Source: a virus. Taken from it: 64,000 nt of DNA. Below are positions 1-64,000 of this stretch, in pieces. The notes beneath the pieces were generated by a model that worked only from the letters and a program-made list of their open reading frames with translations, made no database searches and was not told the origin of the DNA. Numbering within the stretch: the first letter of the stretch is position 1; every line of letters begins with the position of its first letter. Made by a program: the position numbers and the translations under genes. The stretch is taken from positions 37,154 through 101,153 of IMG/VR virus record IMGVR_UViG_3300049005_000030; one strand, written 5' to 3'.

Positions 1-660
1 GACGCCAAGCGCGCGGGGCTGTTCGCACCGTGGGTGCGTGTGCCTGACGCGTTCGGTGGCACCAAGACCATCAGCCCTGAAGGCTATGTGGCGGCCAGCC
101 GAGCCCGGGCGCACAACACCGTCGGCCCGTGGCAGTCGGCTGCCGGCGAGATCTCCAAGGCTCGCTACGTGCTCATGCCGGACATCATGTACTCCGCCGC
201 CGACGGCAACGAGCTGGACGGCGCGAAGGTCAACGCCATCCGCACCGTGGCCGGCGCGGTCCGCGTCTACGGCTGGCGGTCGCTGTCGTCCGACACCGAC
301 AACTGGGCGTTCCTCAAGGACGCCGACGTCGTGAACCGGGTGGTCACCGAGTCCTACGCCCGGCTGGAGCCGTACCTGTTCGCGGTGATCGACGCCAAGG
401 GACAGCTCCGGTCGCAGATCGCCGGCACGCTGGAAGGCATCGTGCTGCCGATGGCAACGGCCAGCGGCCTTTTCCCGAGGATCGCCGCCGACGGGACTCA
501 GCTCGACCCTGGGTACAAGGTCAACGTCGGCGACGACATCAATCCGGTGGCCTCGCTGGCACAGAACCAGATCCTTGCCACGCTCGGCATTCGGATCTCG
601 CCCACCGCCGCGATGGTCTTCCTGACGGTCACCAAGGCCGCCGTGACGGCCGCGCTGTGA
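1..660 (+). CDS. Contractile tail sheath protein, C-terminal part (5' truncated by window)
   Basis: VNAIR...VRVYGWRSLS...WAFL sheath C-terminal signature; directly precedes the tube gene. Confidence 0.85.
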   Translation, partial: DAKRAGLFAPWVRVPDAFGGTKTISPEGYVAASRARAHNTVGPWQSAAGEISKARYVLMPDIMYSAADGNELDGAKVNAIRTVAGAVRVYGWRSLSSDTDNWAFLKDADVVNRVVTESYARLEPYLFAVIDAKGQLRSQIAGTLEGIVLPMATASGLFPRIAADGTQLDPGYKVNVGDDINPVASLAQNQILATLGIRISPTAAMVFLTVTKAAVTAAL

Positions 661-673
661 AAGGAGCGAGGAC

Positions 674-1090
674 ATGAAGGCAGCGAAGCGGCAATTTCTG
701 GTCGCGGTGGACGGGATCAACGGCAACCGCCCGTACTTCGCCCAGAAGTCCGGCGGCGAGGTCACATCGTCGGCGACGAAGGTCTGGGACGGCGGATCGC
801 TGACGCCGGACGTGATCGCCGCGCCGGCCGATATCGGCGACCTCACGCTGACCCGGCCGTACGACCCGGAGAACGACCAGGACCTGCTCAACCGCCTGGT
901 GTCGCTGGTCGGCCAGTGGCGCACCACCGTGTCGATCCAGCCCACGGCCGGCGACCTGTCGGCCAGCAAGGTCAAGCCTCGGGTGTATCCGGACGCGCTG
1001 CTGACTGGCGTGCGTGAGCCGGAGACCGACGCCAGCAGCGGCGACGCCGCCGACTACCAGCTGACGTTCTCCGTGGGTGCGATCGGCTAG
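674..1090 (+). CDS. Tail tube protein
   Basis: 138 aa after sheath, RBS AAGGAG; SGGE...VWDGG...DLTLTRPYDP tube-like pattern. Confidence 0.8.
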   Translation: MKAAKRQFLVAVDGINGNRPYFAQKSGGEVTSSATKVWDGGSLTPDVIAAPADIGDLTLTRPYDPENDQDLLNRLVSLVGQWRTTVSIQPTAGDLSASKVKPRVYPDALLTGVREPETDASSGDAADYQLTFSVGAIG

Positions 1091-1234
1091 CAAGGCCCCG
1101 GCCTCGCGGTGAGCACCTGCGAGGTCGGTCCGTCGCGGCGGCGCGGGCCCGGCACGGGGGTTTCCAACCCTCCCGGTTGTCTCCCGTGCCCGGCCCCGCC
1201 GCCGCGACTTCCACACAACCGGGAGGAAGAGATC

Positions 1235-1819
1235 ATGAACGTGTTCGACGGCTCCACCGGCGGTGGCCACGCGCTGCTGACCGGAGAGGACGACTCGCAC
1301 GGCTTCGCCGAGTCCGGCACGTCCAGCCTGGACATGCTGCGCGACGCGCTGGCCCAGCAGCAGGACATCGAAGACATCACGGTCGAGGTGCCCGGCGTGC
1401 CGATCCGGCTCGTGTGCCACCCCGACATCCCGTCCAAGCAGATGAGCAACTGGCAGCGCAAGGCGTTGCCGGCACAGCTGCGCAACAGCCCGTCCGTCTC
1501 GCCACTGGCCATGGACCAGGGTCTGTTCCTGACCACCGTGCTGATCAAAACCACTGTGCGGGTCGAGGTCGAGGACCGCAGCCGGCCCGGCCAGTGGACG
1601 CCCATCACCGACCAGAACGGCGACGTGCTGACCTTCAGCGACGGTGCGCTACTGGCCACACTGGGCGCGCTGGACGCCAGCACCGCCATCAAGCGGCTGT
1701 TCCCCCGCGACGCCGACACCGCACGAGCCGCGCGCACCGTACTGGCCGCCGCCGGCTGGGACGAGGAGAACGAGGCGCGGCTGCTCGGCGGTGAGGACGA
1801 CGAGGACCCTACGATCTGA
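1235..1819 (+). CDS. Tail assembly chaperone
   Basis: Between tube and tape measure; ATG 1235 with RBS GGGAGG; acidic end EDDEDPTI. Confidence 0.7.
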   Translation: MNVFDGSTGGGHALLTGEDDSHGFAESGTSSLDMLRDALAQQQDIEDITVEVPGVPIRLVCHPDIPSKQMSNWQRKALPAQLRNSPSVSPLAMDQGLFLTTVLIKTTVRVEVEDRSRPGQWTPITDQNGDVLTFSDGALLATLGALDASTAIKRLFPRDADTARAARTVLAAAGWDEENEARLLGGEDDEDPTI

Positions 1820-2058
1820 GCGGCGGCAACTCGATTCGGGCCGAACGCACCGATGACGCCCTGGACTTCCTGAGCCACCACCCCACGGTGATCCAGATAG
1901 CCCGCGTCGCGCACACGTTCAGCCAGGATCCGGTCGCGCTGCTCCGCGACGACGGAGACGAGTTCGTGACCCTGCTGCGCATCGCTGCGGCCCAGGTGAT
2001 CGAGCGGGACGAGAAGGCCCAGCGGGCCGAGATGGAAGCGAACAGCCCGCGCCGGTAG
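1795..2058 (+). CDS. Second chaperone segment in the -1 frame (gpT-like extension)
   Basis: -1 frame is open 1795-2058 (GPYDLSGGNS...EANSPRR*), overlaps chaperone 3' end, no obvious own RBS. Confidence 0.55.
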   Translation, partial: GRRGPYDLSGGNSIRAERTDDALDFLSHHPTVIQIARVAHTFSQDPVALLRDDGDEFVTLLRIAAAQVIERDEKAQRAEMEANSPRR

Positions 2059-2100
2059 CGTGATCGCCGCCGCAGGTCCGAGGGGAAGCGGACGGCGCAT

Positions 2101-2135
2101 GCAGCCGCCGAGGCTGGACGGACCTCGGCGGCTGC
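2101..2135 (+). terminator. GC-rich hairpin before tape measure gene
   Basis: GCAGCCGCCGAGG-N9-CCTCGGCGGCTGC perfect 13 bp inverted repeat. Confidence 0.45.
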
Positions 2136-2216
2136 TGTCGTTCCCGGTGAGCCTGCCCGACCCGCCCCTGCCCCCATGCGACGATCACCCCGGCACAGCA
2201 TGAGTGGAGGTGGGGC

Positions 2217-5200
2217 GTGGCCGGAGAGGACGAAATCCGGGTATCCGCCACGCTGACCGGCGACATCAACGCGGCGCTGACCAAGATGGAAGAGCGCATC
2301 AACGCCGTGGAGAACGCGCTCCAGTCCATGGGGCGATCGGGCCAGACCGGCGGCCGCACCGGCGCCGAGGGGCTCGACAAGCTGGGCAAGTCGAGCAGGA
2401 AGACCGGCGACGAGTCCGAGACCGCCAAACGCAAGGTCAAGGGCCTGGGCGACGAGGCCGAGAAGACCGGAGTCAAGGCGGGGGCCGGCTCGAAGGGTCT
2501 GGACGAGTTCGCCAAGAAGGCCAAGAAGATGGGCGACAGCTCGGGTGGGCTGTCCAAGCTGCTGACCTTCTACAAGTTCGCCGGCATCGCCACCGGGATC
2601 TTCGCCGCTGCCGGTGGCCTCTCGGCGCTGGGCGCCGGCTCAGTCATCGCGCTGGCACACCTCGCGCCGCTGCTGCTCAACCTAGCCAACCTCGGCCCGA
2701 TCGGGCTGGCGTTCGCGGCGAGTATGGCCGTGATCAAACTGTCGGCGCAGGAGTTGCAGGGGCCCATCGGTCGCATCAAGCAGCAGTTCACCGACCTGGG
2801 GTCCAGTGTCGCCAACGCCGGCCTGGTGCAGGGGATGAACCAGCTGGCCACCGCGATCGCGCCGGCCGTGAAGGTGATCGGCGTCGGGCTACAGGGGATC
2901 TCGGCTGAGCTGGGCGGCGGCGCGTCCGCGTTGGGCAAGTGGTCGGCGCAGGCCACCACGCTGGCTTATCTGTCGGCCATCTTCGCCGGGCTGCGGCCGA
3001 TCGTGAATTCGGTGCTGGGCGCGCTGCTGTCGTTGTTGACGCCCGCCCTGGCGCTGATCAAGGCCATCATTCCCACGTCGCAGATGATGGCCGCGAATCT
3101 CGCGCTGACCGCTGGCAAGCTGGGCGCATGGGTGCAGGCGGCCAGCGACTCCGGCAAGATCACCCAGTGGTTGACCCAGGCGTGGTATCAGCTGCAAAAC
3201 GGCGGGCACGCGCTCTGGAACATCCTGGTGGGCCTGTTCAACATTTTCCACGTCGCCTACGGCACAGTGCAGGACTTCGGCAAGGGTATCTTCTTCCTGA
3301 CCGTCAAGTTCCGCGAGTGGACCGCCTCGGCGCAGGGGCAGGCGCGGATCACCAAGTACTTCCAGGACGCGCTGCCCGCGCTGCATGAGATGGGTTTGAT
3401 TCTCCAGGAAGTGTTGAGTTATCTGGGTCATCTGGGCGGCAGTATGAATATCGCGCCGCTGCTTCAGCAGATCCGCGTGGAACTGCTGCCGGCCGTGTTC
3501 ACGCTGTTGAACAGCCTCACCCAGAAAGACGGTCTCGGTCCGGTGCTGATCGACCTGGCCAGCGACCTCGCGCTGCTGTTCGCCGGAACCGACTTCGGCG
3601 GATTCATGACGCTGGCCAAGCTGGCAGACGACGCGGCCGGCGCGCTGCTGTGGTTCCAGAACACGGTACCCGGAGCCAACATCCTCATCTCCGCGCTGCT
3701 GTTCTCGATGCTGGGGTTCAAGCTGCTGGCCCCGGTGTGGACGATCGTGGGCAAGGGCGCTGAGGCGTTCAACTGGATCAAGGTGGCGACCAGCGACACC
3801 AAGGACCTGACGCTGGCCCAGAAGCTGTTCTCGGGGGGGCTCAATCTCCTGCCCAAGATCGGCGCGGCCGCCGCCTCGGCCTTCTCCGCCATGGGCTCCG
3901 CCCTGATCGAGATGGGCGCGGCCGCCCTGGCCAACCCCATCGTGCTGATCGTCGTGGCGATCATCGCCGTGATCGCCGGCCTGGTGCTGCTCTACATGAA
4001 GTGTGAGTGGTTCCGCAACGCGGTGAATGCTATTTTCAAGGCCATCGCCGATTTCGCCGTTATGATCTGGGGCTTTATCGTCGCCGCTTTCTGGGCGTCC
4101 ATAAACTTTATCGTCGGAATAGCGCAAGGTGTTGCTTCATTCTTTGTCGGCATCTGGTCCGTTATTTCCGGCGCGGCGGTTGCTGCCTGGAACTTTGTGG
4201 CCGATATCGTGAAATCGGTGGTTGACTTCATCGTTGGCGTTGTTATGGCGATTTGGACCTACGGCGTTCAGCCGGTAGTCAATTTCATCGTGGCTGCCTT
4301 TCAGGTCGAATTCGCCATCATCGCGTTCATCGTCCAGACCGCCGTGTACATCATCGTCGCCATTATCGTCGGGCTGGCCTTGCTGTTCAAGGCGATCTGG
4401 GACGGAATCGTTTTCGTCGCCCAATGGGCCTGGCAGCAAATTGTCGACGGTGCGCTATGGCTGTGGAACAACGGCATTAAGCCTGTCATCGACGGGATCG
4501 TTAATGAATGGAACGGTCTTGTTCAAATTGTCACCGACGCCTGGAATTGGCTGACGAAAACCCTGGGTGACGCCTGGAATGCTTTCTATTCCACGTACAT
4601 TCAGCCGGTAATCGACACTATCTCATATTACTGGAACGTCTCCGTTCTTACCTGGCAGATTATGTTCCAGGGATTCGTTGACGGCATTTCCGCTGCCTGG
4701 AACTGGATCTACTCGAATGTGATTCAGCCGGTGATCGACGGAATTAGCACTGCCTGGAACGGCTTGACTTCCGGACTGTCCACGGCGTGGCAAGCGGTAG
4801 TCGATTTCATCAGCCCGATTTGGCAGGGCTTCTCCGACTTCGTCGGCGACGTCATTAAGGGAATCGGCGGGGAATGGGATCAGTTCACCAAGTTCTTGAG
4901 TGACGCGTTTACTCCGGTCGGCCACGTCATCGGCGATATCTGGGACGGGATCAAAAAGGGCGCGGACGCCGTCGTCGACGGCATCAAGGGTGCCTGGAAT
5001 GGTCTCATGTCCATTGTCAAGGGCGTGTGGAATTTCATCGCGAATGGCTGGAATTCGATTCCTTCCATCGTGGTTCCCGACTGGATTCCGGTGATCGGCG
5101 GCGAGACCTTCAGCCTGCCCAAGCTGCCCACCCTGTGGCACGGCGGCCGCGCCGACGGCACCGCCATCGTCGGCGAGATGGGCCCGGAGCCGCTCGTGGT

Positions 5201-5582
5201 CAACGGCAGCGTGCGCATGGTCGGTGCCAACGGCCCCGAAGTCGCCCAGATCCCGCGCGGCGGCTACGTCGTGCCCAACCTGAACACGCTGAACGCCCTG
5301 CCTGGCCTGACCAAGGCCATTCCCGCCAGTGTGGCCTCCGCCGTCGCCCGCTCCATCCCCAGCTACGCCGGAGCCCTGGGCGGGTCGTCCGCGCGCGGCG
5401 GCGACCCGATGCTGGCCCGCTCGGTCGGCCAGCTCGCCCGCGCCGTGGCCACCCAGACGCCCTCGGTCACCGTGCACGGCGACGGTGACGACGTCGGCCG
5501 CAGGGTGCTCTCGGCCATCAAGACCCTGCGCCGCGAGGATGAGGCGCGCGGCCGGTACAACTACACCGCAGGGAATGGGTGA
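2217..5582 (+). CDS. Tape measure protein
   Basis: 1121 aa, Ala/Gly-rich helical, periodic Trp/Phe repeats, C-terminal GG..G..IVGEMGPE motif. Confidence 0.92.
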   Translation: MAGEDEIRVSATLTGDINAALTKMEERINAVENALQSMGRSGQTGGRTGAEGLDKLGKSSRKTGDESETAKRKVKGLGDEAEKTGVKAGAGSKGLDEFAKKAKKMGDSSGGLSKLLTFYKFAGIATGIFAAAGGLSALGAGSVIALAHLAPLLLNLANLGPIGLAFAASMAVIKLSAQELQGPIGRIKQQFTDLGSSVANAGLVQGMNQLATAIAPAVKVIGVGLQGISAELGGGASALGKWSAQATTLAYLSAIFAGLRPIVNSVLGALLSLLTPALALIKAIIPTSQMMAANLALTAGKLGAWVQAASDSGKITQWLTQAWYQLQNGGHALWNILVGLFNIFHVAYGTVQDFGKGIFFLTVKFREWTASAQGQARITKYFQDALPALHEMGLILQEVLSYLGHLGGSMNIAPLLQQIRVELLPAVFTLLNSLTQKDGLGPVLIDLASDLALLFAGTDFGGFMTLAKLADDAAGALLWFQNTVPGANILISALLFSMLGFKLLAPVWTIVGKGAEAFNWIKVATSDTKDLTLAQKLFSGGLNLLPKIGAAAASAFSAMGSALIEMGAAALANPIVLIVVAIIAVIAGLVLLYMKCEWFRNAVNAIFKAIADFAVMIWGFIVAAFWASINFIVGIAQGVASFFVGIWSVISGAAVAAWNFVADIVKSVVDFIVGVVMAIWTYGVQPVVNFIVAAFQVEFAIIAFIVQTAVYIIVAIIVGLALLFKAIWDGIVFVAQWAWQQIVDGALWLWNNGIKPVIDGIVNEWNGLVQIVTDAWNWLTKTLGDAWNAFYSTYIQPVIDTISYYWNVSVLTWQIMFQGFVDGISAAWNWIYSNVIQPVIDGISTAWNGLTSGLSTAWQAVVDFISPIWQGFSDFVGDVIKGIGGEWDQFTKFLSDAFTPVGHVIGDIWDGIKKGADAVVDGIKGAWNGLMSIVKGVWNFIANGWNSIPSIVVPDWIPVIGGETFSLPKLPTLWHGGRADGTAIVGEMGPEPLVVNGSVRMVGANGPEVAQIPRGGYVVPNLNTLNALPGLTKAIPASVASAVARSIPSYAGALGGSSARGGDPMLARSVGQLARAVATQTPSVTVHGDGDDVGRRVLSAIKTLRREDEARGRYNYTAGNG

Positions 5583-6277
5583 GCACGGTGGCCGTCGTGG
5601 TGATTCGAGACCCCATCAGTGGAAAGACGTTCAACGGCATTGACGGCTTCCGGATGTTCCTTTTCAGCGAGAACGGATCGTTTTCGCTATCATTTCCGCT
5701 AGCCCCACGCGCCATCAGCTACACCAATTTCGGTAACGACTGGGTGGAGACGGACCGGTCCGGGAACACGCCGTTGCTGCTGCGCAAGGGCGCGAAGCTG
5801 AAGCAAATCCAGTTCTCCGCCCTGATCACCGACAAGACCCTGATGTTTTCCTCGCAAGCCGGTCAGATGAACGCGATCGAGGCGCTGGCGGTCACGACCG
5901 AGCGCGTGCTGGTCAAGTACAGCCAGCAGGAAGCCGGCCTGTGGCGGGTCGTCGACTGCTCGTTCGACTCCGAGCTGCGCCACCCAGACACCAACGAGGT
6001 GGTGCGCGGCACGCTGTCGGTGACGCTGAAGCGCGCCAACGATGCCGCGCCGGCCGTCGGCCCGGTCACCGGCGGGCCCGCGCCGGCCCCGACCGGGCCG
6101 GCGCCGGCACCACCGCCGCGCACCTACACCGTGGTGTCCGGCGACTGCCTGTGGAGCATCGCGCAGCGTTTCTACGGCAACGGCGCGGCCTGGCCGAAGA
6201 TCTACGACGCCAACCGCGCCAAGATCACCAAGTCTCCAAACCTGATCTTCCCCGGCCAGGTCTTCGTCATCCCGTGA
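5579..6277 (+). CDS. LysM-domain tail tube initiator/baseplate protein
   Basis: C-terminal YTVVSGDCLWSIAQRFYG...IYDAN...PNLIFPGQVFVIP is LysM; follows tape measure. Confidence 0.88.
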   Translation: MSTVAVVVIRDPISGKTFNGIDGFRMFLFSENGSFSLSFPLAPRAISYTNFGNDWVETDRSGNTPLLLRKGAKLKQIQFSALITDKTLMFSSQAGQMNAIEALAVTTERVLVKYSQQEAGLWRVVDCSFDSELRHPDTNEVVRGTLSVTLKRANDAAPAVGPVTGGPAPAPTGPAPAPPPRTYTVVSGDCLWSIAQRFYGNGAAWPKIYDANRAKITKSPNLIFPGQVFVIP

Positions 6278-6290
6278 GGGGAGGTCACCG

Positions 6291-8138
6291 ATGACAACGT
6301 TGTCCGCCGCCCAGGTGGCCGCCCTGGTCAAGCAAGCCGGTTTCCCCACGAACGACCAGGCCACCATGGTCGCCATCTGCCGCGCCGAGTCGGGCTACCG
6401 CGTCGACGCCATCGGCGGTCCGAACTCCAACGGCACCTACGACTACGGCCTGTTCCAGATCAACTCGGTGCACGGCTACGACACCCGCAAGCTGACCAGC
6501 GACGCCGCGTACAACACCCAGGCCGCCAAGAAGATCTACGACGGTCAGGGGCTGCGCGCCTGGGCGGTCTACAACTCGGGTAAGTATCAGCAGTACATGA
6601 ACGAGGCGCGCCAAGGCGTCGCACAGGCGGCCAACGTCAACGGCAACCCGAGCCTGCCCGGTTCGAGCGGCGGCGGCACCAACACCACCAGCCAGCCCTC
6701 GGTCACCTACGGTCCCAACGGACCCGAGATCACCAGCGCCGGCATCGGCTCCCCCTTGCAGGCGGCCGGTGAGACCAACTCGCCGCTGCACGGGCTGCGG
6801 ATCTTCGGCACCGAGATCGGCGGCGACTTCGCCGACGTCATCATCGGCAACCCCACCTACCAGGCTGGCATCGAGACCGTGCCCAACCTGGTGTTCACCA
6901 TCGCCGACCCCGGCGGCGACCTGCTGTGGCGCCTGCGCAACATCTGGGTGCAGGGCGCGCTGGTCCAGTACCTGGACATCGTGCTGCGTATCGACACCAT
7001 CAAGTTCGAGCCCGGCACGCACACCACCGGCCAGCTGACCTTGTCCTGCGTCGACGACATCGTCTACCGGCTGATGCAGCTGACCGGCTCGCGCACGGCC
7101 GAGGGGATCTCCGCCACCCAGTGGATCTACCAGGAGCTTCAGCTGGCCGGGCTGAACCCCGATATCAGCTTCCTGGGCGAGTCCGTGCCCACCCAATCAG
7201 TGATCAGCCGCGACTCAAACGACCAGTCCGGACAGGCCGGTCAGGGCCAAAAACCTTCGTCCTGGACCACCATCACCCGACTGGGCAAGGAACTGGGCAA
7301 GCGCGTGTTCGTCACCGGCGGCCGACTCGTGTTCGGGTCCAGCCAGTTCGCCATGCGCTGGACCGCACCCGGGCCGCTGCGGCTGGCCTGGCAGGCACTG
7401 GAGCCGCCAGAGAAGTGGTTGACCCTGCCGACGGCCAGCGGCGCCTCGATCGGCGACCGCGCCAACGTGCTCCAGGTCGACGGCAAGGTGCCGCTCAACC
7501 GGGCCGCGTTCTTCCGCCCCGGCGTGCCGGTCGCCGTGTTCGACACCCCCGCCGTAGTCGGCGACGAGGGAAAGCTGCTCATGGTCGAAAAGGTCAGCTA
7601 CGACCTCGGCACCGACACCGACGGCGCGGACATCACCCTGCTTGAACCAGTCGACCCGCCGGCACAGCCGCCCACCCAGAACTCGGCCGGCACCAACGGC
7701 GGCAGCACCTCATCGGGCACGTCGACCTCTGGCGGCGGGGTCGACGGCCAGGTGGCGCGCATTGTGGCGCTGGCGTTGCAGCAGGCCGGCAAGCGCTACG
7801 TCTACGGCGCCCAGGCCCCAGCCTCGGATCCGAACCCCAGCGCGTTCGACTGCTCGATGCTCGTGCAGTGGTGTTGCGAGCGCAACGGCATCAATGACTG
7901 CCCGCGCACGAGCGAGGCGCAACAGGACTGGTGCTCGCGCAACGGCACGCTGATCAGTCCGAACGACGCCATCCACGTCAAGGGCGCGCTGCTGTTCCAG
8001 CCTGGGCACGTCGCCATCAGCTTGGGCAACGGGTCCACGATCGAGGCGATGAACGAGTCGCAGGGCGTCCGGCAGGGCAACGCCGCCGGCCGGGGCTGGA
8101 CGGCGGCCGGCCGCATCCCTCACGCACAGGGGTACTGA
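6291..8138 (+). CDS. Baseplate hub fused to N-terminal lytic transglycosylase and C-terminal NlpC/P60 peptidase
   Basis: AESG...DYGLFQIN lysozyme-like motif; YVYGA...FDCS...GHVAISLG NlpC/P60 motif. Confidence 0.85.
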   Translation: MTTLSAAQVAALVKQAGFPTNDQATMVAICRAESGYRVDAIGGPNSNGTYDYGLFQINSVHGYDTRKLTSDAAYNTQAAKKIYDGQGLRAWAVYNSGKYQQYMNEARQGVAQAANVNGNPSLPGSSGGGTNTTSQPSVTYGPNGPEITSAGIGSPLQAAGETNSPLHGLRIFGTEIGGDFADVIIGNPTYQAGIETVPNLVFTIADPGGDLLWRLRNIWVQGALVQYLDIVLRIDTIKFEPGTHTTGQLTLSCVDDIVYRLMQLTGSRTAEGISATQWIYQELQLAGLNPDISFLGESVPTQSVISRDSNDQSGQAGQGQKPSSWTTITRLGKELGKRVFVTGGRLVFGSSQFAMRWTAPGPLRLAWQALEPPEKWLTLPTASGASIGDRANVLQVDGKVPLNRAAFFRPGVPVAVFDTPAVVGDEGKLLMVEKVSYDLGTDTDGADITLLEPVDPPAQPPTQNSAGTNGGSTSSGTSTSGGGVDGQVARIVALALQQAGKRYVYGAQAPASDPNPSAFDCSMLVQWCCERNGINDCPRTSEAQQDWCSRNGTLISPNDAIHVKGALLFQPGHVAISLGNGSTIEAMNESQGVRQGNAAGRGWTAAGRIPHAQGY

Positions 8139-8139
8139 C

Positions 8140-9213
8140 ATGCCCAGCTACGGCTACGCCTACACCGGCCGCGTGCTCAACTACGACTCCGCCCGCCAGG
8201 GCTACTACCTGGAGTCGGTGGCGTTGGCGCCGGACTCGCGCTGGGGCCCGGTTCCCAGTTGCGTGCCGGGGCTGATCAAGGGCGATCGGGTGGTGATGGT
8301 GTCGACCGGCACCAGCCGCGACGATCTGATCATCGTGGCGAAGGTCGGCGCGGACTTCCCCGACATCGGCTCGATTCCGGGGTTGCAGGCCGCGCTGGAC
8401 GCCAAACTGGACGACTTCCAGCTGGACCAGGCCAGTGGTGTCGCCGCACTGGACGCCGGCCGCAAGGTGGCCTACGCGCGGCTGCCGATCGGCACTGTGG
8501 TCAGCACCGTCGCGGCCGGCGACGACGCCCGTATGACCAACGCGCGCACCCCGACCGCGCACGCCTCCACCCACGCCACTGGCGGCACCGACCCGATCAC
8601 CCCGGCGTCCATCGGCGCGGGCGACGCTGCCACCACCGCCACCAATAACGCCAACATCGCCGCCATCGCCGGCCGCGAGGAGTTCGACGGCCAGAAGTAC
8701 TTCCGCCTGTTCGGCGACGCGGTCACCAGCATGCCGCGCTTCCAGGGCACCACCGCCTCGGCCCTGATGTCCACTGGCAACGCCTACGCCTTCACGCTGG
8801 CCAGCTCGAAGCCCATCACCATGCTGAACGCTCACCTGTCGGTGCTGTCCGGCGGCGGCACCACGACAGCGGTGGCCTCGGTCTACCAGGGCGCGACCGC
8901 CGGCAGTCCCCTGTCGCTGGTGTCCACCGGACCTACGCAGACCCCGCTCAACGGCAACTGGCCGTTCCAGTGCGCGCCAACCGCCTCCCCGTTCGTGGTC
9001 AACGCCGGCTACGTCTTGGTGGTGATCCAAATCGTGTCGGGCTCGATCATCGTCGGTGGCTCGGCCTCGCTGGACAGCACGATGCTGCTCGGCGCCGGCT
9101 CCATGCGGGTGGCTGCGGTCAAGGCGCTGACCGGCACGCCGCCGAGCACCATCAACACCGCCGATGGCACCTGGTCGTACTTCAGCTCGATGCCCTGGGT
9201 GGCGCTGGACTGA
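8140..9213 (+). CDS. Baseplate spike-like protein with fibre-like extension
   Basis: N-terminal P..GDRV.V gpV-like segment; AAGDDAR..NARTPTAHASTHATGG.DPITP motif typical of tail proteins. Confidence 0.6.
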   Translation: MPSYGYAYTGRVLNYDSARQGYYLESVALAPDSRWGPVPSCVPGLIKGDRVVMVSTGTSRDDLIIVAKVGADFPDIGSIPGLQAALDAKLDDFQLDQASGVAALDAGRKVAYARLPIGTVVSTVAAGDDARMTNARTPTAHASTHATGGTDPITPASIGAGDAATTATNNANIAAIAGREEFDGQKYFRLFGDAVTSMPRFQGTTASALMSTGNAYAFTLASSKPITMLNAHLSVLSGGGTTTAVASVYQGATAGSPLSLVSTGPTQTPLNGNWPFQCAPTASPFVVNAGYVLVVIQIVSGSIIVGGSASLDSTMLLGAGSMRVAAVKALTGTPPSTINTADGTWSYFSSMPWVALD

Positions 9214-9265
9214 CCCTCTCGCGTGCCTGCCCGGATCGGCGCGGCCGACATGGGACGATGCGCGC

Positions 9266-9589
9266 GTGCGAGTGATCTCTTTTCCCTTCCGACTCGACGG
9301 CACCGGCGCGGTGGCCACGGTCGAGCAGGACAGCGACGCCGAGGTGGAAGAGCAGATCGCACTGGCCGCCCTGACCCGCACCGGGGAGCGAATCCAGGTC
9401 CCCACCTTCGGTATCGCCGACCCCGCGTTCAGCGGATTTCAGGCCGGCGCGCTTCAGCGGCACCTGCTCGACTTCGGGCCGAACGTCGCCATCCAGTCGG
9501 TCACGGTCACCCCCACCGTCGACGGGCGAGAGGAAGTCGTCATCGACTGGGCCCGCATCGACCAAACCAGGAAGGTGCCTCCGTCGTGA
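9266..9589 (+). CDS. Baseplate wedge gp25/gpW-like
   Basis: ISFPFRL...LTRTGERIQVPTFGI.DP signature; GTG at 9266. Confidence 0.8.
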   Translation: MRVISFPFRLDGTGAVATVEQDSDAEVEEQIALAALTRTGERIQVPTFGIADPAFSGFQAGALQRHLLDFGPNVAIQSVTVTPTVDGREEVVIDWARIDQTRKVPPS

Positions 9590-10725
9590 CCACACCCGAC
9601 ATCTCGGCGTACGTGGACCTGCGGATCTACGACATCACCGACCAGGAAATCGTCGACACGGCGATTGCGGCGGCCAAGCTGAACCTGCCGGGCTGGGTGC
9701 CGCGCGAGGGCAACAGCGAAGTTGTGATCATGGAGTCGCTGGCCCTGGAAATCGCCGAGGCCATCGTGGCCATCAACCGGCTGCCCGGGGCGGTCGTCCA
9801 GGCCCTGCTGCTGCTCGCCGGGGTCGACCGCGATTTCGGTATCGCCCCCATCGCCACCGTCACCTTCACCCTGGGCGACCTGCTGGGCCACTCCATCCCC
9901 GGCGGAACCAGGCTCTACCTCACTCTGGACGACGGCAGCACCGTCACCTTCCTGGTCGAACCGCCCGGTGTCGACATCCCGCCCGGCTCCAACACCGGCA
10001 CCTGCTCGGTCATCGGCGACGTGTTCACCGACCGGGCCAACGGCATCACCGCCGGCACCCGGCTGACCCTCGCCGACCCGGTGCCGTTCATCGAATCCGT
10101 GGTGCTGGCCACCAACGTCGCCGACGGCGCGTCCCCGGAGACGGACAACCAGTGGCGCGATCGGGGCGTCGCCCGGCTGTCGCGGCTGTCCGACGCCCTG
10201 GTGCTGCCCCGTCACTTCGAGGCCGCCGCGCTGGAAGACCCCGACGTGGCCCGTGCGGTCACCGTCGACCTGTACGACCCCGACAGCGGCCACAGCCCCG
10301 GCGGCGACCCCGGGCACATCACGGTGGCCGTGCTCGGCCCCGGCGGCGCCGCGCTGTCCACTGACGCGAAGGAAGCACTGCGCGTCAGCCTGGAAAGCCG
10401 CGCCGTGGCCATCCTTGTCGTGCACGTGGTCGACGCGACCATCGTCAACGTCAACATCACCGGGCAGGTCGTGCCGCTGGCCGGCTTCACCTGGACCGTC
10501 GTGCAGGCCAACGTGATCGCGGCCGTGCGTGCCTACCTCGACCCGCTGGTCTGGACCTACGGAGCCACCGTCTACATCAACGAGATGATCTCGCTGGTGG
10601 ACCGCGTTACCGGCGTGGACCGGGTCGTGTCCATCCAGATCAACGGCGTCAGCGCCGACTACACCCTTACCGGAGCCACGGCGCTGCCCAAGGCCAACAC
10701 CGTCTCGTTCACCCAGGGGCCGTGA
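9586..10725 (+). CDS. Baseplate J-like protein
   Basis: WVPREG, GASPETDNQWRDR, PGHITVAVL motifs; position after gp25. Confidence 0.85.
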   Translation: MTTPDISAYVDLRIYDITDQEIVDTAIAAAKLNLPGWVPREGNSEVVIMESLALEIAEAIVAINRLPGAVVQALLLLAGVDRDFGIAPIATVTFTLGDLLGHSIPGGTRLYLTLDDGSTVTFLVEPPGVDIPPGSNTGTCSVIGDVFTDRANGITAGTRLTLADPVPFIESVVLATNVADGASPETDNQWRDRGVARLSRLSDALVLPRHFEAAALEDPDVARAVTVDLYDPDSGHSPGGDPGHITVAVLGPGGAALSTDAKEALRVSLESRAVAILVVHVVDATIVNVNITGQVVPLAGFTWTVVQANVIAAVRAYLDPLVWTYGATVYINEMISLVDRVTGVDRVVSIQINGVSADYTLTGATALPKANTVSFTQGP

Positions 10726-11948
10726 TGACCACATCACTCGGCCACGAGCCGATGCCCGGCGACGGCACCGTGCCCTATATGTCGACCCTGGTGGACCGGC
10801 TTTACCGGCGGCTACCCGAGGTCTACCGGACCATGGACGCGGCGAACTCGGACTGGCCGCTCAAGCGCTACCTGGCCGGGTTGCTCACCACGGCCGGCGC
10901 CATCGGCGACACGTTCGACGCGATCCGGGGTGACTTCCCCGTCGGCCCAAGCACTCCGCAGCCCTGGGCGCTCTCGCCCGACGAACTGGCCGTGTGGACA
11001 GCCAACCGGATCAACCGCCCTTCGGCGCTGGGCGACCCGAACCAGGCCGATCCCGCATGGCTGCCGTGGCTGGCCCAGCTGGTCGGCGCGCCGCTGCCGC
11101 CCGGGGCCAGCGTGCAGGAACAGCGCGACACCATAGCCTTCGCGACATCCGGATGGCGCGGTGGCACCCGTCAGGCCATCGCCGACGCGGCCCGCACCGC
11201 GCTGACTGGCTCGATGTATGCCCAGGTCGCACCGCACACGATCCCCACCGACAGCGGTGGCACACAGGCCGGTGGCGTCTGGGACATCACGATCATCACC
11301 CGAGACAGCGAGACGCCCGATCCTGCCGCCGTGCTGAACGCGGTGCTGAGCAAGGGCGTAAAACCGGCCGGCGCCGTGCTGCATCACGCCACCTACGGCG
11401 CGAGTTGGGCACAGGTCGAGGCTGTGTTCCCGACCTGGTCGGACTGGAACGCGGCCACCTGGTCGCAGATCGAGCAGGCCGGCTTGGCCTACGTCGCCAA
11501 TCCCGCCAACCTGCTCACGTCCAACCCGTCGTTCGAGACCGACACCAGCGGCTGGACCAGCCTGGCCAACTCCACCACCTCGCGCCTGCTCGGTGGCGTC
11601 GACGGCCTGGGCGTGGGCCGCGTCACCGCCACCGCGTCCGGCACCATCGGCACCACCTCACCGGAAGCGCCCATCACCTCCGGCAACGCCCGGGTGTCGC
11701 TGTCGATCCGGCCCGCCGTCACCCGTGACGCGGAGATGGTGACCGAGTTCCGCGACGCCAGCCATGCGGCGCTGTCCAGCGTCACCGACTCGTTCCCCGC
11801 CACCCCGGGCGGCCAGTGGACGCGGCTGGCCGGGCTGCACGCCGTGCCCGCCAGCACTGCCTACGTGCGGATCACCATCCGGCTGCTGTCGATGGCCAGC
11901 GGTGAGCACTTCGACATCGACGCGGTGGACATCCGGAGGACCACGTGA
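10722..11948 (+). CDS. Baseplate wedge (P2 gpI-like) protein with C-terminal carbohydrate-binding-like domain
   Basis: LPEVYR...WLPWLAQLVG...GT...KPAG; C-terminal NLL.NPSFETDTSGW beta-sandwich start. Confidence 0.75.
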   Translation: MMTTSLGHEPMPGDGTVPYMSTLVDRLYRRLPEVYRTMDAANSDWPLKRYLAGLLTTAGAIGDTFDAIRGDFPVGPSTPQPWALSPDELAVWTANRINRPSALGDPNQADPAWLPWLAQLVGAPLPPGASVQEQRDTIAFATSGWRGGTRQAIADAARTALTGSMYAQVAPHTIPTDSGGTQAGGVWDITIITRDSETPDPAAVLNAVLSKGVKPAGAVLHHATYGASWAQVEAVFPTWSDWNAATWSQIEQAGLAYVANPANLLTSNPSFETDTSGWTSLANSTTSRLLGGVDGLGVGRVTATASGTIGTTSPEAPITSGNARVSLSIRPAVTRDAEMVTEFRDASHAALSSVTDSFPATPGGQWTRLAGLHAVPASTAYVRITIRLLSMASGEHFDIDAVDIRRTT

Positions 11949-13699
11949 CCGAGACCCGCACACCACGCTTCGGCTACCCGCAGTGGAACGCCGACACCGA
12001 CTCGCCCAGCCGCCTGGACTTCGACGAGTGGTCGAACGTCGCCGAGGCCAAGAACGCCTACGACGACGGCGCCACCTTCGCCACGCTGCCGACCACGGCC
12101 CTTGTGCAGGGCCGCTACGCCCTGGTCAACGCCACCGGCAACTACCGGACGCTGTACCGGCGCGACGACGCCGGCAGCTGGCGGTTCGTCGGCGGCGACA
12201 CCATCCCGGACACGCTGCGACTGCGGGCGCTGGCCGGGCAGGCCACCACGGCGCAGGCCCTGGCGCTGAGCCACCCCACCCTGACCAGTGCGTCGCTGAC
12301 CCTGGCCTATGACGGCTCGATCATGGCCGGCGGCAGCTTCCGCAGCTTCGACGCGAACGACGCGGCCAAGGGCGGCATCGTTGTCGGCTCGAACGCGGCC
12401 GTCGACCCCGTCAACAACGGCCGGCTCTACGTCACCACCCGCCAGACCGGCGACCGGGGCCTGGTCATCCAGCCCTACCTGCCGACCGGCGTCGACCCCG
12501 GATCCGGGGACCTGTTCACGGTGCGCGACACCAGCGGCACCGGACTGTTGGTCGTCAACGCCTCCGGGCAGTTGCGCGAGCAAGCACCCTCGGCCTTCGG
12601 CGGCGCGTCCATCCAGTCCACTGCCATGCTGGCCGTGTCGCCGTCCAGCTCGAACAGCGACACCGTCACCACCGGCCTGCTGCTCTACGGCCAGACCGGC
12701 ACCGGCGGCGCCAATCCGGCCAGCGCGAAATACCTGCTTCAGCTCTCGCGCGACTCCGGCGACCTCACTCCGGCGAACGCTATTGGCCTGGTCGCCCGCA
12801 ACGGCATCACCTGGGGACGGCTGCCCTGGGGCACCCCCAACACCGACGGCACCATCACGCTGGCCGCCAACACCCACTACCTGCGGTCCAGCTCGAACGC
12901 CTCCGCGTTCGTACAGTGGCGCTTCAGCGACCCCGCTCACGAGAACGACCCATCCAAGGACACCCCGTACTTCACCGCCTCGGCCACCGCGATGGCCTGG
13001 CGTATCCCGGCCCAGATCTCCAACGAGTACAGCAACGCCCGTCCCGCGCTGGACCTCTACCGGTTCGTTGACTACTCGAACCCGTTCCTGCGCGTCATCC
13101 GCGCGGTGCGGGTCGACCCGAACACCATCACCAGCACGCTGGTCGGCCAGTGGGAGGCCGACGGCCGGCAGCAGACCGGCGCGCCCTGGCGTGCCATGGG
13201 CACCATCCGCGACGGCCGGCAGCAGATCGCCCACGTCTGCCACAAGACGTTCGCCGCGCCGGGTGAGCCCGCAGACCACGGGCAACTCGTCAACCCGCTG
13301 GGCACCTTCGCCTACACCTGGCCGGTGATGACGCTGCATTCGGCCAGCGCGGCGGACATCGAACTGGACCTGATCACCGAATTCATGCTTGGGGCAGGGG
13401 CCAGTGGCCAGGACGACGCCCAGGCGGTCGGCCAGCAGTTCGCCATCTCGATCAACTCCGGCACGTTCTCCAACGTCGACACGGTGCGCGAGGTCGCCAG
13501 CGCCGTGCCCCGGGCGACCAACCGGCGCGCGGGCGCGACCTACCCCGCGCGGGTCCGCCTGCTGAACGTCGCGGCCGGCGCGCAGATCCAGGTCCGCACC
13601 ACATTGAGCGTGGGCGACGCGGCTCCAGTCATCTATATCCGCTCCCTGGATCTCCGGGTGTCGGAATTGGTGATCGAGTCGTATTCGCCGATCGCGTGA
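11945..13699 (+). CDS. Tail fibre / receptor-binding protein
   Basis: 584 aa Gly/Thr/Ser-rich, N-terminal TPRFGYPQW anchor, last gene of baseplate block. Confidence 0.65.
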   Translation: MTETRTPRFGYPQWNADTDSPSRLDFDEWSNVAEAKNAYDDGATFATLPTTALVQGRYALVNATGNYRTLYRRDDAGSWRFVGGDTIPDTLRLRALAGQATTAQALALSHPTLTSASLTLAYDGSIMAGGSFRSFDANDAAKGGIVVGSNAAVDPVNNGRLYVTTRQTGDRGLVIQPYLPTGVDPGSGDLFTVRDTSGTGLLVVNASGQLREQAPSAFGGASIQSTAMLAVSPSSSNSDTVTTGLLLYGQTGTGGANPASAKYLLQLSRDSGDLTPANAIGLVARNGITWGRLPWGTPNTDGTITLAANTHYLRSSSNASAFVQWRFSDPAHENDPSKDTPYFTASATAMAWRIPAQISNEYSNARPALDLYRFVDYSNPFLRVIRAVRVDPNTITSTLVGQWEADGRQQTGAPWRAMGTIRDGRQQIAHVCHKTFAAPGEPADHGQLVNPLGTFAYTWPVMTLHSASAADIELDLITEFMLGAGASGQDDAQAVGQQFAISINSGTFSNVDTVREVASAVPRATNRRAGATYPARVRLLNVAAGAQIQVRTTLSVGDAAPVIYIRSLDLRVSELVIESYSPIA

Positions 13700-13728
13700 G
13701 TGAACGCAACAACCGGGAGGGTACCACC

Positions 13729-13992
13729 GTGTATGAATTTATCGACAAGAATTCGGCAAGCCAGTTGCGAGCCGAGAGGATCCACCACCTCGAAGCCCAG
13801 CACTTCCGCCTGGGGCTGGAATTGGAGGAAGTTCCCGGAAACGAAGGAATCAAGGGTCAGATGGCCGAGATTGAACGGCGGATCGACATGCACCGCCGCA
13901 TCCTCGGAGCTGCCCCATTGAACACGTTGGAACAGGAGAACGGGCAAGAAGTCGTCACCGACTCCTCGGCCGAAGCGGCCGGGGGGGTGTAG
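13729..13992 (+). CDS. Small coiled-coil protein, possible fibre chaperone
   Basis: GTG 13729 with RBS GGGAGG; follows fibre gene. Confidence 0.5.
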   Translation: MYEFIDKNSASQLRAERIHHLEAQHFRLGLELEEVPGNEGIKGQMAEIERRIDMHRRILGAAPLNTLEQENGQEVVTDSSAEAAGGV

Positions 13993-14006
13993 CCGAGGGG
14001 GAACGC

Positions 14007-14420
14007 TTGGACGGCAAGGGATCGCGATGGACCAACGTCCACACGATGGTCAGCTGGCTGCGCCGATGGGGCCTGGCGGTGCTGAGTTACCTGCTGCTGT
14101 CCATGACCGGCGTGTTCGTGTTCACCGGCGATCCGTCGCCCACCCTGCTCAACCAGGGCGGCCCTGGCGTGGTCGTTGCATGGGGCCTGTTCTGCCTGGT
14201 CGGCGGCCTGCTCGCCGGGGCTGGATTCGTCATTCCCTACCCGCCGATGGAGTTGGTCGGTCTCGGTTTGGGGGCGACGGCGAGTCTGACCTGGTGCGCA
14301 GCGCTGGTGTTGCAGGCTGTGCAGAACCAAACCACCACGTCGCTGACGGCGGCGTGTATGGCGGCCGTGCTGGCCTTGGCCCAGGTGCAGCGCTGGATCG
14401 GGTTGCGGTCCCAGAGATAG
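14007..14420 (+). CDS. Four-helix membrane protein (lysis block)
   Basis: Four hydrophobic segments. Confidence 0.55.
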   Translation: MDGKGSRWTNVHTMVSWLRRWGLAVLSYLLLSMTGVFVFTGDPSPTLLNQGGPGVVVAWGLFCLVGGLLAGAGFVIPYPPMELVGLGLGATASLTWCAALVLQAVQNQTTTSLTAACMAAVLALAQVQRWIGLRSQR

Positions 14421-14440
14421 GAAGGGGTGGGCGAGTGGTG

Positions 14441-14800
14441 ATGACCGTGGCGGCAGCCAGTGACGTGTTTAGTTCGTCGGGAATCCTGAGCATTCTTCTC
14501 GGTGGCGGCCTGCTCACTGCGGTCATCGGTGCCTACCGATTCGTTGTGAACCTGCGCACGACGGAACGCGGGCTGGCCCGGAACCGGCTTCGCGACGCCA
14601 ACAGCGAGGCGCGGCGCGCGGAATACGAGTCGTCGCTATGGCAGAGCCGATGCGGTGACCTTGAGTACCTGCTCCGACAGAACGGTGTCACCGTTCCGCA
14701 CTACTCCAAGGAATTGCAGCGGCTGGTTGACTCGCCCGACAGCACCGAACTTGATCTGAGCAAGTTCGATGGGGGACCGAAGGGAGGCGCGAAGAAATGA
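14441..14800 (+). CDS. Single-TM coiled-coil membrane protein (lysis block)
   Basis: N-terminal GILSILLGGGLLTAVIG then charged helix; coupled to next gene. Confidence 0.55.
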   Translation: MTVAAASDVFSSSGILSILLGGGLLTAVIGAYRFVVNLRTTERGLARNRLRDANSEARRAEYESSLWQSRCGDLEYLLRQNGVTVPHYSKELQRLVDSPDSTELDLSKFDGGPKGGAKK

Positions 14801-15648
14801 GCACCGACAGCGACGCTGAGGCACGGCACGCCGAGCCGATCGACGTGGGCCGCTCGCGACGCGCCACGCGTGTCGCCCTCGCACTGCTGACCGGCGGTCT
14901 GGCCCTCGCGCTGGTGATGGCCATCCTGCTGATCGTCGGCAATCACCAGCAGAACCAGAAGATCGATTCCCAGGCGCAGGAGATCCGAACCAACGCCACC
15001 ACCCTCGGCCAGCTCGGCGCGGTCGTCAGCCAGCAAAATGACCTGTTTCGCCAGGTCTGCGAGGTGGCCGGCGGTCAGGTCGACAAGAATCCCGCCGCCC
15101 AGCAGGTGTGCCAGCGCGTACAGCGCGGCGAGCCCGCCGTGCCCACCCCAGCCGCCGTGCCCAAGGATGGCGTCGGCATCGACTACACCCGCCAGCTGGA
15201 CCGCTGTTACATCGAAGTCGGGCTGACCAACCACCAGGTCAACAGGTTCGGGCCGTTCTGCGGCGCCGACGGCGCGCCCGGCCCGACCGGGGCGACAGGC
15301 CCCGCCGGCCCCACGGGCCCGACCGGGGACAGCGGGCAGGACGGCCCGACCGGGGCGGCGGGACCCACCGGCGCGCAAGGGCAGCCCGGCGTCGGTATCG
15401 CCACCGTCGTCACCAGCTCTGACCACTGTTTCGTCGACGTCACCCTGACCGACAACACAGTGCACGTGGTCGGTCCGTTCTGCGGGCCCCCGGTCGGGGA
15501 GTACACGATGACCCTGGCTGACGGCACCCAGCAGCACTGCACACGCTCCGGCGGGGCCGACACCGCCCCCAACTACACCTGCACGCTGGTCGTCCCGACC
15601 ACCAGCACGGTGAACCCCGCTCGGCGCGGCACTACCACCCATCGCTGA
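14797..15648 (+). CDS. Membrane-anchored collagen-like protein
   Basis: N-terminal TM, coiled coil, G-X-Y run GAPGPTGATGPAGPTG, Cys pairs. Confidence 0.75.
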   Translation: MSTDSDAEARHAEPIDVGRSRRATRVALALLTGGLALALVMAILLIVGNHQQNQKIDSQAQEIRTNATTLGQLGAVVSQQNDLFRQVCEVAGGQVDKNPAAQQVCQRVQRGEPAVPTPAAVPKDGVGIDYTRQLDRCYIEVGLTNHQVNRFGPFCGADGAPGPTGATGPAGPTGPTGDSGQDGPTGAAGPTGAQGQPGVGIATVVTSSDHCFVDVTLTDNTVHVVGPFCGPPVGEYTMTLADGTQQHCTRSGGADTAPNYTCTLVVPTTSTVNPARRGTTTHR

Positions 15649-15716
15649 CCGGGCGTCACGATGAGGTCGAGAGGAACCCGCGCCGGAGGCTCCGGGCGGC
15701 CAGTGAGGAGAACACG

Positions 15717-16082
15717 ATGACCAACGGGTGGCTGTTGAAGACGGTGGCCGCGCTGATCGCGACCGCCCTGGTGGCGTTACAGACGGGCCTGGCCGATGGC
15801 GGTCTGTCCGTGCAGGACTGGATCATCACCGGGTCCACGGTGCTCGGCGCCCTGGGTGTGGCCATCGTGCCGAACACCCCGGAGCTGGGTGTGGCCAAGC
15901 TGGTGGTCGCAGCGATGACGGCCGGGTTCGTCGCGGCCCAGACGGCCATCTCCGACGGGACGATCAGCGGGTCGGAATGGATCACCGTCCTGATCGCCGC
16001 GCTGGGCGCGCTGGGCGTGTGGGCGGCGCCGGGCGCGGCTTCGCTGTTCGCGAACCGTCGCAGCGGTACCGTACGGCCATGA
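15717..16082 (+). CDS. Holin-like membrane protein (internal duplication)
   Basis: RBS GAGGAG; two copies of K.V.A...DG.(L/I)S..(D/E)WI....LGALGV..P. Confidence 0.65.
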   Translation: MTNGWLLKTVAALIATALVALQTGLADGGLSVQDWIITGSTVLGALGVAIVPNTPELGVAKLVVAAMTAGFVAAQTAISDGTISGSEWITVLIAALGALGVWAAPGAASLFANRRSGTVRP

Positions 16083-16348
16083 GCGACGACACCCAGCAGG
16101 ACCCGCATAGCGTCCGCCCCGAGGGGTTCGAGATCAAGTCGACCCCGGGCATCGTACCGGCCATGGTGCCGGCCATGGAGGGCGTGCACCACGGCGTGAT
16201 GCACCCGGGCGCGAGCAACGCCCCGGGCAGCGACGACCAGCCGCGTTCGGTCGCGCGCACCGAGGACAATGCGCGCACCGAGGACGACGAGAAAAAGTCG
16301 GCCGGCACGGCGCGCAAGGCTCCGGCCAAGGCCGCCGACGCGAAGTGA
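16079..16348 (+). CDS. Hypothetical low-complexity protein
   Basis: ATGA-coupled to holin; last + strand gene before convergence. Confidence 0.5.
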   Translation: MSDDTQQDPHSVRPEGFEIKSTPGIVPAMVPAMEGVHHGVMHPGASNAPGSDDQPRSVARTEDNARTEDDEKKSAGTARKAPAKAADAK

Positions 16349-16370
16349 TCCGCGAGGGCTGAACTTCCAA

Positions 16371-16664
16371 CTAAAACAGCGTTCTTATTGGAAGTTCAGC
16401 CCCCAGTGGCAAGCCAGCTTGGATCCGGTCCAGGTCGTGCACGGCGTCCAGCAGCGCCAGCGTCAGCCGGCCGGCCTCCGTGGCCGGGTCGAGCGCTTCG
16501 ACGCCACCCGGCAGCAGCAGACAGGCGGCCAGCATCTGCGCCGCGTCCACCACGCCGGACACCAGCCGCGCTACCGGGGGAGGTGGCGCGGCTGGTGATT
16601 GATCCATTGGATTGGCCAGACCGCCCTGCACCAGTCGAAGCTGCGGGCGGCCCGGCCCGTTCAT
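16371..16664 (-). CDS. Hypothetical protein
   Basis: Coupled to VRR-NUC stop. Confidence 0.45.
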   Translation of the reverse strand: MNGPGRPQLRLVQGGLANPMDQSPAAPPPPVARLVSGVVDAAQMLAACLLLPGGVEALDPATEAGRLTLALLDAVHDLDRIQAGLPLGAELPIRTLF

Positions 16665-17101
16665 CTCCCGCTCCCGTGCACTGCCGGGTCACCCGGTTCG
16701 GTCAGGGGATTGATCCACGGCACCGAGTCGTTCAGGTGGGCCAGGATCTCCCGGGCGTGCTCCACCGTCTCCGCCCAGCCGACCAGCGCGCCGGCCTTCT
16801 GCCAGTCGATCAGCCGCTGGAACTGTCGCCCGTCGGGACGCTTGCCCGGTCGCTTCATCTCGATGGCCACCATGCGGCCCCGGCAGCAGGCCATGACGTC
16901 CGGGTGGCCGCCCTCGGCGCGGTGGTCGCCGCTGGTCTTGAAAGCGTACGTGCACGGCAGGCTGTTCAACATCGCGATGACCTCGCGCGTGCGCGGCGTC
17001 TCCGACCGCCGGTCCCGCTCGGCCACCTTCTGCGCCCGCAGCGTCGGCGCCGGCCGCTCGTAGTCGTCGTCGTCGACCACCGTCATGAAGCCATCGGACA
17101 T
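16661..17101 (-). CDS. VRR-NUC family endonuclease
   Basis: GHPDVMAC..GR.VAIEMKRPG...Q......W..AG PD-(D/E)XK pattern. Confidence 0.8.
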   Translation of the reverse strand: MSDGFMTVVDDDDYERPAPTLRAQKVAERDRRSETPRTREVIAMLNSLPCTYAFKTSGDHRAEGGHPDVMACCRGRMVAIEMKRPGKRPDGRQFQRLIDWQKAGALVGWAETVEHAREILAHLNDSVPWINPLTEPGDPAVHGSGR

Positions 17102-18888
17102 GTCGGCAGCACCTCCAAGTCCGGGGGCAGCAGGTCGACGCGCTTGATGAAGTTGCGCGGGTTGTCCGGCGCGAGCACCCGCAGCTCCTCGCGGGCCCGG
17201 GTGACCGCCACATAGAACAGCCGGCGCATCTGGTCGCGGCCATTGATCGAGTCCAGCTGACCCACTCCGGCCGCCGACAGATCCGGGCTGACGTAGACCA
17301 CGTCCGACACGCCACCCTTGACCGAGTGGATGGTGCCGATCAGCACACGCGGGTTGTCGGCCAACGCGCGCACCCCGCGCTTGCGGACCACCTGCAACGG
17401 GAACGCGCACAGCTTGACCTTGCTGGCCATCAGCGCGCCCGCGAACCACTCCGGATCCGCCGACAGCACCCGGTCCAGATCGAACTCGTCCAGCCCGGGG
17501 AACAGCGCGGTGACGTCCTGCTCGCTGATCTCCCCCTTGGGCAGCGCGTCCAGGCTGGACTTGAGACCCCGACGCAGACCGGCCTTCTTGGTGTCCAGCA
17601 GCGGCACGAACGCCCGCAGGTCCTCGCCGGTCCACAGCCGGCCACGCTCCCCCATGCCCTCATGCGGCAGCAGGTAGCGGCTGACCCGCTCGGCGGTGGA
17701 CATGCCGTTGGCCGCGTTGAACGGGTTCCACCGGCTCTCGGACGGGCGCAGCGGGTTCCAGTACGGGATGCCGGCCTCCCGCAGGCCCCGGATCATCTGC
17801 TCCAGCATGTAGGTGCAGCTGGCTATGACCATGATCGTGCGGTCGGTGGCGAGCAGCTCGGCGTCAATCTCGCTGATCAGCTCGGCCGAGCCTAGCGACT
17901 GCGGCACCAGGTAGGCGGCGCCCTCGACCTTCACGCCGGTGTCGCGCATCGCCGGCCGGCCATCCTCGTCGACCACCGGTTTGCCGTTGTGTAGCAGCGG
18001 CTCCAACACGGTGCGCGGGTTGTAGACCTTCTCCTGCCGGGCGCTGATCCGGTGCACCCAGCGGTCGGCGATACGGTGCACCGCCCAGGGCACGCGGTGC
18101 GACTTGTCCAGCACCAGCCGGTCGACCTCGAACCCCTGGGATTCCAGGTCCAGCAGCAGCGTGGGATTCGCACCGCGCCATTCCATGATCGCCTGATCAT
18201 CGTCCAGCGCGATCACCACCGACTTCGCCAGCCGACCCCAGGCCAACACCAGCTGCACTTCCAGCGCGGTCAGGTCCTGGCCTTCGTCGACCACCAGCAC
18301 CATCGGGTTGCCGGGCGCCGGCTCTCCTGCACGGGCCAGCTCCAAGGCCAGCTCGATCATGTCGGTATAGTCGACCGCCTGCACCTCGTCCTTCCACTTG
18401 TGCCAGGCGGTGGCGAATGAGGCCAGGTCGGGCGGGTAGTCGGCGGGGTCCTCGCCCATCGCGCGAGCCTTGTCCAGCGACGAGATCAGGTCGTCGCCGC
18501 TGGCGGGCATGACGGTGTTGCCCCCGCCGCCCTCGGTCGCGGCGGCCGCGCTGGCGCGCCGGTTGTCCGGCGTGATGCGCCACTCCGAGCCAACGTCCTG
18601 GTTCCAGCCGGCGAGCACCTTCGGGTCCAGGGCGACGTCCAGACTGTGCCCGATGGCCCGGTAGGCCAGGCTGTGCAGAGTGCCCACGGCGCGGTCGGGA
18701 AGGCCGAGGCCGCGTCCGCTGATCTCACGGGCGGCGGTGACGGAGAAGCTGACGACGACCAGCGATTCGGGGCCGTGCTGCTCGACCACGCGGCGCACCT
18801 GATTGGTCAGGTAGTGGGTCTTGCCGGTGCCGGGCGGGCCGAACACAAGGTGAACTCGCCCCCTTGTGGATGCCTCGCTTTCGCTCAC
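17083..18888 (-). CDS. UvrD/Rep-like superfamily 1 helicase
   Basis: GPPGTGKT, GTLHS, VVDEGQD, DDDQAI, TIHSVKG, FYVAVTRAR. Confidence 0.92.
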   Translation of the reverse strand: MSESEASTRGRVHLVFGPPGTGKTHYLTNQVRRVVEQHGPESLVVVSFSVTAAREISGRGLGLPDRAVGTLHSLAYRAIGHSLDVALDPKVLAGWNQDVGSEWRITPDNRRASAAAATEGGGGNTVMPASGDDLISSLDKARAMGEDPADYPPDLASFATAWHKWKDEVQAVDYTDMIELALELARAGEPAPGNPMVLVVDEGQDLTALEVQLVLAWGRLAKSVVIALDDDQAIMEWRGANPTLLLDLESQGFEVDRLVLDKSHRVPWAVHRIADRWVHRISARQEKVYNPRTVLEPLLHNGKPVVDEDGRPAMRDTGVKVEGAAYLVPQSLGSAELISEIDAELLATDRTIMVIASCTYMLEQMIRGLREAGIPYWNPLRPSESRWNPFNAANGMSTAERVSRYLLPHEGMGERGRLWTGEDLRAFVPLLDTKKAGLRRGLKSSLDALPKGEISEQDVTALFPGLDEFDLDRVLSADPEWFAGALMASKVKLCAFPLQVVRKRGVRALADNPRVLIGTIHSVKGGVSDVVYVSPDLSAAGVGQLDSINGRDQMRRLFYVAVTRAREELRVLAPDNPRNFIKRVDLLPPDLEVLPTCPMAS

Positions 18889-19011
18889 GGTGTGTGTCCT
18901 CCAAGTGAATGCGGAACCGTCGTCACGACGGAAGATAACCCCGGATCGGGTGGACGTGCCAGGGCTTCCGGCGTGTCTTGCTTGCCTTGTGATGTCCTGT
19001 GTAGACGGCCT

Positions 19012-19785
19012 CTACGGGGCCTTGTTGGTCCACACGGGACAGAGGGAGACGAAGCGGCACGAGCCGCACACCGAGGGTGACGGGGTCGGTGTCCAGACGC
19101 GGTCCGACTCTGCCCGCTCGGCCGTTGACTCCACCCGAGCTAGCGCCTCGATCGCCGCCGACTCGGGAAACTCCACCAACACCTCGCGCGCCGAGATGAT
19201 CGAGTAGAGCCCGGCCGTGACGGTGTGGACCCACGGCCAGCGCTGCGCCACCAACGCCCGGTAGACGCCCAGCTGGTCGTCGTCCAACAGGTCCTCGGCC
19301 GCCGGCAGAGACGACACGTTGCGGTACTTCCAGTCCCGCACATGCACGCTGTCCCGGCCGGTCCGCAGCACCAGGTCGGCCGACACCGCCAGCGGCGTAC
19401 CCCACGGGGCCGGGGCCTTCATGTCCAGTTCGACGCCCAGAATTGCCTTGGGGTGAGGAACGGGCAGTGCGTCCAGCGTGGACGCGACTCTGTCGAGCAC
19501 CGCCGGCAGCGCGGCCTCGTCGGCTGTCTGGATGCCCAGCGCCTCCCACTTCGCGGTGACCGCGTCCAGCGCCTCGCCCTGGTAGCGCGACATCAAACCG
19601 GGCAGGTAGCCGGGAAAGGTCGCCGCCGACCGGTACGCCTGCTCCAACCCGGCGTGCGCGGCCGTGCCGACCAGCAGGTGCGAGGCCATGCGGCTGGTCG
19701 GTGTCGCGCCGTTGACGTGCCGGAACCACCACTGGCGCGGACAGTCCCGATACATCCGCGCCTGCGACGGCGACCACGAACGCAT
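19012..19785 (-). CDS. RecB-like PD-(D/E)XK exonuclease
   Basis: WSPSQ..Y..CPRQW, GTAAH, ADLV...DWK, QL.VY, C-terminal C..C.F...CP. Confidence 0.85.
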   Translation of the reverse strand: MRSWSPSQARMYRDCPRQWWFRHVNGATPTSRMASHLLVGTAAHAGLEQAYRSAATFPGYLPGLMSRYQGEALDAVTAKWEALGIQTADEAALPAVLDRVASTLDALPVPHPKAILGVELDMKAPAPWGTPLAVSADLVLRTGRDSVHVRDWKYRNVSSLPAAEDLLDDDQLGVYRALVAQRWPWVHTVTAGLYSIISAREVLVEFPESAAIEALARVESTAERAESDRVWTPTPSPSVCGSCRFVSLCPVWTNKAP

Positions 19786-20036
19786 CAGCGGAACTCGGAG
19801 GTGTCGGGGGTGATGTCGGCCTGGGCTTCGTTCTGCTCGAACGGCGACTCGTAGGACAGGTTGTCGCCGTCCACGCTGATCTCTCGGATTCTGCCGATGC
19901 CCTTCAGTCGCACGGTGATGATGCTGCGGCCGGACAGCTGCGCCGCACGAGCCTGCGCCACCACCTTCTCCAACTCGTCCAGGTTCATCTGTCCCACGAT
20001 CTTGGGGCTAATGACGATCTTCACGGGTCCTCCCAC
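19785..20036 (-). CDS. Hypothetical protein
   Basis: Operon packing; start uncertain. Confidence 0.45.
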   Translation of the reverse strand: MGGPVKIVISPKIVGQMNLDELEKVVAQARAAQLSGRSIITVRLKGIGRIREISVDGDNLSYESPFEQNEAQADITPDTSEFR

Positions 20037-20248
20037 AGTGTCGTTTGGTTTGGGTCGGGCGGCGCCGGCTTCTTCGGTGGCCGGGGAATGCCGCCGCGCG
20101 CGTCCAGCTCGGCCGCCAACTCGGACTGTGCTTTGAGCAGCCGGGACATATCGTCCGCGCTGTAGTAGACAAACTCCTCAGTGGACAGCGAACGGCAGGC
20201 AGCGGCGGCCCACCTCGCGATGAGTCGCCGTGCCTGCCGTTGATCCAT
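20021..20248 (-). CDS. Hypothetical protein
   Basis: Operon packing. Confidence 0.45.
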   Translation of the reverse strand: MDQRQARRLIARWAAAACRSLSTEEFVYYSADDMSRLLKAQSELAAELDARGGIPRPPKKPAPPDPNQTTLWEDP

Positions 20249-20249
20249 T

Positions 20250-20510
20250 TCAGCTCACCCGGAGCATCTGGTAAGACCAGGTGTCGCCCGGCTCGTTCGG
20301 AAACCGGTTCTCTACCTCGCACTCGTCACGGTCGGCCTGGGTGATGTGGCCGCGTCCGCAGGTCACACACAGGCAGTCGCCGCAGCACAGCTTGCCGTCG
20401 CCGTCGTCGCACACGACGCCATCCAGAATGGGGACGGCCTCGGCCAGCGCCTCGAAGTTCTGGCCGCAGAACGAGCAGTTGGCGGTGGCGCGAACGATGG
20501 TGCGCTGCAT
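20250..20510 (-). CDS. Cys-rich putative zinc-binding protein
   Basis: CxxC, CCxxCxCxxC; RBS GGAGG; first gene after promoter at 20544-20573. Confidence 0.55.
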   Translation of the reverse strand: MQRTIVRATANCSFCGQNFEALAEAVPILDGVVCDDGDGKLCCGDCLCVTCGRGHITQADRDECEVENRFPNEPGDTWSYQMLRVS

Positions 20511-20543
20511 TGGTACCTCCGGGGCTTGAGCGGAACAAGGTGA

Positions 20544-20573
20544 AGCTTAGCCGGCAACAGGGCGGCTAGTCAA
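20544..20573 (-). promoter_or_regulatory. Palindrome promoter copy 1
   Basis: TTGACT-18-TAAGCT; TAGCCG-N9-CGGCTA at 20548-20568. Confidence 0.8.
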
Positions 20574-20843
20574 CTCCCCGTTTCTGGCCAGCCTCGCCAG
20601 CACCGGCCACCGTCCCGCCAGCCGCGCATCCCGGTACCGGGCCAGAAACAACGCCGTGGCCGGATCCGCTTCCTGCTCCGCGCGCGCCCGCTCCATCAGC
20701 TCCCGGAACGAGACCACCTCGCGATACGCCACCACGGCCGCCGCCTGGTCGAGCCCCTCACGGCGTCGGCGCACAGCGCCAACGGTCACCGCGCCACCCG
20801 TCAGCAGCCAGCCGAGAACGGCCGTGGTCAACTCGGCGCTCAC
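20547..20843 (-). CDS. Hypothetical membrane-anchored protein
   Basis: GTGA-coupled; N-terminal hydrophobic stretch. Confidence 0.4.
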   Translation of the reverse strand: MSAELTTAVLGWLLTGGAVTVGAVRRRREGLDQAAAVVAYREVVSFRELMERARAEQEADPATALFLARYRDARLAGRWPVLARLARNGELTSRPVAG

Positions 20844-21595
20844 GCGTGCGGCCATGGCGTGTGCTCGGCCCGCAACAGCCGCGCCGTCACCAGGGCCTCC
20901 ACCACATCGTCGGCGGCGCGGTGTGCGACCAGGGTTGCCAGGTTGAACTCGCCGGGGCCGAGCGCGTCCTTGAGCAGGTGCGTGCACACGTCGTCGATCA
21001 CACCGGCCTGGCAGGCCACCACCTCGAACGGCTGGCCGTTAAGGCCGTACTGCAACACCGGCGTCTGGATGCCCAGCACACGGGCGGCCACCGAGACGTC
21101 GTGCTGAAAGTAGGCCACCTTAAACATCGGGTTCGGATCGTCGACCATGTCAAAACCCATCACACGGTGAGCCGCCAGCACACGGTTGTCGAAGTGGCTC
21201 ACGCCCCGGCCGCACAGCACGATGCGGCACTTGTCGGTGGTGCTAGAGATCTGGTCGGCCGCCTCTTCGAAATCGTCGGCGATCAGCCGGTGCAGTTCGG
21301 CGGCGTGCCCCAGGCGACTGGTGTGGGGAGCACTCAGCCACTGATCCCGGAGTCCGGACGCGTGATGCATGTCGCGGACGACGGGCTTCAGATTGATCCA
21401 GTCCACGAGCCTGCCCTGAAAAGCGGGCAGCGCCTCGGCGCCGCGCCTGGGCAGCAGATTGGTGTAGCGGCTGCGCAGCGGCGTCACCATGGACAGCTCG
21501 CTGGTGGTGAAACACCAGGCGCATTCCAGCACGGTGTCCGCGTCGGGGTCCAGGCCGGTCGTCTCGAAGTCGAGCCACAGGAAAAGGTCAGGCAC
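20840..21595 (-). CDS. Oligoribonuclease-like DEDD exonuclease
   Basis: LWLDFETTGLDP....LE, MHHASGL, G.GV.HFD, HRAADDV resemble Orn motifs. Confidence 0.7.
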   Translation of the reverse strand: MPDLFLWLDFETTGLDPDADTVLECAWCFTTSELSMVTPLRSRYTNLLPRRGAEALPAFQGRLVDWINLKPVVRDMHHASGLRDQWLSAPHTSRLGHAAELHRLIADDFEEAADQISSTTDKCRIVLCGRGVSHFDNRVLAAHRVMGFDMVDDPNPMFKVAYFQHDVSVAARVLGIQTPVLQYGLNGQPFEVVACQAGVIDDVCTHLLKDALGPGEFNLATLVAHRAADDVVEALVTARLLRAEHTPWPHA

Positions 21596-21902
21596 GCGAT
21601 CGGGTCCTTTCGGGGTCGGACGGCACGATCTCGTGGTGGCGCTGTTCGATGTCGAACAGCCACGGCCGCACCATCGTGGTCAGGCGGACCACACCCCTTG
21701 TGGCGATCATGAAGGCCGACCACAGCGACAGCACGATGGTGCCCAGCATCATCAGCGGGTTGACGCCGGTGATCGGCGCGACCAGCGCGTAGATGGCAAG
21801 GCCCAGGCCGACGGCCAGAGCGGAGGCCAGGACTCCGGCGACGATGTCCAGTCGGTCGTTGCCGGGGTGGCGGCCGCCGCGTGAAGCGGTCATGCGCGTC
21901 AT
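21588..21902 (-). CDS. Two-TM membrane protein
   Basis: RBS GAGGGAG, two hydrophobic segments. Confidence 0.5.
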   Translation of the reverse strand: MTRMTASRGGRHPGNDRLDIVAGVLASALAVGLGLAIYALVAPITGVNPLMMLGTIVLSLWSAFMIATRGVVRLTTMVRPWLFDIEQRHHEIVPSDPERTRSRA

Positions 21903-21936
21903 GGAGTTGTCTCCCTCGGGTTGCGGAACCAGGGGT

Positions 21937-21966
21937 AAATTAGCCGACTCCACGGCGGCTTGTCAA
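21937..21966 (-). promoter_or_regulatory. Palindrome promoter copy 2
   Basis: TTGACA-18-TAATTT. Confidence 0.78.
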
Positions 21967-22802
21967 CGTCGACGCATCCCCTTGGGGAGTGAACGGCGGC
22001 GCGGAGTCTTGGTGAAATGCTCCGGTACCGCCAGGTCGCCCGGGTAGGGCGGATCGTCCGGCCACCGGCGCGGATCCGCCGTCTCGCCCGCCTTCACGCA
22101 CTCCTGGCACCGACCGGCCACCGTCACGCACCCCGGCCAGGACAGCCGGTCGCAGCCGGCGCACTTCCCCCACTCCGACCGCCGCGACGACCATGCCCAG
22201 CGCGGGCTGCCCGGCGTCGGCGCGTCGCCCCAGGCGTCGCTGCACGCGCCGTCCGGGCCGACCACCACCGCGCCGACCGCGAACGTGCCGCCGATGGCCA
22301 CCGGGTAGCCGCGCCCGGCGATCAGCTCCCACGAGCGGCACACCTTCCGGGCGTGCGCCTCGTTCGTTCCCGCCGGCACCGCGAGATGCCCCAGGTTCGT
22401 CTCGGCCAGCGCCACCCACGGCGCGCCCTCCGGCATCCCGGCAACGAAGTACGGCGACCCCGCGCCGGCCGGATACCGCGCGTCCGGGGACAGCGGGGCG
22501 ACCTGGGTGGCCTCCACCGCCGCGCGGCGGCGGCCGTAGGCGCCTCGGCCGGCCGCCTTCAGCGTCACCGGCTCGTGCTCGGGTTCCTCCCCCGCCAGCA
22601 CCGCGCGCCAGTGATCGAACAGCCGGCCCACGCACGCCTCGTGCAGCGGGTACAGCTGGCCGTCGGCGGCGTGCCAGTGCCATGCGGTGCGGTGGCAGGC
22701 GCAGCACGGTGCGGCCAGCCCGTGCCGCAGTCCCTTCACCACGTCCAGCGCCAGCACCGCCAGCGTGCCGGCATCGTCTTGGGGGACAGTCGGCCACGCC
22801 AT
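21963..22802 (-). CDS. Cys/His-rich hypothetical protein
   Basis: CCACH, LHEAC, CAGC, CQEC; coupled to primase stop. Confidence 0.5.
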   Translation of the reverse strand: MAWPTVPQDDAGTLAVLALDVVKGLRHGLAAPCCACHRTAWHWHAADGQLYPLHEACVGRLFDHWRAVLAGEEPEHEPVTLKAAGRGAYGRRRAAVEATQVAPLSPDARYPAGAGSPYFVAGMPEGAPWVALAETNLGHLAVPAGTNEAHARKVCRSWELIAGRGYPVAIGGTFAVGAVVVGPDGACSDAWGDAPTPGSPRWAWSSRRSEWGKCAGCDRLSWPGCVTVAGRCQECVKAGETADPRRWPDDPPYPGDLAVPEHFTKTPRRRSLPKGMRRR

Positions 22803-25087
22803 CAGCCCACCGTCCGATCCGCGCCCAGCGACACGCCACCCTTGGCCGGGTCGTCGACCGCGTGCAGGCCGCGCTTCCCTATCGTGCGCTCGTAGGACGG
22901 GCGTATCATCTCGATAATCGCAGCCCATTCGGCTTTTGAGAACTGCCCAGCATCCACCTTGTACCAGGTACGTCGGCTGGACATTCCGGGCGTAGAGATA
23001 CGTATGCGCTCCGGATTCAGCCGCAAAAGGTCGATAATGTCCACACTGTTACGTCCGATTACGGCACCGGCCTGCGATCTACAATAGGCGAGAAACACCT
23101 TTTTGTTGATATAGATATCCGGCGGCGTAGCGGGAAGCCAGTTGTTGGTCTCGCGGATCCACGGCTTGCCGAGCGAGCCGACCTCGTTGGGCTCACCGGT
23201 GCCGTGGATGTCCATCAGGTAGCTGAACAGCCACTCATGCGCGAAGTGGGCCAGGTCGCCCTCGGAGGAGTCGCGACGGATGACGGTCCCCAGGGTGCGA
23301 ATGCACTGCTTCCAGTCCTCTTTGGGCCCATCCTCGCGAGCGATGATCATAATGTCGCGCTGGATGGCCTTGATAAACCCCCCAGGGCTGTCGAACATGT
23401 CACGACGCCACCACTCGGTCGGCAACAACCGACCGGGCCGGTAACGGCTGGGCCGGTCAGTCGGCCACTCCATGTCTATCGGCATCCGCAGCAGCAATCG
23501 AACAAGCTGGTTCGAACCGTAGTCCCGTCCTTCGAAGCGCCAGACTCGCACACCGCGCTGAATATATGCCTTGTCGATCAGAAGGTCAGTCAAAATGTCG
23601 AGGTTCGCGGCTTCCAGGCTGGTGCGCTCCGGGAACGCCTCGAACGGATTGCCGGGATCGGCGTCCGGGGCGACCGGGGTGGGCGGCGGCGCCACTCCGA
23701 TCGCGTCGGCGACCACGACCTGTTCGGCGGCGATCGCGGCCTTGACCTCGGCGGGCTGGACGTCCTCGATCAGCTCGGCGGTGAACGCGGCGAACACGGC
23801 CTCAGCCTCGGCCGGGTCGCCGTGTCCGTTGGCGATCGCCATCACCGGCTCCGGCCGCACCTGCGCCGGCACCGCCAAGGTCAGCCCGGCCGCCCCGGTG
23901 ATGCGCTGGTCAGCCTGGTCTCGGACGGCGGCCGCGTGCGCGGCGGTGGCCTGAAACTTGGCCACCGTCCGCGTGATGTAGTCCAGCCGTCGGCGCGGGT
24001 CCACCTTGTCGGTGTTGGCCCCGGCGGTGCGCAGCCGGCGGCACATGACGGCCTCGATCAGGGCTTCGGTGTCCACCCCGTCGAACTCGCCCAGCAGCCT
24101 GGTCAGCGCCGCGTCGTAGCGGTTCTGGTCGTCCTTGAGGTCGGGGCGCTGCCCCTGCCAGGTGGCGATCAGCTTCTTGCCGACGTCATCGGCCTCGGCG
24201 GCCAACGCCAGGATCTCGGCCAGCCACGGCGGCGTGTAGTCGGCCGCCTTGTAGGTGGGTGAGGTGACCCGCGCCCACACGGCCGCGAAGTTGACGGCCT
24301 TGACCATCTCGCGCTCAACCTCGGACAGCGTCGCCGAGGTCTGGCCGAGCACGGGCGTGGAGTAGGCGGCCAGCACCGAGGCGTCGGGCAGGTACTCGTC
24401 GAAGTCGTCCGGGTCGTAGCGGGCATCCTCGTCCAGCCGCAGGATCTCCACCCGGCGCGGGTTGTCGGAGATCTTGCGGTTGGTGGTGCCGGCCGGGCGC
24501 ATCAGCCGCGCCAGGTCGAACACCGAGTCGACTTTCCAGCGGCCCAAGGTCTCGGCGTGGAACCTCGCGGTCGCGTTCCACTCGGCCACCAGGGCGGCCA
24601 TGCGCGCGCGCTCGGCGTCCGGGTCGGCGGCGTCGCGGGTCAGCCACGGCTCCCGCAGCAGCCACCACACCTGCAACCCGCCACCGGAGTGCACCACCAT
24701 CGTCGGCGGCAACCGCATCGCGTCCACGATGCGCAGCGCCGACTCGACCGTGGCCGGATAGTGCTCACCCGCGTGGCCGGGCCCCAGGATGTCGATGTCC
24801 AGCCACAGGCCGGTAATGCCGGCGATCTCGTCGGCACGCGGCCTGGTCTTGTCCTCGCCCACGCGGTCGGACAGTCCCGTTCCCACGTAGACGGCGGTGG
24901 TTCCCTCGCGCTCGTCCAGTTCGGCGATGAGAGACGCAACGGCGCCGGGCTGATCCGCCCGGCGCCACTGCGTCCGCTTGCTCGATAGTTCCCAAACCGT
25001 CGCATACAGACCCGACAGCCGGTCATCGCCATCGTGCCCGCCGAACAGTGCCGAGCAGAACCGGGTGGCCTGCTCGGCGCGGCTCAT
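22802..25087 (-). CDS. RepB-like (AEP superfamily) primase / replication protein
   Basis: LWLDID, PTMVVHSGGGLQVWW, DLARLMRPAGTTN.K motifs. Confidence 0.8.
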   Translation of the reverse strand: MSRAEQATRFCSALFGGHDGDDRLSGLYATVWELSSKRTQWRRADQPGAVASLIAELDEREGTTAVYVGTGLSDRVGEDKTRPRADEIAGITGLWLDIDILGPGHAGEHYPATVESALRIVDAMRLPPTMVVHSGGGLQVWWLLREPWLTRDAADPDAERARMAALVAEWNATARFHAETLGRWKVDSVFDLARLMRPAGTTNRKISDNPRRVEILRLDEDARYDPDDFDEYLPDASVLAAYSTPVLGQTSATLSEVEREMVKAVNFAAVWARVTSPTYKAADYTPPWLAEILALAAEADDVGKKLIATWQGQRPDLKDDQNRYDAALTRLLGEFDGVDTEALIEAVMCRRLRTAGANTDKVDPRRRLDYITRTVAKFQATAAHAAAVRDQADQRITGAAGLTLAVPAQVRPEPVMAIANGHGDPAEAEAVFAAFTAELIEDVQPAEVKAAIAAEQVVVADAIGVAPPPTPVAPDADPGNPFEAFPERTSLEAANLDILTDLLIDKAYIQRGVRVWRFEGRDYGSNQLVRLLLRMPIDMEWPTDRPSRYRPGRLLPTEWWRRDMFDSPGGFIKAIQRDIMIIAREDGPKEDWKQCIRTLGTVIRRDSSEGDLAHFAHEWLFSYLMDIHGTGEPNEVGSLGKPWIRETNNWLPATPPDIYINKKVFLAYCRSQAGAVIGRNSVDIIDLLRLNPERIRISTPGMSSRRTWYKVDAGQFSKAEWAAIIEMIRPSYERTIGKRGLHAVDDPAKGGVSLGADRTVG

Positions 25088-25995
25088 GCGGTCGTGACCA
25101 CCTCGTCGTCATCCAGCGAGATGCCGGCCTCGGCCGCCACCGTGCCGGACCCGTTGACACCGCCGGTCTCGGCGGCGACCTCTTCGGCGGCGGCCTGGGT
25201 GGCCACGCTGTTGAGGATGGGCAGCATCAGGTTGCCGACCTCGATGGCGACCTGCTTGGCGGCCTTGCCCAGGTCCTCGCCCTGGGTGAACACGATGGTG
25301 TAGAAGGCGGGGACGCCCTCCTTCTTGACCTTCACCAGCGTCAGCTCGGTGACGACCTGGGCAACGCCCTTGAGCCGCTTGAACAGCGTGGCCCGGTAGT
25401 TCTTCAGAGCCTTCAGCGAAGTGCGCGGCACCTGGACGAACCAGGGGAACGCCTCGCCCTCGACCATGAGCAGCACGGCGGTCTGGTCCTTGCAGGCCGG
25501 CGGGATCCGCTCGCCGTTGGGGCCGTCGTTCCACTGGCCCATCGGACAGTCGACGCACAGACCGGAGGGGTTGCCCTCGCTGTCCTTGGCGTACAGGCCG
25601 ATACCGGTCACCCCGTCACGGCTGAAGCAGTCGGGGGCCGCGCCGGTGACCTCGGCGGACTCCCAGTAGTTCTTCCGCTCCTGCCAGGCGACGATGACGC
25701 CCTTGAGCAGCTTCTCCGCCGTGGTGTCGTCGCCGTCGACGACGGAGAACATGGCCGCGCCGTCGCCGCTGGGGACCTTGACCCGGGTCAGGTTGCTGAC
25801 CGACAGGTTCTCGCCCTCGCGGAAGTTCTCCGCCAGCAGCTCGGTCATCTCGCCGGCCATCTCCGGGTCGAGCGCCGGAAAGCGTTCGATGATGTCGGCC
25901 GGCACGGTGCCCGGGTCGCGGCGGGCCACGGCGGTGGTGGTGGGCGTGCCGCCGGTGGGCGGCGCGGCCACGGTGTCGATCGGGAACTCAGTCAT
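25084..25995 (-). CDS. Replication protein, possible ssDNA-binding/annealing protein
   Basis: PDCFS.DG, C..CP...W, CK, PRTSLK motifs and acidic C-terminal tail; precedes primase. Confidence 0.5.
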   Translation of the reverse strand: MTEFPIDTVAAPPTGGTPTTTAVARRDPGTVPADIIERFPALDPEMAGEMTELLAENFREGENLSVSNLTRVKVPSGDGAAMFSVVDGDDTTAEKLLKGVIVAWQERKNYWESAEVTGAAPDCFSRDGVTGIGLYAKDSEGNPSGLCVDCPMGQWNDGPNGERIPPACKDQTAVLLMVEGEAFPWFVQVPRTSLKALKNYRATLFKRLKGVAQVVTELTLVKVKKEGVPAFYTIVFTQGEDLGKAAKQVAIEVGNLMLPILNSVATQAAAEEVAAETGGVNGSGTVAAEAGISLDDDEVVTTA

Positions 25996-26175
25996 GATGG
26001 GGATGCCTCTCCTGTTCTGGTTGTGCATGGACCGTCTGGGTGATCATCGCGTCGTCTGCGATGTCGATCACCAGGCGCTAGGGTCCGGGCGCCGGTCGAG
26101 CCTAGCCCCGGAAACCGGTGGCCCCGGCCCGCGCCACGCGAGGCGGGCGCGTCACGGACTGGAAACCCCGGGGTC

Positions 26176-26895
26176 CTACTTGCGCCGCCTCACCTTCGGC
26201 GCGCCGACACGAACGGTGGGCTTCTCGCCGAGCTCCACAATGCCCGCGAGCACCGCCGGCAGATCCTCGTCACGATCCCGGTACTCGCGCAGGATCGCGC
26301 CCAGAGTCTGGTAGTTGACCGTCTCCGGCTGGATCTGGTGCGCCCGGCCGATGGCGCGCAACGCAGCCACCGCGTCAGCGGCGGTGTACTTCTCGCCGGG
26401 GGCCTTCTCCAGGTAATTGGCGTAGGTCGCGGCGTGGATGTAGACGCTGCGGCCATCGACCTCGGTGGTGCGCGAGCCGGACCGCTGGAACTGCGGCAGC
26501 AGCAGGTCGGAAAGCTGCTTCTCGCGGGCCTTGAGGTCGGCCACCTCGCCCTCGCGGGCCTTGATGGCGTCCTGCACCCGGGCCAGCTCACGGGCCAGGT
26601 CGGGATCGATGCCGACCACGTCCGGCGTGGGGGCCGGGACGATCAGCTGAAACGTGTCCTCAGGCTGGAAGGTCGACGCGGTGTTGAAGGTGCGGCCCGG
26701 CTCGCGAATCGTGACGTGCACCGTGTTGGTGACGGGCAGCTGCATCCAGCCGATGACCACGCCGGTGGCTCCGTGGGGCGTGACGATGGTCGCCCCGACC
26801 ATGCTGTCCGGGTCGACCTCGCCGATGACCCGAGAGTTCGGATCGACGATCGGGGTGTCGGGGTCGAATGCGGCCAGCGCGTCGGGTGTGGTCAC
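26176..26895 (-). CDS. Hypothetical replication-region protein
   Basis: RBS GGAGG; coiled coil then VNYQTL.A..RE motif. Confidence 0.55.
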   Translation of the reverse strand: MTTPDALAAFDPDTPIVDPNSRVIGEVDPDSMVGATIVTPHGATGVVIGWMQLPVTNTVHVTIREPGRTFNTASTFQPEDTFQLIVPAPTPDVVGIDPDLARELARVQDAIKAREGEVADLKAREKQLSDLLLPQFQRSGSRTTEVDGRSVYIHAATYANYLEKAPGEKYTAADAVAALRAIGRAHQIQPETVNYQTLGAILREYRDRDEDLPAVLAGIVELGEKPTVRVGAPKVRRRK

Positions 26896-26928
26896 GATTT
26901 CCTCCGAGGATCGGGAACGACTATGGGA

Positions 26929-26958
26929 ACCTTAGCCGGTCTATCATCGGCTAGTCAA
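26929..26958 (-). promoter_or_regulatory. Palindrome promoter copy 3
   Basis: TTGACT-18-TAAGGT. Confidence 0.8.
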
Positions 26959-27259
26959 CCCGAGTTGTCCCCTCCCACTCGGCCAATGTGGACAGTCCCA
27001 GCGGCGTCAGGTCGACCGGCCCCGGACGCTCCTCGACCTGCCGGGGCGCGATCAACTTCGCCGAGCGCAGCTCGGCCATCGTGCGCCGCGCGGGCCCCGT
27101 CAGCTGCACAACGCCCTGTTCCAGGTCGTTCAGGTGGTAGGCGCCCGCCAGGTCGTCATAGGTCACGCGAGCGTCCCGCACCTGGTGCAGGGCCTGCACA
27201 CGGGCCAGCGTCTTGACGGGAACCTCCGGTGCGTCCTGGTCGGTGTCTGCCACGGCCAA
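26951..27259 (-). CDS. Hypothetical protein, possibly winged-helix-like
   Basis: RBS GAGGAG; LTPLG...LAEW ending. Confidence 0.5.
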   Translation of the reverse strand: MAVADTDQDAPEVPVKTLARVQALHQVRDARVTYDDLAGAYHLNDLEQGVVQLTGPARRTMAELRSAKLIAPRQVEERPGPVDLTPLGLSTLAEWEGTTRVD

Positions 27260-27289
27260 CTCCTCAAATTGGGGGAAAAGGGTACTGGA

Positions 27290-27319
27290 ATCTTAACCGG
27301 CAACATGGCGGCTACGAAA
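27290..27319 (-). promoter_or_regulatory. Palindrome promoter copy 4
   Basis: TTTCGT-18-TAAGAT; TAGCCG-N9-CGGTTA. Confidence 0.65.
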
Positions 27320-27322
27320 CAG

Positions 27323-27523
27323 TCATGATCGGCGATTCGCCCGCTGCCGGCGGTTCTCCCGAGCCTGCCGCGTGGTCACGATGAACCGGTGGCAGCGCGG
27401 ACAGCCCTCCGACGCCCAGCCCTTGTCCCGGGCGCCGCCCGTGCCCGCCTTCACCCGCTTGTCGAACGCGGCCGCATCGGCATCGGCGCGACTGTCGTAG
27501 GTCGCGACGTGGCGACAACTCAC
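27323..27523 (-). CDS. Small Zn-ribbon-like protein
   Basis: C...CPRC; GTGA-coupled. Confidence 0.45.
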   Translation of the reverse strand: MSCRHVATYDSRADADAAAFDKRVKAGTGGARDKGWASEGCPRCHRFIVTTRQARENRRQRANRRS

Positions 27524-28161
27524 GACAACCCCCTGACCAGCTCGCGCACCTCGTCGATGTGCGCCGGAACGCAGTCCCAGGCGTCCATGCCGACGTGCAC
27601 CATGCGGTCGCCAACCTGCTCACCCGAGTGCGTGTGGCCGTGGACCAGCACCGGCGCCGGCTTGCCGCGCGGCCGCCTGGGCCGGAACTCGTGGAACCGA
27701 TCGGAGCCCTGGGTGTCGCCCTCGTACGGGAAGTGCGACAGCAGCACCGGCTCCAGACCGAACCCCAGGGGAATCTGCACGTGCACGGACTTGCGCGGGT
27801 GCAGCTGGAAGTTGCGCGAGGTGTGCACGGCGACGAAGCCGGCCGCCCGGTACCGCGCCACCCAGCCGTCGACCGCCTTCGGGTCGTGGTGGCCGTAGCC
27901 GGCGAACGTACGATCGTGGTTGCCGCTGATCAGGTGCTTGCGCCCGTGCAGCCGGGAGACCAGTCCCAGCGAGTAGTCCATTTCCCCCATGGCCATGTCG
28001 CCCAGGCACCACACCATGTCGTTCGGTCTGATCATCTGGTTCCAGGCGTCGACGATCGCGGCGTCCATCTCATCGCTGTCGACGAACGGCCGGCCGGCCA
28101 GCTCGGGGATGCGCTTGTGCCCCAGGTGCGCGTCTGCGGTGAACCAGATCTCGGGTATCAC
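27520..28161 (-). CDS. Calcineurin-like metallophosphoesterase
   Basis: DAHLGH, LGD, GNHD, SHFP, HGHTH. Confidence 0.9.
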   Translation of the reverse strand: MIPEIWFTADAHLGHKRIPELAGRPFVDSDEMDAAIVDAWNQMIRPNDMVWCLGDMAMGEMDYSLGLVSRLHGRKHLISGNHDRTFAGYGHHDPKAVDGWVARYRAAGFVAVHTSRNFQLHPRKSVHVQIPLGFGLEPVLLSHFPYEGDTQGSDRFHEFRPRRPRGKPAPVLVHGHTHSGEQVGDRMVHVGMDAWDCVPAHIDEVRELVRGLS

Positions 28162-28307
28162 TCGTCCTCCACGACGTGGCCCTTGGCTCTGAGTGCGGCC
28201 GAGTCAGCGGGGGCGGACGGGAACGCGTAGTCGTCCCATTCGCTGGTCTCGTTCTTCACCGGCTGCACCTCCTTGGTCTTGCCGGTGGCGCGGTTGACGA
28301 TCCTCAC
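28158..28307 (-). CDS. Small hypothetical protein (49 aa, below ORF track cutoff)
   Basis: RBS GAGGAAGG, GTG start, coupled to phosphoesterase. Confidence 0.4.
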   Translation of the reverse strand: MRIVNRATGKTKEVQPVKNETSEWDDYAFPSAPADSAALRAKGHVVEDE

Positions 28308-28342
28308 CTGGTCTTCCTTCCTCGTTGGCTGCCCACCCTTTT

Positions 28343-28372
28343 AAGCTAGCCGCCGCTACACCGGCTTGTCAA
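28343..28372 (-). promoter_or_regulatory. Palindrome promoter copy 5
   Basis: TTGACA-18-TAGCTT. Confidence 0.8.
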
Positions 28373-28381
28373 TAAAAAGCA

Positions 28382-28414
28382 CCGAGGGTGTGTCCACTTG
28401 GAACACACCCTCGG
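28382..28414. terminator. Intrinsic terminator-like hairpin
   Basis: CCGAGGGTGTG...CACACCCTCGG followed by a T-run on the - strand. Confidence 0.65.
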
Positions 28415-28428
28415 CAGGGACTTTTAGG

Positions 28429-29079
28429 CTACTTGCCAGTAGCCTTTCGAGCCGCCCGCTCCTTCTCGCGCATCTCGCGGCCGAACTTCTCGTCGTCCTT
28501 GCGGATCTTCTTGCGCAGCGCCCGGTAGAACTTCGTGCCCCTCAGCCACTCGCGCGGGTCCTCCGCGTACGCCTGGTCCTGCACGTCGTCCGGCGCGTTC
28601 GAGAAGACCCCCAGGTAGCCGCTATGGAGGTCGTAGGCGTTGCGCTCCAGCATCCGCAACAGATTGCGCGCGTGCTCCGGGTGCATGTCCTTGAGCAGCA
28701 ACGTCTTGCCGTCGCGGGAGCGCCACCACACCCTCTGCTCCATCAGCCGGTGCAACGGCACCTCGGCCGGCGGCGGCGGCCCGTCCACCTCGCCCCGCCA
28801 CAGGTAGGCGTCCGTGCGCCGCTTGCGGTAGTCGGACTCCGCCTCGGTCAGCGGGCGCGCCTTGGTGGAGATCACGTAACGCACGTGCGTGTTGGGCTCG
28901 GCGTCGTGCAGGTGGTTCAGGTCGACGTCCTTCTGCTTGACCGTCCAGCCAGTGGTCAGCTCCGTCAGGGCGAACCGAAGCTCACTCTCGTTGAACGTGG
29001 CGCACATGCTGTCCAGCTTCTGGACCAGTGCGGCGGTGAACTCGTCCAGGAACTTGTCCCGGTCGGACTGGTAGGTCAT
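28429..29079 (-). CDS. Hypothetical protein
   Basis: W.SRDG....L.DM...H..NL..ML motif; ATGA-coupled. Confidence 0.55.
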   Translation of the reverse strand: MTYQSDRDKFLDEFTAALVQKLDSMCATFNESELRFALTELTTGWTVKQKDVDLNHLHDAEPNTHVRYVISTKARPLTEAESDYRKRRTDAYLWRGEVDGPPPPAEVPLHRLMEQRVWWRSRDGKTLLLKDMHPEHARNLLRMLERNAYDLHSGYLGVFSNAPDDVQDQAYAEDPREWLRGTKFYRALRKKIRKDDEKFGREMREKERAARKATGK

Positions 29080-29348
29080 CGGCTCGAACCTCCATTGACG
29101 GTGGTGACCATGAGCACGGCGCCGCCATCGAAGGCGGGCTGGTCGGCCTCGGTGTCGGTGACGATCAGGTGGCCCCGGTTCACCTCGCGGGTGAACAGGC
29201 GGGCGGTGCGTGAGGGAAGCGGGACGGCGCGGCGACCGGCCAGCAGGTAGGGCTGACGGTGGGTCGCGACGTCGGCGGCCAGCTGGCCGCAGGCGGCGGA
29301 TTCGAGCAGCGCCGAGGTGACCAGGCGCCGCAACTCGGGAAGCCTCAT
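29076..29348 (-). CDS. Hypothetical protein (leaderless)
   Basis: ATG 6 nt after -10 TATGGT. Confidence 0.5.
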   Translation of the reverse strand: MRLPELRRLVTSALLESAACGQLAADVATHRQPYLLAGRRAVPLPSRTARLFTREVNRGHLIVTDTEADQPAFDGGAVLMVTTVNGGSSR

Positions 29349-29354
29349 ACGTCA

Positions 29355-29384
29355 ACCATAGCCGGTCAAACACCGGCTAGTCAA
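29355..29384 (-). promoter_or_regulatory. Palindrome promoter copy 6
   Basis: TTGACT-18-TATGGT, leaderless ATG. Confidence 0.82.
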
Positions 29385-29555
29385 TAGACTACTGTTGCGC
29401 TATACCCCCTGATCAGTCACCCTTTCCTGGTGGTGGGTGCGCGGCCGCTCACGGGATGCCTCTCAGCCAGCGGAACCTAGTCGTCAGGTGCGTGCCCACC
29501 CCGCATACGAGACAGCCCCCCGGGCACGCACCGGGGGGCTGTTCCGCGTCAGCGA

Positions 29556-30299
29556 TCAGAACGGAATCGGGTCCTGCGTCTCGATCGGCTTCGGGCGCGG
29601 CTTGACCGGCCACCCCTCGGCCTCCGACTCGATCCGCGCCGCCTCCGTCGGGTCGCTCCGCCGCTTCCAAGCCGCGAAATCCAGGGTCTGCGCCCGATAC
29701 TTGTCCGCCGTCCACCCCTGCAACTCCGCCAACGTCATCGACGAGACCGGGTGCATGCCACCGAACTTCCATGCCAGCCGCGCCGAGGCCAACGCGTCGC
29801 CCTTCGCGCTGTGCGCCTCGTCCTCGGTCAGGACGACACCGTGCGTACGGCAGACGTTCATCAGCTGGCGGGCGCCCTTGCCCCGACGAAACTTGAACAG
29901 GGCCTTGTCGATCACCAGCGGGTCGACGAAGTGCGGCGTGCGCAAGCTGGCCGTGCCGAGATACCGGTCAGCCTCGGCCAGCAGCAGCGTCCAGTCGAAC
30001 GGGACGTTGTAGACCACCAGCGGCTCACCCTGCGGTATCGCCTCGATCGCGGCCAGGATGTCCTCTACCACCTCGACCGCCGGCCGGCCGTGCGCCTGGG
30101 CATACTCGGTCGAGATGCCGTGCACCTTCGCCGCGCCCTCGGAGATCTCGATGCCGGGGTCGGCCAGCCACTCCATCACCACCGGCTCCGTGCCGCGCTC
30201 CAGCCGCAGCAGTGCGGCCGTCACGATCCGGTCGGTGTGCACGTCCACGCCGGTCGTCTCGGTGTCGAACGACCACATGGCCCCGTCGCGCCAGGTCAC
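29556..30299 (-). CDS. DnaQ-like 3'-5' exonuclease (Pol III epsilon family)
   Basis: FDTETTGVD...DRIVTA, YNVPFD, VDPLVID, AHSA.GDA. Confidence 0.88.
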   Translation of the reverse strand: MTWRDGAMWSFDTETTGVDVHTDRIVTAALLRLERGTEPVVMEWLADPGIEISEGAAKVHGISTEYAQAHGRPAVEVVEDILAAIEAIPQGEPLVVYNVPFDWTLLLAEADRYLGTASLRTPHFVDPLVIDKALFKFRRGKGARQLMNVCRTHGVVLTEDEAHSAKGDALASARLAWKFGGMHPVSSMTLAELQGWTADKYRAQTLDFAAWKRRSDPTEAARIESEAEGWPVKPRPKPIETQDPIPF

Positions 30300-30544
30300 G
30301 CCACGCTCTCCGCGTTCTCGTCCTCGATCTCCAGACCGACGGCCTTGGCCCACGACCGCGCCATCGCGTCGTCCTCGCCGTCCAACTCCATGGACGCCAT
30401 CACTGCGAACGCGGCGGCCTGGGAGCCCTCGAAGCAGGCGGCGGCCAGTGCGGCGCCGGTGGCCGCGTCCCAGGGGGTCTCTATCCCGTCCTGGATGTCC
30501 TTGATGATGCTCGATCCCAGCTCGAACAGTTCCGGTCCGGTCAT
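30296..30544 (-). CDS. Hypothetical acidic protein
   Basis: Operon packing. Confidence 0.45.
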   Translation of the reverse strand: MTGPELFELGSSIIKDIQDGIETPWDAATGAALAAACFEGSQAAAFAVMASMELDGEDDAMARSWAKAVGLEIEDENAESVA

Positions 30545-30550
30545 GTCTCG

Positions 30551-30907
30551 TTACTCCCTCTCGTCATCCCCCGGCGCTTGCCGGGGAGTCTCGGTGACGG
30601 CGGCCCACATGCGGGCCACCGCGTCATGGATGTCCGCCGTGGCGGCGTAGGGGAAGGTGCCGACGTAGCCGGCGTGCAGCCCGGCCACGCCCAACCGGTC
30701 GAGGGTGCCGCGCTGCGGGTCCAGGTGCGCGGCCTCCACGGTGTCGCCCCGGAACGCCGAGGTGCCGGTGACCTGGTTGACCTCGTAGGTGCCCACCACC
30801 AGCCATGCCACCACGGGCGTGAGCCGATAGGACTGATCCCCGGCCAGCCAGACGTGCACCAGCCCCGGGCCGGCCGGGATCACCTGGTCGATCTGGTCGT
30901 GCGTCAC
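30551..30907 (-). CDS. Hypothetical protein
   Basis: GTGA-coupled to helicase. Confidence 0.45.
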   Translation of the reverse strand: MTHDQIDQVIPAGPGLVHVWLAGDQSYRLTPVVAWLVVGTYEVNQVTGTSAFRGDTVEAAHLDPQRGTLDRLGVAGLHAGYVGTFPYAATADIHDAVARMWAAVTETPRQAPGDDERE

Positions 30908-33267
30908 GCGCCCACCTTCCATGACCCCACCGGCTGGCCGAGCCGGACGGCCTCGGCCTCGATCAGACGCTGGAACGGCAACTCGACCGCACCCTGGCCG
31001 CCCTTGATGCGACGCAAGTCCTCTTCGGTCGGCGCGTCGTCGACCAAGCCCAGCTTGGCCGGGTCGATGCCGTGGGTGGCGATCACCGAGGCGATCACCG
31101 AGCGGCGACTGTCCAGCGCGCCGTACACGTCGAAGTCGGCGGTGCCGGTGGCGAGCAGGTGCACCATCACCACCGGCCGGGTCTGGCCGGGCCGGTCCAG
31201 CCGCTTGCGCGCCTGGTCGTAGTCGGACAGCGAGTAGCCCAGCGAGTACCAGACGGCCACCCGGGCTCGGGTCAGGTCGACGCCGGTGCCGCCCGACTGG
31301 ATCTGCACACCGACGATGTCCGCGTCGGGATTCATCTCGGACTCATAGGTCAGCCCGTCATGGCGGCGCCCGGACACCTCGGCGTAGCGCAGGCCGGCGG
31401 CCTCGGCGGTCTCGCGCACCACGTCCAGGTCGGAGCGGAAGCGGCAGAACACCACCGTGGGCTCCGGCTCGTGGTCATCGGTGCGCGAGCATCCGACCTC
31501 GTCCAGCACCTCGGCGAGCAGCTCGGCCTTGCCCTTGGACACCCGGATGCGGTTGCCCTCGTCGTCGATGACGGTGCCGCCGGTCAGCTGTTGCAGGCGC
31601 AACAACTTGACCATGATGTTGGCCGGGGTGACGGTCGAGCCCTCTTCGCGGATGCGCTCGTGCATCCCGCCGATCACACCACCGCCGAAGATGGGATCGG
31701 TCGGGGTGATGCTCTCGAACTCTTCGCGGGCCAGCGCGTCCAGTTCCTCGTCCAGTTGGCGCAGCACGGCCGCGTTGGCCACCCCGCCGCCGAAACCGGA
31801 CAGGTCGGCCCACAGCTCCTGATCCAGTGAGTCGTAGACCTTCTGGGCGTCGGCTTCCAGCTCGAACTCGCGGGTGATGTCGGTGACCGCCGGCAGGTCC
31901 AGGTCGATCACCGGAAGGTAGGTGATCGAAAAGAACTTCCGCGCCATGTCCACCACGTTGCGGTAGCCCACCACCATCTCCTCCACGTGCGGATTGGTGA
32001 TGGCGTAGGTGGAACGGAACAGCGACCAGGACAGGCCGAAGATGCCCGGGTCCAACGCCCGGAAGATGCCGAAGATGTCCAGTGGCGTCTGTGGCATCGG
32101 CGTGCCGGTCAGCCCGATCCGCTTGGCGGTGAAACCCACCCACTGGGCAAGCGCCCCGGATTGCGTGTAGCCGCCGTTGCTGGTCTTCACCTTGTGCGAC
32201 TTGATGCGGTGGACCTCGTCGTAGACGGCCACGTCGATGCGCTGCGGCGGCCGCCAGGTCTGCCACGGCTCGCGGGCGAACGCCTCGTAGTTGACGACCA
32301 CGGCGTGCACCAGCGCGCCACACGTGCAGTCGAACAGGCACTCTTCGGCCTCGTGCAGCCGCTGGGCCAGCTTGAGCGACACCCGACCGTGCCGGGCCCG
32401 CTTGGACAGCTTCGAGCCGTCGACGATGTGCCAGTCCAGGGCGGAGAACTTGCGCACCTCGCGCGGCCAGACACCGCGCACCTTGTTCGGGCACACGATG
32501 ACCACCCGCTGCGGGCCGTCCTCGCGCGCCTTGAGGTTGATCGCGGTGATGGTCGACAGCGTCTTGCCGCCGCCCATGCCGATCGCGTGCAGGCTGGCGA
32601 CGGAGTCCAGGGCGAACCGCGCCGAGCGGCGCTGGTGGTCCCACAGCGAGAACTGCGGCCGAATCAGGCCGGTGGTGTCGAAGTCGGGCAGCGGCTCCGA
32701 CTCGTCCAGCGCCACCTGTCGCTGCCCGCGTCCGTTGTGGTCGGCGGCCAGCTCGACCACCCGCTTGCCGACCGAGAGGCGTTGGCCGGCGAACAGGTCG
32801 AGCAGCGCGGCAGCGTTGGCCGGGGACACCGGGTAGTGCCACTCGAACTTGCCGTTGGTCGGGTCCTTGTACGGCTTCGCGCCGTAGATCATCTTGAGCT
32901 GGGTACTGAACCGGTGTGGCGCGGACACCCCGATGCGCGGGCCGGAGTTGACCCCGCGCGAGTCGGTATAGGCGCACACCCGCACCAGCACGTCGGAGGT
33001 CGGGCCGGCCGGCGGCCTCGGCCCCGGGCTGGAGGTCTGCGGCTCCGGCGACGGCGGCGCGGCCGGCAGCGGGATGCCGGCCGCGTGCAGCTCGGTCGCG
33101 TACCGGGTCAGAAGGCGGTGCGCGGCGCGGCGCTGGCGCTCGGTCAACGTGGCGCCGCGCCGGGCCACCGAGGCGATCGAGGCGGCGTGGCTCAGTTCGG
33201 AGTAGCCGATGATGTTGCCGTGGTCCAGGGCAGCCATCAGCGCCATGGCGATGGGGTCTGCGGTCAC
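30904..33267 (-). CDS. SNF2-related superfamily 2 helicase
   Basis: MGGGKT, VVNYE, YDEVH, GLTGTP, LRLQQ, SGGTGVDL, QARKRLDRPGQ. Confidence 0.9.
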   Translation of the reverse strand: MTADPIAMALMAALDHGNIIGYSELSHAASIASVARRGATLTERQRRAAHRLLTRYATELHAAGIPLPAAPPSPEPQTSSPGPRPPAGPTSDVLVRVCAYTDSRGVNSGPRIGVSAPHRFSTQLKMIYGAKPYKDPTNGKFEWHYPVSPANAAALLDLFAGQRLSVGKRVVELAADHNGRGQRQVALDESEPLPDFDTTGLIRPQFSLWDHQRRSARFALDSVASLHAIGMGGGKTLSTITAINLKAREDGPQRVVIVCPNKVRGVWPREVRKFSALDWHIVDGSKLSKRARHGRVSLKLAQRLHEAEECLFDCTCGALVHAVVVNYEAFAREPWQTWRPPQRIDVAVYDEVHRIKSHKVKTSNGGYTQSGALAQWVGFTAKRIGLTGTPMPQTPLDIFGIFRALDPGIFGLSWSLFRSTYAITNPHVEEMVVGYRNVVDMARKFFSITYLPVIDLDLPAVTDITREFELEADAQKVYDSLDQELWADLSGFGGGVANAAVLRQLDEELDALAREEFESITPTDPIFGGGVIGGMHERIREEGSTVTPANIMVKLLRLQQLTGGTVIDDEGNRIRVSKGKAELLAEVLDEVGCSRTDDHEPEPTVVFCRFRSDLDVVRETAEAAGLRYAEVSGRRHDGLTYESEMNPDADIVGVQIQSGGTGVDLTRARVAVWYSLGYSLSDYDQARKRLDRPGQTRPVVMVHLLATGTADFDVYGALDSRRSVIASVIATHGIDPAKLGLVDDAPTEEDLRRIKGGQGAVELPFQRLIEAEAVRLGQPVGSWKVGA

Positions 33268-33476
33268 CGGCCCACCGCCGTGATGTAGCTGACGCCCGTA
33301 CGCGGCCACCAGACGTCTTCGCCATCGCAGTCCAGCAGCAGACCCTCGTCCGTGATGACCGCGATACTGCCGATGCGGCCGCCGTTACTGGGGTCGACCC
33401 ACACGGTGACCGTGTCGCCGGTGGTGAACGGGCCCGTCCAGCCCCAGGACCGTGTCGCGTTGCGACTCATCTTCAT
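33264..33476 (-). CDS. Small hypothetical protein
   Basis: Coupled on both sides. Confidence 0.45.
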   Translation of the reverse strand: MKMSRNATRSWGWTGPFTTGDTVTVWVDPSNGGRIGSIAVITDEGLLLDCDGEDVWWPRTGVSYITAVGR

Positions 33477-34195
33477 CTCCACTCCGTCCAGGTCGAGGTG
33501 CAACCGTCCACACGGCAGGCGCGGCCCACGCGGTCGCGGGTCGGGGCCTGGGTGACCAGGTGCTCACCGACGTGGCCCTGCTGGCAGTCGGTAAGCAGTC
33601 GGAACGGCCGCTTGAGCGCCGGCAGTGCGGCGCAGGCGGCCAACGTGGTGCCGAACGTGTGTTCGCCGATGGCCAGCAGCACCTCGTCGCGAGCCTGCTC
33701 GGCCGGCGCCACGACCGTCTCCCAGTAGTCGGGGTCGATCGTGCGGCGCGCCTTGAGCATGTCGAGCTGGAACCGGGCTTCGAACAGCCGGCCAGCCAGG
33801 GCCGGCGGCAGGGCTTCCTTGTTCCCGGCGGTGATGCTCCCGCGCTCGATCAGGTGCGCCCGGAGTCGACCCAGCTCGGCCTCGGCGTCCTCCCAGGCGG
33901 TGTCCCGCGTGGGCGACTCGGCTGCGGCCTCAATCTCCGGGGCCGGTGGCGGCGCGGGCAGGTGATGCTGTTCGGCGCGGATGTGGCTGAGCAGGACTTG
34001 GGTCCGAACCAGGGCGGTGACGCCCAGGGACGCGCCGATCCACAGGGGCAGGGCGAGAATCGCGGGGAACCCGAGGGCAACGACACCGACCACGGGAACG
34101 ATCATCAGCAGCCAGATCAGTATGACCAGACCGAACGGCAGGCGGTATCGGCGGCGCCCCACGGGTACCTCCCCTCGAATACGCAACATGGGCAT
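33473..34195 (-). CDS. Membrane protein with C-terminal Cys/His cluster
   Basis: Two N-terminal TM segments; downstream of promoter 34208-34237. Confidence 0.5.
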   Translation of the reverse strand: MPMLRIRGEVPVGRRRYRLPFGLVILIWLLMIVPVVGVVALGFPAILALPLWIGASLGVTALVRTQVLLSHIRAEQHHLPAPPPAPEIEAAAESPTRDTAWEDAEAELGRLRAHLIERGSITAGNKEALPPALAGRLFEARFQLDMLKARRTIDPDYWETVVAPAEQARDEVLLAIGEHTFGTTLAACAALPALKRPFRLLTDCQQGHVGEHLVTQAPTRDRVGRACRVDGCTSTWTEWR

Positions 34196-34207
34196 GGACG
34201 GTATCGT

Positions 34208-34237
34208 AGCCTAGCCGGTGATCTACCGGCTATATGT
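34208..34237 (-). promoter_or_regulatory. Palindrome promoter copy 7
   Basis: Perfect palindrome arms, -10 TAGGCT, poor -35. Confidence 0.65.
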
Positions 34238-34610
34238 TCAGGTCCGTGGCGGCCGGTGGCATCGCGTAGGCCCGCAGCAGGAACACCACTTCATACGGGA
34301 GCGTTGACGGGAACGTCATGCGATCGGTCACCACCGGCAGCATGTGCAGCGGCCCTTCCGAATCCGGCTCCGACAGCGCCAGGCGCACCCTGCCCATGGC
34401 CACGATCATCAGGCGCTGCTGAGCGGCCGACATCCACAGCATGTCCACCAACTGATTGATCACCTCGGAGCGGTTTTCTCGCGTCGCCTTGCCCCAGTAC
34501 ACGGCCGAGACCCGGATACTGTTGGTCAGCACCCGCAGATGATCCGGCGTCCAGCCGTTCACCAACGCCATGGCGATCTGCCCGAACAGCGTCGACTCGT
34601 CGATCTTCAT
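34230..34610 (-). CDS. Hypothetical protein
   Basis: MKIDESTLFG start; stop lies in promoter palindrome. Confidence 0.45.
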   Translation of the reverse strand: MKIDESTLFGQIAMALVNGWTPDHLRVLTNSIRVSAVYWGKATRENRSEVINQLVDMLWMSAAQQRLMIVAMGRVRLALSEPDSEGPLHMLPVVTDRMTFPSTLPYEVVFLLRAYAMPPAATDLNI

Positions 34611-34660
34611 TCGCAGTCGACCGTCATCGCCGACGTACAGATCCGGTTGGCGCGGGCCGC

Positions 34661-35110
34661 TCACCGGCCGGACCCTAGGGCGGGCTTCACCACGTGCGCT
34701 TCGGTCGAAGCGTCGTTCATCAGCCGGTTGAACCACTGCTCGACACCCAGGGAATCCAGATGCCGGGCCTCCCGGATGTAGCGCTCGGCCAGCGGAAGCA
34801 GGCGGTTCGGGTCGTCGGTCGGAATGAATTCGGTGACGATACTGCGCGCCCGCATCTTCATGTCCACGACCATCCACCGCCCCAGGTCCAGAACCAGCTC
34901 GGTGGTCGGGGACTCGGCTCGGTAACCGATCACCGGCATTGCCACGATGCCGTCGATCAATTCGAAGCACGGCCGGGGGATGTCGTAGGCCCGACCGTCA
35001 CGAACGATGTCGACGCTGGTGTAGGCGTACTGGATACCGCCCGGAATGTGCACGGTCACGTAGCCGGTCAGCTTCACTGCGTTCTGTCCTCTCGGTAGCG
35101 GAACGGTCAC
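34661..35110 (-). CDS. Hypothetical protein
   Basis: Downstream of promoter 35115-35144; start uncertain. Confidence 0.45.
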   Translation of the reverse strand: MTVPLPRGQNAVKLTGYVTVHIPGGIQYAYTSVDIVRDGRAYDIPRPCFELIDGIVAMPVIGYRAESPTTELVLDLGRWMVVDMKMRARSIVTEFIPTDDPNRLLPLAERYIREARHLDSLGVEQWFNRLMNDASTEAHVVKPALGSGR

Positions 35111-35114
35111 ACAA

Positions 35115-35144
35115 ACCGTAGCCGACTACCGGGCGGCTAGTCAA
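35115..35144 (-). promoter_or_regulatory. Palindrome promoter copy 8
   Basis: TTGACT-18-TACGGT. Confidence 0.8.
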
Positions 35145-35282
35145 TCGGGTACGTCCGATCCAACCACTCCTCGAACTGGTCCGGCGGCATCGCCACCAAC
35201 TCCACCGGCACCTCGAACGCGTCAGCGATCTCCTGCACCAGCTCGCGTGCCGAATCGCGCAGTGCCTCGTTGTCCACGTCCC

Positions 35283-35738
35283 TCACCTCTCCGTCAGCAC
35301 CGCCGTAACCAGCGCGGCCACGAACAACCAGAACTCATGCCAGCATTGGTCCAGCATCTTTCCGCCAGTGAACGGCGTTCCTGGCATCCCCAGCTGGTGG
35401 AACTCGCTCCTGCCCATCGCTTTGTGCATGGCCTCGGCGGTGTACTCGCGGTCCATGAAGTAGTGGGTGATCGCGCTGACCAGCTGACCGGCGGCCACCG
35501 CCCGCGCCGACAAGCCGAGTCCCAACAGTCGGTTGACGGCCAGCAGCACCACGACCTGGGTGACGGTGTAGCTGGCGACGTGGCCGGCGCATGCCAGTTG
35601 ACCCTCGCGCGTGCGCTGGCCCTTGCGGGTGGCCTGATGGCTGGTTTGCACGTAGTAGTCGCCCACGGCGTGGGCCGTCCGGCCCGCCGCGTAGACGGCA
35701 CAGAACCGGACGGCCCGAATCAGAAGTCGCTTATTCAC
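35283..35738 (-). CDS. DUF3307-like membrane protein
   Basis: HAVGDYYVQT...K, HVASY, HYFMD, DQCWH. Confidence 0.7.
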   Translation of the reverse strand: MNKRLLIRAVRFCAVYAAGRTAHAVGDYYVQTSHQATRKGQRTREGQLACAGHVASYTVTQVVVLLAVNRLLGLGLSARAVAAGQLVSAITHYFMDREYTAEAMHKAMGRSEFHQLGMPGTPFTGGKMLDQCWHEFWLFVAALVTAVLTER

Positions 35739-35878
35739 CGGGTAATCATCTAACCCGGCGCGGCCGCAGTCTGCGCCATGTGACACACAACGCGTAGCTG
35801 ACAAAACCCGCGAGCAGGGCGACCAGCCCAGCCGCCACGTAGCCGGCGACGGCCATCCACAGCAGCAGCCAGCCCAGG

Positions 35879-36148
35879 TCACTCACCGGGCAGGCCCAGC
35901 GGCAGCTGCGGGTCCGGCGCCACGGTCAGGGTCGGCTTGGCCACCCCCGGCTTCGGGTTGGCCTCGTACCAGGCTTCGGCCTCCATGACCGCGTCCAGGT
36001 ACGAGCCGTCGCCCTGGTAGTACGCCGAATTGATCTTGTCTCGGGTCGCCTTCGGCAACCGATACCAGTCGGTACGGCAGGCGAACAGGCTGGTGGGAAT
36101 CGTCCGGCCACACCCCGGCGCTGGGCACTCGTGCTGGTTGGGCTTCAT
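35879..36148 (-). CDS. Small Zn-finger-like protein
   Basis: HECP..GC...FAC..DW..LP. Confidence 0.55.
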   Translation of the reverse strand: MKPNQHECPAPGCGRTIPTSLFACRTDWYRLPKATRDKINSAYYQGDGSYLDAVMEAEAWYEANPKPGVAKPTLTVAPDPQLPLGLPGE

Positions 36149-37491
36149 CGGTCCTCGCTCGGCGACTTCGCGTACACCGTCCACACGCCAAGATGACCGG
36201 TCACCTTCTGCACCCAATCCGCCGCCGCGTCGATGCACTCGATACGGCCGCAGCAGTTCACCGAGGCGCTCGACACCTCCGGGTCGTAGATCGTCGGCCA
36301 GCCCACCGTGCCCTTGACCTCGGCGTGCGGGTCCTCCCACTGCACGTTCGCTTCCAACGTGGCAGCACGAGCCAGAAGTCTCGCCGCGACCTGACGTAAC
36401 TGGGCGGCGTCCAGGGCGACGCTGGGACCGTCGCTGTCGACGTACACCGACAGTAGGGCCGTCACCTCGCCGTCCTTGGTCGGCTCCAGCACCAGGTGAT
36501 AGTCACTGCCGTTCGCGTCGTGCCACGTCTGCCCACCCAGCGCCGCCTCACCCGTGGGCGGGACCCGCTCAACCAGCCTTTCCAGGTAGTCCATGCGATT
36601 GAACATGGTGCGCTCGACAGTGGCCGGAAACGCCCGATGGAAGTCCAGAATCTCGTCGATGCGCTCGATCATCGCCCGCGCGTTGGTCGCCCAGTGCGTC
36701 GCGTCGGTGAGGCTGACGTCCCCAGGCAGCCCAGCCCACTTGGCCACCTGCGCCAGGCTCACCGACCCGGGCCGGCGGGCGGCCAGGTCGGCCAGCTCGG
36801 TCAGCATGCGCCGCGCGTCGTCGACGACGCGGCCGCCACGCAGCTCGTAGCCGTTGACCGCAGCGACGGCGCCGACCACGCGCAACACCCCGTCGGCCAC
36901 GGCCGCCCGGTCGATCAGCGTGGAATTCGCGGTCTCCGTCGGCAGACTCATCGCCCCGGCGATCAGACGGGCCAGCGCGCCCTCGGTGTTGTGCTGCACA
37001 ACGGTGCGGTGGCCGTCGACGACGGCGACGTGCAGGGTGTCGCCCGGCTCCAGCGAGAGCGGCTCCGGCAGGACGAACTGGAACGAAACTCCCGGGTTGG
37101 CCTCCACCTTGATCTCGTTGACGAAGTGGCTCGCGGTGATCTCGCAGGTGGGCGCACGCATCACGAACACGAACGGCTGGGTGTCGACGCTGCGCCGCTT
37201 CTCGAACTTGGCGAAGTCGACCGCGCTGCGGATCACGCCACCCATAGTTTCGCCCACGGTCTGACCGAGGTATTGGGCGTCCAGCCAGCGCTGCCACGCC
37301 ACCGGTGGGGACGCGAACATCTCGTCGGGGACCGAGGGGCGCGGCGCCACCGACATGATCATGGCGGCGGAGTGCTGGCGCAGCGTCCGGGCCAGGTCGG
37401 CCGGACGAACACCGGTAGCGACCAGCTCGCGCTCGACCGGTTCGCTGGCGTCCTGCTCGACGACGCTCACGGAAACACGAAAACTACTCAT
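36145..37491 (-). CDS. Hypothetical multi-domain protein
   Basis: 448 aa ORF in operon orientation. Confidence 0.55.
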   Translation of the reverse strand: MSSFRVSVSVVEQDASEPVERELVATGVRPADLARTLRQHSAAMIMSVAPRPSVPDEMFASPPVAWQRWLDAQYLGQTVGETMGGVIRSAVDFAKFEKRRSVDTQPFVFVMRAPTCEITASHFVNEIKVEANPGVSFQFVLPEPLSLEPGDTLHVAVVDGHRTVVQHNTEGALARLIAGAMSLPTETANSTLIDRAAVADGVLRVVGAVAAVNGYELRGGRVVDDARRMLTELADLAARRPGSVSLAQVAKWAGLPGDVSLTDATHWATNARAMIERIDEILDFHRAFPATVERTMFNRMDYLERLVERVPPTGEAALGGQTWHDANGSDYHLVLEPTKDGEVTALLSVYVDSDGPSVALDAAQLRQVAARLLARAATLEANVQWEDPHAEVKGTVGWPTIYDPEVSSASVNCCGRIECIDAAADWVQKVTGHLGVWTVYAKSPSEDR

Positions 37492-37666
37492 CTATATGCC
37501 TCTCGCGGGTGAACAGCGACCGAGACGACCCGATCGCGTGATAAAGGAAGTACGGAACCAACAGCGACGACAGCAGGTACTGCCCCTGGACGAAGCCGGC
37601 CGCGATGGCGATACCCATCACCCACGCCATCGGCGCCCACGGCCGGCGGCGCCCCAGCCGCATCAC
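37484..37666 (-). CDS. Small membrane protein
   Basis: Two hydrophobic stretches; coupled. Confidence 0.4.
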   Translation of the reverse strand: MMRLGRRRPWAPMAWVMGIAIAAGFVQGQYLLSSLLVPYFLYHAIGSSRSLFTRERHIDE

Positions 37667-37920
37667 AACGCACCACCCGACGGCAGGGCCGGCGGCGAAC
37701 CGGGCAGCGCGAGGCGGATCGAGTCCAGCTCGGCGACGGCGACGCTGGCGTGCCCGGAGATCTCCAACACGATGCCGCGCTGCTGGTCGAGCTGAAAACC
37801 GGTGACGGTGCCTGCCACCGGCGGATTCGTACCCGCGATCAGCACCTGCCTGCCCAGCAGCGTGGCCAGCTTGGACATGATCGCGGCGACACCGGCGACC
37901 GCGTCATCGTGCTCGATCAC
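37663..37920 (-). CDS. Hypothetical protein
   Basis: GTGA-coupled. Confidence 0.4.
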   Translation of the reverse strand: MIEHDDAVAGVAAIMSKLATLLGRQVLIAGTNPPVAGTVTGFQLDQQRGIVLEISGHASVAVAELDSIRLALPGSPPALPSGGAL

Positions 37921-38753
37921 GGCAGCTTCTCCAGTGGCACGCCGGTGACGATCGAGACCAGCTTGCGGTGCTCGCTCACCCGGATCTCCGCGACCTTGGC
38001 GGCCGGCACCCCGACCGCCAGCACCCCGGCCGCGCCGAACATGCGCAGCGCCTTCTCCCGGAACGCGGTCATGCTGTGCACATCGCACCCGTCGTAGCAC
38101 TCGTCTCGGTGCAACATCGTGGCCGCGTCGTCCAGCTGATCGGCGTCCACCGTGGTCACCGGGCCCGGCTCGACCTGTATCCGGTGCTGGGAGGCGATCA
38201 GCTTGGGCAGCAGCGAGATGGCCACGTGCGCGCAGGCGTGCGCCACCCAAGCCGACACCGGCTCGTAGTCCTTGCCCTCGCCGTACTCCGAAGGCCACGA
38301 CCGGCGGGCCGCGTACGCGCCCGGATCGGAGGCGGCCAGCGAGAAGCCCTGTTCGACCATGGACAGGTCGGTCACCCGGATCCGCGCCGCCGGGCCCGCC
38401 TGCCGCTTGATCGCGTTGACCGCGTCCTCGATCTCCGCGCCGATGTCGGCCGGGTCGACCCCAAGGCGTTCGCCCATCAGCCGGGTGGCCTCGGCCAGCG
38501 AGATGGGCGGGCGCTGGTCGGCCGGCCGGTCGTCGGTCGAGGAGATGTCGCGCAGCGCGTGGGTGTTGATCTGCTTCCAGGTTTGCCCGGCATCCGGCGT
38601 GCCCTCGCGTACCCAGCAGTAGTCCAGCCGCTCGACCGTGGCCGGCAGGATCCGCAAGTAGCTGATGCCCTCCACCGCGCTGGTCGCTCGGTACACCTTC
38701 GACACAACGGTGGATGGTTGCGGCGACCCGGGCGGGAAAACCTTTTCTGTCAC
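37917..38753 (-). CDS. Hypothetical protein
   Basis: 278 aa, coupled on both sides. Confidence 0.5.
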   Translation of the reverse strand: MTEKVFPPGSPQPSTVVSKVYRATSAVEGISYLRILPATVERLDYCWVREGTPDAGQTWKQINTHALRDISSTDDRPADQRPPISLAEATRLMGERLGVDPADIGAEIEDAVNAIKRQAGPAARIRVTDLSMVEQGFSLAASDPGAYAARRSWPSEYGEGKDYEPVSAWVAHACAHVAISLLPKLIASQHRIQVEPGPVTTVDADQLDDAATMLHRDECYDGCDVHSMTAFREKALRMFGAAGVLAVGVPAAKVAEIRVSEHRKLVSIVTGVPLEKLP

Positions 38754-39070
38754 GTCGGAAGCTCCAATCGGCTCATGCGGTCGACGGCGAGGCCGAGCAG
38801 GGAACGGGCCACCACGATGTCGCGGTCGGTCATCGTGTCGAACACCGGCATGGTGTCGCTGGTCAGCGGATAGGTGGCGTTGCGCGAGGTGACCAGCAGG
38901 ATCTCGTCGCGCCCGGTGTAGGGCATGATCGGCGTGATGTCCTCGGCCAGGCGGCGCCGCACCTCGGCGGCCAGAGTTCGGGCGGCGCGCACGTAGTTGG
39001 CCGGCACCGAGCTGTCGACATCCTCGGCCGTGATCAGTCGCAGCGCGGACTCCAGGGTCACCTCGTTCAC
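38750..39070 (-). CDS. Hypothetical protein
   Basis: Coupled chain of GTGA overlaps. Confidence 0.45.
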   Translation of the reverse strand: MNEVTLESALRLITAEDVDSSVPANYVRAARTLAAEVRRRLAEDITPIMPYTGRDEILLVTSRNATYPLTSDTMPVFDTMTDRDIVVARSLLGLAVDRMSRLELPT

Positions 39071-39333
39071 CGGACCCGCCGCCTCTCGGTGATCAGCGAG
39101 TCGGCCAGGTCGCCGATGGCCGCGTCCCAGGCCGCGTTCGCCAGCGCGATGGCGGCGGCCGCGACCACCCGCAGCTCCCCGGCAGTGATGTGGTTAGCCC
39201 GGAACGCGCGCACAGCGCCGGACGAGTCGAGCGTGACGCCCTCGCCGGGCTTCAAGCCCAGCAGTTTCGTGTCGGCCTCGGCCAGCAGCTCGGCCAGCTG
39301 GTCAAGGGCGAAATCGTTGGCGCGTCCGGTCAC
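39067..39333 (-). CDS. Hypothetical protein
   Basis: Coupled chain. Confidence 0.45.
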   Translation of the reverse strand: MTGRANDFALDQLAELLAEADTKLLGLKPGEGVTLDSSGAVRAFRANHITAGELRVVAAAAIALANAAWDAAIGDLADSLITERRRVR

Positions 39334-39560
39334 CGTCGGGCCGCCTGGTCCTGCTCGATCAGGACATAGCCGGCCAGCAGCGCACGGACCAGGTCCATGG
39401 CGGCGCCGCCGCTGACGTGGCCGTAGCCGGCGACATGCATGGTGCTGTCACCGGGCTTGAACGTGACGTCGCGGCCAACGCGGATGTAGTCGCGCTCGCA
39501 AGCGGGCGCCGGCAGGTCGGTGACGGTGTACTGGTCGACCTTGACCAGGGGGATGGACAT
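39330..39560 (-). CDS. Hypothetical protein
   Basis: RBS GAAAGG; first gene after promoter 39596-39625. Confidence 0.5.
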   Translation of the reverse strand: MSIPLVKVDQYTVTDLPAPACERDYIRVGRDVTFKPGDSTMHVAGYGHVSGGAAMDLVRALLAGYVLIEQDQAARR

Positions 39561-39595
39561 GGTGCGGCCTTTCGGGTTGGGAAGCGGGACAGCCA

Positions 39596-39625
39596 AGGCT
39601 AGCCGATGAATCACCGGCTAGTCAA
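39596..39625 (-). promoter_or_regulatory. Palindrome promoter copy 9
   Basis: TTGACT-18-TAGCCT. Confidence 0.8.
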
Positions 39626-39836
39626 TCGGCGGAAGGTGGAACACGTCCTCGACCTTGACGTTCAGCACCATCAGCACCACCTCCGTCGTCGCGCAAGGAA
39701 ACGGCCGCAGATCCCCGTGGGCATTCAGGCATTCCGCGCACGCCCAGTACCCGCCGTAGCGCTCCGGGCCATGCGCTTCCAGCACCGCGTCGGCCACCCT
39801 GCTCGCGGTGACCGCGAGTCGAACATCAGCATCCAT
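39618..39836 (-). CDS. Small Cys-containing protein (leaderless)
   Basis: ATG 6 nt after -10; H....CAEC...FPCATT motif. Confidence 0.55.
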   Translation of the reverse strand: MDADVRLAVTASRVADAVLEAHGPERYGGYWACAECLNAHGDLRPFPCATTEVVLMVLNVKVEDVFHLPPID

Positions 39837-39842
39837 ACCAAA

Positions 39843-39872
39843 AGAGTAGCCGGCATCACATCGGCTACATAG
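39843..39872 (-). promoter_or_regulatory. Palindrome promoter copy 10
   Basis: -10 TACTCT, leaderless ATG, poor -35. Confidence 0.7.
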
Positions 39873-39920
39873 AGAAGTGGCCGCCACCCCGAAGGATGAC
39901 GGCCACCCGGCCACGCCCGG

Positions 39921-40673
39921 TCAGCTCGGCGGATTCACCGACACCGTCAGCTCCCACCCGCTGTCACGGTTGTCCTCGGCCAACTGCCGCATGTACTGCT
40001 CCACGGCCAGCGGCGTCCACGCCCCCCGCAGCACGATCGTCACCCGCTTGTCGGCGAGGTCGTCGGACCGGAGCATCTCCGAGGTCATCTCGCCGCCCTC
40101 GGCAATGTCCGGGATCAACGCCAGCAGCGCCTCCCGGCCCTCCCGCGCGGACAGCAGCGCCAACAACACGTCCATGTTGTGGGTGATGTCCAGGCAGGCC
40201 CGGCGCGCGATCGGGAACTCCTCGTCGTCCATCACATCCGGGAACTGCTCGTTGACCCCGCCCACCGCCGTACGCAGATCCTTCAGCGCCAACAGCGCCC
40301 GGCGCCACTCGTTCTGCTGCGGCGTCAACGCATCCAGGTCCAGCCGATCGAAGCTGAACGGCGAGTTGAGAAACGCCAGCGCCGACCGCAGTCGGATCTG
40401 ACTCTCCTGCTGCCGGCACCACCTCACGAACTCCAACTGGATCCTGGCCTGTGCGATCAGCTCGGCGTCGCCGTCGGAGTGCGGCGCGTTCAACGCCGAA
40501 CCCAACGCGGTGCGGAACGCGTCGGCCGCGTCCTGCTCCATCCGCCAGCGGCCAATCAGCACCTTCACCCGTACCGGCAGGAAACCCGTGGGAATCTCGG
40601 CGTCATCCAGGTACTTCGCGATCTCGTCCAGCATCGCGTTGGCGGTCTCAGCGCTCCGCGTCTGCTCATCCAT
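39921..40673 (-). CDS. Hypothetical helical protein
   Basis: 250 aa, RBS-preceded. Confidence 0.5.
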   Translation of the reverse strand: MDEQTRSAETANAMLDEIAKYLDDAEIPTGFLPVRVKVLIGRWRMEQDAADAFRTALGSALNAPHSDGDAELIAQARIQLEFVRWCRQQESQIRLRSALAFLNSPFSFDRLDLDALTPQQNEWRRALLALKDLRTAVGGVNEQFPDVMDDEEFPIARRACLDITHNMDVLLALLSAREGREALLALIPDIAEGGEMTSEMLRSDDLADKRVTIVLRGAWTPLAVEQYMRQLAEDNRDSGWELTVSVNPPS

Positions 40674-41091
40674 CCTGTGCGCCCTCTTCCTTCGGCCAGA
40701 TCATGTACTGGGCGGCCAACTCGTCGAACACCGGCGTGTCGCTCACCGGCGCCACGTCCTGCGATCCAGCTCGGTGTAGCCCCGTTCCCGCTGCGCCATC
40801 AGCTCCAGCCGGCGGTCCAACAACTCGTTGGCCTCCATCAGCGCCAGCGGGTGAGCCAGCATCCCCACCAGCCGGCGCAGCTGCCGGTCCAGCTTCGCGA
40901 TCTTCGTCATGGTGCTCATCCGGCGCGCTCACAACGAGCCCTGGCCAGCGAACGCCCACAGCGCGAGCATCCACACCCCGCCGATCATCAACGCGATGGA
41001 CAGGCCACGCTGCGTCTTGCCGACCAGCCAGGCCAGCACGAACAGCGCCGCACCCACGAGCACCAGGCCAATCTGCCCAACCACGGGCATC

Positions 41092-41589
41092 TCAGCCGCC
41101 CGTCGACGGCGCGGCGCACTCGGTCGCGCTGAGCTCGGCCGGCAGGTCGACGGCCTTGAAGTCCTGCGACAGGTACTGACGCGACCGGGCGTTGTAGTCG
41201 GCCACCAGGGCGTTGCACTGGTTGGTCAGGCCCGACAGGTCCGAGTGCAACAACTGGTCGTGCTCGGCCGCCTGGTCCCAACCGCCGCTCGGCGCCCCGG
41301 CCGGGTGCGCCTTCTCCCACGCGGTGACCTCGCCGGCCTTCGCGGCGATGTTGGCCTTGAACTGGCCCAACTGGGCATAGTCGGCCTCGAACTGGGCCTG
41401 GGCGGAGATGAAGTTGTCCGCGCTGTTCTTGCGCGAGTACGAGTCGCCGGCGCCCTTGACCGGCGAAAGGATCACGCCGAGGCCCCACAGCACCCCGACC
41501 ACGATCAGCCCCGCCACCAGCGCGATGGCGCAGACCAGCAGCACCGTGCGCATGGGGCGCTGCTCCATGCCCGTCTCCCACCTGTTCAT
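41092..41589 (-). CDS. Membrane-anchored protein
   Basis: N-terminal TM, C...VADYNARS motif; follows lipoprotein. Confidence 0.6.
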   Translation of the reverse strand: MNRWETGMEQRPMRTVLLVCAIALVAGLIVVGVLWGLGVILSPVKGAGDSYSRKNSADNFISAQAQFEADYAQLGQFKANIAAKAGEVTAWEKAHPAGAPSGGWDQAAEHDQLLHSDLSGLTNQCNALVADYNARSRQYLSQDFKAVDLPAELSATECAAPSTGG

Positions 41590-42171
41590 CTACTGACCCA
41601 CCTTCTGGCTACCCACCGACGGCTTGGCGTTGGCGTCCATGGTGAGCAGCGGCTTGGTCGGCAGGTCGATCGGGGCATCCGTCTCGATCCACGGCACCAT
41701 CTTGGACAGCTGGATCTCCACCCCGGAGGTCGTATAGAACGCCACGTTGCCCGGCTCCGGGCCGTAGGTGCCGTTGTCGCCGGGCGCGTCGGTGACCGGG
41801 TCGCCCGTGTAGTCGCCGTTGATCAGCTGCGAGGTGGTCATCTGCGAGTCCGGCGAGAACGCCATGCCCTGGATGGCGAACTGGGTGATCGGCTGGCCCT
41901 GCTGGTTCAGCACGATGATCCAGCGCGAGGCGGCCTTGTTGTTCTGCCGGAGCAGGTGCTCCCGCAGCATCTGCCGCTCCAACCACTTGCCGGCCACCAT
42001 CTCGTCGAACGGGTAGGCGACCGACTTGCTGGACGCGTCACCGACCTTGTTGGTGATGTCCTGGCTGGCCTGGTGCGCGGTCGGCCCGCACGACTCCGCC
42101 GTGGTGCCGATGAACACGGCGATAGCCGCGAACGCCACGCCGAGGATTCTTCCCCGCTTCGTGAACTTCAT
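41590..42171 (-). CDS. Putative lipoprotein
   Basis: MKFTKRGRILGVAFAAIAVFIGTTAESC signal ending in Cys. Confidence 0.6.
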   Translation of the reverse strand: MKFTKRGRILGVAFAAIAVFIGTTAESCGPTAHQASQDITNKVGDASSKSVAYPFDEMVAGKWLERQMLREHLLRQNNKAASRWIIVLNQQGQPITQFAIQGMAFSPDSQMTTSQLINGDYTGDPVTDAPGDNGTYGPEPGNVAFYTTSGVEIQLSKMVPWIETDAPIDLPTKPLLTMDANAKPSVGSQKVGQ

Positions 42172-42677
42172 TCCTTCGTCCTCTCCCGGTTGTTGGAAAC
42201 CAACTTGGACGGGACCATCCCGTCCGCCCCGTGCCACCACCGCCTCGTCATCAGCAGCTGGTGCACGGTGTTGGGCATCGTGTGCTCCGCCCGCAAGTGC
42301 CACGCCATGCGGTTGAACCACAGGGCCACCATGGCCCTGCACGTCTCGTCCGCCGTCGGCGCGCCCTCGGGAGCGAGCCCGTCCATGGTGTGACTCGCCG
42401 CCGCGTCCAGCAGTTCCGCCACCCGCTCCACCATCGCGTCATGCTCCGGCGGGATCTCCACGAACCGCAGCGTCACCCGGTCCAGCCGGAACTCCCGCCA
42501 GAACAAGCCCACCGACGGATCGTTGCGCGAGGCGTCGAACCGAGGAACATCCTGCGGGTCCAGCACCACCGACTTCGGATTGTGGACGTTGCCGTCCGCG
42601 CCTGAGATCCAGTTGTTGGACCACTGCATCGGATAGATGTAGTCCCCGATCACTTGGCCCCGCCAGAACTTCCTCAC
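42168..42677 (-). CDS. Hypothetical protein
   Basis: RBS GGGAGG, coupled. Confidence 0.45.
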   Translation of the reverse strand: MRKFWRGQVIGDYIYPMQWSNNWISGADGNVHNPKSVVLDPQDVPRFDASRNDPSVGLFWREFRLDRVTLRFVEIPPEHDAMVERVAELLDAAASHTMDGLAPEGAPTADETCRAMVALWFNRMAWHLRAEHTMPNTVHQLLMTRRWWHGADGMVPSKLVSNNRERTKE

Positions 42678-43057
42678 CGCATGGCCTCCCTGATCCACGG
42701 CGACACATCCATCACGCGCCGCTCCCGCGTCGCCCGCTCCCACGTCATGTAGCCGGTGAAGGCGTCGCCGCCCTCACTGCTGTAAAACCACCGCTGCCAG
42801 CCGGCCCGGCCCCGCACCGTCGACTCCAGCACCGGACCCACCGGCTCCCCCGTCTCGTCGATCGGCTGCACCCGCGTCACCCGCTGCCCGGGGCGCGGCG
42901 GCGGCGACCCCGGCTCGAACACCCGAGGCGTCCACCCCTGCGGGAAGCGGCCCCCGCCCCGACAGGGGCTGCCGCCGCGCCGCGCATGCCGAACCAACGT
43001 GCCATCCAGCGTCGCATTCTGCGTCTTGCCACACACCCGGCAGCAGCCCTTGCTCAC
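42674..43057 (-). CDS. Hypothetical protein with N-terminal CxxC..H..C motif
   Basis: GCCRVCGK...RH...C. Confidence 0.45.
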   Translation of the reverse strand: MSKGCCRVCGKTQNATLDGTLVRHARRGGSPCRGGGRFPQGWTPRVFEPGSPPPRPGQRVTRVQPIDETGEPVGPVLESTVRGRAGWQRWFYSSEGGDAFTGYMTWERATRERRVMDVSPWIREAMR

Positions 43058-45252
43058 GGCTTGAGAACCGCCGGACGCGCCGCCGCGTTCATCCGCCGCG
43101 CCTGGTCCGCCGCCGAGTGCCAGTCGAAAAACGCGTTGACGCTCTGCACCGTCGTGGCGTCGACGACCTCGAACAGGGCATCCCGCTGCGGCGTGGCCGC
43201 GCTGTAAAACACCTGGTAGCGCACCTCTTGGCTGGCGTCCACCAGGTCGCCCGGCGCGCCGTCGGCCAGCGCGTCGACGTGGTAGCGCACCTGGTTGCCG
43301 TCCAGACCCTGCGCCACGAAGAACTCCGGCGCGGTCAGATCCCGCACGTACAGCACGTCCCGGTTGCGCTCGATGTCCTGACGCACCCGCAGCGCGCGGA
43401 TCCGAGGATTCAGGTGGCCCTCGAAGAACGGCGACACCAGCACCGGCACTGGCGGCAGCACCGCCGCCTCACCCGCCGCCAACCCCGTCTCCAGTCGCTG
43501 CGCCACCGTGGAGGGCGTGGTTGTGCCCGGCTCGAACACTCCCATCCTCTCCACCACGCCGACCACCTTGCTCAGCTGCGTGCGCATCTGGTTGCGCTGC
43601 CTGACCAGCTTCAGCGCCGCCTCGTGCAGTTGCCCGGCCGTTGCCGTCTCCGGCAGGTCCAGCAGCGCGAAAGTCCTGGCCAGCGGTTCCGTCGTCTCCG
43701 CCTGGGTGAAATCGCGCACCCGGCGCAACGCCCGGGCCACCTCGTCGGCCAGACGGTTGCCCCGCACCTCGGTGGCCATGCCGCCGTCCAGCAGCACCTC
43801 GGCGATCTGCTGACGCTCGGCCGTCCACCGGTCGACGGCGGCCCGCACGATCGCGTCCAGCGGCTTATCCGCCACCTCGGCGGCCGAGAGCCCCGTGCGG
43901 CCGGCCAGCACGGCGACGATCGCATCGCGCTGCGCCTGCCATGCCACCCAGGCAGACCCCAGCTCGCGCACCTTGTCCAGCACCTGCGCGGCAGTGGATC
44001 CCGCCGGCAGGTCCAGGAACTCGACCAGCGTCAACACGGGATCCATGTCCCACCGCACCGCACCCTGGCGCGCGTGCTCCAGGGCAGCCTTCACGTCCTG
44101 GTCCAGCATGTCCTGCGTCGACAGGGCCTCTTCCTGGATGCTCAACTCCTCGACCACCAGCGCACCGATCCGCTTGTCGACCTCGCGCAGCATGTCCATG
44201 TTGGACTTGACCATCTGCGCTTCGGCCAGCACCAGCGACGACGGGGCCGACGGCGGCAAACCCAGCGCGTGCGCGACGTTCTCGCGGCACACCTTCAGGT
44301 CCGCGATGGCCTCGGGAACCTCGATGTAGCGCACGCCCAGCAAGGCCGAGCAGCGCCGCAGAAGCTCCTCGCTGACCGTCAGGTCCTTGATCCGGCCCGG
44401 CAGCTTCACCGTCTGCGAGGGCAGGCCGGTGGCCCGCAGCATCTCGTCCAGCGTGGCCATCACCTGGTCGGCCTGCACGCCCAGCTTCTCGCCGATCGCC
44501 TTCAGCGTGGTCAGCGAGTCACCCCACGGTGGCTGATCGGCCAGCATCCACAGCTCCGCCTTGCCGAAGGTGGACAGCACGCGCTCGATCACATCCCGCA
44601 GCTGCTCGGCCTCCATGATCAGGTCGGGGTTGCGGTCGTTGTAGCCGGCCGCGTCCAGCACCCGGGTCAGCGCGCGCCGAACCCGCCGGGCGGTGTCCTC
44701 GTCGCGCTTGACCCTGTCCCACGGGGAGCGGTCGCGGCGGTCCATCGGCGCGGCGCGGCCGGCCAGCATGGCCTCGATCTCCTCCACGGTGATGAATCCC
44801 CGGTCGCCGGCCACCGAGCGCTCGGCCTTCGCCTTCAGGCCGATGGTGTCGACCAGCTTCCGGGTGTCCCGGTACTGGTTCAGGTTGGTGATGGACCGAT
44901 CGCTGGCCTCGTTCAGGCTGCGCCGTATGAGGTCGAAGCGGCCGCCGAAGAAGTCGACCACGCGGTCCAGGTCCAGGTCGCCGTCCTCGTCGACGAAGTC
45001 GCCGGAGTCCGGGGTGGCGTTGATGCGGTCGGCCAGCGCGTCGATCAGCACTTCGACGTCGCCCATGGGCAGCGTCTCGCCAATCGACTCGGCGACCTGG
45101 CGGGCCAGCTTGCCCAGCAACTCGGCGGCAACCTCGCGGGCGTCGGTGTCGTCTGCGCCGACCAGCGCGACCTGCGCCTGAGCGGACTCGAAAAAGCGGG
45201 ACTGGACATCCACGTGGACGCGGACGGGGATCTGGTCGTCGCTCATGATCAC
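43054..45252 (-). CDS. Large helical-repeat protein of unknown function
   Basis: 732 aa; recurring L(G/D)LP..A motif; first gene after promoter 45280-45309. Confidence 0.6.
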   Translation of the reverse strand: MIMSDDQIPVRVHVDVQSRFFESAQAQVALVGADDTDAREVAAELLGKLARQVAESIGETLPMGDVEVLIDALADRINATPDSGDFVDEDGDLDLDRVVDFFGGRFDLIRRSLNEASDRSITNLNQYRDTRKLVDTIGLKAKAERSVAGDRGFITVEEIEAMLAGRAAPMDRRDRSPWDRVKRDEDTARRVRRALTRVLDAAGYNDRNPDLIMEAEQLRDVIERVLSTFGKAELWMLADQPPWGDSLTTLKAIGEKLGVQADQVMATLDEMLRATGLPSQTVKLPGRIKDLTVSEELLRRCSALLGVRYIEVPEAIADLKVCRENVAHALGLPPSAPSSLVLAEAQMVKSNMDMLREVDKRIGALVVEELSIQEEALSTQDMLDQDVKAALEHARQGAVRWDMDPVLTLVEFLDLPAGSTAAQVLDKVRELGSAWVAWQAQRDAIVAVLAGRTGLSAAEVADKPLDAIVRAAVDRWTAERQQIAEVLLDGGMATEVRGNRLADEVARALRRVRDFTQAETTEPLARTFALLDLPETATAGQLHEAALKLVRQRNQMRTQLSKVVGVVERMGVFEPGTTTPSTVAQRLETGLAAGEAAVLPPVPVLVSPFFEGHLNPRIRALRVRQDIERNRDVLYVRDLTAPEFFVAQGLDGNQVRYHVDALADGAPGDLVDASQEVRYQVFYSAATPQRDALFEVVDATTVQSVNAFFDWHSAADQARRMNAAARPAVLKP

Positions 45253-45279
45253 CTTTCGGCCTCGGAAGTAGGTGGGAGA

Positions 45280-45309
45280 AGACTAGCCGGTGGGTAGTCG
45301 GTTAGTCAA
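45280..45309 (-). promoter_or_regulatory. Palindrome promoter copy 11
   Basis: TTGACT-18-TAGTCT. Confidence 0.8.
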
Positions 45310-45395
45310 TCAACCGTCGGCACCCCACGTGGCTGTCACGCTTTTGTCAGGTCCCTGTCCGATGTCGTCCGACTTTGTCCGGCGGACAAAAGTGG

Positions 45396-46076
45396 TCACT
45401 CCAAGCCCAGCGGGGACTCAAGGAAAGCCGGGCCGCGCCCGCGCTTGGTGACCTTCTCGCCACCCAGGCGGACACCCAGCGCCGCGTCGGCGGCCGCCGC
45501 GCTCTCGTTGCCGCCGTCGATCAACGACAGCGGGACACGCCACCACACGCCCCAGCGCTGCTTGCCGCCACGATCGGCGACACCGGTCAAGCCCCGCACC
45601 CGCAGCGCACCCAGACGTTCCAGCACCGTCTGCACCGCGCTCGCGGTCACGATGCCCTCTTCGGCCGGATGAGCACGGGCGTGGAAGTCGGCCACGCTCT
45701 GCGTGCGGATGTGCAGCGCGTCAGCGCCTGACCGCGTGCCGGCCAGCAGCGGGGCGTCCAGGGCCAGCGCCTCGTCGTAGTCCTCCACGGCCGGCACCTC
45801 CCGCAGGTACTCGCGCAGCAGGGGCTGGATACGCGCGGTCAGGGCGGCCGACACCGACAGCCGGTCGGACCGCATCCGGCGGCCGAAGTCGCGGACGTCG
45901 TCCGGGTGGAACAGCAGCTTGGGGCGCGGCATGGCCTCCGAGGTGCGCACCACCAGGCAGGCCAGGTCGCCGGAGCGCACCAGGTCGTTCACGGCGGCGG
46001 GGTCGATGCCCAACGTGGCGGACACGTCGGCGGCGGTGAACGCGAAGCCCAGCGCCGCCCAGTCGATCGTCGTCAT
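45396..46076 (-). CDS. HTH (excisionase/MerR-like) DNA-binding protein
   Basis: FTAADVSATLGIDPAAVNDLVRSGDL...LLFHPDDVRDF pattern; flanked by repeat-rich DNA. Confidence 0.65.
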   Translation of the reverse strand: MTTIDWAALGFAFTAADVSATLGIDPAAVNDLVRSGDLACLVVRTSEAMPRPKLLFHPDDVRDFGRRMRSDRLSVSAALTARIQPLLREYLREVPAVEDYDEALALDAPLLAGTRSGADALHIRTQSVADFHARAHPAEEGIVTASAVQTVLERLGALRVRGLTGVADRGGKQRWGVWWRVPLSLIDGGNESAAAADAALGVRLGGEKVTKRGRGPAFLESPLGLE

Positions 46077-46079
46077 GGC

Positions 46080-47100
46080 TTCAGAACAGCATGGACTGAC
46101 TAGCATGTCAAGCCATGCTAGCTAGCTGGCTAGTTATACGTTTCGTGACCGTTCCAAGTGGACATCGATTTGCGTACGGGAACCGCAGTGGCCACAACAG
46201 GTCACGGCTAGAGGCCAGAGCTAGGATGCTAGTTCGTTGTAGCGCCGCTGATCAGATGGGGTGGATCGGGGCCTGGACGGCAGGTGGACACAAGCGATGT
46301 CCATGGACGGTCCACATTGGTGTGGACCATTCGTGATCTTGCTCAATCGCCCGCAGACCATCCCAACAGGACTCGACCACCCCCGGGAGCCACCCCGGCC
46401 GGGCCGCATCGCAGGTGGAGGCGGTGGGGGTCGGCAACGGCCGCCTAGGCGGGCTGTGAGGCACGGTCCAGGCGGGGGGATGGGTAGCCGGCGAACACGG
46501 CCACACGACATCTCGCAAGCATTCGCCCCCTTATAAGAAAAGTGGCCTGGACAGAACGAGCTCAAAAAGGGGGTTCCAGGGCTAGATTAAAATGCTAGTG
46601 CTAGTTACTGAATGCTAGTCAAGACCTATGACCTGGGAAAACAAGACTAGCATCCACAACTTGCGTAAAGAGTCCGGCATGCACCACTTGCATAGCACTC
46701 ATGCATTGATACCTAGCTCTGGATCGCTGACCCTCTGTCCAGGCCCATGACGGAAGATACCCAGGTCAAGGCATGGACAGGTGGACACATGCGGACTAGC
46801 ACTAGTGTCCTAGCACTCTCCTACCTGCGGGTATGCATCACAGCATGGACACATAGCACTGCCAAACATGGCCATTGGAGGGTTCCAGATACCCCCGGGG
46901 GGTATATGTGATTGCTAGGCTGACGATGCAAACTGGCACGCCTGGCCTAGCACACGGGCATGCTAGCCAGGTGGCGCTTAGTCACCCTACGTATCGTTAC
47001 CATTTCCGTTACCGTTCTGAGACCAAAGTATGGTACCTATTAGGGGAATACTTTCATTCAGACGGGTTCTGTAGCGTTATCTTTACTCACAGTGACTAGG
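46080..47100. repeat. Non-coding strand-switch region with dispersed TGCTAG and TGGAC repeats; candidate origin or terminus
   Basis: Lower GC, no credible ORF, about 20 CTAG and 10 TGGAC counted by eye. Confidence 0.6.
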
Positions 47101-47130
47101 GTTGCTAGCCGGTGATCAACCGGCTATTCT
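47101..47130 (+). promoter_or_regulatory. Palindrome promoter copy 12
   Basis: TAGCCGGTGATCAACCGGCTA, -10 TATTCT, leaderless ATG. Confidence 0.78.
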
Positions 47131-47136
47131 TTCCCC

Positions 47137-47394
47137 ATGACCCCACCTGTTCAGAGCGCCTCCGTACGCCCGCCGCGTCCGTGGAGCCGCCCCTCCTCCG
47201 CCGTGCTCGCCAGCGTGCTGATCGTCGTGGCGACCGCCATCTGGCTGCCCGACCACTTCGCCCCCATCGCCGTCGGCTGCATCCTGTTCGACCTGCTGAT
47301 GCTGGCCGCGTTCGTCGCCCAGCTGTCCCGGTGGGCGCTGGAGGTGCAGAAGCTGATCGAGCAGACGCAGTCCGATGCGTCGCCCCGCCGCTGA
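47137..47394 (+). CDS. Two-TM membrane protein (leaderless)
   Basis: ATG 6 nt after TATTCT. Confidence 0.55.
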   Translation: MTPPVQSASVRPPRPWSRPSSAVLASVLIVVATAIWLPDHFAPIAVGCILFDLLMLAAFVAQLSRWALEVQKLIEQTQSDASPRR

Positions 47395-48013
47395 CTTCAG
47401 CGCCCGCCTGGTCCAGGTGGTGGCCGGCGCGGCCGTGTCGGGTGTCGGGCTGGCGTGGATGATCCGGGCGAAGCTGGGGGCGCAGCCGTGGGATGTGCTG
47501 CACCTGGCGGTGGCGTCGCTGGCGCACGTGACGGTGGGCACGGTGATCGTCGCGATGTCGGTGCTGGTGCTGCTGGCGTGGTGGCCGTTGCGGCTGCGGC
47601 CGGGCTGGGGCACGTTGGCCATGACGTTCATCCCGGGGCTGGCGTGCGACGGCGCCCTGTTGGTCACCCCGACGTTCGACAGCAACCTGCCGATGCGTGC
47701 CGCGCTGTTGGTGTGTGGCATCGGCGTGTTCGCCGTCGGCACTGCCGCCGTGATCCGCGCTGGCCTTGGCCCCGGCGCCCGCGACGGCCTGATGGTCGGT
47801 GCGTGCCGCCGCTTCGGCTGGTCGGTGTTCGCCGTGCGCACCGGGATCGAGGTGACCGTGCTGGCGCTGGGGCTCGCGCTGGCGGGCTTCTGGCCGGCTG
47901 TGCACGCGGGCACCGCCGGTGTCGGCACGGTGGTGATCGCGCTCAGCCTGGGCCCGCTGCTGGGTCGTCTGCTCCCCAAACGCGCCATTGACAGCCGCCG
48001 GGAGACCGGCTAG
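47375..48013 (+). CDS. YczE/YitT-family membrane protein
   Basis: LG..PWDVLH, RPG.GT, GLG.G.RDGLM, T.IEV.V, GVGT motifs. Confidence 0.75.
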   Translation: MRRPAADFSARLVQVVAGAAVSGVGLAWMIRAKLGAQPWDVLHLAVASLAHVTVGTVIVAMSVLVLLAWWPLRLRPGWGTLAMTFIPGLACDGALLVTPTFDSNLPMRAALLVCGIGVFAVGTAAVIRAGLGPGARDGLMVGACRRFGWSVFAVRTGIEVTVLALGLALAGFWPAVHAGTAGVGTVVIALSLGPLLGRLLPKRAIDSRRETG

Positions 48014-48016
48014 CGT
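47988..48016 (+). promoter_or_regulatory. Palindrome promoter copy 13 (drives ncRNA unit)
   Basis: TTGACA-17-TAGCGT. Confidence 0.8.
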
Positions 48017-48389
48017 ACCTCTTGTGCGGTTGGCGAGGACACAGCACGAACGTCTGTAGGACGCCCGCCCGGGAACACAGGCCAGGCCCGGACCGCACAC
48101 CTCCGCCGCCCAGTCGACCATCCTGGGCGGCGGGGACCACCGCTCGGCAAGCCGCGCGTCCCACACCGCAAGGGTGGGCTCAGCCGGCAGGCCGACAGAT
48201 CTGTTCAAGTCAGGCCGGTGGACGAGGGGACGCAGTGGGTTCGCACTGACGTGGGCAACCCGGCCAGAAGGTCGGGCCGGTCCACCGACGCGGACAACAC
48301 GGCCCCAAGACCGGCGGTGGGTCACGCTGCCGCCGGTCGCGACGCAGGGGTTCAGTTGGACCCGGTCGGCCCTGACCGCCTAGACCGGG

Positions 48390-48484
48390 GGTGCTGTAGC
48401 TCAGATGGGTCAGAGCACGGACGATGCCCGGAGCAACGGAGCGGGCGGGATCCGAGGTCGCCGGTTCGAATCCGGCCAGCACCA
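48390..48484 (+). tRNA. tRNA-like RNA with anticodon loop replaced by an extra hairpin
   Basis: Acceptor GGTGCTG/CAGCACC, TA-GCTC D arm, AGGTC variable loop, GCCGG-TTCGAAT-CCGGC T arm; 20 extra nt in anticodon arm. Confidence 0.8.
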
Positions 48485-48594
48485 CGGCAACCGACGTCCA
48501 GACCGTGACGCTTCACGGAGCTGGGGAGCGATCGGATGCAAGCCGCAGGGAAGCCAGTCAGGCAGGGCGTTGCCACTGGCCGAACGAGCGGCAC

Positions 48595-48664
48595 GGCTTG
48601 AAGGTGGGATGGGGCCACCGTCCCCTTAACCGGGGAAGACGTCGGTTCGAATCCGGCCAAGCCA
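48595..48664 (+). tRNA. Atypical tRNA-like RNA (6 bp acceptor stem, 6 nt anticodon loop)
   Basis: GGCTTG/CAAGCC, D stem GGTG/CACC, TCCCC-TTAACC-GGGGA, GTCGG-TTCGAAT-CCGGC. Confidence 0.7.
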
Positions 48665-49080
48665 CTGGACCACGACGGCGCCGCACGGGTTGACGACCCA
48701 GTGGCGTATACGTTCCAAGGTTCGGCGTCCGTCGTCGCCGAGCAAGTGCTTAAGCCGGCCCGTATCCCAGGCGGTCGGTGGACGCGCGAGGCGTCTGGCT
48801 GAGCAGTCCCCCCACCTGGGACGGGGGGCAGACTCTGCGGTCGAACCGGGCCAGGCGCACGACGCCGCTGGACTCGACCCCGAGCACCACAGGGCGAGAG
48901 AGGCTGTCACCGGCACGGGCAAAGGTCCAGCTGCCCCCGCGCCACCACCGACCTGGGAGGAACACTCGACATGGACACGATTGCGGCACCCCCGGCGTCG
49001 GCCGGCCAGCTGTGCCCCGGTGGGTGCGGCCACACGCTGCCGTCATGCGGGTGTCCCCCGGCGAAGTAGCGGACCAGGAC

Positions 49081-49113
49081 AAGGCCGGCGCCCTACTCGG
49101 GTCGCCGGCCTTT
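49081..49113 (+). terminator. Terminator of ncRNA unit
   Basis: AAGGCCGGCG...CGCCGGCCTT followed by TCT. Confidence 0.65.
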
Positions 49114-49164
49114 CTGCTGCGTGTCGAACCGGACCGGCCGCCCGGCCCGTCGCATACTGGCCGC

Positions 49165-50076
49165 GTGCTGGGACTTGACTACTCCGGCGGCCGGCCACCG
49201 GCGCAGGCCATCCGCTCGGCCGGATACGGCTTCGCTATGCGCTACCTCGACAACGGCCTGGGTGGCAGTCGAGCCAACCTGACCGGGCCGGAGTGCTCGA
49301 CTCTGCGCGCGGCCGGCATCGACGTGGCCTTGGTGTGGGAGCGCAAGCTGCTGGTCGGCCCGGACCGGGCGACTCAGGGCGCGCCCGCTGGCACTGCCGA
49401 CGCGCGGGCGGCGCAGGCGCAGGCCGTCGATGTCGGCTTGCCGGACAACCCGATCTATTTCTGTGTGGACTTCGACATCCCCGACTATGCGCCCGGCAAC
49501 GCCGATCCCCGGGCCAAGCTGGGGCCGGTCGGGGATTATCTCGCCGCCGCCCGGGACGTTGTCGGTCAGGCTCGCATGGGCGTTTACGGCGGTTACTGGG
49601 CGGTGTCGCGGGCCCTGGACGCAGGACTGGCCGAGTGGGCATGGCAGACGTTGGCCTGGTCGGGCGGCAAGGTCGACTCGCGGATCAACCTGCTCCAGCG
49701 GTTGGGCATCGTCACCGTGGGCGGCATTGATTGCGACGTCAACGAGGCTCGAACGGCCGAGTTCGGGCAGCACCCCGTGGAGGGAATCATGACCAAGGAC
49801 GAGATCGAGGCCATTCTCAAGTACCCGATCCCGCGCGAGAACGTCCCGGAACTGCCGGGGGCGACGTCGCTGTGGGCGGTGGCGGCTTGGTTCGACTCCG
49901 CCGTGAGCAGTGTCCGGGGCACCACCACGTCGGCGGTGGATGCGTTGCGCGCGGAGATGGAGGCGAAGCTGGCCGCGCTGGCGGTGCCGGAGATCGACTA
50001 CGACCGGCTGGGCGCGTCGATCGCGAAGAATCTTCACGCCACGATCGAGGTCGAGGGCGCGCAGCCGGCGCAGTAG
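49165..50076 (+). CDS. Endolysin, DUF1906/Rv2525c-like glycoside hydrolase
   Basis: GLDYS...F..RYL, VWE, PIYF.VDFD, GVYGG, WQTLAWSGG, CDVN. Confidence 0.85.
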   Translation: MLGLDYSGGRPPAQAIRSAGYGFAMRYLDNGLGGSRANLTGPECSTLRAAGIDVALVWERKLLVGPDRATQGAPAGTADARAAQAQAVDVGLPDNPIYFCVDFDIPDYAPGNADPRAKLGPVGDYLAAARDVVGQARMGVYGGYWAVSRALDAGLAEWAWQTLAWSGGKVDSRINLLQRLGIVTVGGIDCDVNEARTAEFGQHPVEGIMTKDEIEAILKYPIPRENVPELPGATSLWAVAAWFDSAVSSVRGTTTSAVDALRAEMEAKLAALAVPEIDYDRLGASIAKNLHATIEVEGAQPAQ

Positions 50077-50086
50077 GGTGACCGGC

Positions 50087-50281
50087 ATGGCTGATGATCC
50101 ACTGGTGGCCGCCGCCGCGACGGCGACGGCGCTGGGCCTGGGCAAGCTGGCCGACCTGTTCGACCAGATCAGGAACGCGCCGTTTTTCACGCCGGTGATG
50201 TCGCTGGTGGATCCGGCCATCCAGGCCGGGGAGCAGATGGCCACGGCGGTGCGGGACGGGACCATCATCCATCCGGAGTGA
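50087..50281 (+). CDS. Small hypothetical protein
   Basis: ATG after lysin stop. Confidence 0.4.
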   Translation: MADDPLVAAAATATALGLGKLADLFDQIRNAPFFTPVMSLVDPAIQAGEQMATAVRDGTIIHPE

Positions 50282-50311
50282 TTGCGTAGCCGTCGTGACA
50301 CCGGCTATGAT
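50282..50311 (+). promoter_or_regulatory. Palindrome promoter copy 14
   Basis: TTGCGT-18-TATGAT, leaderless ATG. Confidence 0.8.
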
Positions 50312-50317
50312 CAGGGC

Positions 50318-50524
50318 ATGACCAAGACCCTGATCATTGCCGCCGGACTCGGCCTGTTCCTCATGCGCGGCCCCGACTCCTGCACCGGCGACGCCCAGAT
50401 GCCGGCGCCCGCCCCCGCGCCCACCACAACCAGCAAGCCCAACTGCCTGCACGTCATCGGCCCCGACACTGGCGGCTTCGGCCAGCGCGTCGCCGATGCC
50501 GTCAACGCCCAGAACGGGTGCTGA
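50318..50524 (+). CDS. Small secreted/lipoprotein (leaderless)
   Basis: MTKTLIIAAGLGLFL...C; ATG 6 nt after TATGAT. Confidence 0.55.
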   Translation: MTKTLIIAAGLGLFLMRGPDSCTGDAQMPAPAPAPTTTSKPNCLHVIGPDTGGFGQRVADAVNAQNGC

Positions 50525-50853
50525 CTGTGGCCTACGCGTACACCCTGGCCCTGGTGACCGTCGAAGAGCTGAACGACGCCACCCGACTCGGCCTCTGCGA
50601 CATCGTCACCGATGTGATCGAGGGTGAAGGGGTCGAGGTCGCCAACGCCATCACCATCCGTCTGGCGGGCAGGGCGGAGCCGGTGCGCCACGTGATCGTG
50701 GTCGAGACCAACGACCCGAGCCTGGATGCCGGGCAGATGGCCGACGCCGTCCTGGACGCGCTGCACACCGTCGGCAACCACGATGTGACCCACGTCAGCG
50801 CCGCCGGTCAGGTGGGCGCTCGCGCGGTGCTCAGCGAGGTGATAGACGGGTGA
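50518..50853 (+). CDS. Hypothetical protein
   Basis: Follows previous gene; start uncertain. Confidence 0.45.
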   Translation: MLTVAYAYTLALVTVEELNDATRLGLCDIVTDVIEGEGVEVANAITIRLAGRAEPVRHVIVVETNDPSLDAGQMADAVLDALHTVGNHDVTHVSAAGQVGARAVLSEVIDG

Positions 50854-51003
50854 AACGCGTTCGCGCCCGCCGCAGCGGCACTCAGTTCGACCACGTGATG
50901 CACTCTCAGTTCCCCACGGCCCGGGTTGTCATCGATCGCGTCGTGGCCGCCCTGCGCGCCCGGGACATTCCACTGCCCGTCAGCTTCACCTGAAAGGACC
51001 GTT

Positions 51004-51255
51004 ATGACCTGGAATCCCGGCACCTGCTCGAACTGCCGCCGACTTGGGCGCGCCTGCGCCGCACACGCCAGCGTCTCCGAACGCGCCACCAACACCACGT
51101 ACGACGCCGACGGCTCGGACATCGGGCTGTTCATCGACTCGTCCGGCAACCCCGCCGTGGGCAGCTCGACCGGCATCGGCGTCGACGTCGTCAACGGTGC
51201 ACCGGGTGCGGGGTGCACGGACTACGTGGAAGCTATTGACGCGCCGGTGATTTGA
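51004..51255 (+). CDS. Small Cys-containing protein
   Basis: RBS GAAAGGA; CSNC...C..H. Confidence 0.45.
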   Translation: MTWNPGTCSNCRRLGRACAAHASVSERATNTTYDADGSDIGLFIDSSGNPAVGSSTGIGVDVVNGAPGAGCTDYVEAIDAPVI

Positions 51256-51265
51256 CGGCTAGTCT
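51236..51265 (+). promoter_or_regulatory. Palindrome promoter copy 15
   Basis: TTGACG-18-TAGTCT, leaderless ATG. Confidence 0.8.
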
Positions 51266-51271
51266 ATTGCC

Positions 51272-51526
51272 ATGACGCCGATCCTGAACGCCGAGGTCGA
51301 GACCCGCAACGCCTTCTCCTCCCTGTCCGACGCTCAGTACGCCCGCGAGGCGCTGGCCGCTCTGGACCTGGACGGCGCCCAGCCGTTCACCGAGGGCCAC
51401 GTGCAGCGTGCCGCGTTGGAATTGCGCGACCAGTACGCGGGCCGGTCCTGGGCGATCAACTACGTCTGGACGGACTGGATGGACACGGTGTACGAGGTGG
51501 CCGCCTTCTATCTGTCCGCCCTCTGA
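51272..51526 (+). CDS. Hypothetical protein (leaderless), paralog of next gene C-terminus
   Basis: LDGAQPF shared with next gene. Confidence 0.6.
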   Translation: MTPILNAEVETRNAFSSLSDAQYAREALAALDLDGAQPFTEGHVQRAALELRDQYAGRSWAINYVWTDWMDTVYEVAAFYLSAL

Positions 51527-51535
51527 AACTGGGTA

Positions 51536-51565
51536 TTGACTAGCCGGTGAGACTCCGGCTAGTCT
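51536..51565 (+). promoter_or_regulatory. Palindrome promoter copy 16
   Basis: TTGACT-18-TAGTCT, leaderless ATG. Confidence 0.85.
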
Positions 51566-51571
51566 ACCTAC

Positions 51572-52048
51572 ATGACCACGACCCAGCGCCCCCGCTTCCG
51601 CTACATCGGCGTCACCGACGAGTGCATCGAGTGCGAGAAGTGCGGCAAGGCCGACCTCAAGTCCACTGTGGTGCTGGCCTTCCTGGACGCTGACGGCAAC
51701 ACCGAGGACGTCACCTACTACGGCAGCACCTGCGCCGCCCGCGCCCTGGCCGAGATCGACGGCAAGCGCCGCACCGGCAAGGCCGTCCTCCAGTCCGCCC
51801 GGTGGGCCGCCGAGGAGCTCGGCCGCGAGGCCGTCGACTGCCGCGAGGTGCTCGCCCGCTACGGCCTGGACGGCGCCCAGCCGTTCGTGTGGAAGACCTT
51901 CCGCGACGCAGCCAAGATGTTCCGCCGCAACAACTGCGGCGGCCGCTTCGCCGAGACCGCCACGTGGCAGGACTGGCAGGACGAGACCTACGCGATGGTG
52001 GACCGCCGCACCGCCATCATCCGCGAGGCCGAGCGCTTTGGCCTGTAG
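51572..52048 (+). CDS. Zn-ribbon protein (leaderless)
   Basis: CEKCGK.DLK.TV...YYGSTCA. Confidence 0.65.
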   Translation: MTTTQRPRFRYIGVTDECIECEKCGKADLKSTVVLAFLDADGNTEDVTYYGSTCAARALAEIDGKRRTGKAVLQSARWAAEELGREAVDCREVLARYGLDGAQPFVWKTFRDAAKMFRRNNCGGRFAETATWQDWQDETYAMVDRRTAIIREAERFGL

Positions 52049-52060
52049 ACCACCGCCACG

Positions 52061-52089
52061 AACGCCCCGGACAGCGCGCCGGGGCGTTT
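52061..52089 (+). terminator. Terminator-like hairpin
   Basis: AACGCCCCGG-N8-CCGGGGCGTTT. Confidence 0.6.
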
Positions 52090-52118
52090 CCGCGCGCCGG
52101 CTGTCCTACCCTGGCGAT

Positions 52119-52778
52119 ATGGCGGACCGGGAGGAGTTCGATGCGTGGCCGCGAGGGCTCGGCGAGGTCGCCGGCCACGCGGACCCCGCAGACCCGATGC
52201 TGCCCATGGCGCCGCCGCGCGACGACACCGAAGCGCGCATCGCTTCCACGCTGGCGCGCCAGCTGCCCTACTACGGCAGTCCCGACCTCAAGCCCATCCA
52301 ATTCGCCGAGGCGTACGCCCGGCTGTGCGCCGTGGCCGTGGCCCGCGCCGAGTTCTACGGCCAGCTGCTCGCGCGCCACTATGAGGACAGCGACCTGCGG
52401 GACTTCCACGGTGAACCGACGGCCGACACCGGCGCCACCGGCCTGATCGGCTTCAAGTACGACCTGGCCAAGGACGGCACCCCCGTCCCGATCGGCGAGG
52501 AGATCCGCGCCCTGGTCAGGCTGGAAGCCGAGGAACGCGACCGCGCCGCCAAGCTGATCCGCGACGGTGTGCGGCTCGGGATCGAGGCCAAGCAGGTCGA
52601 CGTGATGCGCTCCTACGGCCACACCGTCGTCGCCGCGCTGAAGGCCCTGTGCGTGCAGCTGGGCATCCCGTGGGAGGACGAGGCGCGGCTGGCCGCGCAG
52701 CGCGCCATCCTCGCCGCCCGCACCGGCCTGGGCTACGCCATCACCGCGCCACGGACTGATGATGCCGGCGCCGTCTGA
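52119..52778 (+). CDS. Probable terminase small subunit
   Basis: Helical protein overlapping large terminase start. Confidence 0.55.
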   Translation: MADREEFDAWPRGLGEVAGHADPADPMLPMAPPRDDTEARIASTLARQLPYYGSPDLKPIQFAEAYARLCAVAVARAEFYGQLLARHYEDSDLRDFHGEPTADTGATGLIGFKYDLAKDGTPVPIGEEIRALVRLEAEERDRAAKLIRDGVRLGIEAKQVDVMRSYGHTVVAALKALCVQLGIPWEDEARLAAQRAILAARTGLGYAITAPRTDDAGAV

Positions 52779-54258
52779 CGACGACCTGGCCGAGCTGTGG
52801 GCCAGCGCCACAATGCTCGCCGAGCAGCGGGTGGCCGAGCTGCCCGACTGGGCCGACCTGTCGCAACTGGACAGCGATGACGAGATCTGGGCTGGTATCC
52901 AGCGCACCGCGATCCGCGAGCTGGAACCGCCGCTGCCGCGCCCGTGGCGGGCCACCGCCCGCGCCAAGCAGCTGCCGCCGGCCGGCCGCTGGCGGCACTG
53001 GATCCTGAGCTGCGGCCGAGGGTTCGGCAAGACGCACGTGGGCTCGAACGTGCTGGCCGAGCTGGCCGTGTCCGAGCCGGGCGACTACGCGGTGGTGGCG
53101 CCGACACTGGGCGACGCCAAGAAGATCTGCGTGGAAGGCCCGTCCGGCCTGCTCAAGGCCCTGGGCGACGATCTGAAGGATTACAACAAGTCCGACTACA
53201 TCCTGTACCTGCACAACGGCAGCCGGATCGTACTGGGCTCGGCCGACGCGCCCGACCGGATCCGTGGCTGGAACCTGCGGGCGGTGTGGTGCGACGAAGT
53301 GGGTTCGTGGCGGGACCCGAAGGTGTGGAACGAGGGCATCAAGTTCGCCACCCGTATCGGCGACCCGCGCATCATCATCACCACCACCCCGACCCGGGGC
53401 AACAAGATCCTGGTCAAGCTGTTCGACGACTACCTGGGCAAGGGCGGCGACATCCTCGGCGGGTTCGCCGGCAACACCGTGCTCACCCGGGGCGGCACCT
53501 ACGAGAACCGCGCCAACCTGTCCGAGGACTGGCTGCGCGAGATCGAAGAGGAATTCGCCGGCACCGCGCTGGGCCGCCAGGAGTTGGAGGGCGAACTGCT
53601 GCGCATCGTGCCCGGCGCCCTGGTGTCGATGGACACGATCAGCCTGACCCGCGTCACGGTCGAGCAGTGCCCCGACTTCTGGAACGTCGTCACCGCCCTG
53701 GACCCGTCGGTCACCAACACCGAGGACTCCGACGAGTGCGGCATCATCTCCGCCGGGGTCGGGCCGGCGCCGCTGGACTGGATACCCCCGAAGGGTGTTC
53801 CGCCGTCGCTGGCCAGCGCGCCGCACATCTACATCGTGGAGGACTCTTCGCTGCGCGCCGGGCCGGAGTCGTGGGCGCGGCAGGGCCTCAACACGGCGGC
53901 CGAGTGGATGGCCGACTGCATGGTGGCCGAGGTCAACAACGGCGGCGACCTGGTGTTCACCAACGTGTTGCAGGTCGCCCGCAGCGAAGGCCACACGGTG
54001 CCGAACCTGCGCCCGGTGCACGCCTCGGTCGGCAAGCGCACCCGGGCCCAGCCGATGGGCGGCATGTGGAACCAGCACCGCGTGCACCTGGTCGGGGCCG
54101 GATTCAAGACCCTGGCGGACCAGTGGTGCACGTTCGTCGACGGCACCGGGCAGAAGTCGCCCGACCGCTTCGACGCCTCGGTGTGGGCCGGCACCGGCCT
54201 GGTGCCCAGCTTGGGCGTCAAGTCCGGCACCGAGGTCCGGGTGCTCGGCGCGGCCTAG
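52759..54258 (+). CDS. terL: Terminase large subunit
   Basis: GRGFGKT Walker A, VWCDE Walker B, TTTP, RQELEG, ALDP, AEVNNGG, SPDRFDA. Confidence 0.93.
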   Translation: MMPAPSDDDLAELWASATMLAEQRVAELPDWADLSQLDSDDEIWAGIQRTAIRELEPPLPRPWRATARAKQLPPAGRWRHWILSCGRGFGKTHVGSNVLAELAVSEPGDYAVVAPTLGDAKKICVEGPSGLLKALGDDLKDYNKSDYILYLHNGSRIVLGSADAPDRIRGWNLRAVWCDEVGSWRDPKVWNEGIKFATRIGDPRIIITTTPTRGNKILVKLFDDYLGKGGDILGGFAGNTVLTRGGTYENRANLSEDWLREIEEEFAGTALGRQELEGELLRIVPGALVSMDTISLTRVTVEQCPDFWNVVTALDPSVTNTEDSDECGIISAGVGPAPLDWIPPKGVPPSLASAPHIYIVEDSSLRAGPESWARQGLNTAAEWMADCMVAEVNNGGDLVFTNVLQVARSEGHTVPNLRPVHASVGKRTRAQPMGGMWNQHRVHLVGAGFKTLADQWCTFVDGTGQKSPDRFDASVWAGTGLVPSLGVKSGTEVRVLGAA

Positions 54259-54452
54259 GCCAGCGCGGCGACGCCGAGCCATACGCCCGTAGTGACGCAG
54301 AACAGCACGCCCATGCCGGAGATGACGAGGCCGGTAACGCGTTGCGCCGTGCTGCTGTAGCCGCCGCCGTTGCGCAGTGTGTCGGCGAAGTCGAGGGCGG
54401 CGCCCACGCCGGCAAGCGCGCACATGACTGCCGCGATGATGGTGGTGATCAT
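54255..54452 (-). CDS. Small two-TM membrane protein
   Basis: Hydrophobic; coupled chain. Confidence 0.5.
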   Translation of the reverse strand: MITTIIAAVMCALAGVGAALDFADTLRNGGGYSSTAQRVTGLVISGMGVLFCVTTGVWLGVAALA

Positions 54453-54721
54453 TTCTTGGACTCCGATGCGAGTGCTTGGGCGGGCGCGGCGTCTGTGGGC
54501 AGTGTTGGCAGCCCGCAGGCTTCCACGCGGGTGATGTGGGGGAAGTACTCACCGACTGCGTTGGCGGCGGCCTCGGGGTTGGCTGCGCCGACGGCCAGCG
54601 TGTGGTGCTGGCCGGTGACATCGGTGCAGGACAAGCCGGACACGGGACAGGTGCCGGCGACCTTCTTGGCCGGGTTGTGCGCCGGGTCTCGGGGCAGCTT
54701 GACGGTCACCAGATAGATCAT
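54449..54721 (-). CDS. Hypothetical protein
   Basis: CP....CTD..G.HH motif; coupled. Confidence 0.5.
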   Translation of the reverse strand: MIYLVTVKLPRDPAHNPAKKVAGTCPVSGLSCTDVTGQHHTLAVGAANPEAAANAVGEYFPHITRVEACGLPTLPTDAAPAQALASESKK

Positions 54722-55095
54722 TTCTTCGGCTCCGGTTGGCGGTGTTTGCGCGGGGTGACCTTGATGGTGGTGACGTTGGGGTCGCGGCCGATGGTCAGGC
54801 CGGGGATCGTCGGTAGCTCGGAGGTGCGCATGGTGTCGGTCGGGGTGGTCTCGGCGACCAGCTCGGCGGCGCGTTTGGCCAGTACGGCGGGGGTGCGCCG
54901 GTAGACCACGTGGGCGACGACGGCTAGCGCGGACAGCGTCAGGCAGAACACGCCCAGGTTGGTGATGGCGCCTTCGGTGGCGTTCCAGCCGCCGATGATG
55001 ACCAGGGTGAGGCCGGACAGTTGGAAGGCCACCGCGACCGCGCCGGTGACGCGGATCACGGTGGCTAGGGTGGGCTTGCGGTGTCGGGCGCTCAC
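54718..55095 (-). CDS. Membrane protein
   Basis: Two TM segments; GTGA-coupled. Confidence 0.5.
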   Translation of the reverse strand: MSARHRKPTLATVIRVTGAVAVAFQLSGLTLVIIGGWNATEGAITNLGVFCLTLSALAVVAHVVYRRTPAVLAKRAAELVAETTPTDTMRTSELPTIPGLTIGRDPNVTTIKVTPRKHRQPEPKK

Positions 55096-55313
55096 CCGAG
55101 ACCGACCAGCGAGCCCAGCCAGGCGACGCTGCCGGCGAAGCTGCCCAGGATGGCCGCGTTCGCCTCGAACAGATGGCTGTAGAGGTAGGTGGCCATGCCG
55201 ATGACGAATTCGGGGGCGATCAGCAGGGCGAGGCCGGCGAGCACGGCGGCGAAGATCAGGCCGGGTAGCACGGTGTTCTCGGCGGTGCGGGTGGCGGTGG
55301 TGTTGTTGTCCAT
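55092..55313 (-). CDS. Membrane protein (leaderless)
   Basis: ATG 6 nt after TACACT. Confidence 0.5.
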   Translation of the reverse strand: MDNNTTATRTAENTVLPGLIFAAVLAGLALLIAPEFVIGMATYLYSHLFEANAAILGSFAGSVAWLGSLVGLG

Positions 55314-55319
55314 GGGGAT

Positions 55320-55349
55320 AGTGTAGCCGCTGCAACGCCGGTTGCACAA
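55320..55349 (-). promoter_or_regulatory. Palindrome promoter copy 17
   Basis: TTGTGC-18-TACACT, leaderless ATG. Confidence 0.7.
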
Positions 55350-55355
55350 CCCCCG

Positions 55356-55766
55356 TCACGCGGCGACCCGCCCGGCCGTCCGCTCACGATCGCGGTACAG
55401 CTTCTGTCGCTCCCGACTGCACACCCGGCAGTCCAGCCGGCCACGCCCGTCGATCCGCGTGTTCTCCGCGCTGATCTCGTGACCGGCGCCGCAGGTCCGC
55501 ACCTGCGGCGCCGGCTCCGCCACCAGCTCGGCCGACGCGCGACCGGCCACGCGTACGGCGCGCCGGTCCTGCTCGGACAGGCCACCCCACACGCCGGACG
55601 GCTCCCCCCGCTCGACCGCCCACGCCTGGCACTGGACGATCACCGGGCAGCCGGCGCACACCAGCTTCGCGCGCACCGCCTGCACGAGCGCGGGGCCCAT
55701 GATGCCGACCGGCTGGAACAGCTCCGGATCCACGTCCCGGCACGCGCTCCTATGACGCCAGTCCAT
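55356..55766 (-). CDS. whiB: WhiB-family transcription factor with extra C-terminal Cys/His domain
   Basis: MDWRHRSACRDVDPELF...C..CPV..QC...GVWGG.SE.DR. Confidence 0.9.
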   Translation of the reverse strand: MDWRHRSACRDVDPELFQPVGIMGPALVQAVRAKLVCAGCPVIVQCQAWAVERGEPSGVWGGLSEQDRRAVRVAGRASAELVAEPAPQVRTCGAGHEISAENTRIDGRGRLDCRVCSRERQKLYRDRERTAGRVAA

Positions 55767-55839
55767 CGTGATCAACTCCTCTCCAGAGACAGCGCGGCCC
55801 CGGGTTCCTCGCACCCGGGGCCGCGACAGTGGGTTCGGG

Positions 55840-56013
55840 TCAGCCCTTGCTGGGGTCGGTCGGGCTGTACGGCGTGCGGTCGCTGGCCTCCTTGTGCTCC
55901 TGGAACACCAGCTTGACCTTGGTGTCGGCCTTGCTTCCGGGGCCCGGGTCGGTCACCTTGATCTTGGTGTGCTGGCCGGTGTCCTTGTTCTGCCTGTCGC
56001 CCTTGGCGGTCAT
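55840..56013 (-). CDS. Small Lys-rich protein
   Basis: RBS GAGAGGA after promoter 56046-56075. Confidence 0.45.
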   Translation of the reverse strand: MTAKGDRQNKDTGQHTKIKVTDPGPGSKADTKVKLVFQEHKEASDRTPYSPTDPSKG

Positions 56014-56045
56014 CGCGTGGTCCTCTCGTCGTGCGGAACTTCTCA

Positions 56046-56075
56046 AGCATAGCCGGTCACTCGCCGGTTAGTCAA
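56046..56075 (-). promoter_or_regulatory. Palindrome promoter copy 18
   Basis: TTGACT-18-TATGCT. Confidence 0.8.
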
Positions 56076-56109
56076 TGGGTTTGGTATGCTGATCCGGCAT
56101 CGTGGGCCC

Positions 56110-56158
56110 GAACACGACAAAGCCCCCCGAGCGGCGGCCGGGGGGCTTTGTCGTGTTC
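56110..56158. terminator. Long perfect hairpin terminator
   Basis: GAACACGACAAAGCCCCCC...GGGGGGCTTTGTCGTGTTC 19 bp arms. Confidence 0.75.
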
Positions 56159-56162
56159 GTGA

Positions 56163-56408
56163 TCAGCCGATCTTGGCCAGCATCTCGGCCAGGGTGACGT
56201 CGACAATGGGAACCACCTCGGTCTCCCACAGCTCGGCGATGGTGCAGCCGATCGCGTCGTAGGTGTGGCAAAAGCCTTCCGCGCCTTCGTCGCACTCGGC
56301 GGGCTCGCCGACCGTGTGACCGTGGCCGGCGATGGTGGTGATGTGGTCGCAGTCGAGCTTGACCATGGTGACCGGCGTGGTGGCGATCTGGGTGCCATCG
56401 ATGATCAT
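56163..56408 (-). CDS. Small hypothetical protein
   Basis: RBS GAGGAG; own promoter and terminator. Confidence 0.6.
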   Translation of the reverse strand: MIIDGTQIATTPVTMVKLDCDHITTIAGHGHTVGEPAECDEGAEGFCHTYDAIGCTIAELWETEVVPIVDVTLAEMLAKIG

Positions 56409-56447
56409 CGGGTCTCTCCTCTATGGACTTGTCGAGCAACTGAGGAA

Positions 56448-56477
56448 AGAATAGCCGGTCACTCGACGGTTCGTCAA
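56448..56477 (-). promoter_or_regulatory. Palindrome promoter copy 19
   Basis: TTGACG-18-TATTCT. Confidence 0.75.
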
Positions 56478-56833
56478 CCCTCTTGTTGGCTGGTCGAGCA
56501 ACGCGGATCCACCACCCGATCATGGAACGGCTCGCCCTCGGACGGCAGCATGAAGTTCAGCGTGAGCCCCGCCGACTTGCCGGCTGGACACAGGAACACC
56601 GCGCTACGCCACAGCAGCGTCCCGCCGTGCCACAACGCGATGAACCGCAGTCCATCCGCTTCAGCCACCGGGAACGACACCGACGCGCCCGCCCGCGTCG
56701 CCAGCTGGTCGCCCACCTGGTTCTGTTCGGTGGGGAACGGGTCCGGCACGCCGTGCTCCCAGGAATGCAGCGTGGCCCACAGCTTCCGCTCGGCGGCCGG
56801 CGGCTGTTCGATGTCGTGCACGTTCTCGCCCAT
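56474..56833 (-). CDS. Hypothetical protein
   Basis: MGENVHD start; stop within promoter -35. Confidence 0.35.
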   Translation of the reverse strand: MGENVHDIEQPPAAERKLWATLHSWEHGVPDPFPTEQNQVGDQLATRAGASVSFPVAEADGLRFIALWHGGTLLWRSAVFLCPAGKSAGLTLNFMLPSEGEPFHDRVVDPRCSTSQQEG

Positions 56834-56951
56834 GTCGCCACTGTAGCCGCCGCCCGACCGGCTCACCATCACGTCTCGGCGCGTTGACCTCCCTCGACCA
56901 GGCCGAGCCTGGATACTGGCCGCGACCCACCAGCCCAGCGGAGGACCACCC

Positions 56952-57413
56952 ATGTCGTACTACGACGCCAGCGGCAACCTGCTGAACAAGACGCAGATGC
57001 TCGCGCTGGCCACCACCCAGTCGGCCGAGACCGTCTACCTGTTCAACAGCGACGTCCACCAGAAGTTCACCCCGGACGGCGCGCCGTTCGAGTCCGGCAG
57101 CAAGCTGCTGTTCCACGCGGGCCAGACCGTGAAGCAGAGCGACATCGACGCCCTGTTCCTCACGGCCACCGTGACCACCATCGCGCCCGCCAGTGGCGTG
57201 GCGGCCGGCGGCACCGCCGTGGTCATCACCGGCACCAACCTGGCCGGCGTCGCCGGAGTCACCTTCGGCGGTGTCGCGGCCACCAACGTCAAGGTGGTCA
57301 GCAGCACCCGCGTCACCTGCACCACCCCGGCGCACGCCACCGGCGCTGTCGCCGTCGTCACCAAGGACGACAGCGGCGATGTCACCACCGCTGGTGGCTT
57401 CACCTACGTGTAG
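56952..57413 (+). CDS. IPT/TIG Ig-like domain protein, probable virion decoration
   Basis: RBS GGAGGA; TVTTIAPASG..AGGT.V.ITGTNL...VTFGG...GFTY. Confidence 0.85.
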   Translation: MSYYDASGNLLNKTQMLALATTQSAETVYLFNSDVHQKFTPDGAPFESGSKLLFHAGQTVKQSDIDALFLTATVTTIAPASGVAAGGTAVVITGTNLAGVAGVTFGGVAATNVKVVSSTRVTCTTPAHATGAVAVVTKDDSGDVTTAGGFTYV

Positions 57414-57435
57414 TCGACAGAGGTAGCCTGCGCCC

Positions 57436-57981
57436 ATGTCCAGCGACACGAGCAGGGAACGGGAGCTGGCGCTGTCCTCCGCGCTGGAATTCGCCCGCGA
57501 CCGGGCCGACATCGGGTACGCCGACCTGGTCGCGGGCGCGGACAAGATTTATCGCTGGCTGATCGGGCCAGTGTTCATTCGATCCAGGTTCAGCGTGGTT
57601 CGGGCGCAAGGCTCTGAACCCACCGGTCAGGAAGGTCCCGAAGTGCCCCAGATCAAGGACGACCAGGAATTCGACTGGATCATCGACGAGTTCGACACCA
57701 AGGGTGTCGAGGTCGGCGACCGTCCCGATGACACGACCGACGACCCCACGTTCACCGTGGATGTCGAGGGCGCGCTGCTGCTCACGGTCGACCCCGAGAA
57801 CCCGCGCAAGGTCACCATCGGCGGCGCCAATCAGACCGGCTCGTTCGTGGTCACCTGCGACCCGCACATCTTCGGGTTCGCGCCGCTGACGAAGGCCGTC
57901 GACGTGGTCGCTGGCGACGCGGCCACCGCGACCTCCACGGAGAGCGAAGTCCGCCCGCAGACCCCGGCCAGCCAGGGCTGA
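57436..57981 (+). CDS. Hypothetical protein with acidic beta-rich C-terminal domain
   Basis: 181 aa; possible internal GTG 57643 with RBS AGGAAGG. Confidence 0.5.
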   Translation: MSSDTSRERELALSSALEFARDRADIGYADLVAGADKIYRWLIGPVFIRSRFSVVRAQGSEPTGQEGPEVPQIKDDQEFDWIIDEFDTKGVEVGDRPDDTTDDPTFTVDVEGALLLTVDPENPRKVTIGGANQTGSFVVTCDPHIFGFAPLTKAVDVVAGDAATATSTESEVRPQTPASQG

Positions 57982-57992
57982 GCACGACACAC

Positions 57993-58032
57993 GACGGCCC
58001 CCGATCCGCAGGCGCGCGGGATCGGGGGCCGT
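57993..58032. terminator. Hairpin between convergent genes
   Basis: ACGGCCCCCGATCC...GGATCGGGGGCCGT. Confidence 0.65.
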
Positions 58033-58040
58033 TGGCGATC

Positions 58041-58781
58041 CTAGGCCCGGTGCGGCACCGGCGCGACCACGTCGCCCTGCTGGCCGAGCAGGTAGGCCAT
58101 GTCGCGCACGTGCATCCGGAACCGGCCCCGGTCGCCCCACCCCTTCCCCCACGAGTTGTCCAGGGTGATGACACCGTTGTCCAAAGTCGAGCCGGGCTCG
58201 AATTCGCGGCACAGGTACTCGTGGCCGCCCTGCACGCTGCCGGCGACGGGGACGAAACCACGCGAGTCAGGCTGGTCCATACCGGACAGCCACACCGTGC
58301 CGATGATCACCGGCGCGGTCTGCAACGCGGTCAACAGCCCGGTCACGCTGAACGCGTGCTGGTAGCCGTCGATCAGGCCGCGCGCCCGCAGCACCTTGGC
58401 GATAGCCAGGCCGGACGACCCGGTGTCCATGGGCGGGTAGCTGCCGGGCACGTCGTCGCGGTGGGTCGCGTCGCTGTACAGCTTGACCGCGTACGCCTCG
58501 TCCAGGCCAAGCCCGCGCACCGGCCGGGACAGCGCGAACGGCTCGCAGGCCAGCATCCCGGTACCCGCGTTGCCGGTGCAGCTGCCGAGCTGGCCCTGGT
58601 CCAAGATGTTGCTGTGACGCCGGTGGAACACGCCTTCGTAGGCGTGTTCGGGACCCCGGTCGGCGGTGGCATAGGCCCGCGAGCGCGGGTCGTGCTCGAT
58701 GAACCGGCCCAGCAGCCGCTCGGCGCGCGGCTGACCGTGGATGAACGCGATCAGCGGGGCGTGATCGTAGACAGTCGTCAT
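58041..58781 (-). CDS. Papain-like (C1) cysteine peptidase
   Basis: LDQGQLGSCTGNA, GGHEY, NSWG..WG..GRF catalytic Cys/His/Asn. Confidence 0.85.
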   Translation of the reverse strand: MTTVYDHAPLIAFIHGQPRAERLLGRFIEHDPRSRAYATADRGPEHAYEGVFHRRHSNILDQGQLGSCTGNAGTGMLACEPFALSRPVRGLGLDEAYAVKLYSDATHRDDVPGSYPPMDTGSSGLAIAKVLRARGLIDGYQHAFSVTGLLTALQTAPVIIGTVWLSGMDQPDSRGFVPVAGSVQGGHEYLCREFEPGSTLDNGVITLDNSWGKGWGDRGRFRMHVRDMAYLLGQQGDVVAPVPHRA

Positions 58782-58880
58782 GCGGGGTAGCCTGCGGGGC
58801 ACGTGGCCGCATGGGGATGCCGACACGCCGATGCCCCGCCTGTGGCCTGGCGGGGCATCGGGCATTTCGGGACCAGTCGG

Positions 58881-59315
58881 TCAGACGATCTTGACCCGCT
58901 GGACTGGGTAGTTCAGGCCGAACACGCCGGGGGCAGTCCTGAAGCCCCGGCCGGCGATCCGGAAGGCGTCGCCGCCGACGTTGATGCGGGCCAGCGCGTG
59001 CGAGATATGCACGGTGTAGTTGATCGGGGCGCTGGTGGCCACGGTCTCCCGGGTGCCCAGGTCGTAGACCTCGACCGCATAGCGGTCGCCGTCGGGGTTC
59101 TCGGGTGCGTCGACCAGGCGGGCGCCGTACAGCGTCGGCAGGGCGCGCGAGTCCTCGTCCAGCTCGGCCAGCAGCCCGACCACCACGTGCAGGTCACGGT
59201 AAACCTTGTTCAGGGTGACGCCGGGGCTGACGTCGGCCTGCTTGCTGCGCTGGTCCATGTAGTCCGCGATCGTGCGCACGGCCTCGGTGATGCTGCTGGC
59301 GGTCGGGGTGGCCAT
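58881..59315 (-). CDS. Hypothetical protein
   Basis: RBS GAGGAG after promoter 59352-59381. Confidence 0.6.
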   Translation of the reverse strand: MATPTASSITEAVRTIADYMDQRSKQADVSPGVTLNKVYRDLHVVVGLLAELDEDSRALPTLYGARLVDAPENPDGDRYAVEVYDLGTRETVATSAPINYTVHISHALARINVGGDAFRIAGRGFRTAPGVFGLNYPVQRVKIV

Positions 59316-59351
59316 GGTCTTCTCCTCAGGGCGCGTGAGCGGAACAGGGAT

Positions 59352-59381
59352 AGACTAGCCGCTCACGCGTCGACTCGTCAA
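59352..59381 (-). promoter_or_regulatory. Palindrome promoter copy 20
   Basis: TTGACG-18-TAGTCT, one degenerate arm. Confidence 0.72.
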
Positions 59382-60505
59382 CCCCCGCAGCCTGGCGTGG
59401 CCACCGGCGGGATATCGGCCAGCTGCACCGACCACGGGTCCGCGAACAGCTGGGCCGAGTTCTGGTTCTCCACCGGGCTCAGCATCGCGCCGTTCGTCTC
59501 GTGCCAGCCCTGCCACCCCACCACCTTCGGGAAGGCCGAGCGGATCCGATTGATGATCGTCGTGGAGTCCCAGGTGCCGCCGTTGGGCGTGGTGTCGTCC
59601 GGCCCGACCTCGCCGAACAGGATGGGCTTGCCCGTGGCCACCAGGTCCGCATAGGTGTTGGAGTACTTGTTGGGCATCGTCAGCGTGTTCGAGTACAGGT
59701 CCGCGCCCACCAGGTCCACCCAGGACGGCCGGCCGAACGAGCACGCCGAGTCCCAGTCCAGCGCGTTGCAGCTGTGCATCCACAGGATCTTCACGGTGCT
59801 CACCTGCGCGGTCACGTAGTCGCGCAAGTCCGTGGTCAGCTGCACCAGCTGGGCGGACCGGGTGGCGTTCGACACGGTCCGGTCCATACCCCACCAGAAG
59901 TAGCTGCCGTTGCTCTCGTGGAACGGCCGGAACGCGATCGTGGCCCCAACCGGCAGCCTGTTCAGGAACGCCACCAGCCTGTCCACCTCCGCCCACCAGG
60001 CGGTGCGCGCCGAGCTGGCCGGGGCCGAGGCGTACAGCGCGGGCAGGCTCGGCTTGGCCGCGTCCGCGTTGGACACCCAGGCCGAGGAGATGGTGCGCGA
60101 GCCGGCGCGCGCCGTCGGGTTCGCCGGGTGGATGTCCATCAGCACCAGGCCGCCCGCGTTGAGCTGCTGCGCCATGCGGTCGGCGAGACCGGCCTGGAAC
60201 GCGTAGCTGTCGTCCGCGCCGGTCAGCGCGACGGTGCCGAGGATGGCCTGGCCGCGCGCATAGTCGGTGGTGCCGTCGGCGGCCGACTCCCACTCGGGGA
60301 GATGCTGACCGGTCAGCACGCGCTTGTCGGACCGGGAGGTCAGGCTGTTCAGGTAGGCCAGCCACTGCGCCGGGGAGCGGTAGGCGGCCGTGGCCGCCGT
60401 GGCGGCCGGCGCGGTGGAGCGCGGCACTGCCGCCAACACCGCCGGAGACAGCGCGAGCAGGGTGGCCAGGGCGGCCACCACACTGCGAGTGCGAAGAATT
60501 CTCAT
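59378..60505 (-). CDS. Secreted glycoside hydrolase family 26
   Basis: Signal peptide; FRPFHESNG.YFWWG, DLVGADLY, KPILFGEVG. Confidence 0.85.
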   Translation of the reverse strand: MRILRTRSVVAALATLLALSPAVLAAVPRSTAPAATAATAAYRSPAQWLAYLNSLTSRSDKRVLTGQHLPEWESAADGTTDYARGQAILGTVALTGADDSYAFQAGLADRMAQQLNAGGLVLMDIHPANPTARAGSRTISSAWVSNADAAKPSLPALYASAPASSARTAWWAEVDRLVAFLNRLPVGATIAFRPFHESNGSYFWWGMDRTVSNATRSAQLVQLTTDLRDYVTAQVSTVKILWMHSCNALDWDSACSFGRPSWVDLVGADLYSNTLTMPNKYSNTYADLVATGKPILFGEVGPDDTTPNGGTWDSTTIINRIRSAFPKVVGWQGWHETNGAMLSPVENQNSAQLFADPWSVQLADIPPVATPGCGG

Positions 60506-60570
60506 ACCGTCCATGGTGGACAGCGCACGGCCCCCGGCTCGGGAACCGGGGGCCGTGTCGCGGACGAGAA

Positions 60571-60867
60571 CTACTCCTCGTCGGGCTCGAACTGGCCGAA
60601 CAACTCGTCGGCCTGCGCGCTGTCCAGCTCGATCTCGTGTCGCGTGCCATCGGCCACCAGGTTGACGGTCCACCCGTCGTGGTGGCTGCCGTCGGGCCGG
60701 GTGCGACCCAGGCTGATGCCGTCGACGACGCCGGTGTGCTCCGCGCCGTCGCGGCCGGTGATGGTCACCTCGTGGCCCAGCATCGGCGCGCCCATGCGGC
60801 CGAGGCCGGCGGCCAGCGACTGCACGGCCTGGCTGATCACGTCATCCATCTCCGGGTTGGCGTTCAC
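60571..60867 (-). CDS. Hypothetical protein
   Basis: Coupled; followed by hairpin 60526-60557. Confidence 0.5.
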   Translation of the reverse strand: MNANPEMDDVISQAVQSLAAGLGRMGAPMLGHEVTITGRDGAEHTGVVDGISLGRTRPDGSHHDGWTVNLVADGTRHEIELDSAQADELFGQFEPDEE

Positions 60868-61205
60868 GCCATCCCCCGCGACAGCTCGTAGAGGACTTCC
60901 CAGTCGATGTCACAGGTGCAGCCCACGGTGTAGCCGGTGCACCCGTACTGGCCGCCGTGGCAGCCGGGGCAGGTGCACGGCTCATCCGGGCCGTGTGGGC
61001 AGGCGTCGGTCATTCTTCGGTGGTGCTCGACCACCTCGTCCGACATCGGCGGGAAGCAGGTGCATCCGGCGTGTTCGGCGCTGAACGCGACCGCGCCGGT
61101 CTGGTCGGTCAGCTTGTGCGCGCCGCAATTGCACACCACGAACCGGTCGGTGAAGCCGTGGCCGGGCTGGAAGATCACCCGGTAGGGCCGGGTGGGCGCG
61201 GTCAC
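60864..61205 (-). CDS. Cys/His-rich hypothetical protein
   Basis: More than ten Cys in 113 aa. Confidence 0.5.
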   Translation of the reverse strand: MTAPTRPYRVIFQPGHGFTDRFVVCNCGAHKLTDQTGAVAFSAEHAGCTCFPPMSDEVVEHHRRMTDACPHGPDEPCTCPGCHGGQYGCTGYTVGCTCDIDWEVLYELSRGMA

Positions 61206-61528
61206 TCGCGGCCGCCGAACAAGATGGAGATGCCGCCCTTGTAGAGGTCGTCGACGGTGAAGCCGTCGGGGAACCGGATCTCGCCGGTGTACTTGGTGTG
61301 CTGGCTCAGGTAGCGGTCTTCGTCGTCGTTGCCGAACTCGACCAGCACGTCCACCTGGTCTTCGGTCAGCTCGCGGTCGGTGTCGAGGGTGTACTGATCG
61401 TCGGTGTCTTCGATGTACGCGGCGAGGTCGTCCAGGGCGGCCCCGTTGCCGTTGAGCAGGATCCAGGAGTGGGCGGTCTCGCCCTCGTTCTCGTTGACCT
61501 CGGTGAAGCGGACGAACTTCCTGGTCAT
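61202..61528 (-). CDS. Acidic hypothetical protein
   Basis: F.E.NENEGE...W; DDLYKGGI; RBS GAAAGG. Confidence 0.6.
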   Translation of the reverse strand: MTRKFVRFTEVNENEGETAHSWILLNGNGAALDDLAAYIEDTDDQYTLDTDRELTEDQVDVLVEFGNDDEDRYLSQHTKYTGEIRFPDGFTVDDLYKGGISILFGGRE

Positions 61529-61565
61529 GGGGATGCCTTTCGCTGGTCGGTCACCGGACCACTCC

Positions 61566-61595
61566 AGTATAGCCGGTGACAGGGCGGCTAGTCTA
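61566..61595 (-). promoter_or_regulatory. Palindrome promoter copy 21
   Basis: TAGACT-18-TATACT, perfect arms. Confidence 0.78.
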
Positions 61596-61714
61596 TTGCC
61601 TCTTTCGGGTGACACCCATCACAACCCCGTATCCGCGCGTGACCCATCGCGACACGCCGGACATAGAACAGCCCCGGAGACGCATCCCCGGGGCTGCCAC
61701 CTACAACAACCCAA

Positions 61715-62083
61715 TCAGTCCAAGGGCAGCTCGAACGTCGCCGACACCTCGCCCGTGCGGTGCTCCACCCAGTCACGGAACCGCACCACCGGCTCGAACT
61801 CCGACCGCGCCAACCTCGCCACCCCGTCGGTGTCCAGGGCATTGATCGCGTGGTGTGTCTGGGTACCGGGGTCGTAGCGACCCACCAGATAGGCCACCAG
61901 CGGCACATGCGGCTCGACCTGCGTCACCGGCTCCCCGATGTCGTACAGCGCCCACACGGCGTAGTCGCCGTCCGGGTCGTCCCATGCGCTGTAGGCCGCG
62001 CCCACCACCTGGCCGTGCTTGGACGGCGCGGCCTGCACCAGCATTGCCAGCGTGGCCACCACCGCCTTGGTGATCTCGATCAT
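61715..62083 (-). CDS. Hypothetical protein
   Basis: RBS GGGAGG; followed by hairpin 61669-61696. Confidence 0.5.
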   Translation of the reverse strand: MIEITKAVVATLAMLVQAAPSKHGQVVGAAYSAWDDPDGDYAVWALYDIGEPVTQVEPHVPLVAYLVGRYDPGTQTHHAINALDTDGVARLARSEFEPVVRFRDWVEHRTGEVSATFELPLD

Positions 62084-62604
62084 GAATTGCCCTCCCGATT
62101 CGTGAACGCCTTGCCCATCTCCGCGCGCCACACCTGGTCAGCCACACCGGCCACGATCAGCGCCGCAGACTTCACCCGATACGCCATGCCCTCCGGCATC
62201 TCCGCGAACACCGGCCGCACATAGCCGTAGGGGTCCTGCTCGGCCGGCACATCCGCGACGGCATAGGCCATATCCATCGCGTACATGGCCGGAGTCGTCG
62301 CCCGAGGCATGTTGTTGACGACGAACCGGTTCACCCACGCGGGCCCGCTGTCGCTGAACGTCACCGCGCCGGCCGCCGAGCACACCCTGCCATCGCGGTC
62401 CACCTTCATGCCGGACACCGTGGTCGAGCAGTAGAGCATCTCGCCCCGCGAACCGCCCTCGTCCACCCGCTCGTACCGCACCTCGATCCGGTCCGGCCGC
62501 ACCCAGCGGCCCGGCTGCGCCGGAATCGGGATGTTCCCCACATCCGCCACGAACGCGGTCACCACCACCGTCGTGCGCGTGTGCATGCCCATTGGGCCCT
62601 TCAC
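62080..62604 (-). CDS. Paralog family member 4
   Basis: RPDRIEVRY...VSG...PAWVNRFV.NNMP. Confidence 0.55.
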   Translation of the reverse strand: MKGPMGMHTRTTVVVTAFVADVGNIPIPAQPGRWVRPDRIEVRYERVDEGGSRGEMLYCSTTVSGMKVDRDGRVCSAAGAVTFSDSGPAWVNRFVVNNMPRATTPAMYAMDMAYAVADVPAEQDPYGYVRPVFAEMPEGMAYRVKSAALIVAGVADQVWRAEMGKAFTNREGNS

Positions 62605-62945
62605 CGCGCCACCTCCGGCGCCGGCCGGCGGTCCGGGTGATTCGCGGTGGCGAACTCCCGCGCCCACTGTGGCGCCTCGTCTAGGGACTGCCGCAGCCCC
62701 TGACCGTAATGCGCAGCATCGAACTGCGAACCCAGCTCGCGTTCCGTTTTCTTCAGCACGCGCGGGCCCCTGATGTTGATGCCGCAGAGGTGCCAGCCGC
62801 TGGGATCGATCGCGTAGAAAGCCGTGATGGAACGCGGTGAGAACTTCCCAGGTCGATTACCCACCGTTCCTAGCATGTCGTCCTCGGGTTCTGCGACGAG
62901 ACTGGCCTGCGCCTCGCTACTGCGCCGCGCCTTGTCGATCTTCAT
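62601..62945 (-). CDS. Paralog family member 3
   Basis: SPRSITAFY...IRGPR...PQWAREFA.ANHP. Confidence 0.6.
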   Translation of the reverse strand: MKIDKARRSSEAQASLVAEPEDDMLGTVGNRPGKFSPRSITAFYAIDPSGWHLCGINIRGPRVLKKTERELGSQFDAAHYGQGLRQSLDEAPQWAREFATANHPDRRPAPEVAR

Positions 62946-63277
62946 TTTGTCCCTCCCGGCTTGTGAGCCTTCACGAAGTTCTGGACCCACATCGGAGCGC
63001 GGGTCAGGTAGTACTCGGGATGCGACTGCGGCCGCTCGCTCCACCGCGCCTCGACTTCCGGGCCCGGCTGGCCGCCCCGACCCCAGCTCTGCGAGTTGGG
63101 GCCGTGCACGCGGACGTACTCCAGCACGTAACCGTCCGCCTCTTGCCGGTAGACCGCGTGGACGCGTACGGGCTGGAACCACGCCCGGCTACTCACGTTG
63201 CCGCGCAGCGCCGCGCGGTCCTTGTGGTCGACGACCACGTCCGCGCGGGCCTCGACACGGCCACGGGTGAGCCTCAC
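62942..63277 (-). CDS. Paralog family member 2
   Basis: QPVRVHAVY...VHGP...PMWVQNFV.AHKP. Confidence 0.55.
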   Translation of the reverse strand: MRLTRGRVEARADVVVDHKDRAALRGNVSSRAWFQPVRVHAVYRQEADGYVLEYVRVHGPNSQSWGRGGQPGPEVEARWSERPQSHPEYYLTRAPMWVQNFVKAHKPGGTK

Positions 63278-63834
63278 AGCTCGGTCCCCAGTCCAGCCGC
63301 AGCGTCGTGCGCCACCGCCGCCTGCTTGTATCGCTCGGAGCCAGAGCGCGGCGACAGCGCGCGGGCCAGGTCGGGGAACAGCGCCAGCTCTTCCGGGTAG
63401 ACGTTGGCCTTTCCGGCCGGCAGGTCGCGGAGCAGGCGGCACAGCACGTCTCGTTCGCGCGGGGTCAGCTCGCGCGCCATCGGCTCCGACTCGCCGTTGT
63501 AGGCCAGCTGGTCCTCGGCCCACACGCGGGTTGTGCCGACCAGGCTGGGGTTGTTGTCGGCGACAAAGTCCTGGATCCACTGCGGGTGATGCTCCAGGTA
63601 TTGGGTGATCTGGCAGCTGGCCTGCTTCAGGCCGCGCTTGCCGTTGCGCAGGATGCGCTGGCCGCTGATGTCCGCGAACTCGAAGGCCCAGCGACCGTTG
63701 CGGATGCGGTAGACGACAACAATGCGCTCAGGGGTCAGGCGGGTCAGCTGACCACCATGGGTGATGTCCAGCGGCTCGACACCGCTTACCTCGCCGAACG
63801 CTTCTGTGACGTAGTCGGTGCGCCTGACGGTCAT
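63274..63834 (-). CDS. Paralog family member 1
   Basis: TPERIVVVY...ISGQR...PQWIQDFV.DNNP; RBS GAGAGG. Confidence 0.6.
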   Translation of the reverse strand: MTVRRTDYVTEAFGEVSGVEPLDITHGGQLTRLTPERIVVVYRIRNGRWAFEFADISGQRILRNGKRGLKQASCQITQYLEHHPQWIQDFVADNNPSLVGTTRVWAEDQLAYNGESEPMARELTPRERDVLCRLLRDLPAGKANVYPEELALFPDLARALSPRSGSERYKQAAVAHDAAAGLGTEL

Positions 63835-64000
63835 GAGGGATGCCTCTCAAAACGACGGGGCGCCCGGCCGGGTGGCCGGGCGCTGACTGGCTCAGGCCAG
63901 CACGTAGGCCAGGGCGGAGCTGAGGGCCGCCTCGACCGTGCGCGTGCTGTCGACGTCGACGAACTCGGCGTCGTCGCCGGCCCCGACGACCGTGGCCACG

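Follow-up and report, generated by a model that had tools for sequence, protein, structure and literature searches.

A phage RNA with a whole tRNA body and a conserved hairpin in place of the anticodon loop, probably a non-decoding carrier

Element A, a 95-nt element of a virus genome, has a complete tRNA body and is non-decoding, with a 29-nt hairpin insert in the place of the anticodon loop and no usable anticodon. We consider it probable (roughly 0.6) that element A is a functional phage RNA in which a tRNA-shaped carrier would present a conserved hairpin to a partner, a reading that draws on the full tRNA body, the missing anticodon, the conserved and irregular hairpin, the existence of sister elements, a promoter and the islands of conservation in the surrounding tract. 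The whole stretch of DNA that was analysed, here called the window, is 64,000 nucleotides long and corresponds to bases 37154-101153 of IMG/VR record IMGVR_UViG_3300049005_000030, a virus record of 101,153 bp with direct terminal repeats that is estimated to be complete and has a GC content of 69%.

Judged by its portal, major head, tape-measure, helicase and large-terminase genes, the phage is of the siphovirus type. Its nearest isolates by capsid are Gordonia and Brevibacterium phages, with a capsid identity of only 44-52%, and the five nearest of these contain no match to the tRNA model. As homologs of the lysin and of the portal occur in Kutzneria, Nocardia and Actinophytocola records, the host is likely a member of the Pseudonocardiaceae or of a neighbouring family. 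In the whole phage the tRNA model matches in two places only, element A and a second element, B, and neither ARAGORN nor RF00005 finds a canonical tRNA anywhere in the 101 kb. The parts of element A and the leader that abuts it are the following.

48390-48484, plus strand: element A, a 95-nt tRNA-shaped RNA (RF00005, 53.6 bits; covariance model R1, 120 bits; consensus fold)
48390-96 with 48477-83, plus strand: acceptor stem
48399-48416, plus strand: D arm
48418-48421 with 48451-48454, plus strand: anticodon stem, CGGA with TCCG
48422-48450, plus strand: 29-nt insert that replaces the anticodon loop (sequence, fold)
48455-59, plus strand: variable loop, 5 nt
48460-76, plus strand: T arm
48484, plus strand: discriminator A
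48359-48389, plus strand: conserved 5' leader abutting element A (25 of 31 positions identical to the leader of the ortholog in phage G063)

RF00005, for which the cut-off is 29 bits, matches exactly 48390-48484 on the plus strand over model positions 1-71, with 53.6 bits and E = 1.1e-8 for the 64-kb window, a score that is far above chance. With this match, and with the elbow nucleotides U8, A14, D-loop GG, G15-C48 and T loop TTCGAAT all present, we could confirm the initial annotation in its description of the acceptor, D, variable and T arms as canonical; its count of 29 nt instead of the expected 9 between CGGA and TCCG also holds, the coordinates and motifs being as claimed and the RF00005 alignment itself reporting 29 nt where the model has 9. 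Both the centroid fold and the two-sequence consensus fold give a cloverleaf with an extended anticodon arm. The insert is laid out as CGAT / GCCCG / 11-nt loop / CGGGC / GGGA, that is an internal loop (CGAT/GGGA), an inner helix (GCCCG/CGGGC) and a terminal loop of 11 nt; a U-G pair can close the inner helix, in which case the arm consists of 4 bp, a 3x3 internal loop, 6 bp and the 11-nt loop. The insert occurs once in the window, so that a repeated or mobile hairpin was rejected. The ends of element A lie in the acceptor stem and its topology is not permuted, CCA is not encoded at its 3' end, and the leader (48359-48389) holds a 7-bp inverted repeat that ends at the predicted RNase P site. 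The default ARAGORN run does not report the element.

The features that together make a decoding arm, a 5-bp stem and a 7-nt loop in which U33 and a purine at 37 flank a three-base anticodon, are not combined in element A as encoded. Every single excision was then considered over a range of stem registers, and none yields a 5-bp stem, 7-nt loop, U33 and R37; the same test gave no canonical loop for the G063 ortholog, for its sister elements G063_3 and G063_4 or for element B, and only formal, non-canonical candidates for sister G063_1. As a control, the test recovers a clean tRNA-Lys(UUU) from the unrelated phage element G023a and can therefore find a hidden loop where one is present. Since no excision restores a usable anticodon loop, element A is neither a decoding nor a spliceable tRNA.

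The initial annotation had left the choice between a non-decoding tRNA scaffold displaying a loop and a short enzyme-spliced intron; the second has to be abandoned, as no excision of any length restores a canonical loop in element A or in its ortholog. An intron-containing tRNA that would be spliced to a decoder is accordingly a highly improbable account, even though the intron mode of ARAGORN makes a call of tRNA-Pro(CGG) with a 22-nt intron and the record G023 contains a tRNA-Lys(UUU) with an 11-nt insertion at 37/38, which indicates that short tRNA insertions occur in phages. The ARAGORN call is a forced one, possible only with a stem of 4 bp and G33, and the phage lacks a gene for RtcB ligase. 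The further statement, that the insert falls far short of the size of a group I intron, was borne out, as it has 29 nt and no intron family of Rfam matches at E <= 10 in 47500-49500.

By the established rules of tRNA identity, anticodon-independent identity sets can also be judged from the sequence: G3-U70, a long variable arm and G-1 are all absent from element A, which thus has no known anticodon-independent identity set. The ARAGORN tmRNA search of the phage found no tmRNA, and the tRNA-like domain of tmRNA was ruled out, as it has G3-U70, no D stem and a linked tag frame, whereas element A has U3-A70 and a full D arm.

A Y RNA of the YrlA type, which would tether a host Ro/Rsr protein to a nuclease, is extremely improbable. 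YrlA mimics tRNA and is found in phages and actinobacteria, and the YrlA of M. smegmatis is cut by RNase P (PMC4201824); YrlA and other Y RNAs (RF02553; PMC4201824) are, like element A, non-decoding and have tRNA-like D and T arms and an acceptor-like stem. However, both termini of the YrlA molecule are placed in the Ro-binding stem and a loop caps its acceptor-like stem, in a permuted arrangement (PMC4201824), whereas element A has the normal tRNA topology, and a search of 47500-49500 with the YrlA model found nothing at E <= 10. In addition, YrlA genes adjoin a Ro60/Rsr gene, while no TROVE domain was found anywhere in the 101-kb phage by a search to which control genomes respond.

Element A is housed in a non-coding tract of about 1.1 kb (about 48014-49165), in which the following other features were recognised.

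47988-48016, plus strand: predicted promoter, TTGACA, 17 nt, TAGCGT (copy of the extended motif)
48594-48665, plus strand: element B, a second odd tRNA-like RNA (RF00005, 30.3 bits; ARAGORN tRNA-???)
48791-48859, plus strand: degenerate tRNA-like remnant (alignment to the G063 ortholog of element A)
48853-48950, plus strand: conserved folded RNA block of about 95 nt, the 3' block (G063 alignment; consensus fold)
48971-49069, plus strand: ORF of 32 codons for a Cys-rich micro-protein, led by a Shine-Dalgarno sequence (conservation in G063)
49083-49119, plus strand: terminator-like GC-rich hairpin of 8 to 11 bp, then TTTCTGCTG (read from the sequence)

Third-position GC points to plus-strand genes at 47137-47394 and 47375-48013 and gives no coding signal from about 48014 to 48780. 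Aptamers of the c-di-GMP-I class in the tract were rejected, as Rfam yields no such match there at E <= 10. The predicted promoter overlaps the stop codon of the upstream gene for a 212-aa membrane protein, with transcription predicted to start near 48023 and element A lying about 370 nt downstream of the promoter. The extended motif to which it belongs, TTGAC-N-AGCCG ... CCGGCTA-NN-CT, has 23 copies in the 101-kb genome, where chance would give 0.6, and every copy is correctly oriented ahead of a non-structural gene. Copies in the window are found for example at 47988, 51236 and 51536 on the plus strand and at 45309, 39625 and 35144 on the minus strand, and the same motif is present in the kin phages G057 and G059. 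The spacer that separates the hexamers at -35 and -10 has an inverted repeat, AGCCGG / CCGGCT, suggestive of an operator that forms part of each early or middle promoter. A gene at 45396-46106 (minus strand), which adjoins the strand switch upstream of the RNA module, encodes a 236-aa protein with a weak match to an AbiEi-type antitoxin HTH (E = 2e-4).

At its other end the tract appears to be closed, before the lysin gene, by the terminator-like hairpin and short T run at 49083-49119, which a stricter terminator scan does not call. From these promoter and terminator signals we infer that expression of the tract is well backed. The long ORF that starts at 48778 begins with a low-complexity translation, its lysin domain begins only near residue 130 and a lysin homolog of 84% identity is 303 aa long; the Rv2525c-like lysin therefore starts at GTG 49165, and 48778-49164 is a false N-terminal extension over non-coding RNA. 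This part of the genome thus falls into an annotation gap, as standard tRNA finders skip element A and ORF callers run the false lysin N-terminus over the tract.

Two further tRNA-like features lie between element A and the lysin gene. Element B shares its T arm with element A; its acceptor stem has 6 bp and its anticodon loop 6 nt, and ARAGORN calls it tRNA-??? with a two-base anticodon. It sits in a lineage-specific stretch and has no BLAST match, thus no ortholog, in G063. The remnant at 48791-48859 is undetected by RF00005 at E <= 10, and its 3' part can be aligned with the G063 ortholog of element A over the T arm and the 3' acceptor strand.

The phage G063 (103,348 bp), the portal of which is 48% identical to that of the present phage in protein and 66% in DNA, carries at 30720-30811 an ortholog of element A that is 84% identical. 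Comparison of the insert in relatives, as suggested in the initial annotation, revealed no normal 7-nt loop, and the G063 ortholog keeps the insert. The 18 nt of the insert core (internal loop and helix) are identical at 18 of 18 positions, including the 8 unpaired internal-loop bases (CGAT/GGGA), and no difference is found either in the D stem (8/8), the T stem (10/10) or the variable loop (5/5). Differences are placed in the acceptor stem with the discriminator (5/15), the D loop (4/10), position 26 (1/1), the terminal loop (3/11, that is 8/11 identical), the anticodon stem (1/8) and the T loop (1/7), so that 2 of 58 core positions differ as compared with 13 of 37 peripheral ones (Fisher p = 5.7e-5; element A versus the G063 ortholog). 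The consensus fold of the two sequences has 25 pairs, none of them broken (0/25): U3-A70 becomes C3-G70 in G063, a compensatory change, and C27-G43 becomes U27-G43, which is wobble-compatible; the terminal pair G1-C72 is replaced by C-A. With only two orthologs a single compensatory pair is available and the covariation evidence is thin.

Identity of the insert core at 18 of 18 positions has a probability of 5.6e-4 under the portal DNA rate (66% identity) and of 0.02 under the 81% identity of the leader; set against the rest of the element alone, 0 of 18 differing is not significant (p = 0.066). The case for constraint on the whole core of element A is strong, while for constraint on the insert in particular the sequences are suggestive; part of the high identity may come from horizontal exchange of the module between the two phages. 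The covariance model R1, built from the two orthologs, scores 120 bits for element A and 110 bits for the G063 ortholog, every other match in 35 phage records being at or below 52 bits, and the insert-core pattern matches only G063 in IMG/VR.

This pattern of substitution bears on the possibility that element A is a decaying, functionless tRNA pseudogene, created for example by an insertion into the anticodon loop of a former tRNA, which we regard as quite improbable. Such an origin would agree with the lack of canonical tRNA in the phage, with the lack of the element in most kin phages and with the degenerate remnant nearby (48791-48859). Against it, both insert and body are kept in a phage with portal DNA only 66% identical, the substitutions avoid the core, the changes in stems preserve pairing and the tract has a dedicated promoter.

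Beyond element A, the tract can be aligned to G063 only in islands, which are element A with its 31-nt leader, the block of about 95 nt and part of the small ORF. The 3' block is 84% identical to G063 over 111 nt and folds as a long hairpin of 26 pairs, with 0 of 26 broken and two compensatory double changes; its G063 counterpart lies at L385:5631-5727 (minus strand). In G063 this block directly abuts the ortholog of element A, while here it follows the degenerate remnant 48791-48859. The micro-ORF product is 69% identical to that of G063 (E = 4e-12), where the ORF is found at L385:5052-5147 (minus strand), downstream of the tRNA-like array, and the micro-protein has no match in Pfam, the atlas or isolated phages. 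As the genes flanking the module differ between the two phages while the 3' RNA block and the micro-ORF are retained, the RNA module, on this comparison, moves as a unit.

The array of G063 consists of four tRNA-like elements in a row on one strand, the ortholog of element A and three more, and in all four the acceptor, D and T arms are intact and the anticodon stem runs on into a hairpin. They share U8, A9, the D-loop GG and the T-loop motif GGTTCGA-N-TCC, and three of them (G063_2, G063_3 and G063_4) have in common the D-arm motif GTAGCTCAG ... GAGC; one has nearly the acceptor stem of element A. Each has a different long hairpin in place of the anticodon loop. Of the two readings offered in the initial annotation, these comparisons support the first, a tRNA scaffold that does not decode and presents a loop: the insert is kept in the ortholog, sister elements present other hairpins and a promoter is predicted upstream.

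The position of the elements also raises the possibility that the tRNA shapes serve as processing punctuation, that is as RNase P and RNase Z signals that would release and stabilise the 3' block and the mRNA of the micro-ORF. The direct fusion of the ortholog of element A to the 3' block in G063 and the presence of tRNA-like elements ahead of the micro-ORF in both phages are consistent with such a role, as is the need of RNase P for a 7-bp acceptor stem and a T arm (PMC4201824). A parallel exists in mascRNA / MALAT1 (RF01684), where a tRNA-like fold in a longer transcript places an RNase P / RNase Z signal beside a functional RNA, but mascRNA is eukaryotic and lacks a full D arm, whereas element A keeps every arm and a conserved insert. 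Since acceptor and T arms suffice for cleavage, punctuation would give no reason for the D arm, variable loop and, above all, insert core to be conserved, and we therefore consider it rather unlikely.

Using the portal protein, we defined a clade of phages of roughly 100 kb, and alignment of members of this portal clade retrieved 53 IMG/VR loci. When 22 full records were scanned with the tRNA model, only G063 showed a cluster of over-long matches on one strand. Of the eight near-complete genomes in the portal clade, two have elements like A and six lack them, which makes the element an accessory feature in this clade. A JGI contig carries a portal 88% identical to that of the present phage; Logan/ENA assemblies are the only source of the lysin's closest relatives (84% and 65% identical) and of most of the portal clade. 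As single queries, neither the lysin nor the 212-aa protein found close relatives in IMG/VR, and 160 loci of lysin relatives (IMG/VR and JGI metagenomes) have no similarity to the tract; by these comparisons the lysin is a mosaic module that does not track the RNA. The exact T-arm/acceptor string and the exact D-arm string of element A had 0 matches each in IMG/VR, and among isolated phages no DNA match to the tract or to the 3' block was found.

A GTDB-wide scan with the acceptor and D stems of element A returned tRNA-Phe(GAA) of Cytophagales and a few genes resembling tRNA-Ile(UAU), one of them in Streptomyces, with no insert-bearing copy and no clear parent isotype. Streptomyces sp. LUP47B contains at L314:1371-1606 a tight tandem of tRNA-Gly, tRNA-Asp and tRNA-Ala, with a common unusual D loop and a T arm identical to that of element A, which may be a mobile-element tRNA array; the tRNA-Ile(UAU) elsewhere in this genome has the acceptor stem of element A. 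The kin phage G059 has a normal-looking tRNA-Glu(CUC) at L379:1501-1572 and, about 185 nt after it, a 60-nt mini tRNA-like element (L379:1757-1816) with a weak mascRNA match (27.7 bits).

Over-long anticodon arms are a theme that recurs in unrelated actinophage records. In the actinophage-type loci L180, L187 (G019), L186 (G045), L182 and L188 (G002), tRNA bodies have a helical anticodon region of 15-42 nt, and the over-long bodies of G002 form a tandem pair. The tRNA-Lys(UUU) of G023 (L179:1501-1580, minus strand) has an intact CUUUUA...G loop, its 11-nt insertion is placed exactly at 37/38 and pairs with the anticodon, and at a distance of about 340 nt there is a reduced tRNA-like element; the insertion has the appearance of a short tRNA intron, here in a bacterial phage. 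G002, G019, G023 and G045 were rejected as homologs of element A, being unrelated by portal and neighbourhood.

The recurrence of long-anticodon-arm tRNA bodies in unrelated actinophage records, together with the several different non-decoding tRNA bodies found in arrays and the strict retention of the tRNA body and elbow nucleotides, would also suit an anti-defence or anti-toxin decoy. According to this explanation, the tRNA body would be the active part and soak up a tRNA-attacking host enzyme, for instance an anticodon nuclease or an acceptor-end modifier, and the hairpin would merely remove the cleavable, decoding loop. Phage tRNAs are indeed known to counter tRNA-targeting defences (PMC10264068, PMC11464382, PMC11555353), and these resemble element A in being tRNA-shaped and in having an anticodon region unlike that of the host, and they have a role in the conflict with it; however, they decode with a 7-nt loop and replace cleaved host tRNAs, whereas element A cannot decode, and no anticodon-less decoy is described in these three papers. 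Conservation of the 8 unpaired internal-loop bases would not be needed in a mere plug, and no tRNA-targeting system or host is known for the phage. We consider the decoy unlikely, if worth keeping in view, and pure decoy and pure punctuation both explain the conserved insert less well than the scaffold reading.

Among known RNAs, element A would, by analogy, work most like the engineered tRNA scaffold, and non-coding RNAs that mimic tRNA, such as YrlA, are the nearest to it in kind. The stable RNAs species 1 and 2 of phage T4 (rnaC and rnaD) are presumably also among the RNAs closest in kind; these are small stable RNAs that are encoded and processed with the phage tRNA genes, and they come from a different phage group and host than element A. 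The engineered scaffold of Ponchon and Dardel keeps, as element A does, the acceptor, D and T arms and has a continuous hairpin as its anticodon arm (PMC3753655). Its hairpin carries a foreign RNA and it was designed for processing and protection by the bacterial tRNA machinery; bacteria do process and protect a tRNA in which the anticodon stem-loop is replaced by a hairpin insert (PMC3753655). The engineered scaffold is man-made, whereas element A is natural and phage-encoded, is kept in two phages, has arrays with different inserts for company, and its processing is only predicted.

Taking element A as a non-decoding carrier, its life could run as follows. Transcription would start from the promoter at 47988, within the tract of about 1.1 kb. 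Host RNase P and 3' processing enzymes would excise element A by way of its intact acceptor, D and T arms, host enzymes being needed for 3' processing because the phage encodes no CCA-adding enzyme. The excised RNA of about 95 nt would accumulate with tRNA-like stability, and its payload, the long anticodon arm with the conserved internal loop and GC helix, would specifically bind a protein or RNA partner. A candidate partner is a host tRNA-binding factor, which might be titrated or redirected; the co-conserved micro-protein is an alternative candidate. Antisense action on the phage's own genome was ruled against, as antisense targets of the terminal loop in the phage genome do not rise above chance level.

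A broader and more tentative proposal, to which we would give clearly less than even odds, is that the tRNA body has become a modular display scaffold of phages, with arrays that carry different hairpin effectors, are matured and stabilised by the host tRNA machinery and are exchanged as modules. Aptamers that target defence or translation factors of the host could be one example of such effectors, which might act together with the Cys-rich micro-protein. In the open-access literature we found no description of anticodon-less tRNA scaffolds in phages.

Phage tRNA genes are usually explained by codon supply or by the replacement of tRNAs destroyed by host defences, and neither account fits an RNA that has a whole tRNA body, does not decode and has a hairpin for an anticodon. 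If the scaffold reading is true, phages would long ago have arrived at the trick that biotechnologists use for stable RNA expression in bacteria, and the conserved hairpins would represent a natural set of small RNA effectors.
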